DNA of 64,000 nucleotides from an uncultured Parachlamydiaceae bacterium (GCA_963703185.1 OY969795.1:375968-439967); one strand, 5' to 3'; positions 1-64,000 are shown, counted from the first letter of the stretch. The notes: generated by a model from the sequence alone, not told the origin. Numbers and translations are program-made.

Positions 1-8439: not shown

Positions 8440-10135
8440 CCTAATTTCCCTGGAAATTATACATATGTCGCCACAGTGATTATATAAGTAATTTAAAATT
8501 AGTCGTTTATTGAAGAAATATGGAAAATCTTTCTTTTAAACATATGTATAATTATACATATGATAAAGGATTTTTCAATGTCACTGGTGTATTTAAAAAA
8601 TAAGAAAAACAATGTCACGTATGTCTATGAATGCATTTCATTTTGGAATAAGGAAAAGAAATGCCCCGATAGCACTCGTACATGCATTGGCAAGCTTGAT
8701 CCAACATCTGGCGACATAACCCTCTCTAAGAAACAAATTTCATCCATTGAACCAACATTCGCTTCAATTAAGACGATAGGCGCAGCCCTGCTATTTGACT
8801 ATATCGCCAAGAAAACAGGACTAGCACCAATACTAAAACAAGTTTTTCATGAAAATTGGAATTTCATACTTTCGCTTGCATACTTTCAGGCTACAGAGGG
8901 AGAGGCTCTATCGAAAGTTGAGCATTGGAGTAAGACGCATCGACACCCTTATGATTCATTTATTGATAATCGTCGGGTCAGCGAGCTATTACCATCAATA
9001 AGCGAAGAGAAGCAACTTGAATTTTTCAAAAAATGGGCGGAAAAACGTTTAGAAGAAGAATATCTAGCCTACGACATCACTTCAGTGTCCTCATACTCGG
9101 AACTCAATGATATGGCGCGTTATGGATATAACCGAGATGGCGAAAGCCTTCCACAGATTAATATTGCTATGCTTTTCGGAGAAAAAACGCGCCTACCCGT
9201 TTACTTTAAATGCCTTCCAGGAAGCATTAAAGATGTCAGTACTCTACAAAACTTTTTAACAACAGCCGCCATCTTACATATGGGGAAACTCCGTCTTGTT
9301 ATGGACAAAGGCTTCTATAGTCGCAAGAATGTAAATGGTTTGTTTGATAGGCGCATGAAGTTTACTATTGCCGTTCCTTTTAGCAGTACATTTGCGAAGG
9401 AACAAGTGGAAAAAGTACGCAGCACTATTACAGACCATGATAACTTTATCCAAGTGAATGATCAAAATTTATTTTGTGTTTCATTTCTTAATAAGTGGGA
9501 GGAAAAAAAACGAATCTATGTGCATGTTTTTTATAACGCATCGACAGCAGCAGCCGATTATGAAGCATTCTTAAACAAGATGCATCTTTGGGAAAATGAG
9601 CTTAAAAGTGGCCGACCAGTAGAAGATCATCAACAATATTATGCTAAATATTTTTCAATTCACAAAACACCAAAACGTGGCCTTAAAATTTCTTATAATC
9701 AACCCGCAATTGAAGCTTACAAAAAGAACACCGCTGGTTATTTGGTTTTAATCTCAAATGATATCAAGGACCCAATTGAGGCTCTTACAGTCTATCGAAC
9801 AAAGGACGTTGTGGAAAAGGCGTTTGACAATCTAAAGAATAGTCTCGACATGAAACGATTACGAGTACACCTCCAAGAAAACATGAAGGGCCGACTTTTT
9901 ATTCAGTTCATTGCTTTGATTCTAGTTTCCTATATTCATAAGGTTATGAGCGATAATGATTTATTTAAACTGGGTTCCATGTCTTGCTTGCTAAAAGAGC
10001 TTAATCTCTTAAACACCGTCAGCATCACGGGAACGAAGAAACTGATATTTTCTGAGCAGACCAAAAGGCAGCGAGAAATTTTTCAGGCCTTTGGCATCAA
10101 CCCCAAAACCTATGTATAATTTTCCGGGAAATAGG
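8440..10135. mobile_element. IS1634/IS4-like insertion sequence IS#3 inserted in IS66 tnpC
   Basis: Ends cctaatttccctggaaa / tttccgggaaatagg (imperfect inverted repeat). 5-bp direct repeat ATACT at 8435-8439 and 10136-10140. Confidence 0.8.
8578..10119 (+). CDS. IS1634/IS4-family DDE transposase (intact paralog of IS#2 transposase)
   Basis: ORF 8560-10119. The start at 8578 (MSLVYLKNKKNNVTYVYE) is preferred because aaagga lies 7 nt upstream and it aligns with the MTYRVHQVNKKTGIIYVYE start of the paralog. Confidence 0.85.
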   Translation: MSLVYLKNKKNNVTYVYECISFWNKEKKCPDSTRTCIGKLDPTSGDITLSKKQISSIEPTFASIKTIGAALLFDYIAKKTGLAPILKQVFHENWNFILSLAYFQATEGEALSKVEHWSKTHRHPYDSFIDNRRVSELLPSISEEKQLEFFKKWAEKRLEEEYLAYDITSVSSYSELNDMARYGYNRDGESLPQINIAMLFGEKTRLPVYFKCLPGSIKDVSTLQNFLTTAAILHMGKLRLVMDKGFYSRKNVNGLFDRRMKFTIAVPFSSTFAKEQVEKVRSTITDHDNFIQVNDQNLFCVSFLNKWEEKKRIYVHVFYNASTAAADYEAFLNKMHLWENELKSGRPVEDHQQYYAKYFSIHKTPKRGLKISYNQPAIEAYKKNTAGYLVLISNDIKDPIEALTVYRTKDVVEKAFDNLKNSLDMKRLRVHLQENMKGRLFIQFIALILVSYIHKVMSDNDLFKLGSMSCLLKELNLLNTVSITGTKKLIFSEQTKRQREIFQAFGINPKTYV

Positions 10136-11667
10136 ATACTCATGAGAATGTCTCCGATTTTTGCTCCGGTTTCATTGCGATAAAAATAAGCATTTTTTCG
10201 ATTTCGGACTGATTGTTTTATCAGTCGCTCAGTAGCGTTGTTGTCGATGGGCACACCGGGCATCCGCAAAAATAAAGTCAACTCTTCCCAATGGTTATTC
10301 AAATAAGCTATTGCTTTTCCCATGCTGCTGTTCGGTTCGATTTCTTTCTGTTTTATGAGGGCGTCGCAAAAATTTTTCATTTGTTGCATTGCAGGAGCAC
10401 TATGATCTTGATGCCATTTTAACCTTAATAGAGGTTCTGATGGCGCCAATCGCTCATTCACAAATACAGTAGAGTACCACCCGATTATTTTGACCACTAT
10501 CTTGGGCCAGGTTGTAACGAGTTCATAAAACTTTCGGCGGGAATGGGCATTGCAATTAGAGAGATTCGTATCATGATGTTCCGGGACGTTATGCCCACCA
10601 TCGCATTGTTGAATGGGAACCGATAATCCTTTCGGTCGCTTATTCAGCAGATCATCAAGATTTTCTCCAGCATGTTTGACTCCAGTGAAAAACAAGGCGA
10701 TTTTTACATTTATATTTTGCAAGACTCCAAGAATAGCGGTTGTAAAAATGCCTGTACGTTCATCTTCATCTGAAGTCCCCTTTCGTTCCTCCCGGTCCTT
10801 CATAACGCTAAGAATGCGTGCTTTTGTATCATCATTTTGCACCAGTTCTGCTGCTGACGCATGTTCACACATGACCGCATAAATAGGCTGCACCGCATCA
10901 GCAACATCTTCTGTCATTTCCCAAATTTCAGAAGGTGAGATAGGCGTGCCTAAAATCTCCTGGAGCTGCCCTTGGCGATAAAAAGGGACCCCGCCTCTAT
11001 ATTTTAGCAGACACACAATAGCTTTAGCACTGTTGTCAGCTCTTGACTCCGTTGCAACTTCTGGAGGAAGGTTTGCGGTAAATACTTTACCGCAAACAGC
11101 ACACCTGAGTCGTTCGGGTCGATAAATCTCCATTTGCAACCAAGGTTGGCCTACGACTCGAAGAACAGTTCCTGCAGAGAGATTAAACAATTTACCTTTG
11201 TCACAAGAAGGGCAAAGACTGCCTTTTTTTATGAATTCATGGGCGATATCAATAACCTTAGCTTGAGTGTAATCCGATGCAGGACGATGTCCATGCTTCC
11301 CTTTTTTCTCGGGAGGATTTTTTTTTGTGGATGCATTTGGATCTCCGGCTTCCTCACCATCCTGATCTGGCTCTGATTGTTCATCAGTTTGATCTGAGGC
11401 GGCCGTTGCCGCCTCATCTTCAGCAGCCTGTGCTTGTGCCAGCAACTTCGCAAGGTTCTTGGCGCTCTCTGTTTTGATCCCAAAGATGGATCGAAGTCGT
11501 TGGATAGATAATCGCTTTTCCTGAAGGGAAAAATTCATCCAGACAATCGCTTTTATAAGATTAGCAAGAACTGGATAATCTTCTTTGACTAAAGCCTGTT
11601 TGTCCAAGCGCTCAATGAGCGTCTCGATTTGTTCTGGAGTAAAGTCGAGATGTGCCGGGGCTTTCAT
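10136..11667 (-). pseudogene. tnpC: IS66 TnpC 5' portion (copy B), interrupted by IS#3
   Basis: Same frame as feature 1-1487. The ORF-track entry 10009-11934 is a chimeric read-through at both ends. Confidence 0.85.
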
Positions 11668-11716
11668 TTGTGGTCTTATAAAAAAATAAAAGTTGCATTC
11701 TGAAGTAATTAAAATT

Positions 11717-11983
11717 TTATTGCACACAGATTTTTTTCCAATTATCAGAAAATTGAGCTGATTCGGGATTCCCATTCCACAGAAGAGTTTGCAGATACCT
11801 TGCATCAACGGCAGATGAATCGGTAGGCCACCATCGAAAAGTTCCCTTTGAAAGTCGTTTAGTGCAGAGCCAAAAGCCTTGACCATCGTATACCAATAGG
11901 CGGATAGTTGTTCTCCCTCGGTTACGGAATACAAATACCGTACCTTGAAATGGATCTTGATCGAGTATATTCCTGCAAACGGC
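11717..11983 (-). pseudogene. tnpB: IS66 TnpB C-terminal fragment, copy B
   Basis: Identical to 1537-1803. Hand-translated Orf2 signature DPFQGTVFVFRNRGRTTIRLLVYDGQGFWLCTKRL. Confidence 0.75.
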
Positions 11984-13983
11984 AGCTAGCGTAAGTTTAT
12001 TTCACGAAGCGAAATTTCTATCAACTTAAAATTTTTAAATTTCTTTATTTTAATGTCTTACGGCATTTTTGTTGTCTAAAAAAACGTATACTATGAAATA
12101 TAGTATTAATATGTTGATTTAAATGATAGCTTAGAATATATTTTTAATTTGTGTATACTAAATTTACGAGATAATAATGGCATCAATACAGTCAAGAATG
12201 TGTCGTGGGCATAAATATTGGTATATTGTCGAGTCAAGAAGGATTAATGGAAAACCTCGACCGATTGTAATTGAAAGTTTGGGTACGACGGCCAACTTAA
12301 TTGCCCGTCTCCAAGGTGAAAAATCGCAAAACGGATTCAAACCGTACTCACATGGTGCGGTTGCAACACTTCTTGTTCTCGCTAAAAAGCTTGATATCGT
12401 GTCTATTATCAATAAACACACTCTCGCGAATCGAAAATATTGGCCCAAGCAACCTATTCGCAATGATTTAACAGCAGGTATTACACTTCTTCTTGCAGCT
12501 GTCGGTAGAATTTGCATGCCAACCAGTAAACGAGGCTGGCACGATTGGGCTAAAACGACATCCTGCGATTATTTGCTAAGAATTTCTTCAGCAAAACTGG
12601 ATAGTCAACATTTTTGGGATTTAATGGATTGTATTCCGGTAGAAGCCATAGCTAAAATTGAGCTTGAAATTTTACAAAATGTTTTTCATCACTATCCTAT
12701 CAAAGGGGGAACGCTGTTATATGACACAACAAATTTCTATACATTTATCAATTCGACTAATGATCATTGCAGTATTCCTAAGAGAGGGAAAAACAAGCAA
12801 AAACGTGGAGACCTTCGTCAGGTAGGTTTAGCCCTTGCTGTTACAGAAGAGTATTACACCCCTCTTTTACATCACTCGTATCATGGAAATATTAACGACT
12901 GTAAAGTGTTTGGAGAAATAATTTCCTCGATCAAGATCAGAATGGAGTTGCTCAAAATAGATACACGCGAACATACCATTGTTTTTGATCGTGGTTGTAA
13001 TTCAAAAAAAAATCTCGAACAAATTAATGATCTTAACTTGCACTATATTGGAGCCCTTACTCCATCTCACCATAAAGACCTTTTAAAAAGAGCGGAAGGT
13101 AAGTTTATTGCTACTCAGGTTGGGGATAATGAACTTGAGATCTACCGTGAAAAACGAGATGTTTGGGGTGAAGAACGGACTGTTTTAGTTTTTGTCAGCC
13201 AAAGACTGAAGGATGGACAGTTTAGAGGTGTTTATCAAGCATTAGAGAAAAAAGAAAAACGTCTTAAAGAGATTCAAAAAGGTCTTTTAAGTCCAAGATC
13301 CAGAAAACGAACAAAGGATCAGTTAGAAAACCTAATGCAGAAACTTCTCAAGGGACAGTTCATGGATGGGTTAATAACTTATAACCTTGAGGAAAGAAGT
13401 CCTAGGCGCTGGAATATGACTTATCAAATAAGTGAAGACAAACTTGCTGATCTGGATGAGCGACTCGGATATCGCATTGTTATGACTAATCGTCATGACT
13501 GGGGCAGTGAAAAGATTATAAAGGCATTTTACGATCAATCAATTGTAGAAGGTGCTTTTAAAAATTTGAAAAACCCATATCACTTAGCGGTGACACCAGG
13601 ATTTCATTGGACGGATCAGAAATTAAGAATTCATTACATGATCTGTGTAATCGGATATCTTTTGGCTGCATTAGTTTGGTATGACGCTAAAAAAGCCGGT
13701 ATTAACACAACCTTGGATACTTTGCTTGATTCATTAAATGGCATTCATCTTGGAAGATTCGTTGACATGACAGGAAAACAGGGAAGGCCAAAAGTAACAT
13801 ATCGTTTAGAAGATCTATCAGAAGAACAAAAGGTTCTTGTCGACTTATTCAACCTATCAGAAATTCATCTCAAGCCACTCAAGATTGATGGCGTCAGTGT
13901 ATACAAATAAAAACAACTCTAAAGAACTAACTTCAAATGACTAGCGTAAGTTTATTTCGCTTCGCGAAATAAACTTACGCTAG
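11984..13983. mobile_element. IS1634/IS4-like insertion sequence IS#1, copy B
   Basis: Identical to 1804-3803. 30-bp terminal inverted repeats. Removing 11984-13983 joins the tnpB pieces in frame (GIDG|AVCRN). Confidence 0.8.
12177..13910 (+). CDS. IS1634/IS4-family DDE transposase (577 aa), copy B
   Basis: Translation identical to 1997-3730. Confidence 0.85.
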   Translation: MASIQSRMCRGHKYWYIVESRRINGKPRPIVIESLGTTANLIARLQGEKSQNGFKPYSHGAVATLLVLAKKLDIVSIINKHTLANRKYWPKQPIRNDLTAGITLLLAAVGRICMPTSKRGWHDWAKTTSCDYLLRISSAKLDSQHFWDLMDCIPVEAIAKIELEILQNVFHHYPIKGGTLLYDTTNFYTFINSTNDHCSIPKRGKNKQKRGDLRQVGLALAVTEEYYTPLLHHSYHGNINDCKVFGEIISSIKIRMELLKIDTREHTIVFDRGCNSKKNLEQINDLNLHYIGALTPSHHKDLLKRAEGKFIATQVGDNELEIYREKRDVWGEERTVLVFVSQRLKDGQFRGVYQALEKKEKRLKEIQKGLLSPRSRKRTKDQLENLMQKLLKGQFMDGLITYNLEERSPRRWNMTYQISEDKLADLDERLGYRIVMTNRHDWGSEKIIKAFYDQSIVEGAFKNLKNPYHLAVTPGFHWTDQKLRIHYMICVIGYLLAALVWYDAKKAGINTTLDTLLDSLNGIHLGRFVDMTGKQGRPKVTYRLEDLSEEQKVLVDLFNLSEIHLKPLKIDGVSVYK

Positions 13984-14058
13984 GCCGTCGATGCCTTTAC
14001 GGAAGTCGACAAATTGAACACAGATAAAAATACGGGTAGACGGAGATATCTGAAGCAT
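13984..14058 (-). pseudogene. tnpB: IS66 TnpB N-terminal 25 codons, copy B
   Basis: Identical to 3804-3878. Confidence 0.7.
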
Positions 14059-14060
14059 GA

Positions 14061-14417
14061 CTACCTCCTGAATAGTTGGCAGAGGAAGTTTAAGCAAGAG
14101 AAGGATCCTTGAATTTTAGCTTGCAGCCCATCGGCAGATCTGAGTTCAATCGTCACTGTATCAGAAGCTGATTGAATTGCCGGTATGACAATCTCACGAA
14201 ATTCGAGTGTCGGCTCATTAGATTGATGGATTTTACGCTTCAAATAGACGGGATTAATCTGAAGCTGATGACAAACCTCCTTAACGGAATAGATTTTTGT
14301 TTGCTGAATAATCGAGGCCCATAATTCCTGGGGAAATTTACGTTGAGTCCTCGGGTCTTGTCTTAATCGATCAAGGGCGGATCGAATTTCTTCAATTGGG
14401 ATGAATTTAGTTTCCAT
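14061..14417 (-). CDS. tnpA: IS66-family TnpA (Orf1), copy B
   Basis: Translation identical to 3881-4237. Confidence 0.7.
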   Translation of the reverse strand: METKFIPIEEIRSALDRLRQDPRTQRKFPQELWASIIQQTKIYSVKEVCHQLQINPVYLKRKIHQSNEPTLEFREIVIPAIQSASDTVTIELRSADGLQAKIQGSFSCLNFLCQLFRR

Positions 14418-14475
14418 ACCGAATAATCTCCTTTGAGTTAAAGGAGATAAAGATACTGAATTGGATTATTCGCCG

Positions 14476-15843
14476 TTAAGCACTCTCACCGCAAGGACAC
14501 AAAAGCCTGCCGTCAACCGTTGCAGAGCTATGCATACGTAGTCGCTTCATGTCCAGCTGATTTTTAAGGTCATCAAAGCATTTCTCCACTACGTCTTTAT
14601 CTCGGTATATCTGCATAGCTTCTATTGGGGCTTTAATGCTATTAGTGAGCAATGCCTGAAATCCTGAATAGCGATTGATATACTGACTAACAGCTTGAGT
14701 GTTGTATGAAACTTGTGTACCACGCTTAGGGGTTGTTTTTATCACAAAAAAATCGTCGTAGGATTCCTGGTGTTCTTCAACTAGTTTTCCAGACTCAAGC
14801 TCCTCCCTGTATTTCACCAGTTCTGCATTAAACCGATCAACAGCCACCGCCCTAGCGTAAGCGTTGTAGTAAAGGTAAAGGTAGCAGCGACGATTTTCCT
14901 TTCCCCATGGATACAGACGAGTGTGAACATAAAGAATTTCGTCATCAAGCTTTCGATAGCCCTCGGGCCCATGAATGACTTCATGAATATCATCGATCGC
15001 ATGTTGTACCCACTTGTTATTCAAAGGAACGGACAGAATAAACTTATCTCTTGAGATAAGTAGTTCATCAACATTCTTTTTACTATAAAATCCCTTATCC
15101 ATAACATAGTGGAATGATTTCATTTCCAAAGTTTTAAAAGTCTTCAGAAGGCCGTGCAGAGTGGTGACGTCGGTGATATTTCCTGGAAGGCGTTGAAAAT
15201 ACACAGGCAAGCGTCCCTTCTGACCGAAAAGTATGGCGAGATTCAACTGTGGTAACTTCTCATTATCACGGTTGTGTCCATATTTGATGAATTCGTTAAA
15301 TTCGGAGTAGGAGGAGATAGAAGTGATGTCATAGCAGAGATAATCATCTTCCAAAACCTTCTTCATCCACTTGTTGAAGAAGGTTTGCTTTCCATCGATG
15401 CTAATTGAGCGAAGGATTTCTGTTATGCACTGACTTGTCAAAGGTACGTCGAAAGGATGTGCATGACTTTTGCACCACGTCCCGCAGTGGCTCAAAGGAC
15501 CTCCCTGGGAAACAAGATAATAAGCCATTGTTAGAATCTGTCGATACTCCTTGGGAAAGCAGGCTTTTAACATACCTTCCAAGCCTAACTGGTCGGTAAT
15601 GGTGTCAAGAATAATAGAAGACCCCACTATCTCGGCAGATGCTGTGACAATCGGATCTCTAACAGCAGCCTGTTCAGGCGCAAGACGCTTGGCTGGAATG
15701 AAATCTCCGTTAACAGGATCAAGTTTGCCAATGCAAACCTGTTTGTTACGCGCTTGTTTTTTTTCCTTATCCCAGCATGAAACAGCCTCATAAACATATA
15801 TGATGCCAGTTTTCTTGTTCACCTGATGTACTCGATAGGTCAT
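14476..15843 (-). pseudogene. Truncated IS1634-like transposase (IS#2), copy B
   Basis: Translation identical to 4296-5663. Confidence 0.8.
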
Positions 15844-15972
15844 ACGATCTCCTTTTTACATGGTTATAATTATAACTATGTAAAAAGGAAAGAACTTTAG
15901 GATTTACATTTCAAAACGTTGATATTTAGTGATTTGTATTAGACCTAGTTATAATTCTCACGGGAAATGAGG
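14501..15972. mobile_element. Truncated IS1634-like element IS#2, copy B
   Basis: Identical to 4321-5792. Identity with copy A stops exactly at the IS terminal repeat (15972). Confidence 0.7.
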
Positions 15973-16111
15973 TATCATCTAACGTTTTGCGGCCAAACTT
16001 AAAATCCTTTATTAAATTCAAAATCTGATTCAAGGAATAATAGGTTTCTTTTTTATAATGTTTCCATACGTCATATCCCAAACAATAACCAGCATTGTCG
16101 GAAATCTCTTC
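15973..16111 (-). pseudogene. Distal fragment of the FKBP-domain gene, between the IS#2 end and IS21
   Basis: The frame EEISDNAGYCLGYDVWKHYKKETYYSLNQILNLIKDFKFGRKTLDDT continues ...PLNQQSFE from 18917 upward once IS21 and one TCTTC copy are removed. Confidence 0.7.
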
Positions 16112-16378
16112 TGTCAACAACCACGGAAAACGACCCATTTGGCGGTCGCCTAAAATGGACCACTTGGCGGTCATCGAAAATGGACCACCTGGCGGTCACT
16201 CAAAATGACCCACCCGCGCGCCGCTAAAAACGCCCACCAAACGCTGAGTTTTTTTTGCTCAGCATTTGTCATTATTAAAATTTAAATTTTGTCAAATAAC
16301 CAGCCGCTGAAGATCTCTTCATTCGCTATAATTTTTCGACCCCATAAGTGGGTAAATTTAGCGAAAGGAAGATTAATC

Positions 16379-17995
16379 ATGACACAAGGAAGGAGAAAAT
16401 CCGTGGCTGAAAAAAGACAAATATTGATCGAACTAAAAAAAGGCAGTTCCATCAGGAAAGTAAGTTATGCGTTACGCGTTCATAGAGATATTGTGCGGTC
16501 TGTGGTCGACGTTGCCAATACCCATGGCTGGATGCACCCTGACTGCGCAATACCGACGGAAGAGGACATGCAATGCGTCATCGAGCAGAAGTATCAACCT
16601 GCACACCTGCTCGATGATTATAGGGATAATATTCGTGAGTGGCGTCAAGATGGATATTCAGGCGTAGTTATACAACGACTACTTCAGAACAATCACGACG
16701 TTTTCGTGCGCATCGGCGCCTTAAGAAGGTATTTGAACAAGCATTTTCCACAAACTATTGACCCCGTAATGGTTCGCCATACAATTCCAGGAGCTACTAT
16801 GGATGTAGATTTTGGATTTCTTGGCATGTTGTGGGATGAAAAGCTTGTAAAAATGCGAAAGGCATGGGTGTTTTCCGCTCGCCTTCGACACTCTCGAAAA
16901 ACATATCGCAAGATAGTGCCTAAACAAGATTCTCAAACATTTTTGATGTGTCATATCCATGCTTTCGAACACTTTAACGGGGTTCCTGAAGAAGTTGTTT
17001 TAGATAATCTCAAAGCAGGGGTTATCCAAAGCTCGATAGACAACGACATGCTGAACCGGTCATATTATGAATTGGCAGAGCATTATGGTTTTCGCATTTC
17101 TCCCTGCCGACCAAGAACCCCGGAACATAAAGGTGGAGTGGAAAACGACGTCAAATTCATTAAAAGGAATTTTTGGCCAGAAATTCGAGAAAAATTAAAA
17201 CAACAGCCTCGATTTTCATTTTTTCAGGCTCAAGAGGCTATTGAAAAATGGGATAATGAAATTGCCGGCGCGCGAATTTTAAGAGGTTTAAATCGTTCTC
17301 CGGAAGAAATTTTTACACATGAGGAGAAAAATTTACTCAAACCGCTTCCGAATAACAGATGGGAGTGTACTAAGTGGCTGCAATGCACTGTAGGAAGAGA
17401 TTGGAGGGTAGTCATAGACTCCAGTTATTATTCTGTTCCTTATGCTTATATTGGACAGACTGTTTATTGCCGCGTGACAAGCCAATTTGTTCACATCTAT
17501 CACGAGTGCGACAATATTGCAAAACACCCTGTCGCCAGCTCTAAAGGCGAATATCTTAAGAATGTAGATCACGCTCCGCCATTCAAAGATGCTGTGCTAA
17601 GCTGTACGAGAGAAGGACTGCTGGAAAATGCCAAAGAAATCGGGCCGAATACACATGCATTTTGTCAGCAGATGTTTTCAGATCCCCATACTGATAAGCT
17701 AAGGCCTGTCAGAAGCCTCTTAAGCCTTGTTATCAAATACGATAAGCAACGGTTGGAAAACGCCTGTGCCAGAGCGTTGTCGTATAAAAACCACTTATAC
17801 AGTAGCGTTAAAAGCATTTTAGAGAAAGGGCTTGATTTTGATGTCGAGCCCAATAGTGATGCTGACGGCTGGCAGATGGAACAGTACCGATCTGACGACA
17901 ACAAGTCTCCCCCAAATATAGAGAAGTTGAGTTTTAAGTTTGCAAGAGATCCGAAAGAATATGGTTCTAACAACAACATCAAATTAACAGCGTAA
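16379..17995 (+). CDS. istA: IS21-family transposase IstA
   Basis: The ORF 16289-17995 contains an HTH N-terminus and a DDE core (...DFGFLG..., HKGGVENDVKFIK). ATG at 16379 with gaaaggaag upstream is preferred. The earlier start lies in the terminal repeat. Confidence 0.9.
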   Translation: MTQGRRKSVAEKRQILIELKKGSSIRKVSYALRVHRDIVRSVVDVANTHGWMHPDCAIPTEEDMQCVIEQKYQPAHLLDDYRDNIREWRQDGYSGVVIQRLLQNNHDVFVRIGALRRYLNKHFPQTIDPVMVRHTIPGATMDVDFGFLGMLWDEKLVKMRKAWVFSARLRHSRKTYRKIVPKQDSQTFLMCHIHAFEHFNGVPEEVVLDNLKAGVIQSSIDNDMLNRSYYELAEHYGFRISPCRPRTPEHKGGVENDVKFIKRNFWPEIREKLKQQPRFSFFQAQEAIEKWDNEIAGARILRGLNRSPEEIFTHEEKNLLKPLPNNRWECTKWLQCTVGRDWRVVIDSSYYSVPYAYIGQTVYCRVTSQFVHIYHECDNIAKHPVASSKGEYLKNVDHAPPFKDAVLSCTREGLLENAKEIGPNTHAFCQQMFSDPHTDKLRPVRSLLSLVIKYDKQRLENACARALSYKNHLYSSVKSILEKGLDFDVEPNSDADGWQMEQYRSDDNKSPPNIEKLSFKFARDPKEYGSNNNIKLTA

Positions 17996-18010
17996 ATCCA
18001 TGGAGGTCAA

Positions 18011-18769
18011 ATGGATATATCATTAGAGAAAAAATTGGAACGGCTGCGTCTTACAGGAATGAAATGCACCTGTCAAGACCGGATTAAATCGGCTCAAGCG
18101 GAGGGGTGGGCTTACTCAGCCCTCCTCGACATGTTATTAACCGACGAATTGGATCGTCGAAACCAAACGCAAATGGTTCGTCGGCTCGCAAAAAGCGGTT
18201 TAGACATGAACAGAACCATGGACAGCTATGATTTCAAGTTCAATCCAAAACTACAAGTATCATCTTTTAGAGAATTAGCGTGTTGCAAATTTATAGAAAA
18301 TGGAGAGAATATCTTTCTCATTGGACCTAGCGGCGTAGGAAAAAGTCATCTAGCCAATGCTCTTGGCCATGAAGCCTGCCGTAGAGGTTTTGAGGTGCTT
18401 TGCTATAGAACGCACAAGCTTTTTGACTGGATTCATAGCGGGCGCGGCGATGGAACTTACAAAAAGAAGATGGAACAAATCATCAAGATTCCTCTTTTGA
18501 TTCTTGATGACTTCGGCTTACAATCTATGCAGCCGGTTCAGCAAGAAGACCTCTACGAGGTAATTTGCGAGCGATACGAAAAAAGAGCCATGATCATCAC
18601 GAGCAATCGAGATTTATCGGAGTGGGCATCAGTGTTTTCCAATCCGCTAATTGGCAGTGCAGCGATGGATCGATTGGTTCATAAAGGCACTGAATTGATC
18701 ATTGATGGAGCAAGCTATCGGGCAGCTCAATTTAAGAAAAAGACAGTAGCAAAGGGCGGTAAAGTTTAA
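18011..18769 (+). CDS. istB: IS21-family helper ATPase IstB
   Basis: 252 aa. Walker A GPSGVGKSH and Walker B LLILDDFG. Immediately downstream of istA. Confidence 0.9.
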   Translation: MDISLEKKLERLRLTGMKCTCQDRIKSAQAEGWAYSALLDMLLTDELDRRNQTQMVRRLAKSGLDMNRTMDSYDFKFNPKLQVSSFRELACCKFIENGENIFLIGPSGVGKSHLANALGHEACRRGFEVLCYRTHKLFDWIHSGRGDGTYKKKMEQIIKIPLLILDDFGLQSMQPVQQEDLYEVICERYEKRAMIITSNRDLSEWASVFSNPLIGSAAMDRLVHKGTELIIDGASYRAAQFKKKTVAKGGKV

Positions 18770-18916
18770 AATATAATTAGGCTGGTTTTTGGTGGGCGTT
18801 TTTAGCGGCGCGCGGGTGGGTCATTTTGAGTGACCGCCAGGTGGTCCATTTTCGATGACCGCCAAGTGGTCCATTTTAGGCGACCGCCAAATGGGTCATT
18901 TTCGTGGTTGTTGACA

Positions 18917-20593
18917 TCTTCAAAGCTTTGTTGATTTAAGGGGCTAAAAATTTGGCTAAAATCAAACGATTCAAGAGAAGTAAAGGGAATATCCTTATCT
19001 GAAGGATGCATAGCAATCAACTGAACTTCTATCTTAAGATAAATCCCTTTATCTAGAGTTGTATAAATTCCATAAGCCACGCTTGGATGAAGGAAAATTT
19101 CACGTATTTCACCTTCTTGCATTCCACGCATTCTCCATGCTAAACCTGCGATTGCATCGTGCAAATTGATTTTGATCGCATTTTTTGTGTCCCATGTATC
19201 ATTCAAAATGGTGTCATCCGTGTTTTTACTTTGCAATGCATCGTCACGCATTGCTGCAAACTTAAAACATTCCCGGTCCCTTTTTGCAAAGTGCGAACAT
19301 AAATCTTTCCTTTTTCGATAAGGATTAGATTTTTATCTTTATCCAATGCAGAAAAAAAGCAATCTGCTTTCTCTACATTTTCTTTTGCGAGTTTTAAAGC
19401 TTTTAATTTATGATAGTTACATTCATTTCTTAGTTCGGAATCACCGGTATTATTTTGGCAATCTTGCATCCCCCGCATAAATCCGCTCATGAAATTTTCA
19501 TTTTCCCCAGATATCGTATTCCATATATCTGCACTTACAACAAGCGGTAACTGTTTTTTTTCTTCTGAAGTAAATGCAAGAGATTGATCAGCCTGATTAT
19601 GATTTAAAGTTATGCGTGTTTTTGGAAAAAACATTTCCAATATAGGCTGAAGAAAATTTTTTGAAGATAGCAAATGAATAATTTTATCTTGCGTTACTTC
19701 AGGCTCTTGTATTAAACGATCCGATTCCTTATCTTCTCGAAGCCTTCCAAAAATGAAGCGAGGAAGATTCTGAGCAAGCTTAGCTGAAGGTCCCTCTAAT
19801 TTTTGCAGAGAATCAAGGATCTCATCATTCAGTGTCAAATATGCAGTGTCAAATATGAAAAACTTGGTGTTAAGTTAGCTTTTTGTGTTATGTGATTTGA
19901 CTGCAAAAACATATCATTATATTGTCCAAGAAAATTTTTTAAGCCATGATATCTGTTTTTAAAAGGAACTTGTTCTGAAGCGGAGTAATAAGCCTCTTGT
20001 AATTCTTCAATGCGACTAACATACAATGAGTTTTGGGTGCCATACCCTAGCAAAATCCCCGTCAGAACCTTATCACCTTTGAGTACATCATTTAGACTAC
20101 TGCCCGGCGCGAGAAAACTCTCTAGTAAAGTTATGGGAGTAATGTTGGGACCTAAAACATACTGAAAAAGTGCTAAATTTTCCTGTACTTTTTGACAAAA
20201 CAATCTTTTGTTTATGAACAAAACGTGAACCCATTCATTACATAAGAAATCAGGTTGATCGTATATATGAATAATTACTTGACTTTCTTTTCCTTGGAAA
20301 AATTTCTTCCAAACGGCAGCACCCTCTCTAAGGCTAACTGAATCGCGATGTGAATCATATTCCCCAAAAAAAGAGTTTTTTATGCGATACCCATGTGTAC
20401 ACATGGGTTTTTTTTCATAAAGGACATAGCCTCCTTCGCTTTGTCTGACCATCGTATTAAAAAAACTTTCTAAGATAGCAGTCTCTTCTGCTGATAAACA
20501 TACCTCGGTTTCAAATTCACATAATCCATAAGACGGCTTACAAAGAAGCAAGCATATAATATAAATAATCCGCATAAATATTTTTCTTATCAT
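18917..20593 (-). pseudogene. Secreted FKBP-type PPIase-domain protein gene, disrupted several times
   Basis: Three consecutive ORFs (20593-19835, 19838-19203, 19251-18802). Signal peptide MIRKIFMRIIYIICLLLC. FKBP-like block VTMHCKVKT..DDTILNDTWDTKNAIKINLHDAIAGLAWRMRGMQEGEIREIFLHPSVAYG. See finding for the lesions. Confidence 0.75.
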
Positions 20594-20887
20594 GTTATTA
20601 CCTTAATTTGTTTGCCAAGGTGAATGGCATTTGCAACGAAAAGCACACCACCAATTTGCACATCCTCCACAATATGTGCGCCAAATTGGATGCTTGTTTC
20701 CACATAGAGGTTCGTTATAAGGTTTGATTTGTTCATCTTTTTTTACAGCTTCGATATAAATTCCAAACTCATCAATAGCAATCGATTTTAAGGGGATCAA
20801 ATGATCGGAATTAATAAGAAATAAACCTTCATCACAGATGATAAGTTATTGAAAATTAACGTACATTTTATCATTTTTTAATACTTC

Positions 20888-20977
20888 TTATTCAGATGCA
20901 TGACAATAACGCATCAGAATAAAAAATATACAAACCGTAAATGTTAAAAATCGAAATAATTGCTTGATATATTCCAT
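20888..20977 (-). CDS. Possible 29-aa hydrophobic peptide
   Basis: Hand-found: ccaaggaggtattcatt-ATG gives MEYIKQLFRFLTFTVCIFFILMRYCHASE*. Canonical Shine-Dalgarno aaggagg 7 nt upstream. Too short for the ORF track. Confidence 0.3.
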   Translation of the reverse strand: MEYIKQLFRFLTFTVCIFFILMRYCHASE

Positions 20978-21380
20978 AATGAATACCTCCTTGGTTTTCT
21001 TTTGCGGCAAGGCTAGTAAAAAAAACTGTTTATTTTCAAGGAGATTTATGTATTTTTGAATTTTTCCTAAGATTTTTGATAATTGCCTTAAGTTTGATAA
21101 TTGCCTTAGGATAGGCTATCGAACAAATTAAATACAAAATGTAACTAAAAAATATTGTGAATTATTTTTTAAAATTAACATTGCAAAAAAAACACATCAT
21201 TTGATTAAATTGTTTATATTAATTAAATTATAAATTGGAGAACTAACACTTTTAGATATCAATCGCCAATATGCGAAATGAACGACCTTATCATTAAAAA
21301 AAACTTGTGTTGTTGAGGCTCATGTCGCATGATAGTGTCAAAAATCATCTTATCCTTAAGTCTTTAAAACAAGGTTATTA

Positions 21381-23348
21381 ATGAAATATTGTGAATCTAT
21401 CTCTAAAACGAAACGATGGCTGACACGGCAAGTAATGGTCGGTTCTATCGGCGTGGGAGGTCGCAATCCTATTCGCATTCAGTCAATGACGACTTCCAAC
21501 ACGCGCGATGTGGTAGCTACAACTGAACAAATCATGCGTCTGGCCGATGCAGGTTGTGAAATTGCACGCATCACCGTTCAAGGGATGAAAGAGGCTGATG
21601 CTTGCGAGGAGATCAAAAAAAGTTTACTTCGCTACGGCTACACCATCCCTCTGGTCGCCGATATCCATTTCTTTCCGCCGGCTGCCATGCGGGTCGTCGA
21701 TCTTGTCGATAAAGTCCGTGTCAATCCGGGCAATTTCGTCGATAAGCGCGCTTCCTTTAAAATCATTGAGTACGATGACGCTTCCTATGCAAATGAAATC
21801 GAAAAAATCGAAGAAAAATTCACCCCGCTGGTTGAAAAATGCAAAAGGCTCAAACGTTCCATGCGCATTGGTACCAATCACGGTTCACTCTCCGATCGGA
21901 TCATGAACCGCTATGGCGACTCTCCCAATGGGATGTTAGAGTCGGCCTTGGAATTTGCACGCGTCTGCCGCAAGCACGATTTTCACGACTTTATGTTTTC
22001 CATGAAATCATCGAATCCACAGGTGATGATTCAAGCCTACCGTCTTCTCGTCGCGGAAATGATTTCCCTTGGATGGGACTACCCTCTTCATCTAGGTGTG
22101 ACTGAAGCTGGCGAAGGGGAAGATGGTCGGATTAAATCTGCCATGGGGATTGGATCACTGCTTTTAGATGGCATTGGTGATACCATTCGCGTGTCTTTAA
22201 CAGAAGATGCCTGGAACGAAATTGATCCTTGTCAACGACTGATCAGACTGGCAGAAAGTTATGAAGGGCAGGGCGTGACCCCTTTTCAAGAAAATCACCG
22301 TCACATTCAGTCTATTCAAAGGCGTCCCGTAACAATGCCAAAAAACATTGCCATGCATCGCGATGGCACGGTTATGGTCAATGTCAAATTAGAGGAGATC
22401 AACAATAGCTCTTTTTTCGAAAAACTGGGTTGCGATATCCAAGCGGGTCTTCCAAAATTAAAGATTTCGAGCGTTGATAGCGTCGTTGTTGCTAATAACA
22501 TAGACTTATCAGCCGTGCATGCCCCTCTAAAACAATTAAAGGAAACGGGTGTGAGCCTCTTTTCACATCATCCCGATAAGGGGCAGATTCCTTTGCTTAC
22601 CTTGTCCGAAGCTCTAAACATGCACAATAATCGATCCAAAATGGATCGTTTTACACTGATATCTTCTCAAAAAGAGCCTTTGGCAGTCATTATCAACGAT
22701 GAATCTCCCGATCAATGGCCTTCATTGAAAACGATTAATCCAACGCTCATTTTTCTTGCACCGACGTCGCGCCGCCTGCATTATGCGCGCCATTTTTTCG
22801 ATTGGCTGCAATCTAACGACATTCAGACGCCGGTCATTTTAAATTTTCGCTATACCTGTTCGAAAGAGGATCTCATGATTCAATCCGCTGCCGAATATGG
22901 CGCTTTGTTATGCGATGGACTTGGCGAGGGTATTTTGATTGACGCTCCTTATGAGATTGATTTTCTCCGCAACCTTAGCTTTAATATTTTGCAAGCGGCT
23001 AGAATGCGCACTTCCAAAACAGATTTTATTTCTTGTCCAAGTTGTGGCCGTACGCTTTTTAATCTACAGGATGTTTCCAGGCGTATTCGCAGCCGGACCT
23101 CCCATCTTCCGGGTGTAAAAATTGCCATCATGGGATGCATCGTCAATGGACCGGGTGAAATGGCGGATGCGGATTTCGGCTATGTGGGTTCAAAACCTGG
23201 AATGATCGATCTGTATGTTGGCAAAGAATGCATAGAAAAAGATATCAACTTTGCCGATGCAGATGATCGTTTGATTCAGTTGATCAAAAAGCATGGGAGA
23301 TGGGTGGAACCAGAACAGTCGGAAATGCCTGCTCAAGCTGAAAATTAG
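21381..23348 (+). CDS. ispG: 4-hydroxy-3-methylbut-2-en-1-yl diphosphate synthase, long form with insert domain
   Basis: 655 aa. NPIRIQSMTTSNTRDV, GTNHGSLS and a C-terminal CPSCGRT...GCIVNGPGE Fe-S motif. Confidence 0.95.
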   Translation: MKYCESISKTKRWLTRQVMVGSIGVGGRNPIRIQSMTTSNTRDVVATTEQIMRLADAGCEIARITVQGMKEADACEEIKKSLLRYGYTIPLVADIHFFPPAAMRVVDLVDKVRVNPGNFVDKRASFKIIEYDDASYANEIEKIEEKFTPLVEKCKRLKRSMRIGTNHGSLSDRIMNRYGDSPNGMLESALEFARVCRKHDFHDFMFSMKSSNPQVMIQAYRLLVAEMISLGWDYPLHLGVTEAGEGEDGRIKSAMGIGSLLLDGIGDTIRVSLTEDAWNEIDPCQRLIRLAESYEGQGVTPFQENHRHIQSIQRRPVTMPKNIAMHRDGTVMVNVKLEEINNSSFFEKLGCDIQAGLPKLKISSVDSVVVANNIDLSAVHAPLKQLKETGVSLFSHHPDKGQIPLLTLSEALNMHNNRSKMDRFTLISSQKEPLAVIINDESPDQWPSLKTINPTLIFLAPTSRRLHYARHFFDWLQSNDIQTPVILNFRYTCSKEDLMIQSAAEYGALLCDGLGEGILIDAPYEIDFLRNLSFNILQAARMRTSKTDFISCPSCGRTLFNLQDVSRRIRSRTSHLPGVKIAIMGCIVNGPGEMADADFGYVGSKPGMIDLYVGKECIEKDINFADADDRLIQLIKKHGRWVEPEQSEMPAQAEN

Positions 23349-23572
23349 AGGCGCCAAGACACGAAGACGCCACAAATGAATATATAATTAGCCATTTTTT
23401 GTGCGTGTCTTTGTTTTGCTTCTATATAATCGATTAAGCAAAACCAATCCTCAAGCGCCGACAGATCAAACAAGCGCTTTGGCACAAAAGATTAAATCAT
23501 TAATCGCTGCCCTTCATGATCGAAAATCTTAATTTTCGCCATGAAGATTCTCAGCTTTCCAACCAGCGCAGA

Positions 23573-23770
23573 CTATCTCTTTCTAGCAGATTTAGCGCGC
23601 TTGCTAGCAACAACTCTTTTCGTTTTTGTTGCTGTTTTTTTACGTGTTGATTTTGCTTTTGTTGTCGCTTTAACACGTGATTTTGTTGTTCTTTTTGCGG
23701 CTGTTGACGTTTTTTTACGTGCTGGCCGTTTAGTAGACGCTGTCATACTTTTCTCCTGTTTTTGTTTCAC
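23573..23770 (-). CDS. Histone H1-like Lys/Arg/Ala-rich nucleoid protein (chlamydial Hc-like)
   Basis: 65-aa ORF, ...TKRPARKKTSTAAKRTTKSRVKATTKAKSTRKKTATKTKRVVASKRAKSARKR. The composition is typical of chlamydial histone-like proteins. The opposite-strand ORF 23541-23786 is low-complexity antisense. Confidence 0.6.
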   Translation of the reverse strand: MKQKQEKSMTASTKRPARKKTSTAAKRTTKSRVKATTKAKSTRKKTATKTKRVVASKRAKSARKR

Positions 23771-23792
23771 ACAAACATGCGAATGAAAGAAT

Positions 23793-23945
23793 TTATTTCT
23801 TTTTTCGCACTGGAATTTTAGCTCCAGATCTTCTTGCTTCGCTTAACGCGATAGCAACAGCTTGTTTTTGGGGTTTACCTTCATGCATTTCTGTGCGGAT
23901 ATTTTCGCTAATTACTTTTCGACCTTTTCCATGTTTAAGTGGCAT
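23793..23945 (-). CDS. Small conserved protein (50 aa), DUF6496-like
   Basis: Hand translation gives MPLKHGKGRKVISENIRTEMHEGKPQKQAVAIALSEARRSGAKIPVRKKK*. The KQA-AIALSEAR motif recalls a widespread small-protein family. Below the ORF-track length cut-off. Confidence 0.5.
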   Translation of the reverse strand: MPLKHGKGRKVISENIRTEMHEGKPQKQAVAIALSEARRSGAKIPVRKKK

Positions 23946-24109
23946 GAGAACCTCCTAACTTTTTTTGGGCCTCTAAAAACATATGTATACCGACAAGTTA
24001 ATTATGGGAAGTTTTTTTTACTAATAATTAAAAAAAATTCTGTAATGATCTTTTAATGACGTCTGCGAAAAACAGCTAGAAATATGTTTTTAGTATGTTG
24101 CAAAAAGAA

Positions 24110-24150
24110 AAAATAATAAAAAACAGAGTCATTTACGACTCTGCTTTTTA
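24110..24150 (-). terminator. Hairpin plus T-run downstream of 24190-24939
   Basis: cagagtc-atttac-gactctg stem-loop flanked by A/T runs on both sides. Confidence 0.5.
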
Positions 24151-24189
24151 TTACTTAAAACTATGCCCAAAGGCTTTTTTTAAGAATGA

Positions 24190-24939
24190 TCAGTTTTTTG
24201 CTTTATCAACAGGGATAGCAAAGTAAACGCCAAATTCCTGAATGAAATCTACTCCAATGCAAGCATGCACAGCACCTTGTTTATTTTTGAATGTTGCACG
24301 TTCTCCAATTGGAAACATCGGTTGATGCCATACATTTGGATTGATTTGGACGCCAAAAGTCCCATCAAAATAAAAGGCAACAAAGTCTTTGGGTGAAATA
24401 TCATCGCCTGGTTTTGCCAATAAAGCGATAAAAGGTTGCCCATCGGCAGGAAAGAAAACCTGACCTCCATCGGGATGATAATTGGCTTCATGTGTATAGA
24501 TAACATCAGTGCGCTCGGGCAAAATGTTTTCGCTAGGCATAGCCGGATCATCTAACCAACCGGTGATGTAACGCCGCCCAACAGCATGATTTTCAGCATA
24601 TAAGATATTACCGGTGCGCTGCATAGTAAAGCTATCGTTGACAATTCCCCCCTCATTGCCTGTTCCCGGAACAACCGGACGCCATCCTGGCGCCGGCCAA
24701 GTGACAATGATCACCTCTTCAGCATCAAAATCATGCACGATATGCCCAAACCCTTGCAATGTTTCTTCAGAAGCAATCACCAAAGGCACTTCGTAAACTC
24801 CGGCTTCCCCTTGAGCGATGGAAGGCATTTTTGAAAGATCCTGACTTGTCTGATTAGCGATCTCTTGTTCTCCGCCAGCTTGCACTTGCATCATACTCAA
24901 GATTGAAAAGCAGATTCCAATTGCAGTCCAATGTATCAT
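24190..24939 (-). CDS. Secreted cupin protein, ureidoglycolate-lyase-like
   Basis: Start at MIHWTAIGICFSILSMMQVQA (aaggaga upstream). ...EANYHPDGGQVFFP...FVAFYFDG.FGVQINPNVWHQP resembles the ureidoglycolate lyase/AllA fold pattern. Confidence 0.5.
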   Translation of the reverse strand: MIHWTAIGICFSILSMMQVQAGGEQEIANQTSQDLSKMPSIAQGEAGVYEVPLVIASEETLQGFGHIVHDFDAEEVIIVTWPAPGWRPVVPGTGNEGGIVNDSFTMQRTGNILYAENHAVGRRYITGWLDDPAMPSENILPERTDVIYTHEANYHPDGGQVFFPADGQPFIALLAKPGDDISPKDFVAFYFDGTFGVQINPNVWHQPMFPIGERATFKNKQGAVHACIGVDFIQEFGVYFAIPVDKAKN

Positions 24940-25024
24940 TTTCGTCTCCTTGTTAACGAGTTGAAGATGTAGCAAATCATAAATTTAAATTTACGGCAAG
25001 TCTTTTATTCTTTTAAAGATAGGT

Positions 25025-25606
25025 TTAAATTAGATCGCACGCTTCAGGGGGCATCCAATGCGCAGCCTTGCCTTGCCATTTGACATTGCAGCCAAGAGGA
25101 TTGGTCCTTGCTATCGATACAGGCTTTCCTAAAAGCAATTCATCTAAAGCCTTTTCTAAATCATGCGTGGTTGCTTTAGCCGTCTCTTTTGGATTATCGA
25201 CAGCTCTTCCAGTGTAAACAAGTTTACGTTGATTATCAAAAACATAGAAATGGGGCGTGCGAAGCGCGCCATACGCTTTGGCTGTCTTTTGAGATTGATC
25301 ATATAAATAAAGCCATGGAAATTTATGCTTATCCATTCGTTTAACCATCCCTTCAAAAGAATCTTCCGGATAGGTTTCTGCACTATTAGAATTAATCCCC
25401 ACAAATACCACTCCGCGCGCCTTATACTTTTCGACAATTTTCCTGGTCAGTTCATCTGAACCAATCACATAAGGACAATGATTACAGGTAAAAAAAATGA
25501 CTAAAACTTTAGCAGAATCAAAATCATGCAAGGAATATGTCTTTCCATCAGTGGCAGGGAGTTTAAAATTGGGAGCTTTTGCTCCGTTCTCGAGGGTAAA
25601 TGCCAT
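25025..25606 (-). CDS. Thioredoxin-fold redoxin (AhpC/TSA-like) with CxxC
   Basis: 193 aa. APNFKLP..DGK...L.DF...[14 protein letters not shown] motif. Confidence 0.8.
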
Positions 25607-25658
25607 GAATTTTCTCCAATTTATGCAAGTTTGCCATCAGCGTTAATCTAAGAATTAG

Positions 25659-27248
25659 TTACATTTTTTTATCTTCTATCTTTAAAGGCTTTGAAAGATG
25701 TGCTTGAATAAGAAAAGAGTGAGCGCCCGTCTTGGGATTCGTAAATAAAAATCCATGATCTTCCATCAAATCTTTAAGATTTATTCCCCATTGACATTTG
25801 GTATCGAAGGAGTCAAAGGTCGAAGTTCCCGTCATAAGGAGATGGTCATCGGCATTTTTATTGATTAAGGCAAGTTCATAATTAATTTGAATTTTTTCAT
25901 TATCCTGCAATTTTCCTTGAGGGTATGCATAAGCAAATATCCCTAACTGATGTCCTTTTTCTCGTTCTACACTTACTTTCATCTCATAGGCACCGCTTGT
26001 AAACTTCGGTGATTCGATTTTCAGATCTTCAAATTTCATGGTATCAGCAATATCGCAAAACCAATAGAAAAGAATTTTTTCAGGATCTGAAACTGAGGTT
26101 GAAACCTTAAAATCTTTGTCGCAATTCAACTCTATCCATGGAAGAATGAGTTGTCTAGCAGCACGTATTTCAACTTTAGTCTCAGTTTTATCCTGCAATG
26201 CCAGAACAGCAGATATAAAAATCTCCCTTTCAAAGATATTAAATAACTCGTTACCGCCAACATATACATCCTTTAATCTTGCAATGTGCTTCACTGTTGA
26301 ATGTTCTAAATGAATACATTTTTTTATTTGTTTGACGGTGCGTTCATTCAAATCAGACTGATTGCATAACCATTTAATAGCCAAGCTACACACTTCATTC
26401 TCAAAAAGATTTAATTTTTTTGAGCTTAAAAATTTGATCACATGTTCTTCTGAAAGTTTAATGAAATTGGCCCTGGGAGCCTTAAATACTTCACGCGCAT
26501 TGCGTAAAATATAGTTTTTGATTTCATGCTCTAGATCGCAATAGCTGAGATCTTTTTCTTGACTAATTTGATTAATTTTTTCAAAAAAATCCAATGCATT
26601 TTCATAATTGAGCAACTCCAGGCAACCTGAAACACAAAACTCTTTAAGTTCTTTAATATTAAGATCTTCGGCCAACCGATAAATTATAAATAGATTACTT
26701 TCCTTAATTTCTATCTTCGAAAGATATAGATAACTCAAAATATCATTAACAATATTGGGAGGATAAACATCCAGCATCATTTGCAATTTATCCTGGAGTT
26801 GCTGTAAAGCATCTCTCTCTTGACCCGAATTTTTCAATTCAGCCAAATCATTCCAGAACTTCTTTGAGCGCAGAGTGAGTACCATGCTATGCAACTTAAC
26901 TTCTTTACCCCCAACGGTAACGCTCATATCGCATGTTTTCGGTTGATTCTTTAATTTCTTTAGCCGATGGGAAACACAATCGCGTGTCGCGATCATTTTA
27001 ATACGCAATGGTGCCATCTCTTGAGAGTTCTTGATTGATTGGGACCTTTCAATTTCTTCATCAAGAGTTCTAACTCTTCCTCCTAAACGCGGCATCCAAG
27101 CCCAAATTCCTTTATCATATTTAGATTTTTCAACTTGTGTTGATGGATATTGCACAGAAATTTTTGGATAATCTTCTTTAAATCTAAATTTTATATTAGA
27201 TTCTTTTCTATGCGTTCTTTCGGCTGTGTTTCTTTCAACAGGTTCCAT
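25659..27248 (-). CDS. BTB/POZ-domain protein with BACK-like middle region and MATH-like C-terminus
   Basis: 529 aa. CDMSVTVGGKEVKLHSMVLTLRSKKFW is a BTB core. The C-terminal 130 aa have a MATH/TRAF-like pattern (inference). Confidence 0.75.
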   Translation of the reverse strand: MEPVERNTAERTHRKESNIKFRFKEDYPKISVQYPSTQVEKSKYDKGIWAWMPRLGGRVRTLDEEIERSQSIKNSQEMAPLRIKMIATRDCVSHRLKKLKNQPKTCDMSVTVGGKEVKLHSMVLTLRSKKFWNDLAELKNSGQERDALQQLQDKLQMMLDVYPPNIVNDILSYLYLSKIEIKESNLFIIYRLAEDLNIKELKEFCVSGCLELLNYENALDFFEKINQISQEKDLSYCDLEHEIKNYILRNAREVFKAPRANFIKLSEEHVIKFLSSKKLNLFENEVCSLAIKWLCNQSDLNERTVKQIKKCIHLEHSTVKHIARLKDVYVGGNELFNIFEREIFISAVLALQDKTETKVEIRAARQLILPWIELNCDKDFKVSTSVSDPEKILFYWFCDIADTMKFEDLKIESPKFTSGAYEMKVSVEREKGHQLGIFAYAYPQGKLQDNEKIQINYELALINKNADDHLLMTGTSTFDSFDTKCQWGINLKDLMEDHGFLFTNPKTGAHSFLIQAHLSKPLKIEDKKM

Positions 27249-27518
27249 AAAAGTATTCTCCTTTGGTAAATCAACAAGAATAAAAGAAATTTAAATATAA
27301 AAAAATATGTTTAAATGCAAGCTTTTTACCTATAGAGCCTTCCTTGGTCTACGGTGTTATAAAAAACGCTAGCACTCTGCATCTCAATTAACTTATTTAT
27401 CGTGAGAATATTACTTTTTTAACCGAGGGGGATTAGGCATCCATCCTACCCTAAAGTCGATCTTTTTATCATGTTTTCCAATCTTGGTTTCTATTTTAAA
27501 CAAGATCCATAAGATCGA

Positions 27519-27686
27519 TTAGTCGGTTTTAACTTTGTGAGCCTTTTGAAATTGTCTGCGCACCTTTTCCAATTTCTGTGCTTCAATCTGGTTTTTAGCT
27601 TCTTTTGCAGATGGCTCTTTTTCTTGATATAAAGAGCGAATATAACGGTGAACTGTATCGTTTGATATATATCGGTCGTAATTCAT
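27519..27686 (-). CDS. Possible 55-aa basic protein
   Basis: Hand translation gives MNYDRYISNDTVHRYIRSLYQEKEPSAKEAKNQIEAQKLEKVRRQFQKAHKVKTD*. No recognised family. Confidence 0.25.
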   Translation of the reverse strand: MNYDRYISNDTVHRYIRSLYQEKEPSAKEAKNQIEAQKLEKVRRQFQKAHKVKTD

Positions 27687-27711
27687 AATCCCTCTTGAAA
27701 TTTTGGTTTAT

Positions 27712-28698
27712 TCATGCCAAAAAGAACATTTTTTGTTCAATAATATTACGCATGTCCTTAAAGTTACCGTGCAAATATTGTCTATAATTATAAACAAATA
27801 ATTTAAAGGCTAATCTTTCAGTGCTCTTTGGTCGCGGAGATACCTCTGGCGTAATAATGATATTTGGGATTTTCCAAAGGGGTGAGTGGATAGGAATGGG
27901 TGTTTGATAATACGCATCCAGCAAGATACCACGAAATTTTCCGGTCTTTGCTTCAAAAACTAATGCTTCTTCATCAATTGTAGTGCTTGCGCCGATAACA
28001 ACTAATATTGAATCGTTTTTCATCAACGCAAGTTCTTCTTTCTTAAACAAATGGTAATACTCCTGTCCTCTTAGAGGAGCTATCGAAACGACATCAGCTT
28101 CGGGTAATACAGAATGTAATTCACTCAGAAAGAACATCTTATGGCAACAAGGATGAAAGGATCTTTGCTGCACTCCCCAAACCTTCATCCCCATTTCCTT
28201 GCCCAAACGGGCAATTTCTGTCCCTATCTTCCCCAATCCAATCTGTAACAATACTCGATTTTTCAATGTCCACATCGTATCCCGACACTTGCTATCCCAC
28301 AGCAATCCCGGGAAACGGTCAATCTCCTTCCATGCAAATAAATTTTTGGCAAAAGCCAAAATTCCCGCCATTGCGTACTCGCCAATCTGCGGAATATTCT
28401 CATCTACAGTGTTGCTCACCAAAATATTCCCCCTTTTCTCGATCTCTTCCATACATAAGCGGGTTAAGTGAGGGCCGGGACAATGAATCCATTTCAATTG
28501 AGGCGCGTTGGCCAACTCCTCTTTCGTCAATCTGGCTCCATACAAGATCTCCAAGCGGCTCCAATGTTCCGAGCTCATTGTCGCATAATTGGCTTCACTC
28601 AACGATAAAAAGAGGTATTGAGGGAACTCCTTCAAAAGAAAGGTGACTTCCTGAAGGGTCATCTGCGCCTGAAGCAACGTAATATTCATGTGTTCCAA
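27712..28698 (-). CDS. D-isomer-specific 2-hydroxyacid dehydrogenase family protein
   Basis: 328 aa. NAD-binding GLGKIGTEIARLGKEMGMKV and family-typical C-terminal ...NIIITPE. Confidence 0.8.
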   Translation of the reverse strand: MEHMNITLLQAQMTLQEVTFLLKEFPQYLFLSLSEANYATMSSEHWSRLEILYGARLTKEELANAPQLKWIHCPGPHLTRLCMEEIEKRGNILVSNTVDENIPQIGEYAMAGILAFAKNLFAWKEIDRFPGLLWDSKCRDTMWTLKNRVLLQIGLGKIGTEIARLGKEMGMKVWGVQQRSFHPCCHKMFFLSELHSVLPEADVVSIAPLRGQEYYHLFKKEELALMKNDSILVVIGASTTIDEEALVFEAKTGKFRGILLDAYYQTPIPIHSPLWKIPNIIITPEVSPRPKSTERLAFKLFVYNYRQYLHGNFKDMRNIIEQKMFFLA

Positions 28699-28823
28699 TC
28701 TAACTTTAAGAGGGTTATCCTCATCTTTCCGTTTTTTGTGATTGATTTCAAACAGGAATTTAGCTATGCTCTTGCTAACATATTGAACTATCCGTAACCC
28801 AAAGCGTTTTAGGGAGATTTAAA

Positions 28824-29165
28824 ATGTACGCCATTATTAAAACTGGTGGAAAGCAATATCGCGTAAAAAAAGATGATGTCATCGATATCGAATTGCTTGA
28901 AACAACACCAGGTTCAGCCATTGAATTTAAAGAGATTTTATTCGTTTCAGACGGATCTCAAACACATGTTGGCGGCCCCACAGTAGCCGATTTTATCGTC
29001 ACTGGAGAGCTGCTCGGAGAATCTAAAGGGGAAAAAATCACCAGCGTGAAGTATATTCCCGGAAACCACTATAGAAAATTTGGTCACCGCCAAAAATATT
29101 CCCGCGTAAAAATCACCGGCATCGGCCCAAAAGAAAAGCATAAAGGGGGAAAACATGGCTCATAA
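28824..29165 (+). CDS. rplU: 50S ribosomal protein L21
   Basis: [20 protein letters not shown]... canonical L21 N-terminus. Confidence 0.95.
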
Positions 29166-29406
29166 GAAAGGACAAGGGTCCACCCGAAATGGTCGTGATT
29201 CTCACTCTAAACGTCTTGGAGTCAAAGTAGGCTCCGGCGAAGTGGTCAAAGCAGGTAGCATTTTGATCCGCCAACGCGGCACAAAATGGCACCCAGGCAA
29301 AAATGTAGGTCGCGGAAATGATGATACCTTGTTTGCTTTAACCGATGGAGTAGTTGCCTTCCGCAAAGTCAATAAAACTTATATTTCCATCCAATCGGGC
29401 ACGTAA
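29155..29406 (+). CDS. rpmA: 50S ribosomal protein L27
   Basis: [24 protein letters not shown]... canonical L27. Confidence 0.95.
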
Positions 29407-29472
29407 TCTAATTTAACCGGCCGCGCGGGCATGAAGCGTGCCTGCGCAGCTGAACTAGCATACTCAAATCAC

Positions 29473-30477
29473 ATGTTCATAGATAAAGTTATCGTAGACC
29501 TCTTCGCAGGCAAAGGCGGCAACGGCGTCGTCGCTTGGCGCAAAGAAAAGTACATTCCCAAAGGCGGACCGTCAGGCGGCAATGGGGGCAAAGGGGGATC
29601 TATTCTTCTTGAAGCCGATCCTCAAATTTTTTCTTTGGAGGACTTCCGCAATCGGCGCATTTTAAAAGCTGAGAATGGAGCTGCCGGCGGTTCGAATAAT
29701 AGGCAAGGGCGTACCGGTAAAGATTTAATCTTAAAAATTCCTTGCGGAACTCTGGTCAAGGATGCCGCTACCGGAGAGATCCTTCACGATTTTACTCATG
29801 AAAAAGAGCAGTGGATCATTTGTAAAGGGGGCCGCGGCGGACGGGGCAATTCCAGTTTTAAAAGCCCAACGCATCGTGCGCCAACGATTTGCACGGAGGG
29901 CACCGCAGGCCAATCTAGGCAAGTGGAGCTTGAATTAAAACTCATCGCAGATGTCGGTCTCGTTGGATTCCCCAATGCCGGAAAATCAACCTTAATTTCA
30001 GCATTGGCTTCAGTCAAAGTCAAAATTGCACCCTATCCTTTTACGACCTTGCAGCCCAATATCGGGTTTATTGAATGTGAAGACTATTCCCGGATTTTTA
30101 TAGCCGATATTCCCGGCATTATCGAAGGCGCACACCGCAACCGCGGTTTGGGCTTTGAATTCCTCCGGCATATTGAACGCACAAAGTTGCTGCTTTTTAT
30201 TTTGGATGCTTCGGGAATCGACGGAAGGAATCCTGTGGATGACTATAAGGTGCTTCGTGAAGAAATTAAATTATACAATCCTGAGATGCTCGAGCGCCCC
30301 TATTTGATTGTCCTGAATAAAATTGATGTGGAAGAAGCGCAAGAAAATCTTAAAACATTTCATAAAAAATTCCAGCGTGAAAAAGCACATACATTGGAAA
30401 TTTCGGCTGAACACGGCGAAGGGCTTGAGGCACTGCTAGATGCCATCAAGCAACATGCCTTGGCCAAAACTCAGTGA
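29473..30477 (+). CDS. obg: GTPase Obg/CgtA
   Basis: MFIDKVIVDLFAGKGGNGVVAWRKEKY, glycine-rich Obg fold, G1 GFPNAGKST. The start is taken at the conserved MFID, inside ORF 29431-30477. Confidence 0.9.
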   Translation: MFIDKVIVDLFAGKGGNGVVAWRKEKYIPKGGPSGGNGGKGGSILLEADPQIFSLEDFRNRRILKAENGAAGGSNNRQGRTGKDLILKIPCGTLVKDAATGEILHDFTHEKEQWIICKGGRGGRGNSSFKSPTHRAPTICTEGTAGQSRQVELELKLIADVGLVGFPNAGKSTLISALASVKVKIAPYPFTTLQPNIGFIECEDYSRIFIADIPGIIEGAHRNRGLGFEFLRHIERTKLLLFILDASGIDGRNPVDDYKVLREEIKLYNPEMLERPYLIVLNKIDVEEAQENLKTFHKKFQREKAHTLEISAEHGEGLEALLDAIKQHALAKTQ

Positions 30478-31313
30478 TTTTCAGCCAAATATTTAGGCTG
30501 AATCTGTTTTCCATTTAAAGCATTCCAAAAGCTCGTCATGATCGATCCATCAGGATTTGAGACTTCGATGCAATAGACGGGTAAGAAGACCTCTGTGGCA
30601 TTCTTAATTGTAAATTCAGAGCCAAAAGCTGCTGCAGCTAAATCTTCAATTTGATTTTGAGTATATTTCGCTTTGATCCGCTGGGCATGATTATACGGCT
30701 TTGTCACTAGCCACTGCGTGATCTTAGTCTCTGGTGCCACTAAGATTTTGGGGTTTTGAATATGAAGTTGAACCCTATCCCCTCTTATCGTGATTAAATG
30801 CTTTTGACGAGCACTTTCAAGCCATGGGGCTAATGTTTGAGTTTCAATGCGAAGTTCATGCTGCAGTTCTTCTTTACTCATAGTGCCATTATTTTTTGCC
30901 AAGGCGTTTAAGATCTTGAATTCTGAGGGCATCGCTTTAGAACGGAGCGCCTCTTCAAAACCATACGATTTTTCCCAGTTATCTGTATTAATGACCATTT
31001 CTCCATCGACCAAGCTCCACAATACCACCCCTTCACGCGTTTTTTTGTCAGGCGTTAAGTATTTGGCTTCAATGAGAAGATAAGGGTGGAATTTAAGCTC
31101 CGGTTCATTGAAAGCATGCATATTATCTTTTAATAACGTTTGCCGATTGGTTTCCATGATCTGCTGAGGAGTGAAACGCGCTTCCAAGGTAAGAAACTCT
31201 CCATTATCGACATATTCAGCCAGGAAATTGCGGAAGGAGGTGTTGTAATTCCAAGCATACCATCCTCCGAAGATTAAGACAGCCAGAGTCATCAAAGTGA
31301 TTGTAACGCGCAT
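30471..31313 (-). CDS. Hypothetical membrane-anchored protein
   Basis: 280-aa ORF with an N-terminal TM segment (VTITLMTLAVLIFGGWYAW). No family recognised. Confidence 0.6.
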   Translation of the reverse strand: MRVTITLMTLAVLIFGGWYAWNYNTSFRNFLAEYVDNGEFLTLEARFTPQQIMETNRQTLLKDNMHAFNEPELKFHPYLLIEAKYLTPDKKTREGVVLWSLVDGEMVINTDNWEKSYGFEEALRSKAMPSEFKILNALAKNNGTMSKEELQHELRIETQTLAPWLESARQKHLITIRGDRVQLHIQNPKILVAPETKITQWLVTKPYNHAQRIKAKYTQNQIEDLAAAAFGSEFTIKNATEVFLPVYCIEVSNPDGSIMTSFWNALNGKQIQPKYLAENH

Positions 31314-31430
31314 GGAACCTCATTGCTAAGATTTGCAAATTGTCTTTGACGAAATTCATAACTTTATTCTCAATTGCTGTCAAGCTAGATAGCGTTACAC
31401 TGCTCCGCACCTCTCGAGTTTGGGCACCAA

Positions 31431-31501
31431 GGCGTTATGGCTCTAAACTTCTAATTCAACGCAATCTTTGCGTTGAATTAGAAGTTTAGAGCCATAATGC
31501 C
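31431..31501. repeat. 71-nt near-perfect palindrome (34-bp arms, 3-nt loop)
   Basis: ggcgttatggctctaaacttctaattcaacgcaa-tct-ttgcgttgaattagaagtttagagccataatgcc. 33 of 34 arm positions pair. Confidence 0.9.
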
Positions 31502-31539
31502 TTGAAAGATTTTTAAATAATTGAAAATGAAAAAAAAGA

Positions 31540-32277
31540 CTATTTTTTTCGGACGTCGATTTGCTGCATCATTCTTTCAATAGCTTTACGCTCTGAACCG
31601 GTCACATTAAGCGCTCCGGACGTAAAAAGAGTTTTGAACCCTTCGAATTTTTCCTTGTCAATTGGTTTACCATTTTTAATGTCGGTCAAAACTTCGTAAG
31701 CGATTAAATTTTCTTCCGCATGATTATCTTCTAAAAATGCAGAAAGACGCCCACGTAACTTTGGATTACTAATAATTTCATCTAGTGCTTTTTCTTTTAC
31801 TGCCTTTTCTTTTATTGCTTTTTCTTTAGATTCAAAATCAATTTTAACATCCTGAAATTCCTGATCGAGACGCATACGCACTATATTATCACGGATTCCC
31901 GTTCCAAAACCTGTAGTTGCATGTGCGATATCATTTTGATCTTCTTTTGAAAGCCCAAGCTCTTCCAGTTTAAAAGTTTTAGCCTCTTTAGCCTCTTCTG
32001 GCTTGACAGATACATTTTTTGAAATAATACTGCTAAATAAGAAGTTTATTTTACTTTGAATGGCAGCCTTTAGATCGGAAAATGCCGCTTTTACTCGATT
32101 TTTTAAAGATATTAAACTGGGTTCTTCTTTTATTTCTTTTAGGACAGATAAACCAGCATTTCTGACTTTTTCATCTTGAATGGCAGGTTTTTGCGTAGCT
32201 TCCCCTCTTCCTTGAGAAATAAGGGGTGAAGTTTCTGAAGAAACTCCGGGTGTTAAATTCTCCATATACCCTTCCAT
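31540..32277 (-). CDS. Hypothetical protein with possible RGS-like C-terminal segment
   Basis: 245-aa ORF. LDEIISNPKLRGRLSAFLEDNHAEENLIAYEVLTDIK...FTSGALNVTGSERKAI resembles the first half of RGS domains (F..FL..E.sEENL.FW). The domain call is tentative. Confidence 0.6.
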   Translation of the reverse strand: MEGYMENLTPGVSSETSPLISQGRGEATQKPAIQDEKVRNAGLSVLKEIKEEPSLISLKNRVKAAFSDLKAAIQSKINFLFSSIISKNVSVKPEEAKEAKTFKLEELGLSKEDQNDIAHATTGFGTGIRDNIVRMRLDQEFQDVKIDFESKEKAIKEKAVKEKALDEIISNPKLRGRLSAFLEDNHAEENLIAYEVLTDIKNGKPIDKEKFEGFKTLFTSGALNVTGSERKAIERMMQQIDVRKK

Positions 32278-32452
32278 TAACTACATAATACCATTTTTTT
32301 TAAATTTAATATATAAATAGTTAAAAATTAAAAAGATAACCAACTAAAATCAAAATACAAAAACGCCAAGGCGCCATCTGCAAAAGAATGAATTCTATCC
32401 AATTGCATCTTAGAATCTTAGCGTCTTTACCTTTAATTTACGGCTTTATTAG

Positions 32453-33829
32453 CTACTCTTTCATCGATAAAAGGAATTCGACATTGGTATTGGTTTTTTT
32501 CAGTTTACTCAACAACAAATTCATCGCATCACCAGGAGCTAAATCGGCGATGGCCTGTCTGAGCAGATAGACTTTTTCTCTTTCATGCGGGTGGTATAAG
32601 AGCTCCTCTTTGCGGGTTCCACTCTTCATCAGATCGACAGCCGGGAAGAGGCGGCGATCGGCCAAGCGGCGATCAAGCCAAAGTTCCATATTACCTGTTC
32701 CCTTGAACTCCTCGAAGATCACCTCATCCATCCTTGAACCGGTGTCAATCAAAGCGGTCGCGATAATAGTCAAAGAACCGCCTTGTTCGATATTTCTGGC
32801 TGCTCCGAAAAACCGTTTTGGCTTATGCAACGCGTTCGCATCGATGCCGCCGGTGAGGATCTTGCCGGAGTGAGGTTGAATGGTATTATAAGCACGGGCG
32901 AGACGTGTAATAGAATCCAATAAAATAACGACATCGTTGCCATGCTCAACAAGCCTGCGCGCTTTTTCAATGACCATTTCAGCCACTTGAACGTGCCTTT
33001 CGGGTGGTTCGTCAAAAGTGGAAGCGATCACTTCACCTCGGACACTGCGCTGCATATCGGTCACCTCTTCGGGCCGTTCATCGATCAGCAAGACAATCAA
33101 CATCACTTCGGGATTATTGATTGCAATGGCATTGGCGATATTTTGCAAAATAATGGTCTTACCGGTGCGAGGAGGAGCTACAATCAGACCCCGTTGACCC
33201 TTACCGACCGGAGCGGCTAAGTCAAGCACTCGTGTGGTTAACAATTCTTTGGATGTTTCCATGACGATCCGTTGATTTGGATAAAGCGGTGTCAAGTTTT
33301 CAAACAGAATGCGTTCACGAGCTTTTTCAGGAGATGTGCCGTTGATTCCATCCACTTTTAACAAGGCGAAATATTTCTCTTTTTCTTTGGGTGGACGGAT
33401 GGTGCCGCTTAATGTATCCCCTTTTTTGAGGTCGAAGCGGCGAATTTGTGCAGGTGAAACGTAGATATCTTCAGCAGAGGGAAGATAATTATAGTTAGGC
33501 GAACGGAGGAAACCAAAACCATCCGGCAAAATTTCCAAAACCCCCTCTCCATAAAGAGTTTCATTGGGATTTTCAGAAATCGCTTTAACGATTTCGAAGA
33601 CCATTTGCGATTTAGTGAGCGATCCGAGATGCTTTAAGCCGATTTTTTTTCCATACACATTCAACTGGTCGATGTTCATGCGTTGGATTTCAGCGATTTT
33701 TATAATGGTTCCGGGAGGGCGCTCGGCCGCGGCCTCTCTATGATTACCTTCAGATGCATCATTTCTTTCGGGGATCGATCCCTCCTCAAAGGCTGATGCA
33801 CCTTCATGAGATGAATTTTCGGGATTCAT
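32453..33829 (-). CDS. rho: Transcription termination factor Rho
   Basis: 458 aa. RNA-binding GFGFLR, Walker A APPRTGKT and a conserved C-terminus. Confidence 0.95.
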
Positions 33830-33883
33830 TCAGGATTAACTCCTAAGTTATAATTTGATTGATAAAGAGATGGATTTATAAAC

Positions 33884-34504
33884 CTATTGAACGATTTTAT
33901 GATAAAGATCCACAACGGCGCGATGCAAGTCTTCAAAAGAGCCATTGTTATAGATGACAAAGTCGGCTTTTTCCGCTTTTGTTTCTGGAGGCAACTGTCT
34001 TGACATTCTTTTTTCATATTCTTCTTCGTCATATCCGGTTGATTTGGTAAACCGTTCTTGACATTTTTGCTTGTCAGCCACAATAGCGATCGTATAGTCA
34101 TATGTTCCACTGGCACTCAAGAGATCGCTTTCGAAAAACAGTGGTATTTCCGCCACATAAAGGGTAGCTCTACCTTCGCTGCATGCTTGGCGATATTGAG
34201 CCTCGATTTCTGCACGCACTGCCGGATGAGTAATTTGCTCTAATGATTGTAGTAAATTTGGGTTTTTGAATACCTTTTTTGCGATTTTTGCGCGGTCTAT
34301 GCGATTTTGTTCAACGATATCAGAACCTAGTAGCTTAATCACTTGTCGACCACTACTTGTTTCGGGAGACAATAGCTGATGCACCACTTCGTCAGCACTG
34401 ATGATATAAGCGCCAAGTTCCTTAAAGATACGGCAAACCGAAGACTTGCCACATGAAAGACCGCCCGTAACGGCTATTTTCTTTAAAGTTAACATTCTTT
34501 CCAA
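33884..34504 (-). CDS. coaE: Dephospho-CoA kinase
   Basis: IAVTGGLSCGKSSV P-loop. About 200 aa. Overlaps the polA stop. Confidence 0.9.
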   Translation of the reverse strand: MERMLTLKKIAVTGGLSCGKSSVCRIFKELGAYIISADEVVHQLLSPETSSGRQVIKLLGSDIVEQNRIDRAKIAKKVFKNPNLLQSLEQITHPAVRAEIEAQYRQACSEGRATLYVAEIPLFFESDLLSASGTYDYTIAIVADKQKCQERFTKSTGYDEEEYEKRMSRQLPPETKAEKADFVIYNNGSFEDLHRAVVDLYHKIVQ

Positions 34505-37167
34505 TTTTTGCCAATAGCAATATCTACCACTAACGGCACTTTAAGTTTAAAAACATGTTCCATAGCATCGCGAACTAGGGGTTCAAAATCGATTAATTCA
34601 AAATCAGGAACCTCAAAAATCAACTCATCATGGATCTGTAAGATCATATACCCTAATTTCCTCTCTTTGCGCAAGGCTTCGTCAATGCGCAACATGGCCA
34701 TTTTTATTAAATCGGCTGCTGTTCCTTGAAAAGGGGTATTAATAGCTAGCCGCTCGGCTTGCGCGCGCAGCATCGCATTTTTACTATGGATTTCAGGCAA
34801 AAGCCTTTCCCTGCCCGTATAAGTGACCGCTTTGCCGGTTTTGCGCGCCTGTTCTTTGCAAGCCTCTAAATATTCCCTTACACGTTGGAAACGGTGAAAG
34901 TAGGTTTCAATAAATATTGCCGCTTGAGATGTTGAAATATTTAATTCCTGCGATAACCCAAATGCCTGCTGTCCGTAAATAATACCAAAATTAACCGCTT
35001 TAGCACTTTGCCGCTGCTCTTTTGACACTTCTTTGACGGCTATATTATAAATAGCCGCAGCCGTATGCACATGGATATCTTCATTATTCTTGAAAGCAGC
35101 AATCAGATCGGGATCTTCGCTTAAGTGCGCCAGCAGCCGCAATTCGATTTGGGAATAGTCGCCGGCCAGATAACTCCAGCCTAGTTTTGAGGGGCGGAAG
35201 GCTTCGCGGATTTTGCGTCCCATTTCCGAGCGCACAGGAATATTTTGCAGGTTGGGATCTTGGCAAGACAACCTTCCTGTGGCAGCTACTGATTGATTAA
35301 ACGTGCAGTGGATCCGGTTGGTCTTAGGATGGACCTCTTCGGGTAAACTGTCCACATAGGTCGAGCGCAGCTTCTCTAATTTACGATATTCCTGCACTTT
35401 GCCGACGATCGGATAATCCTTTTTGAGAAGATCTAAGATCTCCTCGCTTGTCGAAAAATCCCCGGATCGCCTTTTGGGATAAGGAATCTGCAATTTTTCA
35501 AAAAGAATCTTTCTTAGCTGCAACGGCGAGTTGATATTGAAATTTTCTCCCGCTAAATCGTGGATCTCCTTTTCAAGCCCTAAGCTCTCATGCTGGATTT
35601 CTGCAGACATCTCTTTAAGGCGCGATACATCGACATAGATGCCGTGTCTTTCCATTTCAGCCAAAACCATCATTAAAGGAAGCTCAAGCTTGAAAAAAAT
35701 ATTTTCTAGCTTTCGCTCGCGTAGCTGAACGGCTTGCGCCAATTTAAGGCGGCAGGTGTAGTCGACATCTTCGCAACAGTAGTCTTTGACTTTATCGATC
35801 AGCACTTCCCGCATCGTCACCTGCTTTTTCCCCTTGCCGATCAGTTCGGTGATATCGATTTTTACTTTGCCGAAATAATCGACGGCTAAAGTATCTAACG
35901 AATGCTGCCGTTGATGGGAGTTTAAAATATAGGAAGCTAAAATAGTGTCGAAGCCAATGTGTTTAACTTTAATGCCGTAATTTGAAAGGACATGGTAATC
36001 ATACTTGACATGATGTCCATAAAATCCAATGTTTGGATTCTCCATCAAAGGTTTGATCCCTTTTAACACCCGTTCAAGCCCTAAATTTCCATTAACAGGT
36101 ACATACCAAGCTTTTTTAGGTTCAACGCAAAATCCTATTCCAACCAATTCAGCTAAAAACGGTTTAAAATGGGTGGTTTCTGTATCAAAACACACTTCGG
36201 TTTGATTATTTAAATATGTTAAAAGTTCATTGAAAGAGGCTTCATCATCGACAAGCCGGTAATCCACCTCTTCTTGTACGGTTTGAACGGGCGCTGACCC
36301 TGTATCTACACCCATTTGATCGAGCTCGCGGATCAATGAATTGAAATTCATCGAAGCATAAAAATCCTTAAGCGCTTCTTTATCGGGGGGCTTCAAGGCA
36401 AAAAAATCTTTTTCCTTAGGAAAATCCACATGCGTATCGATAGTGACCAATCGCTTGCTTAACCGGGCTTTCTCTCCCTCTTGCTGCACTGTTTCTTGCT
36501 TTTTGTTACCGGGGATTTCTTCAGGATGGTCCAAGATATATTCCAAAGTCCCTAAGCTTTTAAGAAGTTCGGCGGCCGTTTTTGGCCCAAATCCCGGTAG
36601 TCCTGGCACGTTATCGGAACTGTCGCCAACTAAGGCAAGGAGATCGATCATTTTTTCTGGCGGCACCCCGTGGATTTTTTCCACTTCCTTGGCATCGATC
36701 AGCTGATTATCTTTATTTGTGTTAAGAATCATGACTTTATCATTAACCAATTGGCACATATCTTTATCGCCTGTGCACAAATAAACCAAGGTATCGTACT
36801 GGACCGCCCATTTAGCCACGCTGCCCATCACATCATCAGCCTCAGCCTCGGGCACATTGAGCATCGGAATACCCATCAAACCGCAAAATTCGCGCGCCCA
36901 ATCGATCTGATAACGCAGATCGAGCGGCATGGCCAAACGGTGGGCTTTGTAATCGGGATAGATTTGGATCCGCTTTATGGCATTGCGAGGACCGTCGAAA
37001 ACGGCTACGAGGTGGTCGGGATGGAAATCTTTGATCAGTTTTAGCAAAGAACGGATAAACCCGAATAAAGCATTAGTAGATTCCCCTTTGGCGTTCGTCA
37101 TGTTGCGGATGGCGAAATAATTTCGATAAACATATCCTGAAGCATCAAGGACATACAAAGTTTTCAT
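34489..37167 (-). CDS. polA: DNA polymerase I
   Basis: 892 aa. 5'-nuclease N-terminus, 3'-5' exo-like domain, and polymerase motifs DYSQIELR, RQSAKAVNFGIIYG and QIHDELIFE. Confidence 0.95.
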   Translation of the reverse strand: MKTLYVLDASGYVYRNYFAIRNMTNAKGESTNALFGFIRSLLKLIKDFHPDHLVAVFDGPRNAIKRIQIYPDYKAHRLAMPLDLRYQIDWAREFCGLMGIPMLNVPEAEADDVMGSVAKWAVQYDTLVYLCTGDKDMCQLVNDKVMILNTNKDNQLIDAKEVEKIHGVPPEKMIDLLALVGDSSDNVPGLPGFGPKTAAELLKSLGTLEYILDHPEEIPGNKKQETVQQEGEKARLSKRLVTIDTHVDFPKEKDFFALKPPDKEALKDFYASMNFNSLIRELDQMGVDTGSAPVQTVQEEVDYRLVDDEASFNELLTYLNNQTEVCFDTETTHFKPFLAELVGIGFCVEPKKAWYVPVNGNLGLERVLKGIKPLMENPNIGFYGHHVKYDYHVLSNYGIKVKHIGFDTILASYILNSHQRQHSLDTLAVDYFGKVKIDITELIGKGKKQVTMREVLIDKVKDYCCEDVDYTCRLKLAQAVQLRERKLENIFFKLELPLMMVLAEMERHGIYVDVSRLKEMSAEIQHESLGLEKEIHDLAGENFNINSPLQLRKILFEKLQIPYPKRRSGDFSTSEEILDLLKKDYPIVGKVQEYRKLEKLRSTYVDSLPEEVHPKTNRIHCTFNQSVAATGRLSCQDPNLQNIPVRSEMGRKIREAFRPSKLGWSYLAGDYSQIELRLLAHLSEDPDLIAAFKNNEDIHVHTAAAIYNIAVKEVSKEQRQSAKAVNFGIIYGQQAFGLSQELNISTSQAAIFIETYFHRFQRVREYLEACKEQARKTGKAVTYTGRERLLPEIHSKNAMLRAQAERLAINTPFQGTAADLIKMAMLRIDEALRKERKLGYMILQIHDELIFEVPDFELIDFEPLVRDAMEHVFKLKVPLVVDIAIGKNWKEC

Positions 37168-37371
37168 TTTAAACCATCATAGTGATCAATTGGATGAGGC
37201 TCTATTGTTTTTTACTTTTATTAATTTTGTCAATCATATTGATTAACTAAAATAATTGACAAAATCATGCGAATTGTTTTATGGATAGTTTTAATAAATA
37301 ATATTCCTCCTAGACTATCTAATAAGCGACTCGTACTGGGAAAATTTGAAAAAAATTAACCAAGGAATTGT

Positions 37372-38400
37372 ATGTTGAGCTTTAAAAGATTGCTATTGCT
37401 AGGGAGTGCCCTGGCAGCTCTTTGCTCAGGAACATCGACTCCCCTTGATGCTTCCTGCCACAGTGTCTGCATCGACCCTTGGAACAGTCTCAGCCTTTCG
37501 GGCGGCTGGCGAAGAGATTCCATAGACAATAACGTCCATGGAACAATAGCAGGAACACTGCCAGGCAGTCGAACAAATATCTTTAAAGAAAAATTAAGGA
37601 TTAAAAAGTTAGATGTTTGGCAAGTAGGCACCCAGCTTCATTTATCACTGCCTAACTGCAGCAATTGCTGCTGCTGTTGCGGTGAAGATTGGTGGTGGCT
37701 CGATCAATTTTATATCCGCGGTTCAGCTTACAGAGGCTGGATCAGCAATGGAAGATACAGTTCCACGACCAATTTTTCCTTATTACCTCCCTCCACTGTT
37801 ACTCAAAGTGCTTCCATACACAAAGGGCGCACTGTTGATGGAACCGTAGGCTTTGGCTTTCTCTATCCTATCTGCGACGATATAGCTGTTGGCCCTATCG
37901 GCGGCTGGTCTTATGACCAAGTCAGAGTTTCTACAAAACGTGCCGAATTGGATGGCATCGATGATTCCGTTTTTAGCGGTTCAACCTTTACTTCTACTTG
38001 GAGAGGCCCTTGGGCTGGATTTGATTTCGTTTACCATTGGTGTTTTTGCGACTCCCTAGCTTTGCGCTTTGACGGAGGTTACGAATATCATTGGGCCACA
38101 TGGAAAAGTTCATTTAGACCAAATAATGACATTCTTCCTTGTCAGTTATTTGCAACCCGCGGCCATTCTCATGATGCGTGGGGGCAAGCGGGCTATTTGA
38201 ATGCCTGGTGGAATATTTGCAAATGCTGGGATGTCGGCATCGGTGTGAAATATCAATTTTGGAAAGCGAAAAAGGGTTCTGTACGTCCTACAACAAATAG
38301 TTTTGCAGGCATGGGCTGCGATCCAACAGAAAGGAATAAACTCAAGAATGCCGGCTGGCGCTCGCTCGGTGTTACATTGGATCTAGCTTATACGTTCTAG
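37372..38400 (+). CDS. Cysteine-rich putative beta-barrel outer-membrane protein
   Basis: Signal peptide MLSFKRLLLLGSALAALCSG. Alternating aromatic/Gly-rich strands. C-terminal ...LDLAYTF. Contains CSNCCCCCGEDWWW. Confidence 0.6.
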   Translation: MLSFKRLLLLGSALAALCSGTSTPLDASCHSVCIDPWNSLSLSGGWRRDSIDNNVHGTIAGTLPGSRTNIFKEKLRIKKLDVWQVGTQLHLSLPNCSNCCCCCGEDWWWLDQFYIRGSAYRGWISNGRYSSTTNFSLLPPSTVTQSASIHKGRTVDGTVGFGFLYPICDDIAVGPIGGWSYDQVRVSTKRAELDGIDDSVFSGSTFTSTWRGPWAGFDFVYHWCFCDSLALRFDGGYEYHWATWKSSFRPNNDILPCQLFATRGHSHDAWGQAGYLNAWWNICKCWDVGIGVKYQFWKAKKGSVRPTTNSFAGMGCDPTERNKLKNAGWRSLGVTLDLAYTF

Positions 38401-38415
38401 TGCCCTGCCGTTCCT

Positions 38416-38453
38416 GCCGTTTTTCGTGCCCGTGCCCGGGCACGAAAAACGGC
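38416..38453. terminator. Bidirectional GC-rich hairpin between convergent genes
   Basis: gccgtttttcgtgccc / gggcacgaaaaacggc, a 16-bp perfect stem with 6-nt loop, between the stops at 38400 (+) and 38458 (-). Confidence 0.6.
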
Positions 38454-38457
38454 AAGC

Positions 38458-39480
38458 TTAACGATAAAGATACAAGAATTTGCCCGACAAAGCTTGATCA
38501 AATTCCGGTGCCAATTTAATCTCATGCTTGATTTTGCCTGACAATAGCATCGCCTGTCCTGTCAGCAACGTCGTCAACCAAGATTTACCTCCCATTTGAA
38601 CTACTTGATAGTCATCGCCTTCAATACCAGCTTCTTTCAATAAAAGTTTTAAAGCCTCATTCCGGCTGTAACCGCTTCCATCAATGTACCCATATTTCAA
38701 AGCTATCGGCGCAGTATAAATTTTGGCTCCATATTCATCCATCAACAACTGTTTATTCATTTCAGGACGGTTTGTAGCTACAATATCCACAAATTTTAAA
38801 TAATAATCATCGATGATATTCTGCAGATGGTCTTGTTCGCCCGGCTTCCAAGGACGCAGAGGATTTAACTCATCTTTCCCTTTTCCGGCCGAAAGGGTCA
38901 AAGCTTGAACTCCCACTTTTTCAATTAATTGCGATACATTTAAAAAAGAGGGGCTTAGTACTCCCACACTGCCTATCAAGCTAATATCGCTAGCATAAAT
39001 TTTGTCGGCAGCCGAGGCTACATAGATGCCTCCTGATGCGCATAACCCATCCACATAGGCGTATACAGGAACATTATATTGCGCTTTATAATCTTTCAAT
39101 GCTTCATAGATCCCATCGGAATCAAGCACTGTACCTCCTGGCGATTCAATGACCAGCAATATCCCCTTAACGCGATCCTTCAAGTCGGCTTCGCGTGACT
39201 CAATCAGCATTTGCCGCACAGATTGCTGTGTCAGTCCCTCTAGACCGATGACGCCGTTGATATTCATCTGAAGGATGGCCGGAGATTGCTGTGAAAGCTT
39301 CTTCCTGACTCCATCGGCGTTGGCAACAATTTCAACATCATATTCCGCTTCAGGTTGTGTATCCTTGGAAAAAACGGAAAAGATAGCAGCGATTGGTATC
39401 AAGGCTAAAAAAATTCCTGTCATACTAAAAAGAGCGATCATAAATGCACGCAAAGAGGCATATAAAATAGAATCACGCAT
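38458..39480 (-). CDS. sppA: Signal peptide peptidase SppA (S49 family, 36K type)
   Basis: 340 aa. N-terminal TM segment. GLCASGGIYVASAADKIYA serine-nucleophile region. Confidence 0.85.
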   Translation of the reverse strand: MRDSILYASLRAFMIALFSMTGIFLALIPIAAIFSVFSKDTQPEAEYDVEIVANADGVRKKLSQQSPAILQMNINGVIGLEGLTQQSVRQMLIESREADLKDRVKGILLVIESPGGTVLDSDGIYEALKDYKAQYNVPVYAYVDGLCASGGIYVASAADKIYASDISLIGSVGVLSPSFLNVSQLIEKVGVQALTLSAGKGKDELNPLRPWKPGEQDHLQNIIDDYYLKFVDIVATNRPEMNKQLLMDEYGAKIYTAPIALKYGYIDGSGYSRNEALKLLLKEAGIEGDDYQVVQMGGKSWLTTLLTGQAMLLSGKIKHEIKLAPEFDQALSGKFLYLYR

Positions 39481-39494
39481 AAACTTCCTTCATG

Positions 39495-42272
39495 TTAAAG
39501 ATTCGGCAGGGCAGCCGCCAATCGGGCTACGGGAATACGATAGGGAGAACACGATACATAGTCAAGGCCGATTTCATGGCAAAATTGAATGGAGTTCGGA
39601 TCTCCTCCATGCTCGCCACAAATGCCGCATTTCAGAGTTGGGCATACTTGCCGTCCCCGCCTTACGGCAATCAACATCAATTGACCAACCCCTTCCCTAT
39701 CGATCGTTTGAAAGGGATCGTCTATAAAAATGCGCATGAGTTCTTCGGGATTTTCAGGATCAGGAACTCCCCTTACATATAAAGGAACGAACTTGGCGCT
39801 GTCATCCCGGCTAATGCCAAAGGCTGTCTGTGTCAAATCATTCGTGCCAAAGCTAAAAAATTCCGCCGCTCTGGCAATATCATCCGCTACTAAAGCAGCT
39901 CGAGGTAGTTCTATCATGGTGCCAACAGTATAGTGCAAAGAAACGCCTTGCTGGGCAAAGACTTCCTTAGCTGTTTTATCGATGATCATTTTTTGATGAT
40001 CAAATTCCGCACGTGTTGAAATTAACGGCACCATGATTTCCGGGGTTACCAAAACCCCCTCTTCGCCCACTTCAATAGCAGCTTCCAATATTGCCCGCGT
40101 TTGCATCGCCGTCAACTCGGGACTTGTAATGCCCACACGGCATCCTCTATGGCCTAGCATCGGGTTATGTTCCAACAACGATATGCGTATTTCGCTCAAC
40201 TTCTCGATAGGAATATGCATCAGCTCTGCCAAGACTTGCAGCTCTTCATGATTATGGGGCATAAACTCGTGCAAGGGCGGATCTAAAAACCGGATAGTCA
40301 CAGGCAATCCATCCATGGCACGGAAGATGCCGATAAAATCTTGTTTTTGATGGGGAAGCAATCGTTCTATCGCTTGTTTACGTTCCTGTTGATGGGTGCT
40401 GAATAGCATCCTACGCACATCTGTCAATCGGGTGGGATCCATAAACATATGTTCAGTCCGGCAAAGCCCTATCCCTTCCGCTCCAAAAGCGCGCGCCACA
40501 AGGCTATCTTGAGGGGTATCTGCGTTGGCGCGTATACGCAGACTGCGATACTTATCGGCCAAGTCCATAATCTTTTTATAGTGTTTGTATACAAGGCTAT
40601 TTGAGGGGCCTTTGGATTTATTTAATAAGCATTGCACAATCTCAGAGGGGCTTGTTTTCAACTCGCAAAAGAAAACTTCGCCCGTTGTGCCATCAATGGA
40701 GATGGAGTCCCCTTCTTTTAAGATCGCCCCTTGACATGTCACTATTTTGGCTTCAGGATCAAGTTGAAGGGCTTCGCAACCTACGACACAAGGTTTTCCC
40801 ATGCCTCTAGCGACCACAGCAGCATGGCTGGTCTTGCCTCCGCGGATTGTCAAAATTCCCTCCGCCGCGACCATTCCAGGAAAGTCGTCGGGATTAGCTT
40901 CTTCTCTGACAAGGATGCAATGCATCCCTTGTTTTTTCATCTCAACAGCTTTTTCTGAAGAAAAAGCAGCCTGTCCTGAAGCTGCTCCGGGACCGGCATT
41001 AAGCCCTCTTGCCACCATCTTTTCACCCGCCTCTTTTTTGGCGGCAGAATCAAAAACAGGCGCAAGGATCTGAACAAGTTGATCGGGTTGAATCCGCTTC
41101 AAAGCTTTCTTTTCATCGACCAAACCTTCCTCAAGCATTTCAACTGCCATCCGTATCGCTGCAAATCCTGTTCGCTTGCCCGTCCTGGTCTGCAGCATAT
41201 ATAGCTTGCCATCCTCAATCGTAAACTCGATGTCTTGCATATCGTGATAATGCTTTTCTAATCTCCCCACAATATCGAGCAATTGACTATAGACCGAAGG
41301 CATAAGCTCTTCAAGGCTAACTAAGGAGGATTTCATCATCCTTTTTTGATAGAGATTAATGGGATGCGGGGTGCGGATGCCTGCAACCACTTCCTCTCCT
41401 TGCGCATTCAAAAGAAACTCCCCATAAAAATACTTGGCTCCTGTGGAAGGGTCGCGCGTAAAAGCCACGCCGGTGGCCGAGCGGTCATTGCGATTGCCAA
41501 AGACCATTTGCTGCACAATGACCGCGGTTCCCCAGTCGTCAGGATAGCGGTTGATCTGCCGGTAAAGGGTCGCCCGTTCGCTATCCCAGCTATTGAACAC
41601 GGCTTTGATAGCTTCAAAAAGCTGTTCTTGAGCATCTTGTGGAAAAGGAGAACCAGCGTGCTGCTCATAAATGCGCTTGAATACCGCACACGCCTCTTTC
41701 AATCCGTCTAAGCTTAACTCGCTAGCATGGGCTACCCCTTCCTGCATTTTTAGCATTTGGAAGGCTTGATCAAAAAACTTGCGGCTAACTCCATGCACGA
41801 TATCGGCATACATTTCAATGAAACGGCGGTAATTATCATAGGCTAGCCGTTCATTTTGCATCACATCGGCAAAACCCAAAACGGAACGATCATTCATTCC
41901 TAAATTTAGAACCGTATCCATCATACCCGGCATCGAAACTCTTGCACCCGAGCGCACTGAAACGAGCAACGGCTTGGTTTCACTGCCAAATTCTAATCCT
42001 GTTTGCTCCTCAAGCCCCTTCATGGCTGCGTAAACTTTATCTTCAAATCCTTCAGGAAATTGTTTTTCATGCCGATAGTCGTTGCATGCTTCGGTTGAAA
42101 TGATAAAACCTGGAGGAACCGGCATGCCGATCGAAGCCATTTCAGCTAAACCGTTGCCCTTTCCCCCCAAGATCGTTTTATCCAAAGGAGGGACGGGAAA
42201 ACCTTTGCCGTATGAGTAGACATATTCCCCTGAAGACTTTTTCGTAGGAATTTTAGGAGCAGATATAGTCAT
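39495..42272 (-). CDS. ppdK: Pyruvate, phosphate dikinase
   Basis: 925 aa. GGKTSHAAVVARGMGKPCV phosphohistidine motif, an ATP-grasp N-terminus and a PEP-utilising C-terminus. Confidence 0.95.
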   Translation of the reverse strand: MTISAPKIPTKKSSGEYVYSYGKGFPVPPLDKTILGGKGNGLAEMASIGMPVPPGFIISTEACNDYRHEKQFPEGFEDKVYAAMKGLEEQTGLEFGSETKPLLVSVRSGARVSMPGMMDTVLNLGMNDRSVLGFADVMQNERLAYDNYRRFIEMYADIVHGVSRKFFDQAFQMLKMQEGVAHASELSLDGLKEACAVFKRIYEQHAGSPFPQDAQEQLFEAIKAVFNSWDSERATLYRQINRYPDDWGTAVIVQQMVFGNRNDRSATGVAFTRDPSTGAKYFYGEFLLNAQGEEVVAGIRTPHPINLYQKRMMKSSLVSLEELMPSVYSQLLDIVGRLEKHYHDMQDIEFTIEDGKLYMLQTRTGKRTGFAAIRMAVEMLEEGLVDEKKALKRIQPDQLVQILAPVFDSAAKKEAGEKMVARGLNAGPGAASGQAAFSSEKAVEMKKQGMHCILVREEANPDDFPGMVAAEGILTIRGGKTSHAAVVARGMGKPCVVGCEALQLDPEAKIVTCQGAILKEGDSISIDGTTGEVFFCELKTSPSEIVQCLLNKSKGPSNSLVYKHYKKIMDLADKYRSLRIRANADTPQDSLVARAFGAEGIGLCRTEHMFMDPTRLTDVRRMLFSTHQQERKQAIERLLPHQKQDFIGIFRAMDGLPVTIRFLDPPLHEFMPHNHEELQVLAELMHIPIEKLSEIRISLLEHNPMLGHRGCRVGITSPELTAMQTRAILEAAIEVGEEGVLVTPEIMVPLISTRAEFDHQKMIIDKTAKEVFAQQGVSLHYTVGTMIELPRAALVADDIARAAEFFSFGTNDLTQTAFGISRDDSAKFVPLYVRGVPDPENPEELMRIFIDDPFQTIDREGVGQLMLIAVRRGRQVCPTLKCGICGEHGGDPNSIQFCHEIGLDYVSCSPYRIPVARLAAALPNL

Positions 42273-42296
42273 TGAATAAAACTCCTTGCAGGAAGT

Positions 42297-42701
42297 TCAA
42301 AAATGTGGAGAGACAACCCCATCCAAATAAAGCCACTGTCCATTGACTTTTTCGAAACGGCTTTTCTCTTTAAAGGATGTATCGTGTCCGCTATGCCTAA
42401 TTTTCGCAATAAAAGTGACATATGCAAATTTTGGATCCTCTTTAAATTCCAAAATGTCAAGTTTATCAAAAGAAGCTTGGGTGCAGAAATCGAGAATATC
42501 TTGCTTCCAGGCATCCTTAAGGGTTGTAAATGAAGGATTTTTAGGATGAGCGGTACGCATAATATAATCGGCATCATGCAGCGCATATGCACTATAACGT
42601 GAACGCATTAATTCCAAAGCCGTAACAGGCAGCGCCCCATCGTGATAACGTTTGCAACATTTTTCATATTGAAGTTCCGATCCGCACGGACAAAGATCCA
42701 T
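42297..42701 (-). CDS. YchJ/UPF0225-family protein with SEC-C motif
   Basis: MDLCPCGSELQYEKCCKRYH... The start is taken at the conserved motif. The 64-codon N-terminal extension in the ORF track overlaps hemH upstream sequence and looks non-coding. Confidence 0.8.
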   Translation of the reverse strand: MDLCPCGSELQYEKCCKRYHDGALPVTALELMRSRYSAYALHDADYIMRTAHPKNPSFTTLKDAWKQDILDFCTQASFDKLDILEFKEDPKFAYVTFIAKIRHSGHDTSFKEKSRFEKVNGQWLYLDGVVSPHF

Positions 42702-42816
42702 CTGCAATTCCTTTTTTCCATTCTCATTATATTCATAGCATAGGCAAAAAATGAAAAAAAGCGTAGCTTTAATACCTTGGATGATGAAGGAAATAATCGT
42801 TAAAAATACTAGCCTT

Positions 42817-43839
42817 ATGAACGAACTTAGAAAAACCGGTGTTTTGCTTATCAACTTGGGAACGCCCAATTCCCCCGATCCCAAAGATGTCAAACGCTAC
42901 CTGATCGAGTTTTTGACAGATCCTGACGTGATTGACTCGCCATGGCTATGGCGGCAATTCCTTGTGCGCTGCCTTATCGTCCCTCAACGTTATAAACAAT
43001 CTGCGGCTCTTTATTCTTCCATTTGGTCGTCCAAAGGTTCTCCTCTTTACGTGCATGGAAAAAATGTGCAGTTGAAATTGCAGGAAAGGCTTGGTGCTTC
43101 ATTCCAAGTGGAACTAGCCATGCGTTATCAAAATCCATCGATTCAATCAGGTCTAAGCCGCCTTCTGGAACTTAAATTAGATGAGATCATTGTGCTGCCG
43201 CTATTTCCTCAATATGCACAGGCCACAACCGGTTCTATTTTTAAAAAAATTAAAAGCCATTTAAAGCTAGATGCCGCCGCTATCCCAAAAATCATCTTCA
43301 TTCAGGATTTTTTTCAGAATCCTGCTTTTATTGATGCTTTATGTGCGATAGCCAGACGATATCCTTTAGATTATTATGACCACTTTGTTTTCAGCTATCA
43401 TGGACTTCCGGAGAATCAGATTAAAAAAGCCGATAGATATTCAGGGTGTTTGCAAAATGCTGCGTGCTGCCTCACACTGCACCCGCAGAACTACCACTGC
43501 TATGCTGCACAATGTTATGCTACGACAAGGGCTCTTGCTGACAAACTTTCTATGCCGACAGGATCTTATAGCATCTGCTTTCAATCCCGCCTTGGAAAAG
43601 CACCCTGGCTCCAACCCTATGCCAGCAATACGCTCTCACAATTAGGCAAACAAGGTAAAAAACGGATACTTGTCTTTTGCCCCTCTTTCGTGTGCGATTG
43701 CCTTGAAACACTTTATGAAATAGGTATAGAATATTCTCAAGAATTTAAATTGCATGGCGGAGAACGGTTAGACCTTGTTGAAGGGCTAAATGACTCCCCC
43801 TTATGGATAAAAGCTTTGGAAGAATTGATCGTAAAGTAA
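42817..43839 (+). CDS. hemH: Ferrochelatase
   Basis: MNELRKTGVLLINLGTPNSPDPKDVKRYLIEFLTDPDVID is the canonical HemH N-terminus within ORF 42751-43839. Confidence 0.9.
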   Translation: MNELRKTGVLLINLGTPNSPDPKDVKRYLIEFLTDPDVIDSPWLWRQFLVRCLIVPQRYKQSAALYSSIWSSKGSPLYVHGKNVQLKLQERLGASFQVELAMRYQNPSIQSGLSRLLELKLDEIIVLPLFPQYAQATTGSIFKKIKSHLKLDAAAIPKIIFIQDFFQNPAFIDALCAIARRYPLDYYDHFVFSYHGLPENQIKKADRYSGCLQNAACCLTLHPQNYHCYAAQCYATTRALADKLSMPTGSYSICFQSRLGKAPWLQPYASNTLSQLGKQGKKRILVFCPSFVCDCLETLYEIGIEYSQEFKLHGGERLDLVEGLNDSPLWIKALEELIVK

Positions 43840-43959
43840 AATCCCTCTCTCCTCCGCCTTTTTTGTGCCCGTGCCCGTTTGCTCTTCCGTTATTTGCTCA
43901 AATAACAAAAACGGCAACTCAAGGGCCGCTTTCGCGGCTTAAATCTACGCTATATTACT

Positions 43960-44346
43960 TTAATAGAATTTTTTAAATTTTTCATGTAGTGGATCTTTAT
44001 AAGACAATGAAAAAATAAATTGTTTTACTTCTTCATTTGCTTTAAGTCTTTGAAGAAAAGCTGGATCTTTAGCAAGGTCAGCATCGACAAAGTCCAGAAC
44101 TTTGTGAATGCCTATTTCTTGAGCAAGACCAAGAAGATCAATAATAAAATCCGCGTCTTTTTTTAACGATTGATTAACCCGAAACAATACTGTAGGATCA
44201 AATTTAAGAGCCTGAAGTAAAAATTCTTTATTCTCAGCCAAATCAGCGAAGGTTATTTTATAAGCCCAATTAAATTTCGGTTGCAATTGAAACATTTTAA
44301 GCATAAATTCTCCATTTCCGGCTAATCCATTCACATATGGATACAT
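43960..44346 (-). CDS. DUF4116-like repeat protein
   Basis: NKEFLLQALKFDPTVLFRVNQSLKKDADFIIDLL and related repeats resemble DUF4116 units. Confidence 0.5.
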   Translation of the reverse strand: MYPYVNGLAGNGEFMLKMFQLQPKFNWAYKITFADLAENKEFLLQALKFDPTVLFRVNQSLKKDADFIIDLLGLAQEIGIHKVLDFVDADLAKDPAFLQRLKANEEVKQFIFSLSYKDPLHEKFKKFY

Positions 44347-44443
44347 ATTATAATCGGGATCTCGTTCGATAACTTTTATAATAAAATCTTGATCATCTTC
44401 ATATTTCTTAAAAGGAACTACGCAGTGTAACCACTCATTATGT

Positions 44444-45154
44444 TTAATATTTGGGGGGTTTGTTCCTTAAAAGATCCAAGACAAAATCTCGATCTTTAAG
44501 ATGATTATTCAAAAAAATCTTCTTCCAAGTCTTTCTACTCAGGATTTTGCGATCGTCTAGTTTTATAATGTTAACTATGAAGTCTTTATTATTTTGCAAT
44601 GCAGGGCAAGCTGTCAGAATATGTTTTACTGCTTTTGGATATTTGGATAAAAGATATCGAATAAAGCGTATATTCTCTTGTAGTTCTTTACCAAGATATT
44701 TAGCTGCTTGTGGTTTCAACTCAATCCGGGCTCTCATAAATTCTCCATGATTTCTTAATTCAGGAGTCGCAAACTGTAACGCATCGACGTTTTGGCAAAA
44801 AGCCATATTAACAATAACATTATCTCCCTTCAACCTTGAACTTGCTTTCGCAAAATCCAATCCATTAAGGCGCACAGCCCTTGAAACATAGCCAGAATCG
44901 TTCCATTTTCTATTAGCTAAGTCATATAGTCCAACAACAATATTACCTAAAAAAGGAAGCAATAATATCACACAGCGAGCATAGGATTTATCTCGCAAAT
45001 GTCTGATATATGGATTGTTAGATGGTTCTGTTTTTGGAGGAACAAAAGCCATTTTGGCAAAAATATCGTATAAATTTGACGCAGAGCTGATAACAGGTAC
45101 TTTATCTGAAATATTATCGGCGAAAATTAAAAGGCGAGGATTTAAATTAACCAT
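44444..45154 (-). CDS. DUF4116-like repeat protein
   Basis: LQNNKDFIVNIIKLD, LKDRDFVLDLLRNKP and LRNHGEFMRARIELKP repeats. N-terminal hydrophobic segment. Confidence 0.55.
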   Translation of the reverse strand: MVNLNPRLLIFADNISDKVPVISSASNLYDIFAKMAFVPPKTEPSNNPYIRHLRDKSYARCVILLLPFLGNIVVGLYDLANRKWNDSGYVSRAVRLNGLDFAKASSRLKGDNVIVNMAFCQNVDALQFATPELRNHGEFMRARIELKPQAAKYLGKELQENIRFIRYLLSKYPKAVKHILTACPALQNNKDFIVNIIKLDDRKILSRKTWKKIFLNNHLKDRDFVLDLLRNKPPKY

Positions 45155-45243
45155 ATAAAACCAAATTAATTATATTAGACTTTTTTCAAAACTAGCGTTT
45201 TGAAAAAATTTAATGTATATATGATGCCTTTGTGGAGGTATCA

Positions 45244-46115
45244 ATGAAATACGATCAAATAGAAGAATTCTCAGATGAACAATTTCGCAGATTAACAGGG
45301 GTTAAAAAAAGTACGTTTAAAAAAATGGTCGAGATTTTAAGGGAAGCGGATCAGAAGAAAAAAACTCGAGGTGGACGTAAGAGTAGGTTATCGATTGAAG
45401 ATCGGCTGCTTATGGCTCTAGAATACATTAGAGAATATAGGACTTATTTTCATATAGCAACAAGCTATGGAGTAAGTGAAAGCGTGGCATACAAAATTGT
45501 ACGCTGGGTAGAGAACACTTTGATTAAAGACCCCGCATTTGCTTTGCCAGGGCGTAAAGCTCTTTTAAAAAGTGATATGGAATATGAAGTTCTGCTTATA
45601 GATGCATCTGAAACGCCAATAGAACGCCCTAAAAAAAAGTCAGACAAAAGCAGAAAATAAAAAATCGGAACAATAAGCAGAAACATTTTTATTCAGGTAA
45701 GAAGAAAAGACATACAATAAAGAGCCAGATTGTTGTAGATAAGAGAACAAAAAAAGTAATTTGTACAAATTTTAGTAATGGGAAGAAGCACGACTTTAAA
45801 TTGTTTAAAGAAAGCAGAGTACGGTGGACAAAAGATCGTTGTGGAATAACGGACAGTGGATACACAGGAATAAAGAAATTACAGAGCAATTCAAGGCTTC
45901 CAAAAAAATCCAGTAAGAAGAAGCCTCTAACAGTAGAAGAGAAAAAACAAAATAGAGAAATATCTTCTGAAAGGGTTGTGAACGAGAATGTGATAGGGAG
46001 TTTAAAAATATTTAAAATTATAAGTGACAGATATAGGAATCGAAGAAAGGGATTTGGTTTGCGATTCAATTTGATCGCAGGAATTCACAATTTAGAGTTG
46101 ACTAGGGAGTTTTGA
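45244..46115 (+). CDS. DDE transposase made from two frames by a -1 frameshift (about 290 aa)
   Basis: orfA (HTH; ...LIDASETPIERPKKK) ends at 45660. The -1 frame is open from about 45639 and encodes ...YSGKKKRHTIKSQIVVD...DSGYTGI...NENVIGSLK..F.L, a DDE core. The start is taken at MKYDQIEEF. Confidence 0.75.
45633..45639 (+). promoter_or_regulatory. A_AAA_AAG -1 ribosomal frameshift heptamer
   Basis: The heptamer is in the correct zero-frame phase (cct aaa aaa aag tca). The -1 frame continues open into the DDE domain. Confidence 0.6.
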
Positions 46116-46269
46116 AAGAAGTCTATTTTAGTAAGGCTATTATAAACAATTTACGATTATTTTTCAATATTTTTTTATAAATTATTTATTTTATCTCTAC
46201 AAAAAAAGGATATATCTTTTATTCTCAAAGCTGTTATATTGTTTGAATATTTTGCGGAGGTTTTTTCCT

Positions 46270-47433
46270 ATGGCATCTCAATCACAAAACTCAGGCGTTA
46301 TTGCTGCCGGCTTGGCTCTTTTTTCCATGTTCTTTGGAGCGGGTGATTTAATTTGGCCCCTTATCCTGGGCGGCGCATCGGGTGATAAAAATTTATTTGC
46401 CATGTTAGGTCTTTTAATAACGGGGGTAAGCTTACCTTTGTTGGGACTGATTGCCATGATGCTTTTCGATGGTGATTACCGTGCTTTTTTCGGCCGGATC
46501 GGCAAAGGCCCTTCCCTTATATTAATCTTTGTCATTCAAGCTATTTTGGGGCCGATTGGCTCTATTCCCCGCTTGATAACACTTTCTCATGCGACCTTAA
46601 AGCCATATTTACCTCTTGAAATGAACCTGATTCTATTCAGTGTAGGTGCTTGCATTGTAGTTTTCGCTTTTACAATACGGCCGCAAAAGGTAATTGATCT
46701 TCTGGGCTTGGTATTAACTCCGGTCTTGCTGCTCTCATTAGGAGCGATCTTAGCCATCGGTTTTTATTCACCACCTGCGCCAGTTGTCGTCGACATCAGC
46801 CAACCCGCTGCTTTTGTCAGTGGAATTAAAGTGGGGTACAATACTTTAGACTTAATCGCATCTTTTATATTTGCTCCGCTTGCCGCCTCTCATTTTCTAA
46901 CAGATGGCAAGACTCCAGAATCGAAGAAGTCGATCTTAAAAAAAATGGTCAAAGCTAGTTTGATCGCGGCCTCTCTTCTTTCTGCCATGTACATCGGATT
47001 AACTTATGTTGCCTCTTTTTATACTCCTTATTTGGATGCCGCACATCGGCCGGAAGAACGATTGTCGCTGATTTCACTATACCTTTTAGGACCTAAAGGT
47101 GCCTTAATTTCATGTCTAGCGGTAGCCATGGCTTGCTTAACAACTGCCATCCCTTTAGTTTCAATCTGTGCAGATTACATCAGAGAGGACCTTTTAGGTA
47201 ATAAAATAGGTCGAACAATACCATTATTGACCACGTTAGCCATTTCGATCTTTATCGCTAATTTAGGCTTTATGGGAATTGCGGATATGTTAGGACCTGT
47301 TTTACAAATTTTATGTCCGGGACTGATTGTCTTGAGCGTATTAAACATTGCACATAAGCTTTATGAAACACGCGTGCCCCGCGTTCCGGTCTTTGCAACC
47401 TTTGCCCTCTCTACGCTAGGTTATGTGTTTTAA
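46270..47433 (+). CDS. brnQ: Branched-chain amino acid transport system II carrier (LIVCS family)
   Basis: GLALFSMFFGAGDLIWPLILG motif and about 12 hydrophobic segments. ATG at 46270 is preferred over the upstream TTG. Confidence 0.9.
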   Translation: MASQSQNSGVIAAGLALFSMFFGAGDLIWPLILGGASGDKNLFAMLGLLITGVSLPLLGLIAMMLFDGDYRAFFGRIGKGPSLILIFVIQAILGPIGSIPRLITLSHATLKPYLPLEMNLILFSVGACIVVFAFTIRPQKVIDLLGLVLTPVLLLSLGAILAIGFYSPPAPVVVDISQPAAFVSGIKVGYNTLDLIASFIFAPLAASHFLTDGKTPESKKSILKKMVKASLIAASLLSAMYIGLTYVASFYTPYLDAAHRPEERLSLISLYLLGPKGALISCLAVAMACLTTAIPLVSICADYIREDLLGNKIGRTIPLLTTLAISIFIANLGFMGIADMLGPVLQILCPGLIVLSVLNIAHKLYETRVPRVPVFATFALSTLGYVF

Positions 47434-47439
47434 ACGGTT

Positions 47440-47479
47440 CTGCCGTTTTCGTGCACGAACATGGGCACGAAAACGGCAG
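47440..47479. terminator. Bidirectional hairpin between convergent brnQ and ridA
   Basis: ctgccgttttcgtgc / gcacgaaaacggcag, a 15-bp perfect stem. The stem sequence is nearly the same as the hairpin at 38416-38453. Confidence 0.6.
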
Positions 47480-47487
47480 TAGAATCA

Positions 47488-47898
47488 TTAAACACCCTTT
47501 GCCACTGCAATACACGAGATCTCAATGCGCGAGCCTAAGGGCAGATCGGCCGCTTGGATCGTCTGCCGAACAGGATTCGTAGGGCCTACAAACCATTTGG
47601 CATACTCTTCATTCATCCCTCCGAACTCTTTCAGATCTTTAAGAAAGACTTCTGTACGGACAACGCGATCTAATCCACTGCCACCGGCTTTTAAGATGGC
47701 TTCCAAATTTAAGATCACCTGCTGTGTAAGCTCTTTGATATCCCCCTCCATGAGCTTCCCAAGTTTAGGATCGATCGGCAGCATGCCCGATACAAAAATC
47801 AATCTTTCACCCGCATTAAGCGACAAAGCAATCCCTTGCGAATAAGGACCTATAGCCTTGGGCGCATCGCCGGTTTCAATTCGTTGAATACTTGGCAT
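47488..47898 (-). CDS. ridA: RidA/YjgF/L-PSP family enamine/imine deaminase
   Basis: 136 aa. APKAIGPYSQG...FVSG, ...R..VEI family pattern. Confidence 0.9.
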   Translation of the reverse strand: MPSIQRIETGDAPKAIGPYSQGIALSLNAGERLIFVSGMLPIDPKLGKLMEGDIKELTQQVILNLEAILKAGGSGLDRVVRTEVFLKDLKEFGGMNEEYAKWFVGPTNPVRQTIQAADLPLGSRIEISCIAVAKGV

Positions 47899-48097
47899 AT
47901 TTAAAAAAACTCCTTTCTTTTTTGATCGGTTTTAGCCTTTAAAATATTCTATTTAAACCATATAAAAACTCGAGATAAAAACCTTAAAAAAAGGGAACTT
48001 TAGCGTCAAGTTTTCTTTGAATATGAATAGATTGAATTAGAAGTGATTTATTATCAACAGCTTGATCAAAAATGCCTCTTTCAGGTAAGCTAAGCCT

Positions 48098-59894: not shown

Positions 59895-60421
59895 AACTAA
59901 TATTATTTTTTCTTTTAATACTTTTGAGTTCCTGTTTTGAGAATCAGCAACATAAATCTCAGCAACATGCATGCAAAATGAGAAATGAGGTTATAAGTAT
60001 CTTAACAAAACGACATAAAATGGAATCAACGGAACTCAGTTGTGGTGGCATGTTTGATTGTGTCCAAGATCTTTCTCTTACATTTGAAATCGAAGGACCA
60101 AAAACTAAAGAAGAATTAAGAAGGATCATGGTCGATTCTTTAGAAACTTTTCTCAAGGCTATTAATAATGATAAACAATTACGGCCCTATCTTATTATAT
60201 ATCCTTTTAGCATAAAACAAATTTATTTAACAATTTTTGTAAGAGATAAAGACCAATATTATATTTGGCATCCAGAAATTAGAAGAGTATCAATGCACCT
60301 GAATGGAATTACATATATAACTTATGATCAAGAGTACAACCGAACTGAGTTTGTTGAGACATATGAGGAAGCAAAAAAAATAATTAAATCAGAAAATCAA
60401 CATCCCAACAACATTAAATGA
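59885..60421 (+). CDS. Lipoprotein, candidate immunity protein 1
   Basis: Lipobox LLILLSS|C. The start (59873 or 59885) overlaps the rhs stop codon at 59892-59894. Confidence 0.6.
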   Translation: MQIKLILFFLLILLSSCFENQQHKSQQHACKMRNEVISILTKRHKMESTELSCGGMFDCVQDLSLTFEIEGPKTKEELRRIMVDSLETFLKAINNDKQLRPYLIIYPFSIKQIYLTIFVRDKDQYYIWHPEIRRVSMHLNGITYITYDQEYNRTEFVETYEEAKKIIKSENQHPNNIK

Positions 60422-60422
60422 C

Positions 60423-60989
60423 ATGCATACAATTATTTTTGTTTTTCTAAGTTTGTTTATTATTAAATCTTGTGGTTATAATTACATGCCTATAAGGCAT
60501 AACGCACATCCTGCATACCATGAATCTCAAAGTGCTTGGGAGAAATTTGCAATTACAATGAGTAAAAGATATCAATTAAATATTTTAAATTATGCGCCTT
60601 GTTATTTTAAGCCAGATCCGAAGTTCTGGGGAGTTTTGTTCTCAAATTCCGATTTTATAACAATCGATCAAGCAAGATTTGTCATGGTTGACCTAGTTAA
60701 AAATTATTTAAATTTAATCTACCAAGATCCATCTTTTAAAGAGAGGCTTTTGGACTATCCTTCGCAAAAAGAAATCAATATTAAGACTATTGAACAATAT
60801 TTGGGCATAAAGGTTGCAACATGGGATAAAGATGTAAATCGGCCGATGCGTCCTTATATCGCTGACATGATTTATCAAAATGGTTCTATTTCCTATTTTT
60901 ATGCTAATCCGGATACTCAAGCTTTGGAACTTGCCCTTACAGAAACTTTTGGTGAGGCTATTCAAATCCTCAAAACACAAAATCAATAA
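60423..60989 (+). CDS. Lipoprotein, candidate immunity protein 2 (distant paralog of the preceding gene)
   Basis: Lipobox LFIIKS|C. Starts 1 nt after the previous stop. Co-linear motifs with the previous gene (..MVD...L..I..D, G.I.Y...D, ET.eEA..I). Confidence 0.6.
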   Translation: MHTIIFVFLSLFIIKSCGYNYMPIRHNAHPAYHESQSAWEKFAITMSKRYQLNILNYAPCYFKPDPKFWGVLFSNSDFITIDQARFVMVDLVKNYLNLIYQDPSFKERLLDYPSQKEINIKTIEQYLGIKVATWDKDVNRPMRPYIADMIYQNGSISYFYANPDTQALELALTETFGEAIQILKTQNQ

Positions 60990-61053
60990 TAAGTTATCCA
61001 CATTCGTGGTGAATATAATAGATGGATAAATTAATGAAAATAAAACTATCAAT

Positions 61054-62001
61054 AGACTTCTTTCAAAACTCCCTAGTCAACTCTAAATTGTGAATTCCTG
61101 CGATCAAATTGAATCGCAAACCAAATCTCTTTCTTCGATTCCTATATCTGTCACTTATAATTTTAAATCTTTTTAAACTCCCTATCACATTCTCGTTCAC
61201 AACCCTTTCAGAAGATATTTCTCTATTTTGTTTTTTCTCTTCTACTGTTAGAGGCTTCTTCTTACTGGATTTTTTTGGAAGCCTTGAATTGCTCTGTAAT
61301 TTCTTTATTCCTGTGTATCCACTGTCCGTTATTCCACAACGATCTTTTGTCCACCGTACTCTGCTTTCTTTAAACAATTTAAAGTCGTGCTTCTTCCCAT
61401 TACTAAAATTTGTACAAATTACTTTTTTTGTTCTCTTATCTACAACAATCTGGCTCTTTATTGTATGTCTTTTCTTCTTACCTGAATAAAAATGTTTCTG
61501 CTTATTGTTCCGATTTTTTATTTTCTGCTTTTGTCTGACTTTTTTTTAGGGCGTTCTATTGGCGTTTCAGATGCATCTATAAGCAGAACTTCATATTCCA
61601 TATCACTTTTTAAAAGAGCTTTACGCCCTGGCAAAGCAAATGCGGGGTCTTTAATCAAAGTGTTCTCTACCCAGCGTACAATTTTGTATGCCACGCTTTC
61701 ACTTACTCCATAGCTTGTTGCTATATGAAAATAAGTCCTATATTCTCTAATGTATTCTAGAGCCATAAGCAGCCGATCTTCAATCGATAACCTACTCTTA
61801 CGTCCACCTCGAGTTTTTTTCTTCTGATCCGCTTCCCTTAAAATCTCGACCATTTTTTTAAACGTACTTTTTTTAACCCCTGTTAATCTGCGAAATTGTT
61901 CATCTGAGAATTCTTCTATTTGATCGTATTTCATTGATACCTCCACAAAGGCATCATATATACATTAAATTTTTTCAAAACGCTAGTTTTGAAAGAAGTC
62001 T
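61054..62001. mobile_element. IS5-family-like insertion sequence, 948 bp, copy 2 (inverted)
   Basis: Same ends as copy 1. 3-bp direct repeat AAT at 61051-61053 and 62002-62004. Confidence 0.85.
61063..61934 (-). CDS. DDE transposase with -1 frameshift, copy 2
   Basis: orfA is identical to copy 1. orfB differs at two residues (KIFK to KRFK, RKGFG to RKRFG). The heptamer is at 61539-61545 on the minus strand. Confidence 0.75.
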
Positions 62002-62202
62002 AATATTTGACGTAGCTCAATCAGCATAGGCGCATTGCTGGCTATGCAATGCCGCCGTAAAATTAGCTTTTATAATAAATCGATTGTCTTATTGCTTAAA
62101 TTGCTTGCTTTGACTTGATTTTATTTTATTTTCTAATAAATGCTACAATCAAATTATAAAAACAAGAGATTCTTGTTTATAAAGGCAACTTACCTCAGCT
62201 TT

Positions 62203-64000
62203 ATGAGCAGTTGCCAATATTTTTATGATTTGCAAGGTAATAAATCAAAAGTTGTGGAAAAAGTGGTCGCTCACAATTCACCCGACCGAGAAATTATCAC
62301 CCGTTGGACCTACGACTGCATGAAACGTGTCACACTTTGCACAGATGCTTGCGGAACACCTGAACAAATGTCTACACACTATCGCTATCTTCCAAATGGC
62401 ACCCTTGCCGGCATCGCCAAAGGCAACAGCGTTGAACTTTTGCATGAATATGATGCCCTTGGCAGACTTGTTTCTTTTCGAGGATCAGATCATTCATTCC
62501 ACTATATCTATACCTATGATCTCAACAATAATCCGATTCAAGTTAAGGATTTGATCAATCAAACCGAAATCAATCGATCGTTTGATGATAACAATCGTCT
62601 GCGCGAAGAACTTTTACCTAATAAACTACTTTCAAAGTACACCTACGACCGAATCGGCCGAGTGGTTAAACTACAGCTGCCGGATAGTAGTTTTATTGAG
62701 TACGATTATCAAGGGCTTCTTTTACAGCATATTCATCGCAAAGACAAAAGCGGCGCGATCAAATATACGCATACCTATGATCAATACGATCAAAGTCACA
62801 ATTTGTTAGCCATGACCTTGCCTGGAAATGCCGGAAAAGTCGCTTTTGATTATGACTGCCTGAACCAACCCACATCGATTCACGCGCCGCAATGGAATGA
62901 AATCGCGCATGATTATGATGCTGTAGGCAATGTCCTTCAAAAAACCTCCACTGATTCTTTAGGCGCTTACACCAGTCAGTTTGCCTATGATGGGATGTAT
63001 CAGCTCATTTCGGAAAGAGGAGTCTTTTCACACGATTACACAAATGACTCCGTTTATAATCACATTCAAAAAGATGGGCATTCACAGCAGTTTAATGCGC
63101 TTAATCAGTTGCTCGCAGATGCGACTTCAACCTACGAGTATGACGCAAATGGAAACTTGAAAAGTCTGATTAGGAACTCTGAAAAACAAACATTTGATTA
63201 CGATGCCCTTGGAAGACTCACACGGGTCACTACACAGGATAAACAATATTGCTATCAATATGATGCTTTTAACCGCCGCATGAGTAAAACATGCCTCGCA
63301 TGGAATGGAGAGGCGTGGGCAAAGGTGAATCAAGAGTTATACCTCTATAACGGCGGAAATGAAATCGGGTCGACAAATGAAAAGACCGAACTGCAGGAAC
63401 TGCGCGTTTTGGGAATGATCAAACAGATCGAACAAGGATCTAACGCCGCGATTGAACTGCAAGAAGAAGTGTTGGTGCCGATTAATGATCTTCGCGGAAA
63501 TACCGCCTGTCTTGTTGACCTTGAAGGCAAAGTCGTTGAATTTTATCGGTATAGTTCTTATGGAGATGAGGAAATCTACGATGCCTCAGGGCAGGTTGTT
63601 AAACACAGCCGCAACCCTTGGCGCTTTGCCGGAAAACGAAAAGACGCCGAAACCGGCTTCATCTTTTTTGGAGAACGCTATTATTCCACGCATACCTATA
63701 GCTGGATCACTCCCGATCCCATTCATCATGAAGGAGGTCCAAATCTCTATGCCTATGTAATGCATAATCCCCTATCTGTCTGGGATTCATATGGAGAAAC
63801 TGGTGAATATATCTTTCCCTATCTTCCCCCTTCATTATATGAGCTGGCATGGCCCTGCAGAGCTTTTTGCCTGACTGGAGATAGCGGCTATTCCATGCCG
63901 TACCTCCCTGATTTTGAACATTTCGCAGACGAAAAATCTCATTGTTTTGATCTCGGACGATATGAACTGCCAGACTTCAGAATTACTTTTGCCAATGGAA
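62203..64000 (+). CDS. Orphan rhs 3' fragment (YD repeats, core end and start of toxin domain), runs off window end
   Basis: 62218-64000 matches 57498-59280 with about ten substitutions. The frame is open from an in-frame ATG at 62140 or 62203 to the window end. It is absent from the ORF track because it has no stop in the window. Confidence 0.7.
   Translation, partial: MSSCQYFYDLQGNKSKVVEKVVAHNSPDREIITRWTYDCMKRVTLCTDACGTPEQMSTHYRYLPNGTLAGIAKGNSVELLHEYDALGRLVSFRGSDHSFHYIYTYDLNNNPIQVKDLINQTEINRSFDDNNRLREELLPNKLLSKYTYDRIGRVVKLQLPDSSFIEYDYQGLLLQHIHRKDKSGAIKYTHTYDQYDQSHNLLAMTLPGNAGKVAFDYDCLNQPTSIHAPQWNEIAHDYDAVGNVLQKTSTDSLGAYTSQFAYDGMYQLISERGVFSHDYTNDSVYNHIQKDGHSQQFNALNQLLADATSTYEYDANGNLKSLIRNSEKQTFDYDALGRLTRVTTQDKQYCYQYDAFNRRMSKTCLAWNGEAWAKVNQELYLYNGGNEIGSTNEKTELQELRVLGMIKQIEQGSNAAIELQEEVLVPINDLRGNTACLVDLEGKVVEFYRYSSYGDEEIYDASGQVVKHSRNPWRFAGKRKDAETGFIFFGERYYSTHTYSWITPDPIHHEGGPNLYAYVMHNPLSVWDSYGETGEYIFPYLPPSLYELAWPCRAFCLTGDSGYSMPYLPDFEHFADEKSHCFDLGRYELPDFRITFANG

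Follow-up and report, generated by a model that had tools for sequence, protein, structure and literature searches.

How did a 5'-truncated copy of an rhs gene come to lie behind the main rhs gene of an uncultured Parachlamydiaceae bacterium, and why have the shared cores stayed almost identical while the sequences that follow them have diverged? Orphan Rhs modules are commonly regarded as stores of alternative toxins and immunities, but how any one of them originated has usually been inferred in loose terms. The locus considered here lies at the end of a window of 64,000 nucleotides, meaning the whole stretch of DNA that was analyzed (C1:375968-439967 in a single-contig genome of 2.67 Mb with 41% G+C), and it was followed past the window edge.

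The rhs core copies and the orphan module

The features concerned are as follows, with positions counted from the first nucleotide of the window.

54356-54646: signal-peptide ORF of the main rhs gene, in a frame different from that of 54606-59894 (ORF list, translation)
54606-59894, + strand: main rhs gene body, 1,762 codons (ORF list; PF05593 RHS_repeat, E = 5.8e-53)
57498-59280, + strand: putatively homogenized segment, main copy, with the last ~530 core codons and a 67-codon linker ending in ITFANG
59281-59894, + strand: the portion of the main toxin tip (CT1) that has diverged, predicted to be a DUF687-type alpha/beta-hydrolase domain (dS versus CT2)
59873-60989, + strand: immunity-like lipoprotein genes A1 (59873-60421) and B1 (60423-60989) (translations, identity matrix)
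61019-61053, + strand: start of a third immunity-A gene (A'), 1 base different from the A3 start
61054-62001, - strand: IS5-like insertion sequence, 948 bp (HTH_Tnp_4, E = 1.5e-16; DDE_Tnp_4, E = 2.3e-11)
62009-62214, + strand: MITE-like element, 206 bp, with its right terminal repeat at 62190-62214 and a degenerate left repeat
62140-62217, + strand: 5' extension of the orphan frame into the MITE (ATG 62140; TGCTACAAT, 62141-62149; ATG 62203)
62218-62226, + strand: 9-bp microhomology TATTTTTAT, common to the immunity-A start and the rhs core (main copy, 57498-57506)
62218-64000, + strand: orphan rhs core-end copy, whose ORF runs on to 64608 (L001:8141-10609) and ends in CT2 (PF05593 RHS_repeat, E = 4e-27, a match resting on the 620 orphan residues within the window)

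Positions 62218-64000 matched 57498-59280 without gaps and in direct orientation, with 10 substitutions in 1,783 bp (99.4% identity); an earlier reading of the sequence alone had counted about 10 by eye, and the ungapped alignment returned exactly that number, with the codon effects as listed there. At orphan positions, the changes are 62268, 62400, 62403, 62480 (Q>R), 62496, 62512 (A>T), 62525 (S>N), 62575 (AGA/CGA), 63801, and 63850 (R>W), six of them synonymous and four nonsynonymous. The first 358 bp contain eight of them (5 synonymous, 3 nonsynonymous), the following 1,225 bp are free of differences, and the other two (1 synonymous, and R>W) occur within the last 200 bp. The uneven pattern noticed by the sequence-only reading therefore held in the exact alignment; in 200,000 simulations that scattered 10 changes uniformly, a longest gap of 1,226 bp had a P value of 5e-5. 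The homology begins at codon 965 of 1,762 in the main gene, and the orphan copy starts in the middle of a YD repeat (DYFYDLQGN), where that reading had placed it. The core end reads ...NPLSVWDSYGE, a degenerate PxxxxDPxGL-type motif, and the boundary between conserved and variable sequence follows 67 codons later, after ITFANG. Missing from the orphan are the N-terminal secretion/plug region and the greater part of the shell; it lies in the same orientation as the main gene, 2.3 kb past its stop. The main rhs gene itself appears, from the reading frames, to have been split from its own signal peptide by a frameshift; a T8 tract lies at 54583-54590.

What the orphan carries past 64000, a point raised by the same reading, became clear on extension: the homology reaches 65775 and includes a variant toxin tip (CT2) with immunity genes of its own. 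Over the entire homology (57498-61054 versus 62218-65775), 3,559 aligned columns were 95.2% identical; per 100 bp, identity was 98-100% before 64000 and then abruptly about 83-98%, and the best two-part split of the differences (maximum chi-squared breakpoint) fell at 59282/64002 with a chi-squared value of 163. The CT2 and CT1 proteins shared about 81% identity across the diverged 202 residues. Downstream of CT2 lie A2 and B2 (64593-65713), paralogues of A1 and B1 with amino acid identities of 81% (A2 versus A1) and 92% (B2 versus B1), followed by the toxin-less pairs A3/B3 and A4/B4 up to the end of the array at 68005 (A2 to B4, L001:10594-14006). In each of the pairs CT1/CT2, A1/A2, and B1/B2, the two members are mutual closest relatives, while the A and B lipoproteins are only distantly related to one another (about 25% identity). 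By its sequence, then, the segment is an orphan Rhs module consisting of the 3' third of the shell, a variant tip, and its own candidate immunity genes.

An exhaustive HMMER search recovered 1,100 relatives of the tip, many of them the C-termini of 1,700- to 1,900-residue proteins and many others short ORFs starting in an Rhs core end. In the family alignment, G67, D104, S146, and D197 were invariant and N66, G148, and H245 nearly so, and both CT1 and CT2 keep all of these residues. CT1 and CT2 differ at 40 positions, where the residue commoner in the family is carried by the orphan at 19 and by the main gene at 17; judged by such sequence comparison, the orphan tip decays no faster than CT1. 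PF05095 (DUF687) was matched by 22 of the 34 aligned homologues (best E = 6e-16), and a word-index search returned a single homologue, P0009, that carries PF05095; CT1 and CT2 themselves had no Pfam match at E <= 1, and a PDB sequence search with the tip alone gave no match. The AlphaFold model of CT2 (pLDDT 85.7) matched thioesterases, carboxylesterases, cutinases, and acyl-protein thioesterases with TM scores of 0.4 to 0.55. Sequence and model together suggest that the tips are alpha/beta-hydrolases with a predicted nucleophile-elbow serine plus Asp and His (S146, D197, H245), assigned to the DUF687 type indirectly. They resemble the DUF687 (PF05095) proteins of Chlamydia in family, in the conserved Ser-Asp-His residues, and in the predicted alpha/beta-hydrolase fold, but the domain of CT1 and CT2 is a C-terminal Rhs cargo and falls below Pfam significance, whereas the Chlamydia proteins stand alone. 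That the immunity candidates are lipoproteins would agree with a putative esterase/lipase-type toxin acting in the periplasm or at the membrane. A 798-aa homologue, P0046, was considered as a similar orphan elsewhere and rejected, as it begins at a contig end.

Insertions at the junction and origin of the duplication

Two mobile elements separate the units. The IS5-like element, of which the genome holds seven further copies that are 99.7-99.9% identical, is bounded by a 3-bp target duplication, AAT (61051-61053 and 62002-62004), and sits in the left target duplication of the MITE. It interrupts an immunity-A start, so that the sequence runs from ATGGATAAATTAATGAAAATAAAACTATCAAT through the IS to AATATTT…, and the interrupted start is one base off that of A3, the gene following B2.

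The AT-rich stretch of about 215 bp that the sequence-only reading described before the orphan is present, but it is more exactly a 206-bp MITE with its target duplication and, as sequence comparison indicates, a member of a family spread among Chlamydiota genomes. Taking out the IS and one AAT leaves the element between two perfect copies of an 8-bp target duplication, CAATATTT, the left one cut by the IS and the right one at 62215-62222. Its right end is a 26-nt sequence, TTACCTCAGCTTTATGAGCAGTTGC(C), identical at 26/26 positions to copies in another family, and its left terminal repeat matches at 13/27 positions (P about 0.009 in the register that the duplication sets). Of 151 genomes of the order, 11 contain the 26-nt terminus, against 0 matches for the reversed control; it also occurs in 68 stretches of a species-level collection, nearly all from Chlamydiota MAGs. 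Elsewhere it forms both inverted ends of elements of 72 to 861 bp; Chlamydiota genomes hold 103- to 212-bp elements with the same terminal repeat and 8-bp duplications, and one Parachlamydiaceae MAG contains many 103-bp copies with the termini GCAAC…GTTGC. Perfect 8-bp target duplications flanked eight of the nine family copies checked in three MAGs. In the genome studied here, short-word BLAST detected no second copy of the stretch 62009-62217, and the 26-nt sequence is unique. Other identities for this sequence were considered and set aside: for 62009-62217 as a tRNA fragment, structured RNA, or regulatory site, ARAGORN returned nothing and Rfam only chance-level matches, and the 26-mer as a sigma-54, sigma-28, or ECF promoter, or as an integron attC-like or Xer-type site, was dropped because inverted pairs with 8-bp target duplications mark a MITE terminus. 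Some copies of the 26-mer lie upstream of effector-like genes (RING and LRR proteins).

Target duplications of 8 bp are made by IS66-family transposases. The element in the window is like MITEs with such duplications in being short and noncoding, with putative ~25-bp terminal inverted repeats and an 8-bp duplication, and unlike them in having one perfect and one decayed end and no identified autonomous partner. In one genome, the MITE repeat directly follows a C-terminal fragment of an IS66-family transposase; the MITE termini (GCAACTGCTCATAAAG...) are unlike the ends of the IS66 copy in the window, and the ORFs adjoining other MITE copies gave no transposase matches. These sequence data hint weakly at a link between the MITE and IS66.

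When both elements are excised, the first 12 codons of the immunity-A gene abut the rhs core at the 9-bp microhomology TATTTTTAT. The reconstructed junction, compared with A3 and with the main core, reads …ATGAAAATAAAACTATCAATATTTTTAT joined to GATTTGCAAGG…, that is, immunity-A up to TATTTTTAT and rhs core from TATTTTTAT on. The MITE was the first to break A' and the IS the second, and what else is left of A' is 62005-62008 and 62215-62226. The two copies are spaced 4,720 bp apart; less the IS with its duplication (951) and the MITE with its duplication (214), this is 3,555 bp, the length of the homology. This equality, together with the TATTTTTAT junction, argues for one head-to-tail tandem duplication. 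The duplicated 3,555-bp unit would have run from the core in mid-YD repeat through the toxin tip, A, and B to the first 12 codons of the next A, and joining of its ends at TATTTTTAT would have created the orphan. The junction would later have taken up the 206-bp MITE, and the left target duplication of that MITE would then have been the insertion site of the 948-bp IS5-like element.

Expression of the orphan

From an extended -10-like box and two in-frame ATGs, the sequence-only reading had proposed that a truncated Rhs tip could be expressed on its own. The box (TGCTACAAT, 62141-62149) and the ATGs at 62140 and 62203 are all present, and the public annotation calls the orphan an 801-aa protein from ATG 62203. 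The A' start, however, is not in frame with the rhs core, and the open frame upstream of 62218 is therefore entirely MITE derived; since the box and both ATGs lie inside the MITE, they provide no evidence of a native promoter. ATG 62203 falls within the conserved MITE terminal repeat TTTATGAGCAGTTGC, in which the same frame elsewhere meets stops within 4 to 8 codons. A promoter scan found no + strand sigma-70-type promoter at the AT-rich stretch, no -35 element was found upstream of the orphan, and no Shine-Dalgarno sequence precedes ATG 62140 or ATG 62203. With the box and start codons borne by the MITE and these signals missing, a promoter and start codons of the orphan's own, as originally stated, are unsupported.

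It is accordingly unlikely that the orphan is independently expressed, with the MITE supplying a promoter and start codon for the 801-aa protein or a shorter internal product that would act, together with its immunity proteins, as an intracellular toxin-antitoxin-like module. The frame open from 62140 and the annotated protein would agree with such a module, but the missing -35 element, Shine-Dalgarno sequence, and + strand promoter-scan site would not, and the ATG of the repeat runs into early stops in other genomes. The intact CT2, no more decayed than CT1, also speaks for expression, as does the preservation of the orphan-side MITE repeat (26/26) next to a decayed left one (13/27), and orphan tips in Salmonella are indeed expressed from internal promoters (PMC7043789); lipoprotein immunities, on the other hand, imply a periplasmic or membrane target rather than a cytoplasmic one, and a shell fragment without a signal peptide is not exportable. 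By analogy with the Salmonella orphan tips, one might further imagine that the MITE has been co-opted, its preserved right repeat starting transcription and/or translation of a stand-alone truncated Rhs-hydrolase that works inside the cell with its lipoprotein partners, a proposal to which we give only a slim chance. Were it true, a toxin reserve that had been silent would have become an expressed gene through a mobile element.

Divergence of the units and possible role of the orphan

Synonymous divergence (dS) between the two units differs strongly among their parts.

Core middle: dS 0 (0 of 258 synonymous sites)
5' edge of the core (first 358 bp): dS 0.068
Toxin tip (CT): dS 0.24
Immunity gene A: dS 0.28
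Immunity gene B: dS 0.14

The dN/dS ratio was 0.39 for the toxin tips and 0.24 to 0.35 for the immunity genes. Because the units stem from a single tandem duplication, all their parts are of the same age, and equal age with unequal synonymous divergence requires recombination, since selection on proteins cannot act in this way at synonymous sites. Most simply, this recombination would be gene conversion between the cores, from or into the main gene. The homogenization by conversion that had been suggested in place of uniform divergence thus gains strength from the junction anatomy and the dS contrast. Moreover, of the four immunity units, U1 and U3 were free of differences in about 220 columns at the 3' end of B and 64-89% identical elsewhere, and U3 and U4 showed the reverse mosaic, with 97-100% identity in the 5' part of B and 60-86% in A; on this sequence evidence, conversion is plainly active among the immunity units of the locus. 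We envisage that the cores (1.8 kb) have repeatedly been made alike with the main gene while the tips and immunity genes diverged, and that the most recent conversion tract took in the central 1,225 bp or more and did not extend to the 5' edge of the homology. The residual divergence at this edge would fit conversion tracts that rarely reach the end of a homology block. Nothing from another strain was found among 30 related genomes searched by DNA, in exact-sequence clusters, or among full-length Rhs proteins with this tip; conversion may have run in either direction, and the order of events given here is a probable one.

The same profile, low in the core and high from 59282 to about 60700, would also be expected if the cores were simply young after the duplication and the CT-A-B part of one unit had later been replaced by a diverged allele from another strain, and the return of identity to 97-99% at the 3' end of B would suit this account. 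Replacement is nonetheless quite improbable: it needs an outside donor and two crossovers, and it leaves the intermediate divergence at the 5' edge (dS 0.068) unexplained, whereas conversion within the array is directly visible among the immunity units, and the decayed left end of the MITE suggests an old junction. Classical displacement, in which a foreign CT/immunity cassette with a piece of core enters the main gene and pushes the older tip downstream, is the usual explanation of how Rhs and CDI orphans arise (PMC3150448, PMC5361080); it would ascribe the core identity to the recent arrival of one of the two copies, and the toxin domain family is indeed widespread and often C-terminal in 1,700- to 1,900-aa proteins. 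At this locus, displacement is very improbable, because the immunity-A start that follows B1 as it follows B2, and the agreement of the spacing minus insertions with the homology length at a 9-bp microhomology, are predicted by tandem duplication and not by displacement, and the tips and immunity genes of the two units are each other's nearest relatives. An assembly artefact, in which one rhs 3' region was wrongly duplicated or misjoined, is scarcely credible: repeats beside multicopy IS elements are typical misassembly sites, but the units differ by 10 core changes and by about 9% across the next 1.8 kb, do not have the same toxin tip or immunity genes, and have two elements between them, each bounded by a clean target duplication, all in a genome of a single contig.

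A tandem duplication followed by divergence of tips and immunity genes, conversion of the cores, and retention as a silent reserve module is the history that we regard as probably correct. Judged by Rhs orphans elsewhere, the module most likely is a toxin/immunity set kept silent in reserve. A single recombination within the shared core could join the orphan tip to the full-length gene, and would delete 4,720 bp comprising CT1-A1-B1, the IS, and the MITE; the orphan's immunity lipoproteins may already protect the cell. Such a donor role, which the sequence-only reading had put forward, fits the anatomy (1,783 bp, 99.4% identity, direct orientation) and has a precedent in Salmonella, in which main and orphan rhs recombine across 522 bp at 95% identity and the orphan tip is fused to the full-length gene (PMC3967940). 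Since the main gene appears to be out of frame with its signal peptide, the recombinant gene might likewise not be exported.

[quoted passage not shown] In LT2, the core is shared over 522 bp at 95%, here over 1,783 bp at 99.4%. The two tips here, moreover, are paralogues from a single domain family that have diverged (about 81%), not unrelated toxins; each tip has two candidate lipoprotein immunity genes, with two toxin-less pairs in addition; and the junction records the origin by tandem duplication. The immunity array, in turn, resembles those of the T7SS (esaG/tsaI; PMC9484751) and of the Vibrio cholerae T6SS (PMC5361080), in which nonidentical immunity genes lie behind a polymorphic toxin and neighbors show mosaic identity shaped by recombination between paralogues; it differs from them in that the repeat unit is an A/B lipoprotein pair and that one duplication took along a toxin tip and a third of the Rhs shell.

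The locus is thus an ordinary Rhs orphan module. It belongs to a familiar class of bacterial toxin reserves and is no new system; its history is resolved unusually well. The birth of the orphan can be read base by base, as a tandem duplication at a 9-bp microhomology and then two successive insertions, the second in the left target duplication of the first. As its parts are of the same age, with cores identical and tips and immunities diverged, it also offers clean evidence for concerted evolution of the shell beside divergence of toxin and immunity. In addition, it shows in an environmental chlamydia with a dozen rhs genes the main/orphan arrangement known best from work on enterobacteria; beyond this origin record and the chlamydial extension, the orphan locus adds little new biology.

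Past the array, at 68291-68793, lies a badly decayed repeat of the region upstream of the main rhs gene and of the signal-peptide start. Other rhs loci of the same genome also carry orphan core-end repeats, of 405 to 1,567 bp at 95-99% identity, and by this sequence survey such repeats are general in this organism.

Mosaic immunity-gene array beyond the orphan rhs copy

The A/B pairs of lipoprotein immunity-like genes are arranged as four tandem units, with U1 behind the main rhs gene and U2 to U4 behind the orphan, the 5'-truncated rhs copy, and identity between the units is strongly mosaic (L001:10594-14006, window-scale 64593-68005; L001 is the stretch of the same genome running past the window end). 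At the 3' end of B, U1 and U3 are 100% identical across ∼220 columns, and U3 and U4 share 97 to 100% identity in the 5' part of B. Such mosaicism in the sequences indicates that gene conversion has recurred among array members. B3 has lost its start codon, with ACG at the position where B4 has ATG (L001:12291-12331, window-scale 66290-66330), and its sole possible start is an internal ATG downstream of the signal peptide, making B3 probably a dead or non-exported copy. In addition, every B-to-A spacer contains a perfect TATAAT (GTGAATATAATAGATGGA), which lies 4 nt upstream of where the following A gene has its first ATG and could represent a candidate internal promoter for the immunity genes.

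TATAAT-bearing B-to-A spacers
window 61005-61020
L001:11729-11743
L001:12878-12892

Remnant and orphan rhs sequences in the genome

A second rhs gene survives downstream of the array as a decayed remnant of its 5' part (L001:14292-14794, window-scale 68291-68793). Its upstream region matches that of the main rhs gene, with 83% identity to 54251-54415, and it shares the signal peptide start MKRS…ADDD with the main gene, after which come pieces of the N-terminal region. The 2.67-Mb genome (contig C1) contains at least 11 full-length rhs genes, and further loci carry downstream orphan core-end repeats of 405 to 1,567 bp, with 93 to 99% identity to their own main gene.

Rhs loci with downstream orphan repeats (C1)
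284008-285761
1026207-1035140
1107404-1108944
2178331-2180208
2224309-2237839

The MITE and its family in Chlamydiota

The right terminal repeat of the window MITE (62190-62214) is perfect (26/26 against copies in another family), whereas the left one (62009-62035) is decayed (13/27), although the 8-bp duplication is intact. The orphan adjoins the preserved right end, not the decayed one. The family, with termini GCAACTGCTCATAAAGTTGAGGTAA…/…TTACCTCAACTTTATGAGCAGTTGC, sizes of 72 to 861 bp, and perfect 8-bp target duplications, is almost wholly restricted to Chlamydiota; of 151 genomes from the order, 11 carry it. Many copies are present in one Parachlamydiaceae MAG.

MITE-family locations
window 62190-62214
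L047, L075, L080, L085, L086, L100, L101, L107, and L112 (stretches from Chlamydiota MAGs)

Among the copies examined in Chlamydiota genomes, no autonomous partner was found; one copy is adjoined by an IS66-family transposase fragment. Neighbors of MITE termini in other chlamydial genomes include a RING finger protein, an LRR protein, and a PI3/PI4-kinase-like protein, and such eukaryote-like neighbors probably merely mark places tolerating these elements.

Eukaryote-like genes adjoining MITE terminus copies (other chlamydial genomes)
L012:4401-4769 (-)
L043:2558-3958 (-)
L041:768-2099 (-)
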